Origin: Spizellomyces punctatus DAOM BR117
Taxonomy: Eukaryota
DNA length: 64,000 nt
NCBI GenBank assembly: GCA_000182565.2
Contig: KQ257451.1
Reading direction: 5' to 3' (one strand)
Part shown: one piece after another, positions 1-64,000 of the stretch
Layout: the number at the start of each line of letters is the position of its first letter
Numbering within the stretch: position 1 is the stretch's first letter
The notes under the pieces: model-generated
Database searches by the model: none
What the model was told of the DNA's origin: nothing
The model's input: only the letters and a program-made list of their open reading frames with translations
Position numbers and translations under genes: made by a program

Positions 1-611
1 GACATTGCTGGATAATCTGTGCTGGAAAACGAAGGAAAAAATGGAAGCGACAAGTAGAACAAAAGCAGTGCCAGGACTATTTATATGGCAAGAAATCTGA
101 CGTGATAAGAAATGACGCGACGTTATAAAAAGTGTGTGTAGTGTGTGTGGGGGACCTCCAACAAAAGTCAGCGTAGAAACACATCCAGCTTGGAACACTT
201 GGAAGTGGGCAGCATATAAAAGTCTTTTAGAGCGCCCCACTTTGTCGTAAATCTATAGCGGATATCCAAACGATTGAACAATCGCCCGTGCTTGGACATT
301 GGACAATGGACATCTCAAGCAGTCGTCGTATGTTTGAATGGCGACATGCACCAGTCTCAACAATACAAAGATAAATTTACTCCAAAGTACCATCGTCCGT
401 AATGGAATGGGAACCGTTGCAGTAATTGTGCCTTCTACATTGCTGTGTTGTGAAAGCGGAAAGGTTTTAGATGTTTTATGGCTGCAACTCTATACGTGCA
501 TTGCCAACACTGAAAAAAGTACATAACAGTCTAAAACTTCGAAACCAGGAACGCTTCCAGTCTTTGATCAAATCAAATTTCCAAAAAAAAAGCCAAAAAC
601 AAACACAACAT

Positions 612-1455
612 CTACCCAGTCCCTAACCGTCGTCCAGTCCCCCACCTATGCCGCATGTTCTCGGTAACCGATGGCTGAACGCCCGGGCGCCGTTGCGGTG
701 GTATAGCCACATACCCTTCCGCCCTTCTCCCCTCCCCCTCCCCAACATACTCATCCAAAACCCTCGGAGCAACCAACACCCTCCTCCCACCCCGCTCAGG
801 CACAACTTTTTCCAAATACCAGTACACCCATCCAACAGCGATACCCAACAATTTTGGTATAGGAAAAACATTTCCTTGTAAGACGTCCATGGCAACAAGG
901 ACATATGGAAGATACATGGCCTGGAATTGGATACCAAAGAGAAACGAAACGGGTCGGGAACCGTTGGCGGTTGACCAGACGTAAATGAGCGCTAGTAAAA
1001 GCGGGTCGACAAGTGAGTACAATTCCAAAAAGTACGCAGCAATCTGTTGAAGAAAAACAGATTAGATCGTGGCCAAAACCAAACATTAAACGGAAAAAAG
1101 AAAAACATACGTTGATCACCACAGCAGAAAACCCTAAAAACACTAGAAAATCCGCACGTCGCCCACCAAAGAAGCCCCGTTCAAGATCCGCACTATTCTG
1201 ACCCAAAAAATACAAGTGCATCAAAAACGAGAACCCGAGGGGCATCCAAAAGAAGGGGGTGAGTGTACGCCATAGTTCGAAAGCGAGGATTTTAGATGGG
1301 ATGAAGAGGAGGCGGGTTGGATGCACCAGACCGAACGCTGGTAAGAGGGATGTGAGGAGGGTTGCTGTTGTGAGGAAGCGGGTTATGGGTGGGATGGAGG
1401 TGTAGTAGGCTTGGAGGTCGGATAGGAGATTGGGTGTTGGGGTTTGAGGGGGCAT
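612..1455 (-). CDS. Derlin (Der1-like ERAD rhomboid pseudoprotease), 2 exons
   Basis: IPPITRFL..., ELWRTLTPFF, DLERGFFGGRRADF, YVWS, FQAMYLPYVL, LLGIAVG, C-terminal HRWGTGRRLG (SHP-box-like). Intron 1044-1110 (GTATGT...CTAAT...CAG) joins the two ORFs. Confidence 0.93.
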
Positions 1456-1790
1456 ATTCAAGTTGAATGAATGCAAAAAAGATTGAAAATGCAAAAGCGA
1501 TGTCAAGGAATGAAAGTGTCCCAAAGCGCAAGTCCTCTGGGTGAAGGTGACGTGACGCGAGTTGATTGGTCGGCCGCCGAGGAAGCACCTCCCTCCTGCT
1601 GTCGTTGCTGCGCTTCAGGCAATCCATGCGTTAGAGCGAGAAACGCAGGAGCTCGTTGGTGTTTGGTAGGTGCATTGGGGTTGGACAGGTGGGGTGTCCC
1701 GCTAACAAAAGAATGATATATTGTTGACATAAACACTGTTCAGTTTATTATTACAGGAATAACTACTCGTCCGATACTGATTATCCTGAT

Positions 1791-2354
1791 TCAAGCCACA
1801 TGAGCTTCCCAATATAACACTTGGTTTATGTACCATTCGAGAACTCCGCTAAAGAACTGTCGCATCGGCAACTCCACATCAAAGTTCCTCTCATCTGAGC
1901 CTCTTGGATAATTCCAAAATCGGAACCGCCACCCGCCGGCGTCCTCCCACCCAATACCAATTTGACCATGAGAAATGGCATTTCGCAACATAGCACTGAA
2001 ACTGTTAAGTTGGGGGTCCCACATGTGCACGGTGCCCTCGTACTGGTCGCTGAAACTAATATCAAAACCAGCTTCGATTGGAAGGAGGTCGTTATCAAAT
2101 CGTGCTGAAAGGATCGGCCAGCGTTGCGCAACCGGGATGCCGTTTGTTCGGAGAAAGTTGTTGTAACGCTCGTAGGGATAGACGAACAATGCGTAAAGGT
2201 ACGGTGCAATTCGAGCATTGAAATCGCGGGCATCCTCGTTATCCATTGTCATTTCTTGTGTGGCCTCGTACAGCGGTTGCATTTCTTCGTGCAGGGTACG
2301 GTGGGGAAGGAACCAGGAAGCTAACTCCTCGGTAGAGGGCTCTGGGGCCGTCAT
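1791..2354 (-). CDS. Intronless 187 aa protein of unknown function
   Basis: Clean ATG-TGA ORF with globular-like, aromatic-rich composition; no family recognised. Confidence 0.6.
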   Translation of the reverse strand: MTAPEPSTEELASWFLPHRTLHEEMQPLYEATQEMTMDNEDARDFNARIAPYLYALFVYPYERYNNFLRTNGIPVAQRWPILSARFDNDLLPIEAGFDISFSDQYEGTVHMWDPQLNSFSAMLRNAISHGQIGIGWEDAGGWRFRFWNYPRGSDERNFDVELPMRQFFSGVLEWYINQVLYWEAHVA

Positions 2355-3088
2355 TGGAAAGAGCGATACGGTGAAGTGGGGGGAATGTGGGCTTATTTAT
2401 GCTTGATATGTGAACTACATTTTGTGTTTTGAATGAAAGCCCTTCACCCTTTCGTTATCCCTTTTACATCCTGCATATCGGAAGCGAAAATTGTGTAAAA
2501 TGTGCTGAGGCCATCGCGTGCAGCTCCTTTCGCCCTCGCTTGGTCAGCACGCTTTATTTCGTTGGGCGCGGCTCAGAGGTCGGAATTTCGTTGGAGAGGC
2601 GTTTTGGATTTGGATTTAGAGGGTGGATCGAATTAAGTACAATGTGGCTTAGGAGGTTCGAACCAGAATTGTCGCTCATTTTCACCTACCCGGCGCCGAA
2701 GTCCATATCTTTCAAGACGTTTCTTCCCTCATCTTCATCTTCATCCAAGCGGACGTTTGTATAAAAGGTAGAGCACAAGAGCACTTGCTGTTTTGCAAAG
2801 GACGCCATGGATGACAAAATGGGATACCGAATAAAAAGGATGAAGAAGCAATTATTTTTCAATTGTTCCTACTGAGGCGTCAGCATTGCTTGTAGGGGGG
2901 CAATAACTTTATGGAAACAGTGTGCTGATGATTCTTTGTGCGTTTATAGGGACGATACGGTATTAAAGAGTGCAAGAATGTCCAAGAGATGAGATGGTTG
3001 CGATAGATCATTATCATATAAACGAAAAAAGAATGCTCTATTTCAAATAAATACTATATACATGAAGAATGCCCCAATATACTTAAAG

Positions 3089-4891
3089 CTACTTTTTCTT
3101 CGCCAATGCCCGTTTCCGCTTTTTCACCTCCTTGCCAAATTCATCAGCACCTCCTCGGGTCCTCTCAATCTTGGCAACATCCGAAATCATTTCCCCAGCA
3201 TTATTGAATTTGCGTTTTCGGCCGTGACGGTCGGTTCCGAATTCGGCGGCACGGCGGTTCTGTTTCTGGAGGACGCCCTTACCGTATCGGATTTCGTCTT
3301 CATCTTGAACGGCCCGCTGGAGGCTAGAGAGGTCGCGGAAATCTTCTTCCAGAGCCTAATAAAAAAAATGTTGAGCGATCGATCAAATGATCAAGATATA
3401 CAAAACGAATATACCTGGAATTCATCCTGGAATCTCATCAATGCCCCCTTTTTCCTTAGATTCGCAGCCAAACGCTTATCTTCACGCGTCATATTCAACC
3501 GTATAAAATTCTCTTCTTCAAATCGCTCCCGTTCCGCCCATTTCTCGTCCTGTTTGCTCGCGCCTACTTCGTGAGCCCCGTAACCTGTTCCTTCTGCCGT
3601 CATTTCTTCGGGTCGGTCGTCGTACTGGGAGCGGAGATCCCGGAGGAGTCGCGAGCGTGAGGCTTTTTCTTTGGCGGCTTGGGTTAGGCGGCCTGTCTTG
3701 GTGCGGCCACCTTGTTCATCATAATGCATGGGTGCCAGCTTTGGAGGTCTGTAGACACCACCAGCTTCATCTTGTCCATCTGTTGTGTCATTGTTGGTTG
3801 CAGAGGATACCATCGCAGCAGGGTTGGGTTTGAATGCAAGGGGGTCTTGTAGGGCGGAGACTGGTCCTGTCACGTCTTGTTGATCTTCATGCATGGTAGC
3901 AGCCTTGACGAGCTTATCGATTTGGTATTTGAGTTTCTGTTCAAGGGGTTTAATTTTCTCGAGCACGATGCGGAGTTCCACGAGATTGGATATCGCCTCA
4001 TGGTTTTGTGGAGAGTGGCCGTGGAGTTTGAGGAGAAGGTAAAAAGCGAGGTTGGTGAGATAGCTGAGTATACTGTGGACTTTGACTTCGAGGAGACTGA
4101 CGCCGTTGGATGTGCGTATGGATCCGTTTTGCACACTGAGACAAAGTTAATACCTACACACCATATGAACCTTGAAATGTACTTACCCGTCAATCGTCAC
4201 CGCCAGCCTCGCACGCAGTTCAACAACCTTTGCCTTGAAATCACTCAAAAGTGTGACAAACTCTCCAACATCCTTCTTGACTCGTTCCTCAACGTCCGGC
4301 GTGGCATGTATCGAAACTCCTACGTATCCAAGCATAAGTAAACAGATATATAACCATGACGATATAGACTGTATGAACCGGTCATGTCAGATACACTCAA
4401 AGATGTCGAGTGCACCGGACCGCTATGATTCAATTTATATTCCACGTTTAACCATTTCGCACTCGAATGACGCATGTCATACATGCTCGAGGCAAAAAAC
4501 TTTGGCGGCCTCTTGCTTCGGCGACCTCTATGTAGGAGATCCGAGGGAAAGAGGACCCGCAACCGTGGGTCTTCTTTTTTCACGCTGTTTGCGACGCCGA
4601 TAACTCACCTTGCTCTTGGTCTGACCCGCCGCTCAAGTCTTGATCGTTACTGGCATCTTGATCCATCCCGCCTTGGGATCCATCACTGCTGCCTTCCACG
4701 TCATTGTCACTAACCGACGAGTCTTGTCCATCGTCACTGTCCGTTCCAGCACCATTCTCTTCAAGGAGGGCATGGTCATTAGCTAGCTCATCCTCAACCC
4801 CCACATCACTATATCCATCAGAATCTGATTGAACCGGTGCGTTTTGAGTGGCTGTGGGCTTGCCGTTGGGTTTGGACGTCTTGGTCTGCAT
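3089..4891 (-). CDS. LCP5: Neuroguidin/Lcp5 (Sas10/Utp3/C1D family SSU processome factor)
   Basis: GVSLLEVKVHSILSYLTNL, LVELRIVLEKIKPLEQKLKYQIDKLV, LAFKPNP, GVYRPPKLAP, EEENFIRL. Acidic exon 1 joins in phase across a 289 nt intron (4320-4608). Confidence 0.9.
4367..4575 (-). ncRNA. Candidate intronic box H/ACA-like RNA
   Basis: Several hairpins, an ANANNA box (ATATAA, 4435-4440), a 3' hairpin with an internal pocket, and ACA at 4370-4372, inside the LCP5 intron in sense orientation. Confidence 0.55.
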
Positions 4892-5131
4892 CACACAGGC
4901 AACCCTCAAGTGACAAAACAGAAAGTCCACTTCCAACGAGACGATCGTTAAAACAAAATAACCACGTGACGTAAATTATAACCATAAACCGCACTACAAG
5001 CATTTGAATGTATATTCATGGCAACCCCCAGTCGATGAGTCATCACCTGTTTTTCGGATCCGACTTTTTGACTTTTGAGCTGCTCACCCTCAACGGAATT
5101 TAGTTTGTTTGATCCATTTTGTTTTGGAGGC

Positions 5132-6952
5132 ATGTTTTCAGTAGCTGTACGGGGACTTGTCGGTCGTTCTTGTCGTGCTTCTTTGGTGGGCAGTACACTT
5201 ACGAGTAGATCGTTTGCGGGTAGATGCCACCTTCCAAATGTACGTCCATGTGCAATTGTTTTCTTTGGCGGCAAACATTAACTAAAATATCTTTACAGCG
5301 ACCCCTTTCCTCAAGTGCCCCCCGTCTCCTACCACGCCACATTTCTTCCGCGTCAACTGCCTTACCCATTGAGTCCCCCTCGACGACATTCTCCATGCAA
5401 GAGCCCTCACCAACACGTATCACAACCCTTCCGAATGGACTGAGGATCGCTTCACAGGAGGCACCAGGACATTTTGTTGCTGTGGGTGTTTATGTGGATG
5501 CAGGGACGCGGTATGAGACCGATCGAACGAGTGGGTGTAGTCATGTATTGGATCGGTCATCATTCAAGGTGGGTTATCGAGTTTTGTTATTGCGCGGTCA
5601 GGATGAGTGCTGACGAGTAAAGATAGAGTACAAAAGATTTCACGACAGAGCAGCTGGTGCAGCAACTCGAGTCTTTGGGCGGGAACGTTGTAGCACACAG
5701 CTCACGAGAAGCCATCATGTACCAAGCAGCCGTCTTCAGACATGATTTGGAAAAGATGATGCAGATTTACGGTCAAGTGGTCCGACATCCTCTTCTCCTC
5801 CCACAGGAAATGGACGATACACGCAGCACAACGCTCTACGAAATCCAAGATCTGTCCATGCGTCCCGACATGACACTCCCCGAAATCCTACACGCGGTTG
5901 CTTTTCGAAATGCAGATGGGACGCCATCGACACTCGGAAGACCTTTATTGTGTCCTATCGAGAATCTGGAAGCCATGACGCCCGAGCTGTTGCGTGAGTA
6001 CCGATCTACATGGTACACACCGGATCGGATGGTTGTGGCAGGTATTGGAATGGACCACCAAATGCTGGTAGATCTCGCCACACGCGAATTTGGGGATATG
6101 GCACCCGCAACCCCCGCCATTACCGCTTTGCAACAACAACAAACCAAACCTGCACATTACTCTGGTGGTATTGAACTTATTGACGCAAAGGACCTCCCAC
6201 CGTCACCCAACCCCGACGACCGACCTCTCACCCACGTTTATATTGCTTTTGAAGCTCTCTCCATGTCTGATCCTGATATTTACGCTCTAGCAACCCTTAC
6301 GAGTCTCATGGGCGGGGGTGGATCCTTTTCCGCGGGTGGACCCGGAAAAGGCATGTACACCCGCCTATATACTCAAGTCCTGAACCGGTACCATTGGGTC
6401 GAAAGTTGCAACATGATCAATTTCTCGTACCTTGATACAGGGTTATTTGGAATCCAAGCGGCTGTCCCTCCATCGCCTGAAGCGCATGAGCATATTATTC
6501 CGATTTTATGTGATCAGTTGTTGAGGATGACGACCGAGATTGGTGCGGAAGAATTATCGCGTGCGAAAAATCAGCTCAAGAGTAGTTTACTCATGAGTTT
6601 GGAGAGCAAGATTGTTGAATTGGAGGACGTGGGGAGGCAGGTTATGGTCCACGGAAAACGATTAAGTGTATCAGAAATGTGTAAGCGGATCGAAATGCTC
6701 ACTGCAGAGGATTTGAAACGGGTTGCAAGACGAGTAGTATTAGGGGATGATACACCCAGTCCACTTGATTTTGGAGATGCGGCTCAAAAACCTTGGAAGC
6801 GTACTGGAGATGGGAATGCGACAGTATTGGTTCAAGGACCTATTTTTGAAAAGGATGCGTTTTTGGATATGGAGCAGCATTTGGCGGCTTGGAGGATTGG
6901 AAAGAAGAATCAGGGGGGGCGTAAGTGGGGGTTGGGTAGATTCAAGTTGTAA
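5132..6952 (+). CDS. MAS2: Mitochondrial processing peptidase alpha subunit
   Basis: Arg/Ser-rich presequence MFSVAVRGLVGRSCRAS; ITTLPNGLRIAS; GVYVDAGTRYE; glycine loop LMGGGGSFSAGGPGKGMYTRLY; RAKNQLKSSLLMSLES. Introns near 5220-5298 and 5569-5626. Confidence 0.97.
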
Positions 6953-7049
6953 TTTTTTCTTTTCTTTTGTTGTTTTTAGCTTGAGCATTATAAATAGAGT
7001 TTCATGCATGATCATCTATCATTTCTATCCAGTTTCACGTCGCCGCAGA

Positions 7050-7841
7050 TTAAAACGCCATGAATGCCGGACGATCCTCCAACTCCTCCTCAGTCATATC
7101 CCACGGCACCGTAACACTCACACTCGCCTCAACAGTCGTTACTTCATGCAAAAACCCTGGAGGCGTATACACCACATCCCCCGGCCCCAACTCTACCCAA
7201 TAGGGTTCCGTATCCCTCAATTTCGGAAACCTCTTGACCAACTCCTCACATTCCTCCCCACTCAACTTGTTTTCAAACAATTTCGTAACGTGTCGTATAC
7301 GGGAAACATGCGCCGGCCCAGCAATCCCATCAAAAAGGTACAACCTATGTGCATCCTCTTTTGGAAACGCCACAAATTTCTTTGTACCTACGAGTTGGAT
7401 GAGGAGGCCATGGCATTTATCGTAGTGGAGGGGTGTGATGCATCCTGGTGTACTGACCCAGAGTCGTGTGAGGGTCGGGTTGTGTGGTGGGAGAGGGGGG
7501 AGGTGCGTGTGGAGATGGGGTGGTACCGGGCCGCGATAGTACACTGGGTTGGGTAATGTTGGACATTTGAATTGGGTTAGGAGGATTGAGAGGGGGATGT
7601 GGGTTGTTTGGGTGTACCGGGTGTCGTCTAGAAAATGTTGGTTATCATGGGAAGTCATGACTGTTACGACTCCGTTTTCGTTGTCTATAAGAGACGAGAT
7701 GTACATTGGATCCTGGCATTTTTGGAGGAGAGGAAAGGATGAGGGTCCAAGATGAATATGCAGCGGACGACGGTTTTGGTACGGTGTGAAATCGGGGGGT
7801 AGGCTTGTTGTTGTTGGGGGATTTGTGGGCGTTGGGAGCAT
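7050..7841 (-). CDS. JmjC-domain (cupin) 2OG/Fe(II) oxygenase
   Basis: LWVSTPGCITPLHYDKCHGLLIQLVGTKKF and LGPGDVVYTPPGFLHEVT give the HxD...H triad. Apparently intronless. Confidence 0.9.
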   Translation of the reverse strand: MLPTPTNPPTTTSLPPDFTPYQNRRPLHIHLGPSSFPLLQKCQDPMYISSLIDNENGVVTVMTSHDNQHFLDDTRYTQTTHIPLSILLTQFKCPTLPNPVYYRGPVPPHLHTHLPPLPPHNPTLTRLWVSTPGCITPLHYDKCHGLLIQLVGTKKFVAFPKEDAHRLYLFDGIAGPAHVSRIRHVTKLFENKLSGEECEELVKRFPKLRDTEPYWVELGPGDVVYTPPGFLHEVTTVEASVSVTVPWDMTEEELEDRPAFMAF

Positions 7842-8023
7842 TGCGGATGAGGGATTCTTGAACACTTGTTGGGCAGTAGTTTAGATTCCTTGTTGGAGAG
7901 CCAAGCCACGGAAGCCACAGTTGGGTAATGTTGTTGATCGCGTTCGTTGTCGTTGTTTGGTTTTTATCTTGCTTTGCTGGTTTTTGGGATTTGAGGTTTG
8001 TCCAAAACACAAAAGCATTCGAA

Positions 8024-9339
8024 ATGACCACGACGACGATGACGACGAGGACACTCCACGTTGCGCTCCTCATTTGCGACATTCCTTTACCAAGTACGCC
8101 TTTTTCCTAACATGACCTACATTCCGCTCCCGTGTACTCAGACCCTTTTTAGCCATCGTATCCCAATACGGAGACTACAGTACGTCCCCCTTCTCCTAAA
8201 AACACCTGCTCACACCAAATACACACCAAATACAAGGAAAAAAACTGACCAAGAAACGTTTTCTAGCCAAACTATTTACAAACCTCCTGACCAAAGCCGC
8301 TAAAACCCACTCACCACCCATTGACCTCCACATTGAATCCTTTAATGTACTTGAAGGAGTGTACCCAAACGACCCGAGTGTGTTTAACGGGTATATTTTG
8401 ACAGGATCCAGTATGTTTTGGTTTTTTCAATGGAGTTTTGGTGCGTGTTCCAAATGACATTTTGTTACTTAGAGTTTTCGGCGTACGATACACTTCCCTG
8501 GATATCCCATCTAAAAGACTTTATAAAAACACTGGATGCGCAAACGAATGCCAAAATTATTGGAGTTTGTTTTGGACATCAAGTTATTGTTGAGGCTTTA
8601 GGGGGTCGAGGTAAACAACCCAAAAATTGGACATGATTTATCAACAAAACTATAATGTTGTATAAAGTGATCAAGAATCCAGCGGGATGGGAAATCGGAT
8701 GGACGAATGTAAATGTGAATGATTGTGGTGCGGCGTGTTTGAATACGACCAAACAGTCCATGGTATGTATCGTACTTCTCTTACAAGAAATACAGGAACT
8801 GATTTATTAACAACATATTGTACACTTAGAGAATACAGCAAATGCACCAGGTATGTTTCCCCCATACGGCAACAGCATATCCCAATAGTATATGTTTGAA
8901 GTCAACACACACGCAAAAACAATAGGACCATGTAACGGTTTTACCATCCCACTTTGAAACCATCATGTCGACACCCAAATGTCCCATCCAAGCAACTATA
9001 AGCGGGAATCGGTATCTAACCATTCAGGGACATCCAGAGGTAATAGAAGTTTGAACTGTTAGATTTAAAAACCCTATACGTATATTCATTTCTTTAAATA
9101 GTTTACGCCAGGTGTCGTAAAAGAGATTGTAAAGTAAGTATATATGTACTATATCTAGGGTGTGATTTCGTTTTCCTCATGTCTTTGTTCCTTTTTTTCG
9201 TAGGGCACGCAAAGCTTCTGGAGTGTTTAGTGAAGAAGTTGCGAATGCAGTACTGGAAAAAGTCGATAATCCTGTGGATGATGATTGGTTTGCAGGCAAG
9301 ATGATTGGGTTTTTGTGTGGGACGGTCGGGAAGGAGTAG
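8024..9339 (+). CDS. Stand-alone class I glutamine amidotransferase-like protein, about 8 exons
   Basis: Spliced LHVALLICDIP...YGDY...YILTGS...IIGVCFGHQ...GWEIGW...QMHQDHV...TIQGHPEF carries the Cys-His-Glu triad. Confidence 0.9.
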
Positions 9340-9560
9340 GTGGTTTCTTTTACATCGTATCGTGTGCACTGTATTTTCTTTTTATTTTGTTTTTAGAGGT
9401 GAGTGAGGTGATGGATAGTGAGTTTACTTTTGGGGATGCCAAGTCGTCGGTGGACATTGCAGTACATAATAGCCATAATATTCTATACAGTGATATTCTC
9501 CCAGAGCAAAGAGTAACTCCTTTACATACAAAAATATATTGGGGAGGATCTCAGAAAACC

Positions 9561-11307
9561 CTACACATCCTCCTCGGACTCTGACTCTGAGACGTGCACT
9601 TCCGACAACTCGGACGTGGGCGATGACGGCTCCAACCCTCCCCTCTGAGTCAACGCATCCACATCCACATCAGAATCACTCGACGAGTACTCTACACGTT
9701 GCTTTTTAACAGGTAGATCAGGAGGTTTGGACTGACGGTTGGATTCAGTATGCAAGAGGCGGCGTTTGGTGAATTCGCTTGCTAGAAAGACGTGGGCGGG
9801 TTGGATGATGGCTGTGTCGCCGTCTTCGTATTGGACACGCAATTGTCGGCCATCCTAATAAGCACGTGGAAAAATAAATTCTTTTATGCATAAAAGAATG
9901 AATAGAAAGATGCAACATGCCTTGTACAGTTTGGACACGATGGCCTTGTAGAATTCGGTAGAGAGTTGGCCTTGGTCGCGGTAGAGAGCGTATACGGCGT
10001 CCCCTGAATGAAAGGTTTTGGTGCAAGATGTATAGTCGAGGATTTTTGATGGGGGTACGGTCCATGTTGTGATGGCTGACTTGTCAGTGGGGTCGGGGTC
10101 GGGGTCGATGCAGGTGTAGAGCTAAAATGTGCGAAAACGTGAGGACGAAGAGTGCAATGTAGGAAGGGATGAGAGAGAACGTACATTGGTTTTTGGGTCG
10201 TAATGGGAGATTTGGACCGTGTATACGACCTCATGGTTGTCATTGCCATTGTTCTCGTCGTCGTCGTCGTCACGAGAAACGGTTACAATCGCTGCAACCA
10301 TTTGACCCTTACGAAACTCGGCAGCCTTGTTGGGCGCCTTGTTGGGTACCTTGCCCGTATTGGAAGCACTCGTGCGCTCTGCTTTTGCCACCCCTTGTTT
10401 CTCTCCCTTGTCGGATTTGCTGGCGGCTCGCTTCTGAGGAAGCACCTGACTAGGTTTTGTTGCTTGGGTAACGAGTGAGCGGCGGCGCTCTCCAGGGGAT
10501 GTACCTTGTGCGTCTTTCTTTACACCCTTTTTGATCCTGGCCTTGCCACTCTTGGCCAGTATCTCGTCATCCATCCTAGTCTTTGCATCTTTTATGACCG
10601 CGTCCACCCTCTCCTTGCCTTCAACTCGCTTCGCGCTACCGCCCTTCTCAGCGCTCTGTTCAACTTTATCAACGTCATGATCATCCTCGACTGATTTATC
10701 CTTGCTCTTTGCTCCATTCACACTGGCTCCCGCCTCAATCACAGACTCGGCTGTCTTGTTATCATCGTCTGTCCTCGGAAGCTGTTCATTGAGGGCGACA
10801 CTTTGTTGTATTGGGCTTTCTACCACTGGTTCCGTTACTGTGTCCTTATTTTGATCGCCATGCATGTAGGCCAGGACCTTGTCATGCAACAAAGCCTCCA
10901 TATCCTTGTCCTGCCACAGTTGGCGAGTCTCTTGAACAAAATCGACATTGTCCAATATAGTCCTGCAAAAGTGTGTGTAATGATGAGCGAATTGTTGACA
11001 CGAAGCCGCGACCCAAACGAGAAAATGTGCGGGCACGGGTGTGTTTCCGGAAATACTTTGCAGAAAGAACATACTTTAACTCTGAACCAATCCATGCGTC
11101 GAGGAGAGCTTTCTGGCGGTCCTCATTGTGCCCTTGGAGCAAGAGGAGACGGTCCTTTGGGAGCGGAAGGAGATGAGCGATGAGCGAGTGGATGCGGGCG
11201 TCCAAGTCCTTGTTTGTGGGAGTGAGGAGGAAGCAGTCCAGTTGCTGTTTGGCAAGGTCTGGATCTACGTCGAGTCCGCTCGTAGCCTCCTTGATGCCGG
11301 CCTGCAT
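9561..11307 (-). CDS. Chromatin protein with C-terminal Sgf29-like tandem Tudor and helical (Shg1/BOD1-like?) N-terminus
   Basis: Spliced C-terminus FRKGQMVAA...YTCIDPDP...FHSGDAVYALY...TEFYKAIV...RVQYED. Introns about 10963-11074, 10122-10184 and GC-AG 9855-9920. Confidence 0.75.
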
Positions 11308-11699
11308 GTCAAGTGAGCCAAATGCGATATTGTTAAAATAATCTAGAGACAAGGCGATGATGTGTCATTGTCTCACGTGAATCTTACTCGTATGTAAGTA
11401 TTGGACAAGTTGGTTTCGGGGACAATTGGTGTGAATGTGTATTGAATAGGTGGCATATAAAGTAATAGAGTGATATGTATCATTCGAATAAGAATCGCTT
11501 GTCTGGTGGAATATAGTGATACGAGTTTGTATTGCAAATCGTTTGCGATTAGGGCGATATCTTCAATATTACTCTTCCAATTTCAATAGTTGGAATCTAG
11601 ACATGGCTAGCGCCGCAGACGAATCTGCATCGAGTAGGTTTGCCATACAGATTTCATACCCGAAGTGATTTTGTCAATCAATAGAAACTGGTCGTAGGT

Positions 11700-12284
11700 G
11701 GGAGTGAGAGTGGAGCCGAGGGTATTGGAACTTTGCCGAACAAACCCAACATTGCAATTGAAGCCTCGGCAGAAGCTAGTCAAGTCACAAACGATGAATC
11801 CGAAAGCATCAAACCTATCGACGTTGCGGAAACTACTGTTGTTGAAACCCCGCCCTTGCTACTGGCTATGTTGAAGCTACCCAAGTTACCCAAGTGGTTC
11901 ATGGAACGAATATCCCAGCTGAGGAATATGAACAGAGAATAAGGGAACTGGAAGCCGAATTGGCACATATCAAACAGGAAAGCCAAAAATTGCGACGGTT
12001 CACCAAACGTCCAATTCTTTTGTTTGGACAGAACGCTGCAAGTTCATACTGCTGAATTCACTGCACCTGATGACACAGTGCGACTCTACATTTTCAACAC
12101 CTGGCATCACGACGACCGCCAATACATTGCTGGTATCCTTAACAAGGACCGCTCAGTACAGTACGGCGGTTCGTTGAGCATCTGGAACTATTCGCACCAC
12201 ACCACACAGATATTATTCACACTTCCCATGCACACAAAAGATCGCCTCCCCATATCACATGACAGCATGCGCCTCATTGGATGA
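11700..12284 (+). pseudogene. Possible frameshifted gene remnant with a coiled-coil segment
   Basis: EASAEASQVT...VVETP continues in another frame as GYVEATQVTQ...EEYEQRIRELEAELAHIKQESQKLRR, with no obvious intron between them. Confidence 0.3.
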
Positions 12285-12408
12285 CTCATTTCGGTTTCAC
12301 ATTTAACATTTATTCCCACGCCCTAGGGTTCCCACACACACACAACGCCACGGACTTTTTGCATTTTTATATTCCCACGCACGGACTCGTACTTTCTCTT
12401 ACGCAAAA

Positions 12409-13527
12409 ATGTCATCTCCATCTACTGCATCTACTTCATCTGTCGACTTGACGGGCGGTCTATCAGACTATGCAAAGCTATTACGCTCCTTTTCTCAAGA
12501 CGGTCTAGAACCTATGACACAGACAGACAAGCGCTCCAACAGGGACTCTGGATTTGCGGGCTCTCTCGGCGCAACAGCATCTGCAGCAAGTCTGGATAAC
12601 TTGATGGAGGAGGAAGAAGAAGAAGAAGAAGAAGAGACAGTCGAGGAACACGATGAGGGTGAGTTGTGGGCTACAGTTTGGCACAAACTCCAAGAGTATT
12701 AATCTTGTAGTATAGTCTTTACGGATTACCTTCGGACGCACGGGCGCAAAACGTCACAGCTGTCCATGACCGTCGACGACTTGCTGCGGGAACTCGATTC
12801 AACCCTCAAAGTGTCTTCTCCTCTGACCACCCCTACTGCATCCCCATCCCGACCGCGCGCAAAGTCAGGAACCATGCCAATGGCAGGTAGCTCTCTCCCA
12901 ACTCTCAAGATTCCCACTGGGTTCACCCGCTCGCCTCCCTCGGCTCCGATTTGGCGCCCTCCACAAACCCCTCCTCCTCCGCCCCCAACCGCATCCCTCT
13001 CGGCCACTCCTACCGCAAGCTCGTATGGAGGAGCAGGTACAGCATTCCCTTTCCCGAATATGCTACTACCGGAAACCCCCGCGGCCCGCTCAGGCTTTGT
13101 CCAGAAACAAGCGCAAAACGTGTTTGGCTCCACTTGGAAGCGCCGCTACTTGGTCCTTGACCGTGGCACACTCTACCTCTTTCGCACAAAAGGCTCTCAA
13201 CAAACGGAACTAGGCAGCATGCTCCGTATCACGCCCGACACGTGTGTCCGCGTGTCGGAAAATGGGTTATGGGTTCTTGAAATCCTTGGATCAGGCGTCG
13301 CTGCCGATTTACTCAAGGACGCCTCCGATAAAGAAAAGGGAACCAAGAAAATGTGGGTTATTAAATGCGATGGCAAAGATGACATGGTGGGATGGCTGGA
13401 AGCGGTGCGAGCTGCCATTAAGCAAGTGCCCGTGGCTCCACCGAGTCCGATGGCTACCCCTCCAACATCCCCGAAAGTTAACCGGGCCAAAGGGTCGTCG
13501 TCCATGGCCTTGAGCATGATTGGGTAA
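12409..13527 (+). CDS. PH-domain protein with acidic and proline-rich regions
   Basis: RSGFVQKQ...TWKRRYLVLDRGTLYLF...KDDMVGWLEAVRAAI. A 57 nt intron (12659-12715) removes the in-frame TAA. Confidence 0.88.
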
Positions 13528-14016
13528 ACAACAAGTTTTCTAATGGGGAATTTTGGGAGCACGGACATTTCAAGTCCTTTTTTACGCATCACGCATAACG
13601 CACGCACGCACGAACGAACGATAGACAGAGAAGCCAGTCGACCTTTTTCATCCCCCTATGAACCGGTCTTTGGTCTTTTCTTTTCGCGGCGGCAACGTAT
13701 CCATACTTGTAAAAACGTATTCATTATTTCTTTTTTTTTGTATATGTTTGAGGAAGGAGAAACTAGATGGAAGACTGTATATAGCAAAAATGTGCATACA
13801 CGTAAATTACGAATGGAAAATAAACACTGTGTAAATTAATCATTTTTGCCCAGTGCATGTTTTGTTGCAATTGACATTTGGGCAACAAAATAACGTATTC
13901 GTGTATTGCCCTAACATGTCACATCACATCTCCAAAACACCAACCATAAAAAATCAGGGAATCATCATAAAAAAAAAACACACACCACTCTATAAAAAAA
14001 AACAATAATATATACA

Positions 14017-16120
14017 TTACGAAACACCCCCCAAATGACTCGGCGAATTATGAAACAGACTTTTCCACATGTAGGCTTCCGAAAGCAATAATTCTATATC
14101 CTTTTCATCCCATTTCTGGGTAGGTAAGGATTGAAGAAACATGATCATTTCCTGAAACTCCATTTTTTTAATGGCGTCTGAGAATTTCACGAGGAATGCC
14201 GCGCAGACGTAGAGGTGGAAATCTGAGAACCCGTCCGGGCCTTCTGCCTAGCATTATCCCACAAAGAAAAAACATGAGCATGCATATGTAGGAAAATGTG
14301 AGAAACGTAGAGTGAAATGTACCTGATAGGAATCCCACATCCGAATCGTATTCTTCAAAGATAATTCCCGCATAAGTAAACAATTCATCCATCGGAACGC
14401 GAATTGGATAAATTCTACGCCTTGGGATTGGAGATGGGTATATAATCGTGCTGTTCACCAAAAAACAAAAAACATTATAATTCAATTGTAATTTAATGAA
14501 TTGATATTCGTATTTTACCATCAATCCGATTCGTAAGCTCTTTTAATCGCGCAATTTGACGTTGAATCCCCGGTTGAGCATGCGTATAATTATCCTAGAC
14601 AACCCAAAAACGAAATTCGAAAAAACCCCCCATTGACTCAACATTAAATTAAAAAGACAAACCTGTATCCCATCCAACAATTTCGTCAAACACCAAAAAC
14701 AATCCGCTTCAACTTCTGTCAACCATCCCGCTGGAATCGCGTCGACATCCGTTGTTTCCACGTCCCCTTCTAACAACCAAAAAAATTTATATAGAGCAAT
14801 CAAGGAATCGGGAGGGTGAATACTTACTGACATACGATGAGAGAAACACGTGGAAAAAGGGGGTGACGAGGTCGTTTATGCCTTGGACGTAGCCGCTGGC
14901 TGGGTGACGGATGGCCCAGCAATAGAGGACGCGTTCAAGTGCCTATAAAGAGTTCAGAGTAATGTCCCCACGGTAAATGTGAACAAATATGTCTACCTCT
15001 TGTATTCTGGGATGTTGGTAGAGAGGGATATTCGCATGCGTTCGTTGGATATCAATATGAATCTACACATACGCGGGGCGTGAGTGAGGGCAGATGTCAG
15101 TGTCGCAATTGGTAATGCATACCTGATGATACAAACTCGCATCAATCCCCGCCTTGCCTCTCCCAAATGATTGGGAAACATACTCTTCATACTCTTTTCG
15201 CTTTCGAGAGAGTGTTGCGTCGCGGCGGTCTGCACTGGATGGGAGGTATCCCTATCATATGCGTGTGAACATGGAATTGTATGTGGTGTGTGAGAATGTG
15301 ATGTTACCATCAAGAGTTTCCAGACGGTCGATCGGATTTCATCGGGTACACCCGACCAACTCAATTTTCGTAACTGCTCTACACGATGACAAAAGCAAAA
15401 CAAATAAATACCATTTAAATAACCTTTGCATCCCCCACACCACAACTTTCTGCAAAACCACTCACCCAAATCAATGACAGGCATATCCAACAAATTCTTA
15501 AACTTATTAAACCGTATCGACATTGTATTCAATTTCGCAATATCCGCCATCATAGCCGCCTCATCATTCTTTTTCTCACACTCTGGTTTTGTTGTCGTTG
15601 ATTTCCGGGAAAGAGGGGACCCAACACCTTCTGTGCTTTTTCGGATTAGATTCATGGCTGCGGCTTTTTCACTTTCGGTTGTTGTAGAGGGGTTAAGTGA
15701 GTACCTAAAAAATGCCAATCAGTATCCACATTTGAAGACCCGAAAAGATATTCTATGATTTATGTAGAAAACGTACTTTCCGCCGAGGATACCAGCACCT
15801 AAACCGATTTGTGCGTGTGAGAGACTCCCCGGCACAGGAATCGACACTGGCTTGATTCTATCCTTGTCATTTTGAAATATTCATTAACAACACCCTTCCT
15901 CACATGCTCATCCTCTCCTATTTTCTTTTACCTTCCAGGTAAATACGCAGTATGAATTCCCCACAAACTTTTCTTTTCTTGAATGCTAAAATCCAAATCC
16001 CATTAGTACCTAATTGTCTTGCTTTTTTTCATACCATTCCCAAAAATACGCATCAACACTTCCAAATTACCTCCGTTCAACCTTGTTCCGATCGTCTACA
16101 GAACCGACGCGTGGGACCAT
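14017..16120 (-). CDS. GYP1: Rab GAP of the Gyp1/TBC1D22 family (5' exons uncertain)
   Basis: LRKLSWSGVPDEIR, IDIQRT, WAIRHPASGYVQGINDLVTPF, VEADCFWCLTKLLDGIQ, QFAFRWMNCLLMRE, LSEAYMWKSLF. Confidence 0.93.
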
Positions 16121-16703
16121 CGGGCGTATCGACGTAACAATCAATAAACAAAATATTTAAACCAAATGTCGTTCAGCGTATTCCAACAAGTGTTTTTAAA
16201 GAGATGTTCATTCAAATGAGTAATGCAAAACTAGTTTTTTGATTCCAACAATGCCCCGTTTGGGCAGCAACCCAACAAAACCCCCCGCGTCAAAAAGGTC
16301 GGAGAATGTCCAGGTATGGTTGTATCCATTGTTCCAACCGGGTCTAACCCTTACGGATGTAAACAAAAGCATGATGGGGGATGAATGAGGATATCTTGTT
16401 TACAACAGTGTGATTAACATGCAAGTGTTATCTTCTTTTTTGCTGAGATACCAAAAGTATTGCATTGTCCAGATTTCTACAAAAAAACAGTCGGTTATTG
16501 TCGTTAATTGAAAATCCATTCATTTGAACAAAGTGTATGACGCCTTATTCATCATCTTGTCCAAAACCCATCCACCAAATCATAGCTTTCAACAGCTTAT
16601 CGTATGAATATCGCTGCTAGTGTACCATACCCCCTCATCAATATCTTACTTGAAAATCCAAACCATTGACCATTTCTTACATCCAACGAAAAAAAGACAC
16701 ATT

Positions 16704-19271
16704 CTACATACATGCAGATTCATGAATATATGCAAGGAGATACGCAGACCGTTCCCGCCGCTTCTCAACACTCGTCAACCCCTCCGTTACAGCCGTATCA
16801 TCAAAACACGTCCAAGAGCTTTTGGTTCTATCATACACATCCGTTACATAATGCCCTGTTTATGAAAAAAACATGAGTATGTTGCCAATGACGTCCAGCT
16901 GGAAAAAAAATGAAAAGTATTACTTACCGCTCATGGGCTCGGATCCTAAATGCGATATAATGCTATACAGGGACGATTTAGGCCATGCACCGAGGACGAC
17001 TATGGTCTATAACCATACCTCTGTAAAAAATATCGTCCGGATCGTTCAAGGGCATTCTCATCTACTTGGAATTAGATGTAATATTACGATTCATGAACTA
17101 AGCAACAAAACTTACTCGTATGTACGCTGTTTTTGACAGGCGAGGCATGCAGTAATGCATCACCAGTCGATCTATGGTCTTGTTGTCCCTTTACGCTTAA
17201 CAGGGCATCCACATCGCTACAAAAAAAATCGTATGAGAGGCGTACAAATCCCACGTTACATGACACACTCACCCATCCCGAAAGCCCTTGTCATCACGTC
17301 CATACGCATCTAAAACCCTATAAGCAAAAAAATGACAGAGCCAAAAAACACGACTACCAAAACACCCACCAAACGAAACGCACAACGGAATTTCGACGAT
17401 ATCATTCCGTTTCTGTATTTTCATGTCCTCGACAACACCAAACCGCTTGACATGGACCACCATGACGGGTGGAAGGGTCCTGATTCGGTAAAAGGAGTCT
17501 GCAAGCGTTGCGTGACATGTACCGCAGTCGAGTGTCACTTGTTCGTGCTAAACAAACATAAGAACGTGTTCACCATAACATAGATGTATGATCTCCTACC
17601 TTGAAAAATTCTTTGATGAGGGTATGCAGGTGGTACTCCCGGCCTTGTTCCAAAAGATCCAAGGGTAGAGTAGCATACGTTTCGGATGAGATGGACGTTT
17701 TACCGCATGTTTTACATCTTGTCGTTCTCTACACGTTTGGTTAGTGCATGGTCGTTACGAGAGCAAAACACACCCATCCAAACACACTGACGCTGACTAC
17801 AGACCTCGGCCAGCCAATAAAACGTTGAATCAACCGGACAAGCAGCAAGTCCAACCCCCATCGCCTCACGTTTCAACTCACTAAACAATTCCAACAGAAA
17901 TTCTTGTGCATCCTAGCATACGTCATGAATCCCCATTTCGGTATCATACTACTTTGAAAATCCATACCTCTTGATGGTCATGCGCAAATCGAGGAGAAAC
18001 AGCACCCAAGCGGCGCTTCAAAGCAGCCACACTAACGAGTTTTCTCTCATCTCTCTTACGAAATATTTCGGATAACGCGTAACATATTTGTGTGTCCGGG
18101 GTCCTACGGGCTGCGTTGTGGAGTTTGGCTGTACGACACTTTAGCAGATAAAGGGGGAATGGAAGAACAAGGCAAGCTAACCTTTGAACGGCGAGAAATA
18201 AAGCATTTGGATCGTTGCGGCCATATAACAAGTCTGTCCCGCGTTCTTTATTCCATCCACTTTAGATGGGGAGCCATCCAAGTTTGTTGCATAGTTGTTT
18301 TTTATGCCGTAAAAGTTTGAGGGAGTCCATGTTTTTCGTGTTTCTATTCAATAAAGAATGAGAACGAGTCATGTTGTCGTAAAAGGAAAAAGCTCACCAT
18401 CTGGGGGAGTGAGTAGGCCGGGCGGACGGAGGGAATAGGTTTCTTGTTTCCGTTTCTATACCCCAAGACAAATTAGTGTGAGCAGTCAGTCAAGTATGTC
18501 ATAACCTTACATTTATAAACGAGTCCACACGAGATGATAGGGTATTCTTTGGAACAAAACCCGATAGAATAGAGTTTTTCGGTGTTTCGGGATAAAGGTG
18601 TGACTCGGCCTTCTTATTGCTTAGAGGACTTGGCTTTTTCGGCGTTACTGGTGGAAAACTCCCATCATGTTTTGGTAATTGGCCCAGAGGAAATGCAGTG
18701 GTCTCCTTTGGCGTTTCCAGATACAGGCGTCCCTCGTTCTGATGCTTCCCTAAAGGACTTGACTTTTTCGGTGTCACCGGTGGAAGAGTCCCGTCAAGCT
18801 TTGGCAAATATCCCAGTGGATCTTTAACAACATAATTAAATACCACCCTGCACTCGATTACGGCACATTCAAAGTCTCACCAGGCGATTGACTCAACGTC
18901 TTACAAAATTTGTAAAACTCTGATTGTGGCAAACCTTCTGGGGTATGTAAACGAACCATTCCATATCGTTTTACATTCAACGTAAACGAATGTTGTCCCG
19001 TGAATGGTTTTGGAAAGGTTGGGATGGGAATATTGTACTTTTTTCGGCCAGCAGAGACGAGAAGGGAAGCTTCTTTTCCATCTAATGATAACCGGTTTAG
19101 AATATGTGAAATATATGGCGTACTATAGTTTATACCTTTGACAAACCAGACTGTCGCATCCGTCAACTTGATAGGTTTCTTTTGTGAATGGGGTTCCAAC
19201 GTCAGGTGGCCGTGAAAGAAGGGTCCAAGGCGGTTCTCCTCGTTTTCTTTATGTTCCTGGACAATGTCCAT
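16704..19271 (-). CDS. Ubiquitin-specific protease (peptidase C19) with an N-terminal extension; USP26/29/37-like layout
   Basis: Cys box GIKNAGQTCYMAATIQML; HQE|DAQEFLLELF; LPPVMVVHVKRF; His box IISHLGSEPMSG|HYVTDV...WTCFDD...AYLLAY. Confidence 0.88.
18577..18819 (-). repeat. Tandem 43-codon duplication inside the USP gene
   Basis: PLGYLPKLDGTLPPVTPKKSSPL...YLETPK versus PLGQLPKHDGSFPPVTPKKPSPL...YPETPK. Confidence 0.9.
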
Positions 19272-19512
19272 TCTGAACAACCTGAAAAGTCAACCGCCCC
19301 CCTCAGACTCGTGGTTTCAATGTCGTTGAACTGAACTATTGGGTTCAAGCATCGAGAGGAAATATCGCAGATCTGGGGCAGTCGGCGAGGAATGCTGATG
19401 ACACTGCGTCACGCGTTCTTGTCCGATTGCCACGGACACTGAACTAGCAAGTTCCTCAGCACGCTCTGACTTTCTCTTTTTTTCACCAGCTGGTGTGCTC
19501 TGAGACGCAAAC

Positions 19513-21530
19513 ATGCCGCGTGAGATCATCACCTTGCAGGCTGGACAATGCGGGAACCAGAGTAAGCGTCTACTCTAATATATGCCAAAATTCTAGACTT
19601 TTAATCCACTTGTTTTTGCGGTCTTGTAGTCGGGCAAGAGTTTTGGAGTTTACTCTGTCAGGAACATGGGATTAGTCCAGATGGGACGCTTGAGGATTTT
19701 GCAACGGAGGGCGGAGACCGAAAGGATGTGTTTTTCTATCAGGTATGTAGATGGCACACGATGCGCGAATTCCAAGTATTAACATGCTTCGTTAGGCCGA
19801 TGATGAACATTACATTCCGCGCGCCCTCCTAGTCGATTTAGAGCCCAGGGTAACTAAAGATTACCGCATACTCATAAAACAGAAATAGCCACTAACAGGC
19901 ACAAAAGGTCATCAACAACATTCTCTCCTCACCCTACGCCAACCTCTACAACCCCGAAAACATTTTCCAATCAATAGATGGGGGCGGCGCCGGAAACAAT
20001 TGGGCTGCTGGGTACGGCCGAGGTGAAAAGATTTATGAGGACATTATTGAAATGATTGATCGGGAAGCAGATGGAAGTGATAGTTTGGAGGTGAACCTTT
20101 TCTGTAGCAGTGTCGAAGAAGGCTGGTACTAATGGGTTTATAAAAAGGGCTTTATGCTCCTGCACTCTATTGCTGGTGGAACAGGCTCTGGTCTTGGCTC
20201 CTATCTCCTCGAAACCCTCAACGATCGATACCCTAAAAAGTTGATCCAGACATACTCTGTATTCCCTAATAGTCAAGAAACCAGTGACGTTGTCGTACAA
20301 CCCTACAATTCTATCCTCAGTTTGAAGCGACTGACTCTCAATGCTGATTCTGTGGTATGTGATGTGCATATCTCATTGGACGCAACGGTACCTCTATCTC
20401 TAACGCTGGTCTCAGGTTGTGCTTGACAATGCTGCTCTCAACAGAATTGCAGCCGATACACTGCACATTCAGAATCCTACTTTTGCCCAAACCAATCAAC
20501 TCGTGAGTACTAGCGTATTTTCTGTAAACTAGGGCGACACACACACTGAAAGGACGTATAATAGGTTTCCACGGTCATGAGTGCGAGCACCACAACATTA
20601 CGATACCCGGGTTACATGAATAATGATCTTGTGGGCATTGTTGCGTCCCTTATCCCAACGCCTCGCTGTCATTACCTGCAGACGAGCTACACACCCTTTA
20701 CGGGTGAGCAAGTGGACAAGGTATTTTTAATCCTGTGTCGTAGGTGATCGCGGTACTGAACCAAGCAACAGGCAAAGAGTGTTCGAAAAACCACTGTGTT
20801 GGATGTGATGCGAAGATTGCTACAGCCGAAAAACAAGATGGTATCTACCAACCCTTCCAAAAAGAGCTGCTATATCTCAATTTTGAATATCATTCAAGGA
20901 GATGCGGATCCTACGGAGGTAACCACACTTGATATAGAAGATTTACGACAAGGGGCTCATGATGTATTTGTGTAGGTCCATAAATCCTTGATGAGAATCC
21001 GAGAGAGGCGCCTGGCACAATTCATCCCATGGGGACCTGCAAGTATACAGGTGGCGCTGTCACGCAAAAGTCCGTACGTTCCAACCGCGCATCGTGTGTC
21101 GGGTCTCATGTTAGCGAATCACACAAGCATTGGTTCGGTACGTCTCTCGTTCTTCAGAACCATTATAGATGGACCATGCTAACGTACCGTACAATAGTTG
21201 TTCAAGCGCATATGTGATCAGTATGATCGGTTACGTAAACGAAATGCGTTTTTGGAGCAGTACCGACGGGAAGCCATCTTTGCGGACGGGTTGGACGAAT
21301 TTGATTCTTCTCGGTGGGTAGCGCTTCCATGGGATCTGTTCGGATCTGCTCTCTTATGCTTTTTTGCCTTATAGGGAGGTTGTCCAGGAATTGATTACAG
21401 AGTATGAGGCTTGCGAAAGTCCTGATTATATCAACTGGGTATGTATTGCAAGTGGGTATCTGGTTTATTTGGTAAAAGATGATTCTCATAGAATGCTCTA
21501 CTTTGCTATTAGGGCGCTGATGATGAATAG
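19513..21530 (+). CDS. TUB4: Gamma-tubulin
   Basis: [65 protein letters not shown]; many short introns. Confidence 0.99.
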
Positions 21531-21677
21531 TGCAAGCGACGCCTGGACTCGTTAATTGTATAAAGTTTTTGTTTGTAGAGCTTCTAACAAATAGGTTATG
21601 CCTTGAGATATAAATAAATATTACATGCAAGTGCTAACATACGTGTGCCCAACCCCCTCTTTGGCCTTCCTGGAGGT

Positions 21678-23177
21678 TCATTTTGAAATCAGATCCGTTG
21701 CATTGTCTACTGCTGCCCTAGCACTATCCCTATATACTACAAAGTGCCCCTGCAACTGTGCTGGACTCACACTATGCAATTTCAGATTCAATTTTTTCAC
21801 AAATTCATTCGCCAGCGCTTCTTCTCCCTCAAAGAATCGCAAAAACATTTGACGTGCTTGTTCGTCACTTGCATTGTCCAACAACAGTTTGACATCCACA
21901 CGACCAGGCCTTATCAGTGCTGGGTCGAGACGCTCTACGTGGTTGGTTGTCATGAAAATAACACGTTCCTCCGAGGATGTGACGCCATCCAGGGCGTTCA
22001 ACAATCCACTAAACGTTACCATGGACTGGTACCTATCATACAAGAGTTTGAAAACCACCCAAGGCCTAACCCTGCGTACAAGGGAACATACCCTTGCTTA
22101 TCTGTTTGCGACCGATTGATAAACGCCGCGTCTACATCCTCCAATAGAATAATACTACGAGGCGGTGCGTGATTCAACAAATGACTCAGCCGGTCATCTG
22201 TCATTCCCCGCTCACTCAGATTCATCACGCAAATGTTGTATTCTAATTCACCCGCGAGGGCTTGTATAAAGCTTGTTTTGCCACTACCTGGTGGTCCATA
22301 TAGGAGGTACCCCCGTCGGTATGGTATGCCTATAAGGTAACAATGAGTAACCTGGGTGGAATAAAGGATCAAGTGAGAATATGCACCTCGATCGTGGTAC
22401 CATTTGCCGCCAGAGAGGAATGCCTTCACATCCTTGTGTATCATCTCTGCAATACCTCCGTCCAAAACAACCGAGGCGATGGGTCTCCTCTTTCGAGGGT
22501 TACCAAAAGGTCTCCAATCCGGTCCGTAACTGGTATAAACGACTGTTTTGCCCTCTTCTTTTGCCAGTGCGGCTTTTTTGGCCTCTTCCAGCATTTGTGT
22601 CAGTAGCTTTCTATCCCGACTAAGTGTAGTCAACGTGATCGTCTCCCATGGAGTTCCGCTTTTAAGGTCGATCATGTTCCTCTCGCGTTGACGCTCCACC
22701 TTGAGAAAAGGGATATCAGATTATGGCCATCACCGGCATACCACCGCTGCATGAAGGTTACCTGAAACCAAGCTCCCTGATATTTGAAAAAGTGCCTCCC
22801 GGGTCCTGGCACGAGCGAGAAATGACTTGAGACGCTCCCGTTATCTCGTCTGACAAATGACGTCTCGACAGCTAGTTGGTGCGCATTCCTTCGCGCCCCG
22901 TTGGTACTCATCCACTGCAAAAACCAGGCATAGCTTTGGTCCTTGCTTGGTATTTCCAAAGTGACCAGCAGTCGCCGTCGTGCCAGTGTCACGCCATGAA
23001 CAGCTCCTTGTCGAAGTACCGCCAAACTTGCAGTTACTCCTATAAGGCCAAATCTGAATTTACAGGTAAGCGAGAAAAGAGTTATAGCAAGCACCACCGT
23101 AATTATTACCCTGCCGAGAAATAGGGGTTATTCCCAAAGACATCTAGTAACCCCCCGGAGGGTATGGAGCTTGCCAT
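21678..23177 (-). CDS. BCS1: Mitochondrial AAA chaperone Bcs1
   Basis: [78 protein letters not shown]. Confidence 0.98.
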
Positions 23178-23326
23178 GTTGCCCAGAAAGGTTGGATAGT
23201 TGCTGAACGCGCTGCGCGATCTAGTAGCCCCCGGTGTTTCCATGACAACATTTCGTTCGGGCAGTCTTGAACTATTCAACGAGGCCATATGCAGATCCCA
23301 AACTTGCACCATTCTGCAAACTTATC

Positions 23327-24112
23327 ATGAGGTTTATTCGCTCCTCCATACACCTTTCCGCCAGGGCTGCCCGCCGGGCAAAGCCAAGCGCAGCTCTTCG
23401 GGCCACTATTCCTCCGTTTGCCTTGAACTCTCCATCACAGCGGTTGCTCGCCAGCATCAACAGACAGGCAGCTGCCCTCCACACAGCTGCACCCACTTTG
23501 GGGCTCTTGGACGCTTTCAAAAACACTGAAAATGCCACCACTACGGGAGAGGCACTAGGTCTTCCCCTCGCCGCCGTCGACGAGTCGGAAGAATCGGAAG
23601 AATCAAATAGGTGGGTAGTGTAGGACGGTCGTAGGCTTCGATGCGAATGTTAAAATCTTAGTCTCCACAGAACGCCAGAACGGTCACCACCAGAACCAAT
23701 ACCAGCAGAACTAATTGATCAGGCTGTGCAACAAGTTGTTGAGCAACATGTAGAGCTCAATTCGCCAGAAGGATGGAAAAGCATCGAGCTCGCGTCTCCA
23801 TCATTAAAGTTCAAGGTTCGCTTGTGAACACTTTTGTTTCTTGTTGACCACGAACGAAGCTGATATGGGCCTCATTGCCAGATTGTTCGTGGGAGCATGG
23901 CTGCTTGCGGGAGACGCATCTCAAATGTCGATCTCACAAACTGCTTGACTGTTCAGGACTTGTTGGACGTCTTGCACGGCCGACACAAACAAGATGTGTT
24001 TGATCCGTACAGCAAGGTGGACACCGTGGAACAAATGTTCCAAGAGAGGTCTGCAGATCTCCCCCCAAATGTGTACTTTCTTCCCCGGGACACTCCACGT
24101 GCTCGTGTATAG
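23327..24112 (+). CDS. Mitochondrial ribosomal protein mL50-like
   Basis: Long presequence, then WKSIELASPSLKFK|IV...GRRISNVDLTNCLTVQDLL...LPPNVYF, matching the Ribosomal_L50 pattern. Confidence 0.75.
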
Positions 24113-24390
24113 CACTTCCTTTTGCAATATCCATATCATTATTTCTTCAATATAGTCAATTTATTCTCACATCTATGTGTTGATCATCACAATATTATTA
24201 TGGAAGGTGCCCCCTCATCAGAGGCGGTCAGTGTCCGATATGTACATGTTGCAAGAAATCGAGCCATCCCGGAAGACTGTGCGGCAACTCGAGGCATTGT
24301 GCGCCGAGCTGAGTTGGTGCGCGATTTCCTCCACCCGGCAAGCTTTCATGGTAGATCACATCCAAAAACATCTTAATGGAGGTTTGAGAT

Positions 24391-24818
24391 CTATTTGTCA
24401 TTGGAGTCTGCCGTTTGAGCGGCTCGTCGTTGAGCCTCCCGCCATTCCCTTTTCCCCGCTAGGAACTGTTCCCGACGCTTATCTCGTTCCTCATCGGTGG
24501 TATATTGGCCTAGGCAGTCGTTCAAGGCGCGGTTTTCTTTTTGGCATGCCCAATACACTGTCAAGGTTCTATTTCGCGTACATTGCACTAATTCTGTATC
24601 CATGAATGGAAGTCAGGTTCCGTTCTCCAACGGCTTAAACTCTGTAGTATTGTTAGTTACCTTCCAGATACTGCCTGCATTTTGTTGTTGCGTTCTTCTT
24701 CAAGTCGTTAAAAACGATTTCCTGTTGCCGCCACAATTGTTAGCGGACCATACAGGTATACTTAGACCAGTGAATTGCGCACCTCCTCTTTGTTTGTGAG
24801 AACCGTTAACACAACCAT
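24391..24818 (-). CDS. CMC1: Twin CX9C cytochrome oxidase assembly factor (Cmc1-like)
   Basis: Spliced MVVLTVLTNKEE|EIVFNDLKKNATTKCRQYLE|ELVQCTRNRTLTVYWACQKENRALNDCL. Confidence 0.85.
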
Positions 24819-25321
24819 GTTTCTAGGTCCAAATTGGGTTGTCCACTAGTCGATCAGCTGGCGACCAGAGGAAGTTTACCAGAGCGTTTCCATGTCAACA
24901 GGGGATATGAACGGCTTTTGATAAACTTGATCATTTTCGACTTCACTATCCAGACATGCAAGTAGGAACATGACCTTGGACATTAGCGAAAGATCTTTAG
25001 AATTCCTGACTCTAATACGATGGTTACATCTCCAGTATGATTCATTACCTACGGATATATCAGGCCGTTACATAGTCAAAGCTTTCAAGCGCTCGTATTT
25101 TCCATTCATGTGTTGAAAATGAATGCTGGATGACAGCAAACAAGCATCCTTAAATTCTCTGTAGCAAGAGGATATTGCTAAACAAATTGCTTATCGTAAA
25201 ATCCTACCAGAAACGAAAGTTGCTGCACTGATAGGCAATATATGAGTGGCTTAGCTGGCTGGATGTGCTGGATCACCTACTCGTCACTCTCGTCTGATTT
25301 GGCAATCTGAGCACTCCACCC

Positions 25322-26686
25322 ATGTCCAATGTAAATGAACAGCTCTCTGCCATCGCCAGTTCTGCCCAGCAGAAAGAGCGTCCGGCGCATTACCGCTCGC
25401 TCTTGGAGTCAATTCTGTCTCCGTCCAACCGATTTCTCGACGAGCAAACCATAAGGGCGCTTCAAGAGATCATTTCGCACGCGATTGATGAAAGTGTTGG
25501 CTTGGTGGCCTCTCGACAGCTTTTACAGGATTTTATCACTCTCTTTGGGGGGTGGGGCCAGGGGAAAGATGGTGAGGTGGTCAAGCAAGTATGGGGCTTT
25601 GCTTTAGATACGATGCAGAGCCGGGCTGTCGCGTTTGAGGAGCAGGTACGGCAAAGTTGAATTGACGCTTGTATGCACAGGATTTTATTGTATACATTCA
25701 CGGTAGATATCGAGTGTCCGCGAAAAGCTCGCTGCAATTTATGAAGAAGAGGAAAACTGGTCAGAAGCGGCAAAGATGCTCCAGGGCATCCCACTGGATT
25801 CGGGCCACCGAAACGTATCCCAAGACTACAAGCTACGGATATACATTCACATTGTTCGTCTACTTCTGGAGGAAGAGGATGCGGTTTCAGCAGAGACCTA
25901 TATGAATCGGGCAGCTTTATTGATTGTCAACAGTGCTGATTCAGAGATGCAAATCCACTTCAAGTCATCCCAAGCGCGGATTCTAGACTACAAGCGAAAC
26001 TTTTTGCAAGCGGCGTCCAAATATCATGAGCTGTCTTATATGAGTGAAATCCACGACTCGGTTCGAATAACGCTGCTAATACAGGCAGTTACGTGTACAG
26101 TCTTGGCCGGTGCGGGACCACAGCGAAGTCGAATGCTTGCTACCTTGTACAAAGATGAGCGTGTACGTGAACGACCGGAACTCAAAGAAGGTGGAGTGTA
26201 TGGGATTCTGGAGAAGATGTACCTGGGTCGGGTCCTCCGAAAATCTGAGGTCGAAGAGTTTGCGGGTACACTTGCACCACATCAGCTAGCGAAACTCGGT
26301 GACGGAACAACTGTGCTAGACCGTGCGGTTATTGAGCATAACCTTCTGTCTGCGAGTAAGCTATACAACAATATCACATTTCAAGAACTGGGAAGTCTAC
26401 TGGCGATTTCCGCAGAGCAAGCGGAACAGACAGCAAGCAAGATGATTGTCGAAGGAAATTTGAGTGGAACGATAGATCAGATTGACCGGTTGATTCATTT
26501 CAAGAAAGCACACGTCTTGCCCTCTTGGGATGCCCAAGTGTCGGGCCTCTGTCATCACCTTGATGGAGTCGTCGAAAGCATACAGACCAAGTAAGTCAAA
26601 ATTTGAGAAACTGTCACTATATTGTGGGTCCTGTTTTTCATTTCTATTGATCTAGGTACCCGGATTGGGTTGCAGGAAGATCATAG
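25322..26686 (+). CDS. CSN4: COP9 signalosome subunit 4
   Basis: [66 protein letters not shown] (PCI domain). Confidence 0.98.
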
Positions 26687-27442
26687 ATGATGATTATTCC
26701 ATCACAAATTATGAATTGTATATTTCAAGGATGTAAATCACAAGAATAGCAAAAAGGACCAGATCTATTTTGGTGATTCATTGGCATTCACGTCGCCTGC
26801 GCCACTCCCTCATGTGATCTATGAAAAGGTGTGAGACAATTTCCGCGACTTTCCCCTCCACCAGACAACTTGCGAAGACCATCATCGCCAATCACCATCC
26901 TTCAAGCTTGCCGGCGTAGCAACCGAAGCAGTGGACTTCTTGGACCTTTGGCAGACAGGCTCATATTGAACGTGCAGGATTGATATTGTGTCATTGCTAC
27001 TGGGTACTCTTTATCTTTTTTCTTTTCTCTTTTACTGAGGGATTTCACCACAATAAAACAAGTCTGGGGTCATAGCGTCTGTTTTTTTGTCGGGATTTCT
27101 GTTATTTGGAACAAGCGGCCATCAGTGTTGCAAAAAAAAGAGAAAGTTAAAGAAAGAAGCACTCTGGGTTGGGACATAAAAAACGACAAAAAAAGGAGGG
27201 TCCACTGCAAAATAGATTCAAAAACGTTTTTTTCTTCCTTTTGGTTGCGTGTTGTGTGTGAAGCAAGTCTGGGACCTGTGTGTTGCGGGTGCCAAGGTTG
27301 TTTTGTCTTCCGTCCAGCTCGGTTGGCTTCGTCTTTGGATCATTCGTCGTTTTCGGGGTTTAAGCGCGCCATACCACACAGTTTGCCGATTTACGTCAAA
27401 GTCCAAACTGCCGACGACCCGCTTCGTAAAAGGTAGCAAAAA

Positions 27443-30400
27443 ATGACGCACGCTAATGCAGCTGAACTGGAGGCAATCCGGTTAGAATATCGGGCTTCTT
27501 TGGCGGATCTCACGTTCAACTCTAAGCCAATCATCACCAATCTGACCATTATCGCACAAGAAAATACTCCTGCCGCCCCAGCTATCGTCCAAGCCATTGA
27601 GGACCAGATGCGAAATGTAAGTGGATTTGCGAGATGCTCATGGATTGTTGAAATAATCAGAGCAGAGAAAAGTTTTGGATCAGTTATTGGCCGTTTTTTT
27701 TACTACTCATGTCAACTTTGGGCATAGAAAGCTACTCTCCCTAATCTTTTTTCGTTTCTTTTCCAGGCACAGCCGAAGCAAAAGTTACCAGTATTGTACT
27801 TGATGGATTCCATCATTAAGAATGTCGGCGGTATTTATATCAACCTCTTTGCACGCAACATTGTCCGCATCTTTGTCTCCGCCTACGAAATGGTCGATGC
27901 GGATGACAAACAGAGATTCTTCAAAGTGCTGAGCACCTGGAAAAGTCAACCGACTGGTCCAATATTTTCTAACAATATAATGGCGGGTATAGAAAGCGCT
28001 ATGAGGAAGGCCGCAGGGCAACCTAGACGGCGACCTTCACTTGGACAAATTCATGTAAATCCTAATTTTGTGGTATGTTTGGAGTGTTCAGCCTTACTTG
28101 CCGTCATCATTCTGATCAACCCTTTGTGTTTCAGGCTCGAGGGCAGTCATTCTCACCACAATCCACTACTGCATCACCCAACGTTCTGACCATGCCCACT
28201 AATCAACCAAATTCACAAGATCGGTCTGCTACTCGTAGGTACGGTGCTAACACTCCGTATGACCGACCACAAGGCGGCCGCGGCCGACCGGAATCTGGCC
28301 CACAAAGACGAGGTAACAGAGCAGAAGGCAGACTCGATACCCGCCGTCACCCCTCTCCCATCCAAGACGCTAGGTTATCTGACAAAGGATCGGTACGTGG
28401 AAGTTTGATAGGGATACACGGCCGTTCTTTCCCAACCGAAGGTTGTCTGGACATTGTGTGGTTCTGCATATATCTATTAGCGCGTAGTACTTTGACGGGT
28501 GGCATACTTGAAAGCGCCATTTGCAGTAGACTTGTAAAATGTTGTAGACCCATCTCTGTACACAGTCTGTTGACACCTCGGTTAGGGCTGATGGACGGCC
28601 TATCCCATTTCCGGGCTTCTTTTTCTTATGTCGTACTTATATTCCTCTTTTTCTTTGCGCAAATTTCTCTTTTCTTTTAGTATGCCCAGGGCCCATCAAC
28701 CCTAGCATTTGGCAATGGACGATCTTCAGGGCTCTCACCAGCGATTCCCTCAGTTACGACGGCGACACCTATTTCCCAGCCTTCGATGGCATTGGATGTA
28801 GTGTCTCTGCAGCAGCAAATTCAATCTCTACTCGCTCAGAAAGAAGCGCTTGCAATTCTTAATCCGCTGGATACTTCGAATGCTGGCCACATTCAAGTAC
28901 TTACCCAGGTTTGTAATATTTATGAAAGCATCCTGGATCATTCGATTAAAGTGCTGACCCAAGTATATCAATGTATTTCCTGGTCCGCTAGCTACTTGGA
29001 GCTATGCAGAACACTGCCTTAGATGCGGCTTCTATACAGCAAATCGCTCAAATGTTACAACAATACGCATTAGCATCCGTTCCCGCCGTTCCTCTACCAC
29101 AACCCGTAGCACCCCCTGCGCAACTTCCTCCCATTCTTTCCACAATCCTCCCTTCTCAACCTCTACCCCTTCCGAATGCCAGCATGGGTTTTGGTATGTC
29201 GGCGGCACCCTTTTTGCAACGAAAGTACTCGACACCAGGTTCTGGATTGGTTACTCCACACGCTGTTGCCGGCAATCTTTCGGGTGGTGTGCAAGGTCTT
29301 TTAGCTAATGCCTCTGCCCTCGATGGATTGTTGGACACGCTAAAGTGGGCCTCGGGATCCTCGAAGACGGGCACCATGATCGGGAATCTACCATTTGGGT
29401 CTGGTATTGCAGTACCGTCCGCTGTGGCACAGGATGATGGGGCGGTTATTGGTGGTGGGGAGCATGGTGGAGGCCGGGTCCGAACCGTGAAGGATTTGCC
29501 GATTATTAGATTGGTAAATGAGGATATCAACAAGTGAGTTGGCAACAGTGTTTGAATTTAGCGTCTAATTTAAATTCTTACAAATTATGGCAATCAATTT
29601 CAGGACCTACCCAAATGCCGTGGAACTCCTTTACGAAGCATTGGACCTCCAATGCAGACAATGCGGTACACGATACATGCGGAATGACACGGGACGAGGA
29701 AAAATGGATGCACATCTTGATTGGCATTTTCGACAAAATCGCCGAGCAAAGGAAAAGGCAAAGAAGGCGATATCGCGTGATTGGTTTGTTAGTGAGGAGG
29801 ATTGGATCAAGGAGCAGGAAGTGGATATTAAGGATCGTAAAGGTATGTGTATTGGATCTTTGTGTGGTGGATAATGGGAGAGTGATTAATGTGTATATTT
29901 GTTCTTTTTCAGCACCAACCCTGTTTTTCGAAAACGACAAAACTGTCGAAGAAGCTGTTGAAGAGGTTTCCAATATTCCTGCGGAAGGTGAAACGAATCC
30001 ACGATGTACAGTATGTCAAGAACCCTTGGAAAAGTTTTATGATGAGGAGATGGATGATTGGATGTTGAGAGCTTCGGTTAGGGTTGATGGAAAGGTATGT
30101 ATAGGGTTTTGTTTTGGAAGGGTACCCTTGTATACTGAATTTGTACGTTATTGTAGTTGTATCATCAAGCATGCTACCAGGATGCCCAAAAGGATGGTAT
30201 CCCGTCAACGAATGGAACGCAAGTCATTTCTCCGTCTACTGGGAAGCGAAAACGTGAGGATCAAGAGGAGACTCTAGCACGGGAGGGCAAAAGTAATAGT
30301 CCACCTCAAATTATTGCCATACCTACGCCGCCGCACCTGATGGCAGCGTCCCAACCATTGATACCCATCGGAAGTGTGGCACTGGGAGAGGGATTGACTG

Positions 30401-30516
30401 GGCTGGTATCGGGTGTGTCAGCTGCGTCTTTGTTGTCATCGTTGGGAGCTGGAAGTATGGTTGGGAATGCGAATGTGTCAGAGGATGTTGTGAAGCGATT
30501 GAAGCTTTCCGGATGA
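27443..30516 (+). CDS. PCF11: mRNA 3'-end processing/termination factor Pcf11
   Basis: [25 protein letters not shown]...[21 protein letters not shown]...HLDWHFRQN...[24 protein letters not shown]...YHQAC. Confidence 0.97.
28400..28619 (+). other. Long imperfect RNA hairpin within the 288 nt PCF11 intron (28393-28680)
   Basis: Nested pairings GGGATA/TATCCC, GGCCGTTC/GGACGGCC, AACCGA/TCGGTT, TGTC/GACA, TGGAC/GTCTG, TGTGT/ACACA. Confidence 0.75.
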
Positions 30517-30851
30517 AATTTTTAGCGGAAATTATAATGTTTTCCGATTTTTTTTTTTTTGTTTGACTTCTGACTGTGATAGCACTCGGGATTGAGTGAT
30601 GTGTGTCTTGGCGTCGTTATCGAGAAGGGATTGATTGTACTGCTGATTTTTTCTGTTATGATGAACGGAATACATTTGCATCATGATCCATTTCTTGCGA
30701 GATTGTACACAGTTGCATTTATCACATTATGCGATCAGATCTTTTTGCAAGCATGAAAATAAAGATTCCAAAAAAATATACTATGATGTGTATTATACAT
30801 AATGTTATAGAAACCCGTATTAACGCGATGGAATTCGTATGGTAAGCCCCC

Positions 30852-32230
30852 TTAAATGACTTGAATGATAACCTTTCCTGTAGCACGGCCCTGTTTCTGA
30901 CGGGCAAAAGCCTATCATATGTACACGAGATCAGTATGTAGGAACGAGGCAGCGAACGATGCTGATTTGGGCACTTGCCTCGCGGACACCTTCAAGCGTG
31001 AATGGGAAGGTACTGTCTACCAAGACTTTGAGCTTTCCTTGGTCGGCTAGGTTACCAATTTCCGCCAATTGTGTTCCGTTGGGACTATATATAAATGTTC
31101 CAAATCATGATTTAGTTTAAAACTTTTATCAAACTAGAAAAACAAAAAAACAATTCAAACGAACCTCATAAACAAATAATGGTAATCAATATTTTTAGAG
31201 TTTGCCGCCCATCGCAGTTTGTAGGTTAAGACGTCCAAGACTTTTCCCATGAAAAATCCGACGGGAAAGACAGCGTTTGCTTCTTCGCTGTTTGGAAGGG
31301 CAGCAATGGAATAGAGTGTGCCGCCGGGTTTGAGGATTGCGAATTGTTGTTTTGTTTCGCCGGTTGTGTCAATGGCCCTTTTTAGTAAAGTATTAGTTTT
31401 TGTATGTAGATGAGCAAAAGAATGGACTGAATACATACATGTCATAGTCTTTCAAAACCTGGGTGTAATCCTCCTTTTTATAATCAACGACGACATCTGC
31501 GCCCAAATCCTTGACGATATCAATCTTGGCTTCACTGACAGTTGTAGCGATGGTTTCAGCGTTGAAGAGGTGTTTGGCGAGTTGAATGGCCATGACGCCG
31601 ATACCGCCCGCACCGGCGGGAATGAAGATTTTGCGGGAGGGTTTTGAAGCAAAGCCGGATTTGTCGAGAACTTGGTAGGCGGTTAGACCTGTTAGGGGAA
31701 CTCCAGCTGCTTGGACGTGTGTCAAGGATTTTGGTTTCAAGGCTAGTTTTTCCTATATAAAAATGTTGTTGAGATTTTATCCATATTTTACATGATGAAA
31801 AGCAATGTTTTGGAGTAAAAACAAAATGCTCACCTCTGTCGAAACAACATATTCGGCGACAGTACCCACTTCTGACTGCCCGATCCGTCCAAAGACTTCA
31901 TCTCCGACTTTGAATTTCGTTACACCCGATCCGATAGATGAGACGACGCCAGAGACGTCGTATCCTGTGCGCAAGGGGAAACTTTCCTTGACAAGCATTT
32001 TCAGCTGGCCTTCTGCGCGCTTCCAATCGACTATAATGAACAAATGATGAATGTTTGTATAAAAGTTTGGAATCACATTATAATGGAAACATACTAGGGT
32101 TCAAAGACGCAGCATGGACTTTGATCAACACGCTGTCGGGAGCGTCAGCCGTGGGGATAGGCAGGTCGGAAATGACAATCTTATCGGGTCCTCCATAGGA
32201 TGTAAATTGTGCTGCTTTATAGGTTGCCAT
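30852..32230 (-). CDS. MDR-family NADPH:quinone oxidoreductase-like protein (RTN4IP1/Yim1-like)
   Basis: VLIKVHAASLNP|DWK, GYDVSGVV...FKVGDEVFG, AAGVPLTGLTAYQ, IFIPAGAGGIG, LGADVVVDY, GRATGKVII. The last intron is GC-AG. Confidence 0.93.
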
Positions 32231-32775
32231 GATGCTTTCCTTTCGTGCAAGAGTTTGGTATGGGATATGTCAAATAGCGAGGGTGAGAAGCGGGGACGAT
32301 ACCCCAGCAAAAGAAATACTTTAAAAAGACCTTGGATATGTCATCACGATTGCCATTTGTCATCATCGCTTTGGCAACACACAGCGCATTATTATTAAAA
32401 AAAAAGGGCGTGCAAAATGCCCCAACGGCTGAATTACCCTACCGTTGTCCGCCCTCGTTCAAAACAAAAAAAAAAAACAGCACGGCAAAAAAACCAGCTC
32501 AAGGTGAGTAAGTTTGGGAGTGTTACCGGACACGTACGGACAAAAAGCAGACAAAAAGCACCAAGAAGAAACTTGTCATTTGGAACACCTTTTGCAAGTT
32601 GGAACACCTCTGTGTGGAAAAGCTTTTTGGATGTTGACGCCGAAATTCGAACTCTCGCATCACATCCAGTCATGTGATCATATCGACTAAGCCATCGGCG
32701 AGAGAGGACGAGCTTGGATTGCATGTGCAATAGTTGGGCGGACACCTTTTGTTCGGAGGCGACCTGGCAATCGCG

Positions 32776-33738
32776 ATGAAGGCAATTCTTGTCTCGCTGT
32801 TCCTGCTGGGAGCTATCGTGGCTCCCATCGCAGCACTCAATACTTTTACTCTCTATGTCCCTGCTCGTACCGAGCTTTGCTTCAATGAGTACTTGCAACA
32901 CAAGGACAGACTGGATCTCTCATTCGAAGTCGAGGAGGGTGGGAATCTAGATATTGACTTTGTGGTGGGTACAGCTATTGTTCGTCTCTGGTTTTTCATT
33001 TGGCAATCTTACATGTACTGATTTGGTCACTCAGATTTACACGCCTAGCTCAAAACCTCTTTACTCGCTAAACGGTGAATCGTCCAGTCACTTTGGCTTC
33101 AACGCCGAGGCGGAAGGAAAATATGTGTATTGTTTTGGCAACAAGGTGCTACTCTTTTCTACTTCAACATCTTTTGTCAGTTTCTGATGATATTGCTTTC
33201 AGATGTCATCCATGGTTGAGAAAAGGCTTTCATTCAGCGTTCATGGGCCGGACGAGAGATGGAAAATTGAGGAGCTAGAGATGAAGCAGAGCATTGGTAA
33301 GTTTTGTACAGAGTAGCAAGCATGTAATGGTGCTATGGACATGCGAACGAATCTCTGAACCCTCCTCGCGCTTCAGATGACCCGACCGAGACACTCCAAT
33401 CTGAGATTCGCGTTTTGGACGCGGGTATTCGAGCTATTCAAGACGAGCACGCGTTCCTGATGCAAAGAGAGCGAAGACATCGGCAAAGTATGTGTGGGGT
33501 GTTTTGTGATTTCAGATTACTTTTACCAATTGTTTGCAACCACAGCCGCGGACAGTACTCGATCCCGCGTTTTGTACTGGACGCTTCTCCAGACTGCAGT
33601 GTTACTTGGGGTGTGTTATTTTCAAGTGACCTATCTTAAAAAGTAAGTTTATGCTTGCGTTTGTGATTTAGGCAGGCCCCTAACGAAATGCAATGCATAT
33701 GCAGGTTCTTTGAGATGCGAGGGGGCCGCATTGTATAG
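32776..33738 (+). CDS. p24/emp24/gp25L GOLD-domain cargo receptor
   Basis: Signal peptide, CFNEYL...FEVEEGGNLDIDF, GKYVYCFGN, RERRHR, TRSRVLYWTLLQ...FQVTYLKKFFE. Confidence 0.93.
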
Positions 33739-33844
33739 TTGCAATAGAATTCCTGATGCCTCATAGGAGTACAATGCTACCTTTCTCGGTTATATACAGC
33801 CACAGAAGCATACTAACAGCCAGTTGGATTTTGGAAGGACCCCA

Positions 33845-33883
33845 TTCGCCAGCTAGGATGGGAACTTTCGCCAGCTAGGATGG
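33845..33883. repeat. 17 bp direct repeat TTCGCCAGCTAGGATGG x2 (period 22)
   Basis: Copies at 33845-33861 and 33867-33883, downstream of the p24 gene. Confidence 0.9.
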
Positions 33884-34586
33884 AAAGATGCTTTTTGTTA
33901 TTTGGAGCCCGCCTTTACACCATAGTGTATGTGGGGAGGCTGATAAATGGGGGGGCACGAAAACTCGTACTTGTAAAGAAGGATGTGGTGCTCTGTCTCA
34001 GCGGAATCATTTATTTTGAGTGCTCCCAAACATGAACAGATATCATTGGTCCCTTGTTTGGGATTTGGGGAATTTGGGACCTTGGTTATGGGACCACGTG
34101 ATATCCCAGGAATCAAAGTAGGTATTTCTCTCGTGCAAGCAACTTTGGAGTGTGAGTTGTTTATGCCAAGGGTTCACTTTGTTTTATATCATTTATATAT
34201 CACGTGTATTAACTACTCTCTCACACACTCTCTTGAAAGAGAAGAAGAGATGAAACATACAAATTTTCACACTAGAATGGTTACTACTTGAGGGACATTG
34301 AACGGTGTTGCATTTGTAGGACAATTTGTATCGTAGGGAATGATGGAGCCATGGATATGAACATTTGATTAAAGGCTCTCTTGTTTTCCCTCCCCTTTTT
34401 ATTCCTTTTATTGTACGATATTTCATAGTAATAATCATAGTAATAGAGAACAAAGGTGAGATTGTTGTTGTTGTGTGTGAGATGCCATCACTCGTTTAGT
34501 TGACAGCTGTCTCTGCATTTCCATTGAAAAAGAGTTTCAACAACAGTAAGGTCTTGCCCCAACCTGCAAGAGGACAAAGGGGCGGG

Positions 34587-36659
34587 ATGCGCGCCTTCCT
34601 GCCTTTTGTTCTTGTTTGCCTCACGTTTGGCACAGTGCATGGACAAGGTAAGGACTCGATTCACTGTGCTAGAGTCTTGTTGAACTTTTGGGACTCTCTG
34701 TTGAATGTATGCGTTTTTCCTTGCAATAGCCAACAATGACACCCAGACAACAGCACAGCCTTGTGCCGTACCTCTCGTTCCTATTCCTCCTTCCTTCACC
34801 CCTTCCTTCATGTCCGCTTGCCATCCAACCCTCCGATGCTGTCTTCCTTGTCCGGCTACCGACTATCTGTACCCTCCAAACGTCATTATAGATAATCAAC
34901 GCACAATGGGCATCTTGCGCATCATATCGGGCACGGCTGCATTCCTCGTCTCCGTCTCATACCTTGTTCTCCCTGGCAAACGAGAACACCCTCGTGTCTT
35001 TGTGCTATACATCAGTTTCCTACTGGCAATATGGCACTGGATAGGAATGAGCTATTTTTTTGGTGACAAAGGACACAATGTCTTTTGTGCAAAGGACGGC
35101 GTGACGAGGGCGACTCTGGACAACAATGCCTTTTGTGCGATACAGGGCCTAACAATGATATGGGCAAGCATTGCTCTGACTTGCTGGGGACTGGTGGTCG
35201 TTTTGAATCTGCATTTGGTATGTTGGTGTGCCACTGTCTATACTCGTAGTGTGGAGGTAAATCTAATCAACGTCAAACTCTTGGATTTTTTCATCAACAG
35301 CAACTCGTGTGGTCAAACGCTGTTCTGGAGCGACTAAAGTGGGCTCCCCACTTGTTCTCCTGGGCCATCCCTACCATTGTAGCCGCTTGCGCGATAATCT
35401 CTCCTGCTGTCCAGTACGGTGGTGGAGGATTATGTTTTGTGCAAACATACAAGGGACGGTGGATTTTTTTTGTGCCAACCGGGATCCTCTGTACTAGTAT
35501 CTTTTTGATCCATACTGCCACCACTGTGTGGCTATGTCGGAAGGCACGCTGCTGCGGTAGAAGAAAGCGGAAACCTCTGCTCAAAGAAATCGAAGGCGGA
35601 CTAGGGAGTATTCCTAGAGATGCTGCAAACTCGACTCTTCTTGATCTCGATCGCAACTTGACGGGTATACCATCGACACCTCCGAAAGCGGCAATCCTTA
35701 AAAGAACAAGCCGCGCGACGTTCACAGGCGTGAGCAAGTCATCAGATAGCTTACTTCAATCGGTCGGCTCGCTCACTAGAAAAGTGTCAGTAAAGCTTTC
35801 TGGCGTAGGCACTGTTCAAATACGACTCATAGGTGTCGGAATGATCGTGGTTGTTATCGCCACGGTATACGGTCTGTCGTGCAGCCTTGACAAAACTCAA
35901 ATTAGCGGGTTTTTCAAAGCAAAGAATGCCGAACAAACACCCGCCGAGGACCTTGTAGCCTGTATGCAGACAGCCCTGACACAGCAACCGCCATTGTCGA
36001 GCAGCCAAGTTTTTGACATCTGTAAAGCTCTCATAAAGCTAAAAAGAGGAGTGGTCTTTCCTAGTCCGGAGAGATGGATTGCAACCGAAGTCATCCTCTC
36101 CCTTCCTGGCCTTTGCCTTTTGGTCATGTTAGCGAATAGTCTTGGAAGAGACTGGCGAAATTGGTGGAGCACGAAACGTGACGCGGGAGGTGGTACGAGA
36201 GGGGACAAAGATGCGTTGGAGTTGAGACCCTACAAATGGGAACGATCACCATCGCCAACATCAACGAGGTCCACAAAAGGGCTACTGCCACAATCCGTTT
36301 CCCCACCACTCGCGAAATCCCAGCTATCCACATCGTTTCCAACACAATATTCCGAATCCCTGTCGGACCTTTCCTCATCAGAATCAACGTCACTGCCACA
36401 TATCACCATCCCAGCTGCTGCTAAAACTCCTGCCACACCCAACACATTTACCTCACTAGTGCCGGAGACGCCGTCGACAGCCATTGGCGAATCTACCTCC
36501 CAAGGCACATTTTCGACAAGTTCAGTTGGCACACCTGTTTTGGTTCCCTCGAGCTCATCCATTCCAGTAGCTCCTGGCTTTGAGCGAGTCGCACACGAGC
36601 CAACGATAAGTCACCCTTCTGAACAGGAGGTGTATGGACCAACCTTTTCTCCCTGGTAG
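34587..36659 (+). CDS. 7-TM receptor, Frizzled/Smoothened-like without a CRD (fungal GprM-like)
   Basis: Signal peptide, CCLPCP...YLYP linker, SYLVLPGKREHP, ECL1 VFC...NAFCAIQG, VVVLNLHL, ECL2 GLCFV, long ICL3, Ser/Thr-rich tail. Confidence 0.8.
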
Positions 36660-36905
36660 AACTGATAAAGTTGCGTAGAACCGACCGATAGCATAGACCT
36701 TAAACAGCGTAGGCCGCACGGTTGCTCCGATATGTAGACCATACCGACTTTTTTTTTGTAAATCTCTAGTTTCTCTGTATATACTTTTTAGAATACACAC
36801 CCGTCATTCGTGGGAGCACTTTGTTTGTATTGAAATATGGCTAAGCCACCTTCATCGGTGGGTTTTCGAGCAGTCCGTTGCTGGAAGATCCTACCGACCT
36901 CAGTG

Positions 36906-38523
36906 ATGCATCCGCATAATAACTCAAGCTTCGACCCTGCGCATATAACACGCACACAACAGGAACGCTATGCTCGTGCATTCCAACCTACTCCAAAGGC
37001 GCAGGATCCAGCAAATGAAAGTGATGACAATGAACAACTCGACGACACAGTCGAACGAACAATGTCCCGCCGGGAACAACCCTCTGGATATCTTGACCTC
37101 GACGCTCTAGACCAAACTACCATGGACAAGCATTTACCAGAGTCCAATATAGGATATCGGTTAATGCTCAAAATGGGCTGGACGAAAGGAAAGGGACTTG
37201 GAAGGGAAGGCGACGGTTCGTATTGCAGATTGTCACCTTGAACAGAACTGACAATTGTCTTACGAGTATTGTTTTTGTTTTTTTGACTTTTTAGGACGGG
37301 TGGATCCCGTACGCATCATTGTAAAGGAAGATACTCTTGGAGTTGGAAAAGGCGAGGAACTCGATACTTACCATTCCGAGAGCACATCAAAACGGAAAAT
37401 GCTGGAAAGTGAGAAAATCGCAGAGGAAACTCTGGAGGAAAAGACAGCGCGAGAGGTACGGGAAGCTTCTATACTTTAAGTATATGAAAGGGGAAAGATT
37501 CAGCGCACACCAGATCCTATCGGATCCAACAAGTTTAGTGTTGGGTTTGCTCTGGGGTCCAGTTTTTTGCCTGCATCTGTCCTTCTCCAAAGTTCTGTGC
37601 TGCATATCCTTGCGTCGAACAGTGTACTTTACGTTTCCCTCCTTTCCATTCCATGTTTTCGGTGCTGCCTTTTACATGTTCCGCACGCGTCAATTTCCGA
37701 ACGACTTGTCACGACGTGAATTGATGAACATAGGCCAAAATTCAACGCGACCAAGCCATCAAGGAGGAAATCAAAACGGTCACATCAGCGTTCTACTGTG
37801 ACATATGTCATAAACAATACCGGAAGATTGCAGAGTATGAGACTCATCTGTCTTCTTATGATCATCATCACAGAAAGGTTTGGCATTGGGCAGTTGTTGC
37901 TTTCATGGAGCAAGTCTCACATGGAATGTATCTCCCAGCGGTTTAAAGAAATGCAGAATATGTCCAAAAAGGGCACACTACCTGGGACGGTTAAACGCAA
38001 GCGTGAAGACAAGGAACGTGCCAGAGAAGAAAAAGAACTGCGTCGGTTGCAGGAGGCGGCTATGGCTAAGGAGCGGAACAAGGGCGGTGCAAGTTCAAAT
38101 GCTGGAGTTGCGCCTGATATCGTTTCAGCTTTGGTGGTGGAGAAAAGTGCTGCAAGTGAATCGGGGGGTTGGAATACCTTGCCAAAAGCGTCAACAGACA
38201 ATGGCAATGAATCCGCCTCGTCACTACCTGGCAACGGAGATGCCGCCCAAAAACAGACGGGGGGATGGGCACCGATATCAGAGACTACCTCGGGCAGCGG
38301 CTGGACAAACGCTGAGGACTCTCCACAAAACGGAAAGGCAACCGGTGGCTGGTCATCTATCGACGAGACTTGCCAGTCACAAGCGGAAACGTCGGCAAAG
38401 AATACGCCCGCTGCACCAAGCGAACCCCCCTCGGCGCCGTCGGCACCCAAACTAGCTTTTGGATTTGGATCCAAAAAACCGGGCAGTACTGGTTTGAAAT
38501 TCTCTTTCGCGAAAAAGGGGTAG
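36906..38523 (+). CDS. G-patch plus C2H2 zinc-finger protein (GPATCH8-like)
   Basis: LPESNIGYRLMLKMGWTKGKGLGREGDG|RVDPV...LGVG; FYCDICHKQY...HLSSYDHHHRK|RFKEM. The start could be 36837. Confidence 0.9.
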
Positions 38524-39360
38524 AGCTTTAGGAATTTTTTTTTTGGTGTAAACGTTTAATCAAACAGTACTATGGCCTGAGTAAAATGTGTGCGAATATC
38601 GGGTTAGAATTACACACAGATGACAGATTGCTTTCCACTAAGGAAATGGCTGGGAAATTGCCATTCCTTTTTGTTTGACAAAGGAACCAATCTGAACACC
38701 AATCTTTGGTGCAGCACACATCCATGTGGGTGGGTCACGACTGTAAAAGTGTTTGCATCCCATCGACCCATCCAACTGGATGTGTATTCGACAGTTGGTA
38801 GACGCTGACCAGTCTGCTTGGATGGGGGCTTCACCACAGCCTTGTCTATACACTTGAAGGGCACTGCCAAATGCCAAAATACTTTCACAACGCGATTCAT
38901 GTTAGATATCTGCTGCTCCTGCTTTCGTCTTTTCTGTCAGAATATGATTAGTACGCCCTGTTACTACACCAAATGTTTATCCAAATTTTAGTTTTTTGCT
39001 GTCGAGAACTATGGAATCTTTTGCCGATCGAGACTACACAAAGCAGATGGCAAGTTGCTGCACAAGGGTTGAAAATCGCTAAAAGCACTTTTTGACAGCT
39101 AATGACTGTGCCTCCTGCGCGTTTCCTCCGCTCTGATCTTTCTCAACTTTTTCTCAACTTTTTTTTTTTTTGCCAGATCTGATGCCATGTCTTGTTTGAT
39201 CTGGGGTATCCCACTGTCCAGAATGCGGGGGTATCTGATATACTGGTTGCGTGGTGGGTTGTTTTCGACGAGATGTGAAAGACGTGTTTTGCGGAGGGAC
39301 AAACGGGTTCGTCATAAAGATCGCGGACATTGGCTGTTCCAGCGTTAGTGACAAGGCAAT

Positions 39361-40984
39361 ATGTTCAACTGGATTTACGCACCACTATCAGCACGGCTTT
39401 TGCTGCGATCCCGAAGCAAGCGAACAAGTGAGACCGAACGGACCGAACAAGAACCAACACAAAGTCTTCGACATGCAGCATCTGCGCCGAATTTAGGCAA
39501 CAGTGCACAGTGCCGGACGAATCTAAGGGACCGATTGTCTCCCATTTTATCTTCTTGTTCCATTATTGAGCAAGTTAATTTGGAGACGACTGGGTTACCT
39601 CCTTATAGCTTTTTTTCGCACGGTCCTGGTACACCTTCCCAAGCAAGCCTAGACGAACCTCCCCCGTATCCCTCCCTATGCAGAACAACCATGTTGGGCT
39701 ACCGTGCCTTTGATTCCCCCGAGAACAGGTATGTTTACAAGGAGAATCTGTACTGTTTCAACATGATGATTTAGTTTTATTTTTTATTTCGACTACACAG
39801 TACATGCGTCATCCGAGTGCGTGATGCAGGAGACTTTTACGTCCATCAAGAGTATTTGGCTCCATACAGTGCCGTATTCCGTGACTTGCTTGACCCAACT
39901 CATTCTTGTCATCAACGGACGTTACGAATGAGGGCTGGGCGGGATGTTTTGTATTGGGTTATGGATCATGAAAACTTTTCTGGTTCTCTGAGTAATGTGC
40001 AAATGGATGGGAAGCGAGTATCTTTGACAGGTTACATGCAGACAGAACACTCATTGAGTAAAAGTGGTCAACCAGAACAGTATGATGAATCCCACGATGC
40101 TGACGATGAAGATGAAGACATGTCATCACCATTCTATCCCTCCCGTATGCTGATCACCAAATCCGCCTTTTGGGTACACCTCCGTCGATACAGTCAGCAA
40201 ATAAATAGCCCCGACCGTCCGTACAAACGATCCGTCTTCCGTACTAAGAACCGAGATTTACCTCGTCCAGTCCTTTACCTCTCCATTCCACGGCCGTCCA
40301 TGTTCCTCCCGCTATTGAAATGGTTGTATACGGGAAATCATCGGGCGTTGTTTATTGAAATTGGGAACGCTTCAAGTGGACGAGAGACTGCTTTTTTTGA
40401 TTTATTACGGAATGCCCAGGCTTTGGGTGTTTTTAACGAGTTTTACGAAATCTTGGCGGTTTACTTGCTAAATGTGAGTGTTGATTGGAAGAGTATATAA
40501 AATTAATTTTTGGCGCCGGACAACTCTAATGAGTATCTTTACTTAGTGCCCTGATATAACCGTGTGCGACCGGTTTCGCAAATCCACGGTCCCTGTTCAC
40601 CTTCTCCAAAGCTTTTTCGGACGCTGCAATTGGAGCGATACAGATAAACTGGCAGTCTTACTTTGGTGGTCTCGCGACGCCAAATCAATGCCCCAGTCCT
40701 CACAACTCGAAACGGTACACTCCTCATCCACCCACACACAACGAAGACGGACATGGGAAGGATGTTCGGAAACCATCGGTCTGTCCTCTACGCACAATAT
40801 GCAGATAGAGGAAGAGCTGTTTTTGCTCTATATCGATTATTCGGCGGTGCCAAGGCAGCATTGTGATGAGTTGCGGAAAATGTTGCCTGATACTTATGAA
40901 AGGATTGTGGTGAATGCACTAAAGTGGTATGTTGGGGCTCAACTTGTCGTGGACGATGCTAATAGGCGGAGCATTGAGGACTAG
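39361..40984 (+). CDS. Divergent BTB/POZ-domain protein with N-terminal PY motifs
   Basis: CVIRVRDAGDFYVHQEYLAPYSAVFRDLL...[insert]...LSIPRPSMFLPLLKWLYTG...LLRNAQALG; LPPY and PPPY motifs. Confidence 0.72.
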
Positions 40985-41140
40985 CTTCACATGATATCGT
41001 AAATACATTGTAGACTCTAGACTGTATCCATTTATTGTATTTAGTGTAAATCGCCTTACCCATGGCCCGTTAGATCGATAACTTTTAATAGCGCTCCCAA
41101 ACTCTATTCCACACTATGTACATGATGTTTTTCGTCCCAA

Positions 41141-41955
41141 TCACGCTTTTGCTATCTTGATTTGAAATGTACCTGAAAACCCCGAGAACCGCAACATTAG
41201 AATTACATATCCAACCATATGAACAGCGCACGCACTCCCTACATTGCGGTATCGTAGACACCTCAGCAATAACCACACTAGCGACACCAAGATTTGCAAG
41301 TGCCCCTCGGATCAGTCCACATGGAAACGCAAGATACTTGTCATGCAATCTTGGATGTCAGTATCGCAGATATGAAAGAAAGCGCAGAACAAATACGTAC
41401 AGCAAAGGCTTGTCGACTAATTTCGGCGCTTGAGCCGTCAGACGACATGCGGAGGAACCAACGGAAATTATTATCTGTCAACACATATACACCCTAATAA
41501 AAGTTTCATTAATAACATTATGGAAGCGAAAAACTGGTTCCCCATTTCTAGATAAGTTTTTTCCTACAACCAACCCGATGATTCGTCTTGAGGTTATCAA
41601 TCTGTTTCTTAAACAGCGCAATCCAATAATCCTTGCAAATGAATTTAACAGCATCTAGGGTATCAAGGAATCGTGGTCTATCTCTTGTTATTCTATCAAA
41701 ACAATAATTCAGTTCACCGCAGCTTCATTTATTCTCGCGTAAAAGCCAAGATGCTTTTTTTGGTGTGACTTACCGTTCAACCATAGCCATACCCACCCGA
41801 TACCCCAAACTCTCCAACTTGAAATACGCCGCCTCCTTGTCGTTCTCGGTCTCGGTTGGTGATTTGTGCATTACATCCACCATTTCCAAGACGAGAAGAT
41901 CGAATGCGGATTCTGCGACCAGGCGGCGATCATCTTGGCCTAGAATAGCTGACAT
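41141..41955 (-). CDS. TRS33: TRAPP complex subunit Trs33/TRAPPC6
   Basis: [66 protein letters not shown]. Confidence 0.97.
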
Positions 41956-42154
41956 TTCGGTTGTGACAATCTCGAGGATGAGATGCCAGGACGGTTACGT
42001 GGAGTAAGCGGTTGTGGCTTAGCTTGGAACGCGCTGACATGTTGAGGGAATAAGCAAGCGGAGGTTGGTTAAAAACTGTTGGGTGATTGTAGATCCCCAT
42101 TTCACTCTACGGCAAACCTGTTGAGAACGTCCCTACGATCGCATATAATTGAAA

Positions 42155-45100
42155 ATGTCAGATTCAGGTGCACCGATACCGAATGACAGCGATCCGACAA
42201 GTAGGGGAGGGACAACGACTAAATCGCGAACCCCATCCCGCGCCAACATTGTCAAATCCTCGTCCCGTGCCGCATCTAGAGTATCATTACGAGCTGGTGC
42301 TTCCGGCGTCGATCTAAGACCTGGTTCAAACGCCGATAGGGATTTGGGCAAGCGGGCTAAAAGCAAAGCATCCATTCGGGGTGCCGCTGAGAGTGAGGAT
42401 GAAGGAGCAGGAACTGGAGGGAATGGAGCTGGGGGGGAAGATACGGGTGCAACTACTGCTGGACCAGCCAATCCACCAGCGGGAATCTTTCCCCTATTTT
42501 TGACCACTATGACGCAGGATTTGTTTAAAGTACGGGTCGGGGAGGACGTGACAGCAGAGAAGCCCATCAAAATGATTCCCAAAGCAGATATTCTGAGTGA
42601 TTTGCAGGCAAGGCTTGCTATTGGGGATTTTTATCCTGCCAAACAAGCTATTTTGGTACGTTTTTCTTGTGTTATCTCAGACACTTTGAGAGCGGTATAT
42701 ATTCAAAATGCGGGTTTCTTTATTCAGGATTTTCCCGGCGAAGAATTCCTCCTCCACTACGATGCCGAGTTTAAATATGGACAAAACTTTTATCTTTGCG
42801 TGGATATGGATGCCATGGATGCCATTCTCCGGGTACGATCATACATTAATACGCCCCATCTTTGTTTACCCATCTAATATTCTTAGTCAGCCTGTCATGG
42901 AAGAAGTACCACCAGATACAGCAGCCGAAGTCAAACGTCCGGCATCACGTAAAAAATGGGAATCACTAGGAAGCGAGAAGGAGGTGGAATCCGATTGGGT
43001 GGTAAAAAACCGCGATTTGGTTGGTACGCTTGCTACTTGCCATGATTTTCTCAAACTCTCGATCAACTCATCTGTTCAACCTATTACTAGATAAACGTTC
43101 GTGTATCACGCCGACGGAGACATTTTGGAGCACGATGCAAATTCGGCGATCGAGATGCTCATGATGGGTTTTTAGAGTGTCGACCATTCAAGGATCCTAA
43201 TTATGATATTTCGAGGATGGAAATTTCGGAGGGTGTTCAGGTAGTTTGCCTTCTCTTCGTGTTCAGCTTCTGAAAATATTGTTTTTTGACACTCTTTGAT
43301 TGTAAGGCGGTACCTAGTCTGGTAGAAGCTGCTGTGCAGACTGCATGGTATGTTCTTTGCATGCATTCCTGTAAACGTTGTCCATACATTTAGGATTCAT
43401 CCCGGCATAGGTTCCGGCCGCTCAATTTTGCGGTTCAATACGAACCCATTACAATGTCTTCCCAAGAAAAGGACGCAATCATGCAATCAGATGAAATTGA
43501 GGATTTCGTACAAGCAGTTTCAATACGGTTGGTTCAAGGTCTACATACTTGTTGTGAACATGTACACAGCGATCTTGACTTTGCTCCGCGCGACAAAAGA
43601 TTCGAAAAAGCACTACAGCAAAATAGTATCGTGAACATTTTCCAAGATGATTATCAAGAGCTTGGGGAAGAAGACGTGACGCTCGAACAGGGGCCACATA
43701 CATACCTTCAGGTTTGTGTTTTTCATTTTCCAATGTTTCACATTTTCATTGCAACTCAATTAATCATTTCTCGTTAATGAACGCATAGGAGTACCAATCC
43801 TTCACGGACCTCAAACACAGCAAAGACCGGTGCATATCCTGCGTAGACTGGCATCCTACCATCAAAGGTACCCTTGAATCGGTATCGTTTTCGAAAATTT
43901 GGAACTCTGTTAATATACTTTTAGGTGTCGTGGCGATATCCTGCACGGAACGAATGACCTTTGACGAACGCGTGGAGAAGGGCCTGTTCTTCAAGTCACG
44001 AAAGTCTTTAATCTTGGTGTGGAGCTTTCACGATCCCATTCATCCCCAGGTACTCTTCTTGATTTCCTGCTCATATTCAGGATATAAAAATGTAATTGGC
44101 TGCTTTCCCTTGGAGCTTAGTTGATCTTGGAAGCACCAGAAGATGTCCAATGCTTCCAGTTCAACCCTCACGATCCCAGTATCATTGCCGGAGGTTGTAT
44201 TAACGGACAGGTAAATCGTATAGTCTTGTATTCAAGATATCCTCGTGTACACAAAGCTCACACTCCAAAACAGATAGTGCTATGGGACATATCCGAATAC
44301 ACCGATAAACTCAAAACGAGTCGTAAACCTGGTCGGAGCGATACCAGCACCGACGAGGATGTGAACTCCTTATCGGGTACTGAAGAGCGGGAGCGCGTCA
44401 CGGATACGTCCGTGTTGCATTGGGTAGCTGTTTCTTCGATTGAATTCAGCCACCGGAGTGGCATTACTGACATTCAGTGGTTGCCGAGGAATATGGAGGT
44501 ACAGTATTGCGATTACCTTGGTTTACTAGCCTCTGAGACTTCGAACTAACCCATCAGCTGTATCTGCTCAGTTGAGCCATACGGGCGAGATCCTTGAAAA
44601 AGGCGAACACGGGCATCGGGAGCTAGTCACGACTTCGGTAGACGGTCAAGTCGCGTTCTGGGATACGAGATATAAAAAGGATTTTAAGGCTCTGGATCTC
44701 GTGTGGAGGCCGTTTTTGCGGGTAGGATATCCTTCTGGTCGTCGATGAACCTGCAATGTCTGAGATTGTTGGTTGATTGCATATTAGGTTCCCCTGAGCG
44801 CAATGGACAACACCTTTGACTACAGCTTAACCAAAATTAGTATTCGGAGGGTGTTGGCCGACAAAGGGACTGCAACTACGGACCCAACCCAATCGGATGC
44901 ATTGACAGAAGTAAAACCGGAAACATTTTCTTCCAAATTCTTTTGCTCGACGGAGGAGGGGGATCTAATTTACGCGGATTGGGTCGCTGAAAAGGCCAGT
45001 GAGGAGAAAGGTTTGTGAATTCACAGTCGAATGCTCTACTACCATTTCCCCATCTCATCAAACTGCTGTTTTCAGCATCAAGAGTCGAGCACGCCTTCAG

Positions 45101-46158
45101 CTACCATTTTGGCCCGATGAGTGACCTTCATCGCTCTCCTTTCTTCCCCGACATTCTCCTAAGTGTAGGTGGATGGTCATGTCATATATGGCGCGAGGGC
45201 GTAACAGGAGGGTCACTCCTCTCCTCCGCGCCAACATCCAGCTACGTCATCTGTGGACGGTGGAGTCCGACACGACCCGGTGTGTTTTATATCTCCAAAG
45301 CGGATGGCACCATCGAGGTTTGGGATTTGCTAGACCGGTATGTACATGTTGGATTTTGTCCATGTCAAGTGGTGAGCGTTAACATGTACGTGTAGATCGC
45401 ATTCCGCTTCGTCGGTGCAAAACATTTCTGGGAGTGCCATTTCGTATCTGGCCGTCCGACAGTACCCAGGTTTGTTTATCTTTGGTGGTAGAGCATCTAC
45501 AATCATCGATAATAATCACGTTTTGAATCCGCAGGAAAATCTCTAACCCACAACCAGTTCATCGCCGCGGGAGACGATGAGGGAACGCTTCACATTCTAG
45601 AAGTACCAAGGAATTTGACAAAACCTTCCAAAAACGAAGTGAGTTCTATCCAACCTTTTTCCATATAATTACGAACAACCCTATTGATTCAACACGAGCA
45701 GAAAGCATTCGTACGAGCCTTTTTCGATCGTGAAGTTCGACGACTAGGATACGTGCGGGGGAGAAAAGAGTATAGGATCAAAGAACAAGCGAGATACGAG
45801 CAAATTGCTTTGGAGGCTGCCGCAGCAGTATGTCTTTGGCTAGCATTGCTTTCTTCGTCAACTAACATCCAACACGTTTGTCGTAGAAGGGTGCAAAGAA
45901 GGAAGCAGAAGCGGCTGTAGCACCCACCTCTGCGGGAGCGGGTCCACCTGGATCTGCACACTCGAAGTCTACTGTGGGTGGTAACATTATGATGTCGGAA
46001 GAGGAGGAAGAGAAGGCCGAGCAGGAATACTTGAAAATGGAACACAAGTATGTAGGAATTGCTGCTGCTGGATGCTGTGTGGAAAACGGATTTCTGATCA
46101 TTCTTGCATTTCCAGTTTCCTAGAGCTTGAGGGGCTTCTCCCGCCAGCTGCCACATGA
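42155..46158 (+). CDS. DNAI3: Axonemal inner dynein arm I1 intermediate chain (WDR63/IC140)
   Basis: GIFPLFLTTMTQ, EYQSFTDL, LILVWSFHDPIHPQ|LILEAPED, IIAGGCINGQIVLWD, RSPFFPDILLSVGGW, WSPTRPGVF, GDDEGTLHILEVP. Confidence 0.93.
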
Positions 46159-46420
46159 TAGACCTTAATTTTTGAAAGTCCTTGTTCTTGTTGATAGTTT
46201 GTTTAGACACATTTTAAATTCAACTCTTCGGTTAAAGGCCAAAATAGATTGGATCCAAGCACTTGTGGTAACCGTTCCCATCAGTTGGTAGCACCCTTGT
46301 CTCTTGAATCGCGGCCTTCAACACCGTATGCACAAGGAACATAGATAAATTAAGAAAAAAAAAAACAATGTGTAAGAGTCAAGAGCATCTAGATATCACG
46401 CCCCCTTGGACTTCTATATT

Positions 46421-47358
46421 CTATTGGCTGTTGACGATGCGGTTGTAGTGTGGGTCTAAAAGAGCAGAAAAGATCAGTCAGACCTTTGCCTCATGGCATG
46501 CGAGAATACAATGGAGACCCACCAATTTCCTTGACAGGGGTGGCTGTAGCAGCCAAAGCAGCAATTCCCGCAACACCAGCCAAAGCTATAAGAACTAGAG
46601 TAAGCATAACATTCAGGGTAGAGACAACAATGGTTCTCAAGTACGCACCAAACGTTTGTGCCATCATACGAGCATTGATGATTTTAACAGCTCGTGTAAT
46701 ATCTGTTCGCCGCCAGTTGTACAATAGGGTAGCACCCAATGTCCCCGCCCATCCATATCCTAATAAACCGCACATGCAACGAGATCTTGGTCATCAAGGC
46801 TTGTCAATGCTCATCTCAATGAACCTCACAATACTCACCAACAATTTGATATCGATACTTTTGTATAAGCTGGGACAATGACCGGTTGCCGTCAGCTTCA
46901 TCTACAGGCTTGGCAAAATCTTCCTTCTTGGTAACAGAGAAGCGCATGGCGTACTCCAAGTCAGCGCGCATAGCAGCACGGTCTGTCATGGACGTAAATA
47001 TTAGTTCACGATATCACACGCCAATTAATCCTTGATATATCGATGTAAGGACATACCAGTGACAGTGAAGAAGGCAGCAGTGGGAATCATCAAGGCGATA
47101 AATGTCTGGAGGTCTCAAAGTCAGCAACGCGCTACCATATATAAACAGAGGGAAGCCCACCTTGAAGGGAAGAGACAGACGCTGATAGAAACGGATATTT
47201 CTCTGTGCGAGAAGGGATGCTACCAATCCCGTAGGACCAGCAATCGCCGCCGCCTTTGCTCCCTCCATGAGCACCTTTCGGTGACGAGCTTCCCTGTCCT
47301 CTGGTGAGATCTTCTTGTGAGGATCATACGTGTCCATGGATATGGGTGAGGAGACCAT
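46421..47358 (-). CDS. RCF2: Respiratory supercomplex factor 2 (HIG1 domain)
   Basis: EGAKAA...FYQRLSLPFK, KYRYQIV|GYGWAGTLGATL...KIINARMMAQ|ALAGVAG. Confidence 0.88.
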
Positions 47359-48263
47359 GTTGACGGTTGAGTGATATGGATAAGATGTATGGAGAATGAA
47401 TGCGTTTGCTCTTGATACGTGGGAACAAGTTGGGACAGAGCTGCGAGACGAGAACAAAACGTCCAGTTTATAAATAGTCAACAACTGCAAAAGACATGGA
47501 TTCGAAGCGATATGAGTCATCATGTGTGATACAAACCAAACTCATTTTTACCATGGCAACAAGCGAGTGATTATGAGATGCCCGACTTATTCCGGCAGTG
47601 TCTACCAAATAGTTGGAGAGTCATTAGGAATGTTGAATTGGTGGTCGTCGTCGTTGCCTTTTACGCTTGCGAGCAGCGAAACTCGCTGCAGGCTTTAAAG
47701 TAGATTATTTAGATCGTGGCAAAGGATGGGTACTGCTTCAACAAAAACCCAAGGTGTCCCCCAGGGCCTTGAGATCATTAAACCCCCATGAAGCAGAACC
47801 TGCAGCATGGCCTCGCTTCCCTAAAGAGCACTCAGGTCAACTGGCGCTCATCCAAACCGTCAGCCATTGCATCCAAACAAGGGACCACCAACATACAAAG
47901 GAGCTCTTGGCCAAAAACGCGTGTTGGCTGCGTGGCAGTGTTCCTCAAAAACTTGGACTCAGCCCTAATTGCTTGCTACCTTTTGTGTGTGATGAGGCTG
48001 TTTTCGCCCCTTCCCCCGCTTGCTTTTTGCTTTGACTTGTGGAATTGCTGAGCGTTCCAACCCTTTTTTGGGACTGTTCTGCCGTTGTACCCACAACCAT
48101 GTTGCAAAGCCAAGCCATGTTGATACAAAAAGGAGGAGCAACCTCCCGCATTTCGCACTAGATTTCACTGCTGACTTTGACCATTGCAAACACATTCCAC
48201 ATTCCTAAAGAGAATACACCCTTTTGACAACCAGCGCAAGCAGACTTGCTACATATTGGCAGC

Positions 48264-50406
48264 ATGCATATACCCACATCAGCTCTGCTGCTGTTAACGT
48301 TGGGAGGCACAGGTAAAGAACTCAGGCGCTCTTGTTGCGGCACTGCACCGTCGACCACACTTTTGAACACTATTTTTTTTTTTTTTTTTTTTTGGTCCGG
48401 CTATACAGCTCGCGCCTCCCTCGCTCACAACCACTTGGCCGAGCTTCATGCCCAAGAATACCCGGCTCGCCCTCACGCTAACATCCACGCTGACCGGTAC
48501 TACTCCAACCGTTACAATTACCAACACGGCGACAGTTACTACCGGGAGCGTCCCGAATACGAAGAGTATTCAGAGTACTCTGACTACGAATACCAAAGGA
48601 CCCACCCGCACTTGTTTGGGAGTTCGGGTCGCTATGGCGGGAGGCAATCGATACGTCCACATGAACAGGGCGTTAGGGTCCAGGCTGCTGACGGTGAGTA
48701 AACGCACCATCTAATGTGGAGCAGTGGAGCATTGCCTTTGGGTTCTTGCATATGTCACATAATGGCTGTTGCCATTCGGGCCTTGCTTTGGGAATCTGGC
48801 AGAAATTTGTTTTCCGTCCATGTACTGATCCGATTTTATCCCAGGCTTTGCTGGCCCAGATGGTCTCAATGCTACCGATCTTCAGGCTGTGCAATATATC
48901 ATTATAGGGCAAATCGTTGGCGCTTCCAACGACAACACACAGGCCATGGTTCAAGTTCAATGCAACATTAAGGGATCTCCGGCGTTAGCGCGTGGGGGAG
49001 CCGGGGGACCTCCAGGACCTAATGGTCCTCCTCAAAACGGACCCGGTGGCCCTCCTCAAAACGGACCCGGTGGCCCTCCTCGAAACGGACCCGGCGGTTC
49101 TCCTCAAAGCGGACCCGGTGGCCCTCCTCAAAACGGACCCGGTGCCCCTTCTCGCTTGCCTCAAGGGCCTGGCGGACCACCAGGTAATCCATTTGATTTG
49201 GGGCCAGGTGGATCTCCTCAAACCGGACCCGGTGGGCCGCAAGGACCTGGGCCACAGGGACCTGGTGGGCCACCCGGGCAATTCGGTCGGCAAGGGCCAG
49301 GTGGACCGAATAGCAATATGGAAGTCCCTCCTCAATGGCGGCAAACTTTCGACAACCTCCCTCCTGAAACTCAAAACGACTTGAGGAACATGTTTGGACC
49401 TCCGCAAGGTCCTCCTCGATCGGGTAAGTGATTTGTGCGGTTCGTAGTGATTGGTCTAATCAGAAAGCTGATGATCCGCATGTTAATTTAGGTCTTTGGA
49501 AACGTCAGATGCCGAATGGCCAGGTACCCCCTGAGGGACCTCCGGGTCCTGGCGGTCCTCCCGGTGGTTTCGATCCTACTAATCCAGCTGGTCCTGGTGG
49601 GCCTGGAGGTCCTCCCGGTGGTTTCGATCCTACTAACCCAACTGGTCCTGGTGGGCCTGAAGGTCCTCCCGGCGGTTTCGATCCCAATAATCCTGGTGGT
49701 CCTGGAGGTTTTCCTGGCGGCTTTGATCCAACTAACCCAACTGGTCCTGGTGGGCCTGGAGGTCCTCCCGGCGGTTTCGATCCCAATAATCCTGGTGGTC
49801 CTGGAGGTTTTCCTGGCGGCTTTGATCCAACTAATCCCAGTGGTCCCGGCGGTCCCGGCGGTCCTTCCCGTGGTCCTCAAGGTCCCGGTGGTTTTGATCC
49901 TACTGATCCATCTGGTCCTGGTGGTCCTGGTGGTCCCGGTGGTCCCGGCGGTCCGGGGCCTAATGGTCCGAATGGCCCTGGCGGTTCAGGCGGTCCAACC
50001 AACGATACTACTCCTACGAACGGCCCGTCCGACAGCCAACCTATCCAGATATCTGGTTTCTCCCAACAATGCACACCGAGCGTTGGGAACACTTCAAGTA
50101 TTTCTCCTTACTGCATCTGCTGGCCGACAGCCAACGTACACCCTTGCCGGTGGATGCACTGGAGTACAGACCGCTTCCCGCGACACTCTTCAACAAGTCT
50201 CAAACGCCCTTGGTGCCAACCGGAACGAACTGGCAGGACGACAATGTGACGTTCTCCCGCCGCCCGGCCAAGGAGGCAACACGAATGGAACGTCAACCCG
50301 TCTTCAATCTGCTGTGGGCACTCAGAGTGCTGCTGGAAAGTCTGTCATTGGATGGAGTGGAATGATGGTTGCGATTGTCGCCACTCTGGGCTCGTTGTTG
50401 CTTTGA
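48264..50406 (+). CDS. Secreted, probably GPI-anchored Gly/Pro-rich repetitive surface protein
   Basis: Signal-like [16 protein letters not shown], Tyr/His-rich segment, GPGG repeats, hydrophobic C-terminus after SAAG. Introns about 48313-48408, 48694-48844, 49424-49491, 50082-50130. Confidence 0.8.
49003..49995 (+). repeat. Coding tandem repeats (GPGGPPQN)n and ([14 protein letters not shown])n
   Basis: 24 nt unit GGACCCGGTGGCCCTCCTCAAAAC in 49020-49140; GGFDP repeats in 49540-49910. Confidence 0.95.
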
Positions 50407-50850
50407 TCGTGTGATACATGGTGTGGAAAGGTGTGATTTTGTAGATTGCTGTGCTGCAGGTGGGCTCTTATGATGAGCTGCACATTTCAATATCTTCTTA
50501 AATACTTGGTCTTGCCGCCGTGTATCAATACAGATTCCTGTAAAATATCATTGCACACTGTTCATATGGACACTATTTGGATCCAGAATGCATCACATAA
50601 AGCCCTTGGGCCACGATTCAAAAAGCACGGCAATCATCAAAAATAATTCATCATCTTGCAGACAGCTCCGCTTGTTGAACCATGAATCATCGTTGCCATA
50701 ACAACAAGCTTGCGCACGTCCTGCCCAGTAGCGAATTCCGCTCAATCTTACAAATTCTGCAGCCTTATGCCCCACACTTGCGCCCCTGGCACTTCATCAT
50801 CTTCATCACGCACTCCATCACACACACCATCAACACACATCTCTTCAAAC

Positions 50851-51595
50851 ATGGTCAAGGCAGTCAGTGTTGTACGTGGTGACTCTCCTGTCACGGGCAC
50901 GGTCACCTTTACCCAAGAGTCAGACAGTGCACCTACCATTATCGAGATTGACTTGAAGGACTTGACACCCGGAAAGCACGGGTTCCATGTTCAGTAAGTA
51001 TCTTGGGAAGTTGGGGATAGTGAATAGTTTCTTGGAGATGGTGGATTCACGGGTCATGGCGCGTTAATCATGATGGGATTATTTGGTTCGATTGCTGCAC
51101 ATAGCGTTTACCAGTAACTTACAATGTTTCGAATGGGTTTCTGTAGCGAATTCGGTGACAACACCAACGGATGCACCTCCGCCGGTGGTAAGTTCTACCT
51201 TGGACTCGGTTCACATGGTTCACGCAAATCCTAAGTTGATGTTGTGAACAGGTCACTTCAACCCTCTCAACCAAACTCACGGTGCCCCCACTGACTCTGT
51301 TCGCCACGTTGGTGACCTCGGAAACTTGGTTGCCGGCCCTGACGGTACCGTCAAGACCAAGATCGAGGACCAACACATCAAGTTGATCGGTCCCTTGAGC
51401 ATCATTGGTCGTACGATTGTGGTTCACGCTGGTGAGGACGACCTTGGCCGGACTGACCACAAGGAGTCAAAGATTACTGGAAACGCTGGTGGTAAGTCTG
51501 AAAAAGGACATTGGATTCGCTAAAAAGGATGACCAGATACTGATGTGTTATTGGTAGGCCGTGTGGCATGTGGTGTTATTGGTGTTGCGAAATAG
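50851..51595 (+). CDS. SOD1: Cu/Zn superoxide dismutase
   Basis: [64 protein letters not shown]. Confidence 0.99.
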
Positions 51596-51864
51596 AGGAT
51601 TATAATTCATAGTTGTAACTGTGTCGGCGGTCACTTTTTTTTTGGCCATAAAGACTTTACATTGCAGAAATATCATATACGAATACAGAAATGCCGTGGC
51701 CTGAAGGTCTTGATACCAGATGGTAAATCTATTTACTATTAGATAGTGTGGCGGTGACAGAAACTGGCACTAGCTACTACACCAAGGAATAAACCGGCGA
51801 CAACCGGTTCGGAAAAGCTAAGCTACTACTAGGCAATTATACACGCAATACGTAACGGTTGGTT

Positions 51865-52212
51865 TTAACCGGATAATTGCCCACCACCACACACGGTCCC
51901 TACTAGGCCTTGATCTGGAACTCTTGATGGCATTGAAGCCAGACTCTTGCATCCAGGAGCGAATCGACTGGGCAGCGTCACAAGCCAGAGGATGTTCAGT
52001 AACAAAGGCTTGGAGACTAAAAACTGCATGTCAGAAGATGACCCGATGACAAGAAATGCAAGAAATGCCATCGATACATACCAACCAAGCTCAACTAATG
52101 TGGCAGCATAATAGTAGGTTTTGTTATCGGATCCGATTGGTTGCCACTGGTTCTGATCACGGTTGCTGTCGGGAGGGCGAGGTCCTCGACACCACCACAT
52201 CGGCGTTCTCAT
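51865..52212 (-). CDS. Possible small membrane protein
   Basis: TATATAAA on the minus strand at about 52343-52350, ATG in CAACCATG context, one hydrophobic segment (LGWYVSMAFLAFLVIG). Confidence 0.35.
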   Translation of the reverse strand: MRTPMWWCRGPRPPDSNRDQNQWQPIGSDNKTYYYAATLVELGWYVSMAFLAFLVIGSSSDMQFLVSKPLLLNILWLVTLPSRFAPGCKSLASMPSRVPDQGLVGTVCGGGQLSG

Positions 52213-52734
52213 GGTTGACCAAGTCGCGATGAGGTTGTGTGGGGCGCTATGAGGCTGCAATGTGGGTCGCAATGAGCGTTGTGCAGATGCTTTGAGAGTC
52301 GAGGGATAAAGAAACAAGAGGGAAGAAGACGAGGGGGGGGGGTTTATATAGAAAAAAGAGGGGATACATTGAGTCATGGAGCGTCATGCATGTGGCAACT
52401 GAAGCAGATGGCCGCAAGGGATAGTAACTGCAGTCATTCATGGCTGCATATTGGACCCGTTTTCTCATGATGGAGCATCTCTTGTGCATAGTTCATTTGC
52501 CTAAATCGAGGCATCTTACATTTCATTTCATTCGATCCAGTGGCTGCATCATCTGCAGACTGACAGTCTTTTTTGCCCACACACTATGTGCTTACCCAAT
52601 CTTAATAAGACCAAATACATCCTTGTGTAACAATCATCCAGCAAGCTTCCTTCCACTGCAACCCTCATTGCTCTGGAACTTCGCAAGACGCACCCGGCGC
52701 AAACAGCACGTTTTGACCACCAGCTTCACACACA

Positions 52735-53922
52735 ATGGTCGTTCCCATGCCTGAATCTGAACGAGGGACATACCACACGTCTCCCCTCGACTTTTCACGC
52801 GAAGCTTACAGAACTCGGCATGCACCAAGCGCCATAATTTTTGGCGATGGGTCCACTCGGTGGTCGCATGATGTTACTGTTCCTGAGCCTTTGGATGAGG
52901 AACCTGAGCCAGTATTTTATTCCCAGTGGGCAAGAGCGGGAGCGCGGTTAGACAGTGGCTTTGACTATGTACCCGTCAACCCTTTTGACGATATGTTCGG
53001 TTCCAGTGCCGAGAGCAGTTCTGAGGAGGACGAGGACGAGGAAGAAGAAGAGGAGAGGGTCGGCGTTTCGGAGGTTGGGCAGACGACTATGAGGGAGGAG
53101 GAGGAAGGACAGGCTGATGATGAGGATACTGATGAAGAACTTGACGACGAGTCAGAGACGGATGAAGACGAAGAAACTGAAGACGATGAAGAAGATGATG
53201 ACGACGACGACGATAATGACATTGAAGAAGGCAACGATCAAGCGAACAATTTTTCCTACCAATATAATTTATTCTGTGCGAGCTGCGAAGACCAATTTCT
53301 GATCTCCTTGCGACAACCCTTCTCTGGACAGTTGCAGTGTGTATTCTGTGGTCGGCCTGCTACCACCTTGCCTGCCACCGACGACGAAGAAAGTCCAAAC
53401 TTGAATACACCTACCGATTCAGATGTGCGTCGACAGCAAAATGAACAAGTGGAGGTTACACCTAATATACCACGCCAAACGCGAGAAGATGACTTTATTG
53501 CTTTGACGGATCCTTCGTCGGAATCAAATCCTTCAAGATCTTCTTCGCCTATACCGTCTGCTCCACCACCTCCACCACCACCCCCACCACTGAGACAAGA
53601 AACACAGACTTCACCCCGAACGACATCGTACCACCCGACACCACCAGCCCAAAGAATTCTCAACGCTTATCTGGAAGAGTTTGGTCCAAACCTTCCTGAC
53701 CTTGATCGGCTTGTTGCATTATGTCCATCCTTAGTTGTCGATGGAACGACATCAAACGGAGCAGCGTCATCCTCTTCCTCTTCGTCTTCGTCGTCCTCGC
53801 CGTCGTACCGAGACAGAGTGATCTCACAGGCGGATTTTGCCTCTCTTGCGCCCTTGAACTATGAAGCTGGGTGGTTAAGAAAGCGAAAGAGGGACATGGA
53901 TGATGACGGGGTAGGCAGATGA
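52735..53922 (+). CDS. Acidic low-complexity protein with a CxxC...CxxC zinc ribbon
   Basis: 395 aa intronless ORF; D/E tract, FCASC...LQCVFC, poly-Pro, C-terminal RKRKR (NLS-like). Confidence 0.75.
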   Translation: MVVPMPESERGTYHTSPLDFSREAYRTRHAPSAIIFGDGSTRWSHDVTVPEPLDEEPEPVFYSQWARAGARLDSGFDYVPVNPFDDMFGSSAESSSEEDEDEEEEEERVGVSEVGQTTMREEEEGQADDEDTDEELDDESETDEDEETEDDEEDDDDDDDNDIEEGNDQANNFSYQYNLFCASCEDQFLISLRQPFSGQLQCVFCGRPATTLPATDDEESPNLNTPTDSDVRRQQNEQVEVTPNIPRQTREDDFIALTDPSSESNPSRSSSPIPSAPPPPPPPPPLRQETQTSPRTTSYHPTPPAQRILNAYLEEFGPNLPDLDRLVALCPSLVVDGTTSNGAASSSSSSSSSSSPSYRDRVISQADFASLAPLNYEAGWLRKRKRDMDDDGVGR

Positions 53923-55113
53923 TATCGCTGGGCGTAACTATGTAGCTGTATGATAGTATGGGGAGCGGGTCGGGTCGAACAAATTTTTGTATATTTTCTA
54001 GTGGATTGGTAGGATAATTTTCAAGTGCGGGATTATATATTGATTTCGAGCCAAATCTGCTGAACAAGAGATGTAACTGGCAAACCCTGTGCTTGTCGGG
54101 CCATTAGAGTCATGATTCATTTAATTTTACTAGTACTTTGCTTCGTGCAGCAGACCTGTAAAATGCTGAAGTCTGGGATTGCAACGATGAGGTGCTTTCC
54201 GTACATATGCTACTAATACGTCTTTTGCGATCAATGATATTTGAAGGGAGTGACGACTGTCAATCTGAAAGCAAATCCTCACCCACCCTAGCCTTCTTCA
54301 ATACGATTCAGATTTTCCGTCGCTTGGTTAGCCTGGGAGTTAAATGTTCATTTGCTGGTGCTTGTGTGAGGAACCTTGAATGCCCCCCCCCCCACATCCA
54401 GGATAGGCGTGGTCGTAGCGACGTTTTTGTAAATCCACAATTGAAAATCAATGATTATCCGTGCAGATTAGGTAAAGCATCGGTATGTCCCTAATGCTAA
54501 AGTCTTGGAGTAAAGTAAAAGCGTAACACAGAATGTATACTCTAGAGTTCATTCAGAAGCTCTCTTAGAGTCATTAACATCAATGGCTGCTACCTTTGAG
54601 CTTGGCTTAACGACTGACATTAGCCTCTCCGTTTGGCGGCGCACCATGCTTTTCCTTGGGTCTAAAGAGCAGTGGTTCTCTTATACGCGCATTTGTGTTG
54701 TCCAATATGTGACTTGGGGTGCAAATTTCATAAAAAAAAGGCAACTAAAGCGTCTGAACTCGGATACTTTCAGTTGTTGAATGACACAGCTGACTGATAT
54801 CGCAGGCATGGTACATAGTTGCAGGTGATAGATGAGGGCCAACTAACCGTTCAAGGCTCGCTCGAAGACGTTGATTCTACGGAGAGGCCCCAATAAAACG
54901 GAGTTGACATTTTCAATACAACACTGCGAGTCAAGAATGTGGTCCTAAAAAGAACTCGTGAACGAAATGATCGGCGAGTGATTAAAACGTGGCGCATGAA
55001 CCTTACGTAACAGATAACATTCGCGCATCACGTGCGACCTGGGGTTATCAGATGCGGGCTCTTTTGAACTTTTTTCTCTCCAGCCGCCTTTTGACTCGGT
55101 TCGTTCCCCCAAT

Positions 55114-56286
55114 ATGTCTTCACCGCCATGTACGTGCGACCCCCCCGTCGTAGACGGCTATCGGTAAGTTGCTCACCATGTTCTTTGGTCCAAATTGTTG
55201 TTCAGTGACGGTGCACGGTCGCTAATTGTTCTTGTTTCTCCATTCTCAGATACATTCAATGGATTGGCACGTACTTTGGCGACTGTATCCGCACACCATG
55301 GGAGCAGGCGGCTTTTTGGTGCGGAATGGCAGGATTGGCATGTTTTGTCGTAGCATTGGTGCCGCAAATGGTAAGTCCGTGTTGAGATTGTATGCTACCG
55401 CGAATGAGCGCTAAGTATGGTTCTATATTTGTTGATATAAAGTGGAAAAATTATAAGCGCCAAAGCGTTGAAGGACTAAGTCTGGGGCTACTTCTCATTT
55501 GGTTGGTATTGAACGAAAACGCTTTCGGCTGTATTGCACCGCTGCTCACAAGCGGTTGAAACGTTTGTATAGGGCACTTGGCGATGTCACAAATTTCCTA
55601 GGTACCATCCTCACAAACCAGACACCCACCATGAAATATACTGGCGCATACTTTATGCTACTTTCCTTGGCCTCCTTTCTTCAATATTTCTACTACCGAC
55701 GCAAGGAGCGGAGCAGGCATATTTCTGAGGAAGTTGAGCCACTCGTCGCAAGTGATGAAGAAGTGACTGTATCTGAACGAAGGGGATATGGCACTGTGAA
55801 TCGGATCACGGTCGTAGTATCCGTTATGGTCGGATTGCTGGCATTGGTATCTGTGGCCGAGGGCCGCAGTTTGATGGAAATAATCTCCGAGTTACCTTTA
55901 TGTGATGAGACCATGTCGACCACCCTATGGATGCGGATGGTTGGGAACATTATGGCTTGGATATCGGGGCTACTCTACTTTTCAAGCAGGTACTCTTGGA
56001 ATGTCTGTGTTTCTCTGCGTTGCGTCGATCACTAAGATCACTCAATTTCAGGATTCCGCAATTAATCCAAAACCACCGAGCAAAATCCACCGAAGCCCTG
56101 AGCCTTACTGTATTCTTTCTCACGATCGTCGGAAACGTGACCTACTGTCTCTCGATCGTTCTACGAAACCCTCCATTGAACCAAGCTTTTTTCATATCCA
56201 CAGTCCCTTATTTAATTGGAAGTGCGGGCACTTTGGTATTCGATTTGATGATCTTTGGACAGGCTGCTGCATATGGACAGTTGTGA
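55114..56286 (+). CDS. PQ-loop vacuolar amino-acid transporter (Ypq/PQLC2-like)
   Basis: FGDCI, LVPQM|WKNYKRQSVEGLSL, GDVTNFLGTILTNQ, WISGLLYFSSR|IPQLIQN, PYLIGSAGTLVFD. Confidence 0.93.
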
Positions 56287-57183
56287 AAGTGACTTGCATG
56301 TATTTAAAATTTGTTATTTGGTATTTAGGGCAAGGGTTTGTAGTATTTTCCTCATCGTGGTATACAGGCCGAGAAAGTCATTCGCCAGTTGTAAGTTAAT
56401 GTATATTGTGTATGCATCAGAGGAATATAGAGGGCGCATACTTGGTATAGCAGTCAAGATGCAAATGGGTTCCCGTTGATCCCGGATACCATGGTTCAAA
56501 TATGTACGGATGTTGAAAACCATATTTTTGGCGAAATCGAGCATTCTGTGAAATCCGAGAGCAATAGTTCTACGATCGAGGTCATAGATGCACTTTGTAC
56601 CAGCTTGATCATAAAGCGCTACTCGCACTTTGTCAATATACCCCAAAGAACGGGCCACTACAGGAACAGCAAGAAGTTGATGTCATCATGTCGAAGAGAG
56701 TCTCGGTCAAGAACCCATGATCAGCATCGTATCTCAAGCAAAGTAAATGTGCTCCTCCCACCCAGTTGTCCTAGTTCCAGTCCACGTCGAACCATTTCAG
56801 GACCTCAAAGGGCCACAAATGTGCACTGTGGGAACAGGAAGCAAGAGTAGCAAGACCTCGTGCTGCAAGAGAAATGCACCGTGTTCCTCGCCATCAACAT
56901 TACATGCGGTCCCTGGCAGTCATGAGTAGTGAGCTTGTAACGGGGGAATGACCAAATATTATGGAATCGACTTGCCCCCGACTATAGCCGGCAGCCTGTT
57001 TGTGAGTCTCGACATGGTTGGAGGGAGTGGACTACATTCCATATTGCATGCATGTAGGCCACATTGTCAAGCAATATCTAATTATATTAACCACTAAATC
57101 GGGTTTAAAGACTAATGAGCTGGCGGCTCTTAAAAACATTCGGCAAATGAACGATGCTATATACAATGGCAGCAAGGGTACGC

Positions 57184-58120
57184 CTATATATCCAGATCCA
57201 CACTAAAGTGAGCATTGGGCCACGCTTCGACATCGTCATAATCCATTTCGCCCTCGTCCTGATCCCATTCTCCATCCCATTCCCCATCCCATTCCCCATC
57301 CCAATCTTCTCCCTCCCAATCTGTTTCTTCCCAATCGGCAGATCCGGTTGGCATAGTATCAGTGACGATTTCTAGACGCTCCGGCTTTTCTTCCATAATC
57401 TTATCGAGATCTACCACATTATAGCACAAAGATAGATCCAAATAGGCTAAACGCTGCGCTCTTTCGATAAGTTCATTTACCGAGCGATCGCTCACACGCG
57501 TTCCTGCTAATGCAACGGATTCCAGAAATGTGCAGTTCAGAGCAATTTCTTCGACAGATAGATCGCTGACCATAGGCATCGCTTTAAGTTCCAGAATTCG
57601 CAGCTGGTTGCAGTGTGTTGCTATTGCAAGGATTCCTTCATCAGATACTTTGTCACACTCGGACAGGGAGAGGTACTGGAGTCCAGGACAGTTTTCGGCC
57701 AAGGAGACAACACCTCTGTCTCTCAGGGCACTGCAACCTTCTAATTCAAGATATGTTCTGAAGATCGTATGATTAATTACTGATATCAGAATAATAGGAT
57801 TCCCATATAAAGTCCACTCACAGTTGCGGACATCCTTTACCAAGGGTTGTAATAGTCTGACTGTCAACTACCAGCCATCGCGGCCATGGGGAGGACAACA
57901 AATCTACCTCCCGCACAATGTTACCCAAGTTTGAGTTTTCAGATACCGTCCTGAGAAAGCTTTGAAAGGACTGGCTAGATCCAAATTTTGGTATTCTGTA
58001 CAGCAAGGGCGTCGCGAGACTGTTCCATAACTTGCATACTTGTGCTACTCCAGCTAGGGTAGGTTGGTGTTCAATCGTATGTATGATTTCCACGATGATT
58101 TCTGCTGGTAAGCGGTTCAT
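57184..58120 (-). CDS. F-box/leucine-rich repeat protein
   Basis: MNRLPAEIIVEII...VCKLWNSLATPLLY; cysteine-containing LRRs LQYLSLSECDKVSDEGI; intron about 57749-57816. Confidence 0.92.
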
Positions 58121-58617
58121 GTTGATATGGATGACATGGAGGTGAACGAACAAGGCCAGGCTCCAGGCTAGCACTGTTTTTGCCAGGATGGGAACACGTG
58201 ACAGCATCTCATGTAAGCATATGAGTCACTATCGCTTGGCCTCTCTGTAGCCCAACTTTTGCGAAACTGCAAGCACATCCACCTTATTGCCGCAGTCGTT
58301 TCCTGCATTATCATTTGAACAGTCACATCATCCTGCTAGTGGGAATAACAGAGAAACATAGAAGGAATGGCCAGACGTGTGAGACACAAACCGCCACTAC
58401 TATTCAGATAGGAAGTTTGAGCATTTCGAGTTTTGGCTTCGCACATTCGAAACGGAACGTGTGCGGCTTTGCGATAGTGAGTGGCCTCCAAAAACTTTAC
58501 AAATATGCTTCTATTACACCCTTTGGGCACATATCTTTCTTCAGCGACGTGTAAGCTTACTAAGGATGGGGACCCGTTGGGCGTCCTCAGTTCTTGTACA
58601 TTTGAGCAGACTCCAGA

Positions 58618-61600
58618 ATGAAGGTGTATCAGGCGGAATCGGGGATTCTACTCCCCACAAGAACGTTTTCCGTAACCGAAAGGTTGGTATAATTGTTCTT
58701 TGTGCAATGCGCATCATGGGGAATGTCGAGCACGTAAAGGTCGGAGGAACCATGTTCATGGGCGTGGATGGAAGTAGTTATACGATCTTCTGCAGTGACC
58801 GATACTAGCAGCATAGGATGAGTGGATTGGTAGGGGCATACCATAGCAAATATAAAAGGGCTTGCCAGGAGGGTGTCGCGATTCTGTGATAGTCATATTC
58901 ATGCTGACAGGTTTGGCTCGGCATGCCTTTATTTATCTAGCATCGATGATCTCCGACAAGAAATCTTTTCCTTGACATCTACCCCACCCCATGCGCAGAT
59001 TTTGTTGACTCCAGCTGGAGTTCAGCTAAAGCCTGAGATGGTCTCTGAGATTTTCGCAAATGCCACGAATAAGGTAATAGTCGGAGTATGGTTACTGTGC
59101 TTTTCCAAGCTGCAAGTCCTCAAAGCGTGCCTTGTAGGATGAAAGTGTGGTTTATGTTTTCAACCGTCAACTACTTGACCGAAAGACGGTGATGGCGTCG
59201 CTGATGCCTGTATCCCCAGATCTCGAGCCACCTGTTCCGCTGAACGGTGAGCATCACGATTTTCATCTGAAGCCGGTCCAAAATTGATGAAGTATATGTT
59301 GCGTTAGTTCTAATAGATATCAATCTCTCCGATACGACCACGCTCCTTGATCGCTGCAACACATACAGCCAGGCATTCCGGTCCCACGTAACATATGGCC
59401 AGGTATGCTTGCGGTATTGGTATGATTGAGAAGCTGGATAATATGCGAATAAGTATCTATTCTAGGCAACATTGGCTACACTTGTCTACCACGTATCTGT
59501 ATGCGAACGGTCACTAAATGGTATCATGGCACTAAGTGTGATTTCGTTGGTTATGAAAGAACGACTGATTTCCATGTATCGGCAAAGAGCAAAAGGCGCA
59601 GGTTGAAGCATTGAACATCGTCCTCACTAACCTAAAGGGCCATAGCCGGTGAGAGCCTGCTCCTTTTCCGTTGATGGAGTTCCTGTTCTTACCTCAAGGA
59701 CTAGCTCCCTTTGTGAAGCATTTGATGCGTTTTATCTACACGCACAAAGAGAGTTGGCCAAACATACAAATCGCCTTCAAAGGTACTGCGCGGAACATGG
59801 CAGCCAGCGAATCCGAGAGGATACGTACTGAAGTGTCGCTTGATAGTTTTCCCACAGATATGCAAGCGTTGCATCGATTGCCGATCCATCCGTCTATCGC
59901 AGATGGAAATAAGTATCTATCAGATTACGTGCCGGAAGACAAGCTCATTACCTGGGCGGATAACTGTCGAGTTGCACATGGTGTGTAAGGCACAGCGCGC
60001 ATTTGGGTATGCCACCGCCTCATGTTCGGCTTAATCATGTAGGGCAACTGGTACGTAAGGTCACAGCCTTGGCGGAAGCTGTTAAGAGCATAAAATCAGG
60101 CACCGACTCGGAGACTTCCCAGCCTTTCGACGTTAAGTATGTTCATGTACGACACCAATACGCGGTATTTTGCTGACCATATCCCTATGGTAGCTTTCGT
60201 CAGCTCGAAGCATTCCTTGCGGACGTCAAAGATGCTCGCCAGCGCGTTGAGTCTAAGCAGCAGCGGCTCGAAAGAGGTGCCTATTCTAGATAGTCGGTTG
60301 ACTATTCACGGTTGATAGCTGACATCTACCGATGTTTCTAACAGATTTTTCCCGAGTGGAAGACATTCTATCCGAGATGCAGGCCAGCACTTCGTCGGTG
60401 GTCAGCGATAAGATCACCTCTCTTGATCATCTGCACAAGATTCATCGCACCGAATATCTGCCCAGTAAGAGATCATGGCCTCTCTCAAGGTGTTGGAAAA
60501 AACCGTCGCTGAAGTCATTTGGTACCTTAGAGATTACCGAGATAGATACTTCGGTCCGGCAAATGGCATCTGCCTTCATAGAATCGAAGGTAGGAGTCTC
60601 CATGTAGTTTCTACCGTTCTAATCGGCGATATGAAGTCTCACGTCGCCGTTTTAGGTCCACCTATCTCAACAATTACAGACTCGACTTCAGTCTATATCG
60701 CACATCCAATCCCAAATTGCCTCAGTAACACCGACCTTAACTGGCTTGACTAATCTGCTAAACGCCCACATCCAAGCGTTTACCCAACTCCTCCATGTAC
60801 ATCGAATGCCGGCGGCGTGGGGAGCCACCCTTGTGGAGATTGTCCGGCGACGCGAATTTGTGAGGGTAAGGAATACGCAAGTAGTCGGATAACGTTCTTA
60901 TGACTTAGATGACTGATGGAGCTTTCCAGGTGTTCCTTGCGAAAGCGAAGGATATGGCCGAGATTTTAGCCAGGTTTCGAACACATGAGGAAAAGCGGCG
61001 GGAGGCCTTTAAGAACGAGATTGGGCGTTATTTGCCTCCAGATCTAGTCCCAGGTGCGTGACACCCTGGTCGCCAATCTGCATATTCCAACCGTGCTCAA
61101 ACATGTTGCAGGGTTGGATGATCGACCACCTATTTGCGAAGTTTCTGTCTCGAACACAAAAGACGGGTTGCCCGACATTAGCCGTGAAGACATTGCAGGT
61201 AGCTACAAAGTGCACATGCGCGGGCTACAACGGTGTACTGACATTGCTTGCAGATTTTGAAAAGCTCGTCACCAGCATACATTCATCTATGGTGGAAACG
61301 GAACCGATTGGGCCGTCAGCTAGCCAGACGCATTCCAATCATACTATCTCGAAGCTGATTGCAACCATGGTCAAGATGGCCAGTCAGGTGGACGCAACCC
61401 CTGCCGATTTCGAGAGGATTTTGAGCAAAACCGGTAGGTGGATTGTAAACGATAAGGAGGAACTATTTGTTGAACATCGTTTTAGGATTCTCCGAAAGAT
61501 TATTGAGACTGGAGGAAGAAAATATGCGGTTGCGAGCCCAACTTCAGGGAGCAGGTATTCCTCCTTCACACTTTTCCCGAAGACAATTCTTTAACCTAGG

Positions 61601-64000
61601 CATCCTTTCGGTAGCCGACGTGCAGCCGCGTATGCTCATTAGCCGCAGCCCCTCGTCAGGACCATCTGACATGCGAGACGCATCCCAAGTTTCTATGGCC
61701 CAAATGGAAGTGATTGCCCTGCGGAACAAAATGGCCGAGTACGAAGCACGGTGTGCGGTCTTAGAAACTCGGAGTCAAGAGTACGATGCGATTGCCGCAC
61801 GCCTCGTGGAAACTGAACAAGCTCTTGAGACAGAGAGGAGAAATACTACGGAATTACGAGCAACTGTGTATGAGATCGGGCGAGAGCGAGAACAATGGTT
61901 GCGGGAAAGGCAGGAATCCATTGCGATGACAACTGCAATTACGGAGGAGAACAACTCGATCAAGGCTGAGGTAGAAAAGGTAAAGCATGTCAGCCACCTT
62001 CTGGTTGTGCGTCTCCAACTTACACTTGCCGTTAGTCTCGTTCCTTCTATGATGAAGTTCGAGAAGGATTGGAAGCATGCGGACGTGCTCTGCACAGACG
62101 CAATGAAGATGAATCCACGGGCCAGAATACCGATTCCCAACCCGACATGTCGTCCACAAGTACGCGTGCTAATGCAACGCCAGATGAAATCCGCAGAGCT
62201 TTACGAGAGCTTCAGGACGATATATTGTGCCAGACCGCCCAATTGGCAAGTATGAAAGCGTCCATCACAGAGGGCGATTCGACCAGTGAGGTGAGGTGTG
62301 GCAGTTTGCACACCAGCAGGTAGTTCAATTTTGTTGACGCCATATATCTTTTTAGTCTGTGGAAGGGGAGATTGTGGCACTCTTGACCCAAGTCGGAAAT
62401 CTCCGGGAAGACCTCAATGCCGCCCAGCTGCACGTCATTGAACTACGGGACCATTTAACAGCCACCGAAGCGCGGGAGGCAATCGTTGAGGCGGATCTAC
62501 ATTCAACTCGTGCGTTACTTAAACGTGCTGAAGAAGATCTGGCCATGGCACGTCAAAAACTCAAATCGAGGGAGACCGATTTGGAGGTATGCCAGGGACG
62601 TCTGACAGAAAAGGAACACCAGGCTCTTACCGTGCAAGTGGAAGCAGATTGGCTGAAGAAACGGGTGAATGAGTTGGAGGATGTGGTTGCTGGATTGCAA
62701 GAGGACCAAAAACAGCTGAACGATGAACTGGCTTCACGACAAGCAGAGCTGGGAGCGACCGAGGCTGACATCGAGCAGACCCGGGCCACCCTCGCCGAAG
62801 CACGCCAGCAGGTTTCCACTTTGATGGAGAATCTACATGTAGCCGAAACATCGCTGCTCCAAAGGAATGAGGAAATGCAGACCATGGAAAAAGAACAGCA
62901 GAACCTTGCAGGCCACGTGGCGAGCTTAACCGAACAACTAGCGCGACAGGGTGAATGGCTCAACGAGAAAACCACCGAGATGGAGCGGCTAGTACGTGAA
63001 GTTGGAGACAAGGAATCCCAGTTGCAGGAGGCAGTTGAAAAGTCCACTTCACTACAGAACCATGTTCAAGAAAAGATCTCAGAGGTAGAGACGCTGCGAA
63101 CGACAGTCTCTCAGTTAGAGCGAAATCTTGCCAATGTTCAGCTCGAAATAGCCGAACAGACGCAGATGGCGGATGCCCTCCGCAAACAGCTGATCGATAC
63201 TGAGGGGGATTTAGCTGAACAGACGCAGATGGTGGATGCGCTCCGGAAAAGTCTGACTGCTATCAAGGAAGACTCAGCTGCTGTCCAAATAGAGTGTACT
63301 AAAACGCAGGGCAATGTCAGACAGGAGTCCGAGGATAAGAGTGATCCAATCGTTGCAGATATCCCAAAGAAACAGGATTGTGGTCCAGTGTTGGCCAATA
63401 CTGCAACATATATGCAAGCAGCGATCGGTCAGCTGATTGCCTATCATGAAGCTCTTTATTCCATTGTAACAGAGATTTGCGGATCAGAAACTGCAGAGCG
63501 CGTTCTAAGTCACGCGAGCATCCGGGAGATACTTAGCGCGGATGGCATCACCGCTGATCCCGAAATACCTGATGTTCTCGACCGCGTATGGCTCTCCCGT
63601 CTCAGTGACTCGATAAAAGAAGCTCATGAAAAGTTGATCCAAATTGGCACGGAAGTCGATCCGGCGAATGCTTGGACTCAGGTTTTGGAACGCTGGAAAG
63701 ATTTGATGGAGAGGGAGGTACCACACTTGCGAGGTGCGTTGTTGACGTTTGTCTCAGGGTGTTCATCAGGAGCTTATTCCTTCCTCATGTTGCAGAGACT
63801 TGCGTAAAGGCGAAGGAAGCTGGGCGGAATAAAATCACTTTTAAAAAGTATGTTCATGTGTCTTATTTGATGCTCTTTATACGCTATAACGGATTCTCTC
63901 TTTCAGCTTTCGCGCGAACGATTTGGCACTGTTCTTACCCACCCGGAATCCCAAAGGTAGAACTATCATGCCTCTTGAACGAACGTTTATGCATGTATTG
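58618..64000 (+). CDS. ATG11: Atg11/FIP200 selective-autophagy scaffold (3' end beyond window)
   Basis: Ubl-like MKVYQAESG...IDDLRQEI...QILLTPAG; WGATLVEIVRRREF; long coiled coil; start of claw domain KITFK|FRANDLALFLPTRN. Confidence 0.95.

Follow-up and report, generated by a model that had tools for sequence, protein, structure and literature searches.

An expressed, apparently lineage-restricted Spizellomyces gene for a predicted GPI-anchored surface glycoprotein with an elastomer-type Gly/Pro insert

Introduction

In this work we examine a locus in a 64,000-nucleotide stretch of the Spizellomyces punctatus DAOM BR117 genome (contig KQ257451.1; hereafter the window), which raises the question of whether two non-repetitive stretches of a putative surface protein, lying on either side of more than three hundred Gly/Pro-rich residues, belong to one gene and to one folded domain, and which family such a domain might represent. 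To our knowledge, very little is known in molecular terms about the surfaces of chytrid zoospores and young cysts, or about how these adhere to substrates. An original prediction, made from the letters of the window, described the locus as encoding a secreted, GPI-anchored protein in which a domain of the agrin NtA/TIMP type is interrupted by an elastomer-like insert, and proposed it as a candidate zoospore adhesive or cyst-coat protein. GPGGX is a motif of flagelliform spider silk, and we know of no report of an NTR module interrupted by a 330-residue insert. Here we combine transcript evidence, composition analysis, searches for relatives and structure modelling to establish which parts of this description hold, and we weigh the result against several alternative readings of the protein.

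Results

Positions 48264-50406 on the plus strand, on which all features described below lie, contain a real, expressed gene that forms a single unit of four exons. According to the sequence and the gene model, translation begins with the ATG at 48264 and ends with the stop codon at 50404-50406. Exon 1 (48264..48312) holds the ATG and most of a signal-like N-terminus, and in addition to sequence and model it is supported by the depth of contig 10 of transcript data set X7, which is 5.88 in the bin 48191-48287 and 5.15 in the bin 48288-48384. These values equal 23.8x24/97 and 23.8x21/97, from which it follows that the contig spans 48264-48308, joined to exon 2. Splicing of intron 1 (48313..48408; 96 nt, GT..AG, containing a run of 21 T) is inferred from the same depth arithmetic and from the length of the contig, 546 nt, which equals 213+288+45. 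Exon 2 (48409..48693) encodes the end of the putative signal peptide (..ARASLA) and then a Tyr/His/Arg/Glu-rich segment, and is followed by intron 2 (48694..48844; 151 nt, GT..AG), which is skipped by an X7 contig at a depth of 23.8 with 213 nt on its shorter side. Exon 3 (48845..49423) carries the N flank, the first repeat block and the start of the spacer between the blocks, and intron 3 (49424..49491; 68 nt, GT..AG), which separates it from exon 4, is likewise skipped by an X7 contig, at a depth of 24.7 with a shorter side of 47 nt.

Exons 1-2-3 and exons 3-4 are each linked by X7 contigs, and no gap in depth occurs from 48264 to 50516. Together, the three introns, the GT..AG joints of the X7 contigs and the unbroken depth of one transcript place the two flanks in the same gene, as the original prediction had supposed. 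The 3' UTR extends over 50407..50570, as defined by reads of data set X12, and the poly(A) site at ~50570 is marked by loose A15 ends in 8 of these reads, where local depth is 166-208. Window and X7 sequences differ at five positions, four of which alter a residue, a proportion that is compatible with weak constraint or with fast adaptive change.

One difference concerns the reading frame itself. At 50085..50087 the window has GGG where the transcripts have one G fewer: an X7 contig of 609 nt and depth 41.2 runs unspliced across 49913-50516 with one base missing at 50085, and among X12 reads at this position 1/1 is also without the extra base. The C flank as quoted in the original prediction spans this change of frame. 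A 49-nt intron at 50082-50130 (GTTGGG..CAG) was considered as its cause and is ruled out by the same contig and read, both unspliced in this respect and one base shorter. For the extra G, an error of assembly or an allele of the strain is the likeliest source; homopolymer miscounts are common in assemblies. A different reading would take the copy in the window strain to be a frameshifted pseudogene or mis-assembled, with the intact protein absent from that strain; such a reading draws on the uncorrected frame 0, which runs through the GGG to a stop at 50249 and has no GPI tail. We regard it as improbable, however, given that the extra base is missing from transcripts in two data sets and that X12 contains polyadenylated transcripts of the gene.

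In the transcript-supported frame the product comprises ~608 residues, arranged as a signal-like N-terminus, a Tyr/His-rich head, a beta-type N flank with one cysteine, a 332-residue Gly/Pro insert, a C flank with three cysteines, a Gly/Ser/Thr stalk and a GPI-like tail. By inspection and hydropathy, the N-terminus has a hydrophobic core (11-residue hydropathy windows 3-7 above 1.6) and small residues of the ARA/SLA type. The segment that follows (residues 23-111, 48426-48692) is defined by its composition, with 13 Y, 10 R, 9 H and 9 E among 89 residues, and exon 2, which encodes it, matched no Pfam family (hmmscan against Pfam-A, E <= 1). At the opposite end (50326..50406, including the stop codon), the same two approaches identify a GPI-signal-like C-terminus with small residues (SAAG), a KSVIGWSG spacer and a hydrophobic stretch (hydropathy windows 589-598 above 1.6), which ends the protein with no charged residues after it; this tail is present only in the transcript-supported frame, and it is preceded by the Gly/Ser/Thr stretch. 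Three N-glycosylation sequons (N120, N475 and N569) accompany the tandem repeats, a repeat stalk with sequons being a recognized attribute of fungal GPI-anchored surface and wall proteins. The four cysteines of the protein (151, 498, 526 and 556) are divided between one in the N flank and three in the C flank. The Tyr/His-rich segment, the signal-like N-terminus and the GPI-like tail named in the original prediction are thus all present, and from layout, hydropathy and inspection we predict the product to be a secreted, GPI-anchored surface or wall glycoprotein.

The insert, measured between NIKG and PIQIS, is exactly 332 residues long, of which 62% are glycine or proline (G 32.5%, P 29.2%) and only 26 are hydrophobic. 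It contains 25 GPGG motifs, whereas shuffles that keep its composition average 3.27 (sd 1.66) and 0/5000 of them reach 25. Both repeat blocks are also evident as DNA arrays in Tandem Repeats Finder (TRF). Block 1 (48991..49296), with units of ~8 residues (GPGGPPQN and variants), forms an array of period 24 with 5.5 copies, 87% matches and a score of 206, while block 2 (49539..49988), with units of 15-18 residues, forms arrays of period 54 (score 318) and period 99 (score 430), the 99-nt double unit being 90% conserved. Glycine and proline make up 70 of 102 residues in block 1 and 108 of 150 in block 2, or 69-72% inside the blocks, and the repeat units differ between the two. High proline and glycine in short tandem units is the composition by which elastomeric proteins are grouped. 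Between the blocks lies a non-repetitive spacer (49297..49538, residues 263-320), split by intron 3, which contains the sole dibasic site of the protein, LWKR|Q (K308-R309, KR codons 49500-49505). Two GPGG blocks separated by a KR site, within an insert of about 330 residues, had been claimed for this locus and are borne out, and no other Gly/Pro-rich reading frame occurs in the window.

Both non-repetitive flanks were found where the original prediction had placed them, the N flank in exon 3 and the C flank from 50040. The N flank (48880..48975, the stretch quoted in the original prediction lying at 48886-48975) consists of two amphipathic beta-type stretches, has Cys151 as its only cysteine and is closely preceded by an NAT sequon; 12 of its 31 residues are hydrophobic or tyrosine, and it is rich in beta-branched residues. 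The C flank (50040..50247) reads, in order, PIQISGF, C498, PTYTLAGG, C526, a helix-like stretch and C556, with ...YTLAGGC ending near 50160. When the N flank, as partner, was co-folded with two C-flank pieces as three chains, three runs gave an ipSAE of 0.52, 0.50 and 0.52, and the best of 3 controls 0.04, a result that the tool grades as weak support. By its own account, passes of 0.60 or under are wrong in most cases when the guess was not already a likely one; a three-chain setup with eukaryotic pieces falls outside the calibration, and the co-fold delivers a score without contacts or coordinates. The partner had a pLDDT of 65 and the other chains 62-63, compared with 32-40 in the 3 controls, and the C-flank chains, at 33-34 otherwise, gained confidence to 62-63 only with the true N flank present. 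Low-confidence AlphaFold2 models from single sequences gave a mixed picture: that of the C flank (pLDDT 39.8) contains the DSSP strands QVFLLT and TYTLA plus one helix, whereas the N flank alone was modelled as one long helix (pLDDT 58.1), which disagrees with a hairpin. Of the claim that the flanks form one split domain of NtA/TIMP type, the first half is thus weakly supported by co-folding, and the flanks may belong to one domain, a plausible but unproven arrangement; the family identity fared differently, as described below.

Two other readings of the flanks and spacer have to be weighed against joint folding. In the first, the product would be an ordinary GPI-anchored, Gly/Pro-rich wall protein with independent flanks and no split domain, in which molecules would be clustered on the surface by the Ile/Val-rich N flank (QYIIIGQIV), a beta segment prone to aggregation and reminiscent of the amyloid-forming cores that yeast adhesins contain. 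The shortness of the N flank and its wealth of beta-branched residues are consistent with such a role, as are the weakness of the co-fold support for a joint domain and the want of any family or fold match in Pfam or PDB tying the flanks together. Yet the rise in C-flank confidence with the true N flank argues against independence, and the one-plus-three division of cysteines would leave an unpaired cysteine in both flanks if these did not pair and molecules did not cross-link. We consider this reading rather unlikely, though worth keeping in mind. In the second, the protein would be a precursor cut by kexin at LWKR|Q, which frees the N-terminal half (head, N flank and block 1) as a soluble adhesive or matrix polypeptide and leaves block 2 and the C flank GPI-anchored. 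One dibasic site in 608 residues, placed in the only non-repetitive stretch between the blocks, and blocks built from different units, as two separate products might have, speak for it, and LWKR presumably suits kexin, with an aliphatic residue (Leu) at P4 and KR at P2-P1. On the other hand, known kexin-processed repeat proteins (KEPs) carry many KR-separated units, while here a single site lies off the unit borders, and both the weak co-fold support and the cysteine division suggest that the halves stay together; release of the N-terminal half in this manner appears decidedly doubtful to us.

The assignment of the flanks to the NTR, TIMP or agrin NtA families found no counterpart in searches of Pfam, whose models for all three were included, with each query covering only part of the putative split domain. 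Like exon 2, exon 4 and the frame-1 C piece matched no family in Pfam-A at E <= 1, exon 3 gave one chance match (2-oxogl_dehyd_N, E 0.077), and the N flank, the C flank (with X at the break) and P0003 matched none even at E <= 10. Spidroin, elastin and resilin domains were equally absent from the Pfam searches. Against 177,635 distinct PDB sequences (phmmer, E <= 10), the N flank had no match and the C flank 2-3 chance matches, to an acyl-CoA dehydrogenase and a DNA processing chain A; no solved chain of TIMP, NTR or agrin was among the matches at this threshold, and exon 3 had no match at E <= 1. Wider searches gave a similar result. Residues 1-45 of the N flank returned 8 candidates among proteins of 337-2000 residues, 0 of them at E <= 0.01, and the N flank had no candidate among proteins of 105-336 residues; the C piece had 2 matches among 1.84 billion representatives (phmmer), repeat proteins of Cys-rich and of HEAT type that were judged by reading to be unrelated. 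Metagenome locus scans with the two flanks produced 594 and 510 pattern matches, none of which was confirmed, and in the Atlas the C piece was without a usable match while the best score for the N flank (0.81), to unnamed bacterial clusters, was too low to count as a lead. Within the window, tblastn of all segments found no paralogue, and the literature searched yielded no account of this protein, nor of any NTR-like domain from a fungus.

Since no relative emerged from the Pfam, PDB, Atlas, 1.84-billion-protein and metagenome searches, membership in the NtA/TIMP group is unsupported by sequence, and the domain likewise gains no support from conservation or covariation. NTR modules typically have six cysteines in three disulfides, against four cysteines in this whole protein. 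A true member of the OB-fold superfamily to which NTR, TIMP and agrin NtA belong, split by the repeat insert as the original prediction read it, is in our judgement highly improbable: its by-eye order of beta-beta-[insert]-beta-beta-beta-helix, of which the low-confidence DSSP assignment backs the helix and the two strands before it, its likeness to NTR motifs and the weak sign of co-folding are outweighed by the empty profile and structure searches, the cysteine count and an Atlas result without a named lead. On the same searches, the gene is best described as an apparently lineage-specific orphan.

Discussion

Overall we lean, by a modest degree, towards an expressed, lineage-restricted Spizellomyces gene for a secreted, GPI-anchored surface or wall glycoprotein with an elastomer-type insert, whose flanks probably pack as one domain. 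The surface layout and the Gly/Pro insert of the original prediction are supported here by predicted termini and composition. The insert would behave as a hydrated, disordered chain of elastomer type, serving as a flexible spacer or entropic spring, while the two strands of the N flank and the three strands and helix of the C flank would probably pack into one domain of ~100 residues adjoining the membrane anchor. Pairing of Cys151 with a cysteine of the C flank would turn the insert into a closed loop, and it would also keep the Tyr/His-rich head, likeliest to be the part that contacts the substrate or is cross-linked, tied to the anchored half despite a kexin-type cut at KR.

An extension of this arrangement is a clasped spring, in which a disulfide-stapled beta domain of ~100 residues, its pieces 332 residues apart, holds the Gly/Pro loop as hidden length between head and GPI anchor, so that load would open the clasp and let out the spring, or a kexin cut would convert the loop into two free tails of a two-chain adhesin. 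We offer it as an unlikely but specific possibility, which may have a candidate role in the attachment of encysting zoospores, and we know of no described parallel to such an adhesion architecture among fungal surface proteins. In yeast a-agglutinin, Aga1 and Aga2 are encoded by two genes and held together by a disulfide. If KR were cut and Cys151 bonded to the C flank, the chytrid protein would resemble this system in having a binding subunit disulfide-held to a GPI-anchored subunit, but both would derive from one precursor, and there is no homology between the two.

Other known systems offer likenesses of layout, composition or motif. SsGsr1 of the ascomycete Sclerotinia sclerotiorum is a fungal GPI-anchored wall protein with glycine-rich tandem repeats (PMC10269696). 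SsGsr1 shares with the chytrid protein a secretory signal at the N-terminus, a GPI signal at the C-terminus and a glycine-rich tandem array between them, the termini being predicted in our case; we found no sequence relation, however, and its repeats are Gly/Ser where those described here are Gly/Pro (PMC10269696). The chytrid protein is further set apart by two blocks of different units around a KR spacer, between ordered flanks that bear cysteines. Elastomeric proteins are described as owing their disorder, hydration and elasticity to a high combined content of proline and glycine (PMC5703643). To flagelliform silk, elastin and resilin the insert is alike in composition, with its high proline and glycine over 332 residues, short GPGG-rich units and few hydrophobics, and the Tyr-rich region nearby adds a likeness to resilin, which cross-links through tyrosine. 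It shows no homology to any of these in the Pfam searches, and would form part of a single, membrane-anchored molecule, as predicted, rather than a fibre or cross-linked network. The likeness to the NTR module, the TIMP N-domain and agrin NtA, namely a possible order of five strands plus helix and hydrophobic motifs of YxxxG type picked out by eye, serves as a lead only, and stands against the missing profile or sequence match and the lower cysteine count.

Spizellomyces can be transformed, and a well-expressed, lineage-specific gene with a GPI-like anchor, a Tyr/His-rich head and a Gly/Pro region is a concrete candidate for tagging or deletion in this genus. If the split domain is true, it would provide a natural case of a large disordered insert tolerated within a small fold, which would be of interest for protein design; if untrue, the gene would be one more orphan repeat-rich wall protein.

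With regard to the host, a zoosporic fungus had been assumed, and this is upheld by a housekeeping reading frame of the window, whose product is 98% identical to its counterpart in Spizellomyces sp. 'palustris' and 74-83% identical to those of other Spizellomycetales. An ascomycete host, which the style of the introns and a neighbouring SOD gene might suggest, is ruled out by this identity. Exact matches to the locus in root and rhizosphere metatranscriptome contigs (X1, X4) are short, at 351, 162 and 108 nt, amount to small shares and may reflect carry-over of DNA.

Structure and expression of the repeat gene

The gene at 48264-50406 (+), which encodes a candidate GPI-anchored Gly/Pro-repeat surface protein, is a single spliced gene of four exons. 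Sequence reading and scripted exon assembly place these on the + strand at 48264-48312, 48409-48693, 48845-49423 and 49492-50406, separated by introns of 96, 151 and 68 nt that are bounded by GT..AG in every case. The region has the highest GC content of the window (0.553, compared with 0.42-0.50 elsewhere) and is the only part of it with Gly/Pro-rich reading frames.

Four sequencing runs were aligned to 47900-50800. One of these, X7, is of unrecorded kind and is taken to be RNA-derived because its contigs show intron-sized GT..AG joints, skipping 151 nt at 48693/48844 (depth 23.8) and 68 nt at 49423/49491 (depth 24.7). Splicing of intron 1, where the joint row is absent at a T run inside the intron, rests on depth arithmetic. 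Contig 10 of X7 measures 546 nt, with 213 and 288 nt placed in the alignment table, and the depths of 5.88 (bin 48191-48287) and 5.15 (bin 48288-48384) equal 23.8x24/97 and 23.8x21/97; this places the remaining 45 nt on 48264-48308, and intron 1 is therefore also spliced out. X7 depth is above zero across all bins of 48191-50518, the repeats not being spanned by any one contig. A second run, X12, is raw RNA-seq labelled with the species of the DNA records; it reaches depths of 107-208 across 50228-50518 and includes eight reads ending in A15 behind 50570. Together, the X7 joints and X12 poly(A) ends establish that the gene is transcribed on the + strand and polyadenylated about 164 nt past its stop. 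The transcripts read in one frame. Intron 1 itself contains a 21-T run (48373-48393) and, being divisible by three and free of in-frame stops, would keep the frame open if retained.

In the window the frame is broken at 50085-50087, where GGG has one G more than the X7 and X12 transcripts: a 609-nt X7 contig covering 49913-50516 unspliced has one base fewer at 50085, and the same base is missing from the one X12 read covering the position (1/1). The extra G is probably an assembly (homopolymer) error or a strain allele; as it stands, the window frame ends at 50249 with loss of the C-terminal tail. A fourth intron of 49 nt (50082-50130), our first model for the frame change, was ruled out by the transcript reads. 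Other homopolymer runs of the assembly may warrant the same suspicion. X7 differs from the window at five further single bases (48982, 49108, 49118, 50126 and 50190), four residue-changing (A>S, S>G, G>A, R>Q) and one silent, a pattern suggestive of rapid evolution or of weak constraint on the gene.

Architecture of the protein

The product comprises 608 residues, with an X placed at the frame break. A signal-like N-terminus (residues 1-22) is followed by a Tyr/His/Arg/Glu-rich segment (23-111; 13 Y, 10 R, 9 H and 9 E) and by the non-repetitive N flank (about 125-155), which carries Cys151 and has an NAT sequon just upstream. An insert of 332 residues, 62% Gly plus Pro, then leads to the C flank (488-556; Cys498, Cys526 and Cys556), a Pro/Gly/Asn/Ser/Thr stalk after 556 with an NGT sequon, and a tail reaching the protein terminus at 608. 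The insert consists of two repeat blocks, the first built from 8-residue units of the GPGGPPQN type and the second from units of 15-18 residues, on either side of a non-repetitive spacer that holds the sole dibasic site of the entire protein (K308-R309). GPGG occurs 25 times, whereas shuffled versions of the insert average 3.27 +/- 1.66 and never reach 25 (0/5000). Inside the blocks Gly plus Pro rises to 69-72%, hydrophobic residues account for 26 of the 332 insert positions, and tandem duplications are evident in the DNA at periods of 24 (score 206), 54 (score 318) and 99 (score 430, 90% matches). All features described in the original prediction lie at the positions that it gave, and its reading of a surface protein carrying an elastomer-like insert holds.

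Do the flanks form one domain?

At about 31 residues, the N flank is too small to fold alone, and because the four cysteines are divided one and three between the flanks, even pairing within one molecule requires the flanks to meet. We co-folded three unaltered pieces as separate chains, namely the N flank (52 aa, the partner) and, from exon 4, the final 30 aa read in frame 0 and the initial 62 aa read in frame 1. Three runs gave ipSAE values of 0.52, 0.50 and 0.52, compared with 0.01, 0.01 and 0.04 in three controls, which the tool rates as weak support; in its calibration, passes at 0.60 or under comprise 5 of 78 solved complexes and all four passing mismatches, and a three-chain co-fold of eukaryotic pieces lies outside that calibration. 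The pLDDT was 65 for the partner and 62-63 for the others (32-40 in controls), with contact agreement of at least 84% between runs. The C-flank chains gained some 30 pLDDT points only with the true N flank present, as a split domain predicts, and the AlphaFold2 pLDDT of 39.8 for the C flank alone agrees. For the N flank alone, AlphaFold2 returned a single helix (pLDDT 58.1), which we regard as uninformative and which lends no support to a hairpin. One domain split between the flanks is plausible, with weak computational support from co-folding, and we hold the chances for and against it to be roughly balanced.

The further proposal that this domain resembles NtA/TIMP failed every sequence-level test. 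Pfam returned no family for the exon pieces at E <= 1 (a single chance match at E 0.077), and at E <= 10 neither flank (the C flank carrying an X where the frame breaks) nor the last-exon protein piece had one; PDB sequences gave no match for the N flank or exon 3, and only two to three chance matches (E 0.5-1.7) for the C flank. Whereas NTR modules typically have six cysteines, this protein has four. The likeness lies in a by-eye strand pattern and hydrophobic motifs, which serve as a lead only, and judged from sequence we consider an NtA/TIMP-like fold improbable.

Relatives and host

Searches for relatives were likewise negative. Word-indexed searches with the N flank found nothing among proteins of 337-2000 aa (eight candidates, none scored) or 105-336 aa, metagenome scans with each flank yielded no confirmed loci, and an Atlas search gave no usable lead. 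Two phmmer matches (E <= 0.001) to the 106-aa C piece among 1.84 billion representatives were rejected, proving on inspection to be unrelated repeat proteins. As a control, the M16 peptidase ORF of the window (mitochondrial-processing type, Pfam) had its best match, at 98% identity, in Spizellomyces sp. 'palustris', followed by other Spizellomycetales (74-83%) and then other chytrids, so the searched collection includes the proteomes of close relatives. The repeat gene is either restricted to its species group or absent from relatives' annotations; annotation often misses repeat-rich genes. Its host is Spizellomyces, a zoospore-forming soil fungus, which makes the zoospore context of the original prediction apt.

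Proposed mode of action

The two hydrophobic ends suggest a protein that would be secreted and GPI-anchored. The Gly/Pro insert is predicted to be disordered and hydrated; elastomeric proteins are described as owing their disorder, hydration and elastic recoil to a high combined content of Pro and Gly (PMC5703643). A small folded domain, probably made by the flanks, may sit close to the anchor, with the insert as its loop. The spacer sequence LWKR|Q matches kexin-site preferences, and cleavage at this predicted site may occur; if cut, the two chains would remain joined through their shared domain, perhaps with a disulfide. The Tyr/His-rich head, which would face outward, is the part most likely to make contacts or to be cross-linked. 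A role as zoospore adhesive or cyst-coat protein, for which this is a candidate, fits the organism.

Closest in kind are GPI-anchored proteins of the fungal wall whose tandem repeats are rich in glycine, such as SsGsr1 (PMC10269696), and closest in composition the elastomeric Gly/Pro proteins, though the protein is homologous to neither. What sets it apart is the combination of two different repeat blocks flanking one KR spacer, between Cys-bearing flanks, in a chytrid host.

Neighbouring loci and other reads

Directly downstream, about 280 nt past the poly(A) site, begins a gene for Cu/Zn superoxide dismutase, interrupted by several short introns (50851-51650, +; Pfam Sod_Cu, exon pieces at E 9e-08 and 3e-12). 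Upstream, X12 reads at 47900-48206 (+; depth 1-6.5) stop sharply at 48206 (eight molecules), which looks like the 3' end of another + strand transcript; with its end only 58 nt short of the repeat gene's ATG (48264), it leaves scant room for a promoter. Over exon 2 and portions of its two neighbouring introns (48288-48869), X12 has low-depth reads (1-2x) whose first mate is on the - strand, opposite to the 3'-end reads on +; they may reflect an antisense or unspliced transcript, or mixed library types in the run set.

Elsewhere in the window, Pfam identified housekeeping genes for the M16 peptidase (5657-6949, +), a PSMD12/CSN4-PCI protein (25776-26591, +) and a PH-domain protein (12766-13524, +), and no family for several long ORFs (10125-11072, -; 35307-36656, +; 52735-53919, +). 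Finally, contigs of the root metatranscriptomes X1 and X4 match the repeat gene exactly at 48949-49056, 49139-49300 and 49713-50063 (108, 162 and 351 nt); the same or a near-identical strain seems to be present in these root samples, in small shares and possibly as carried-over DNA.
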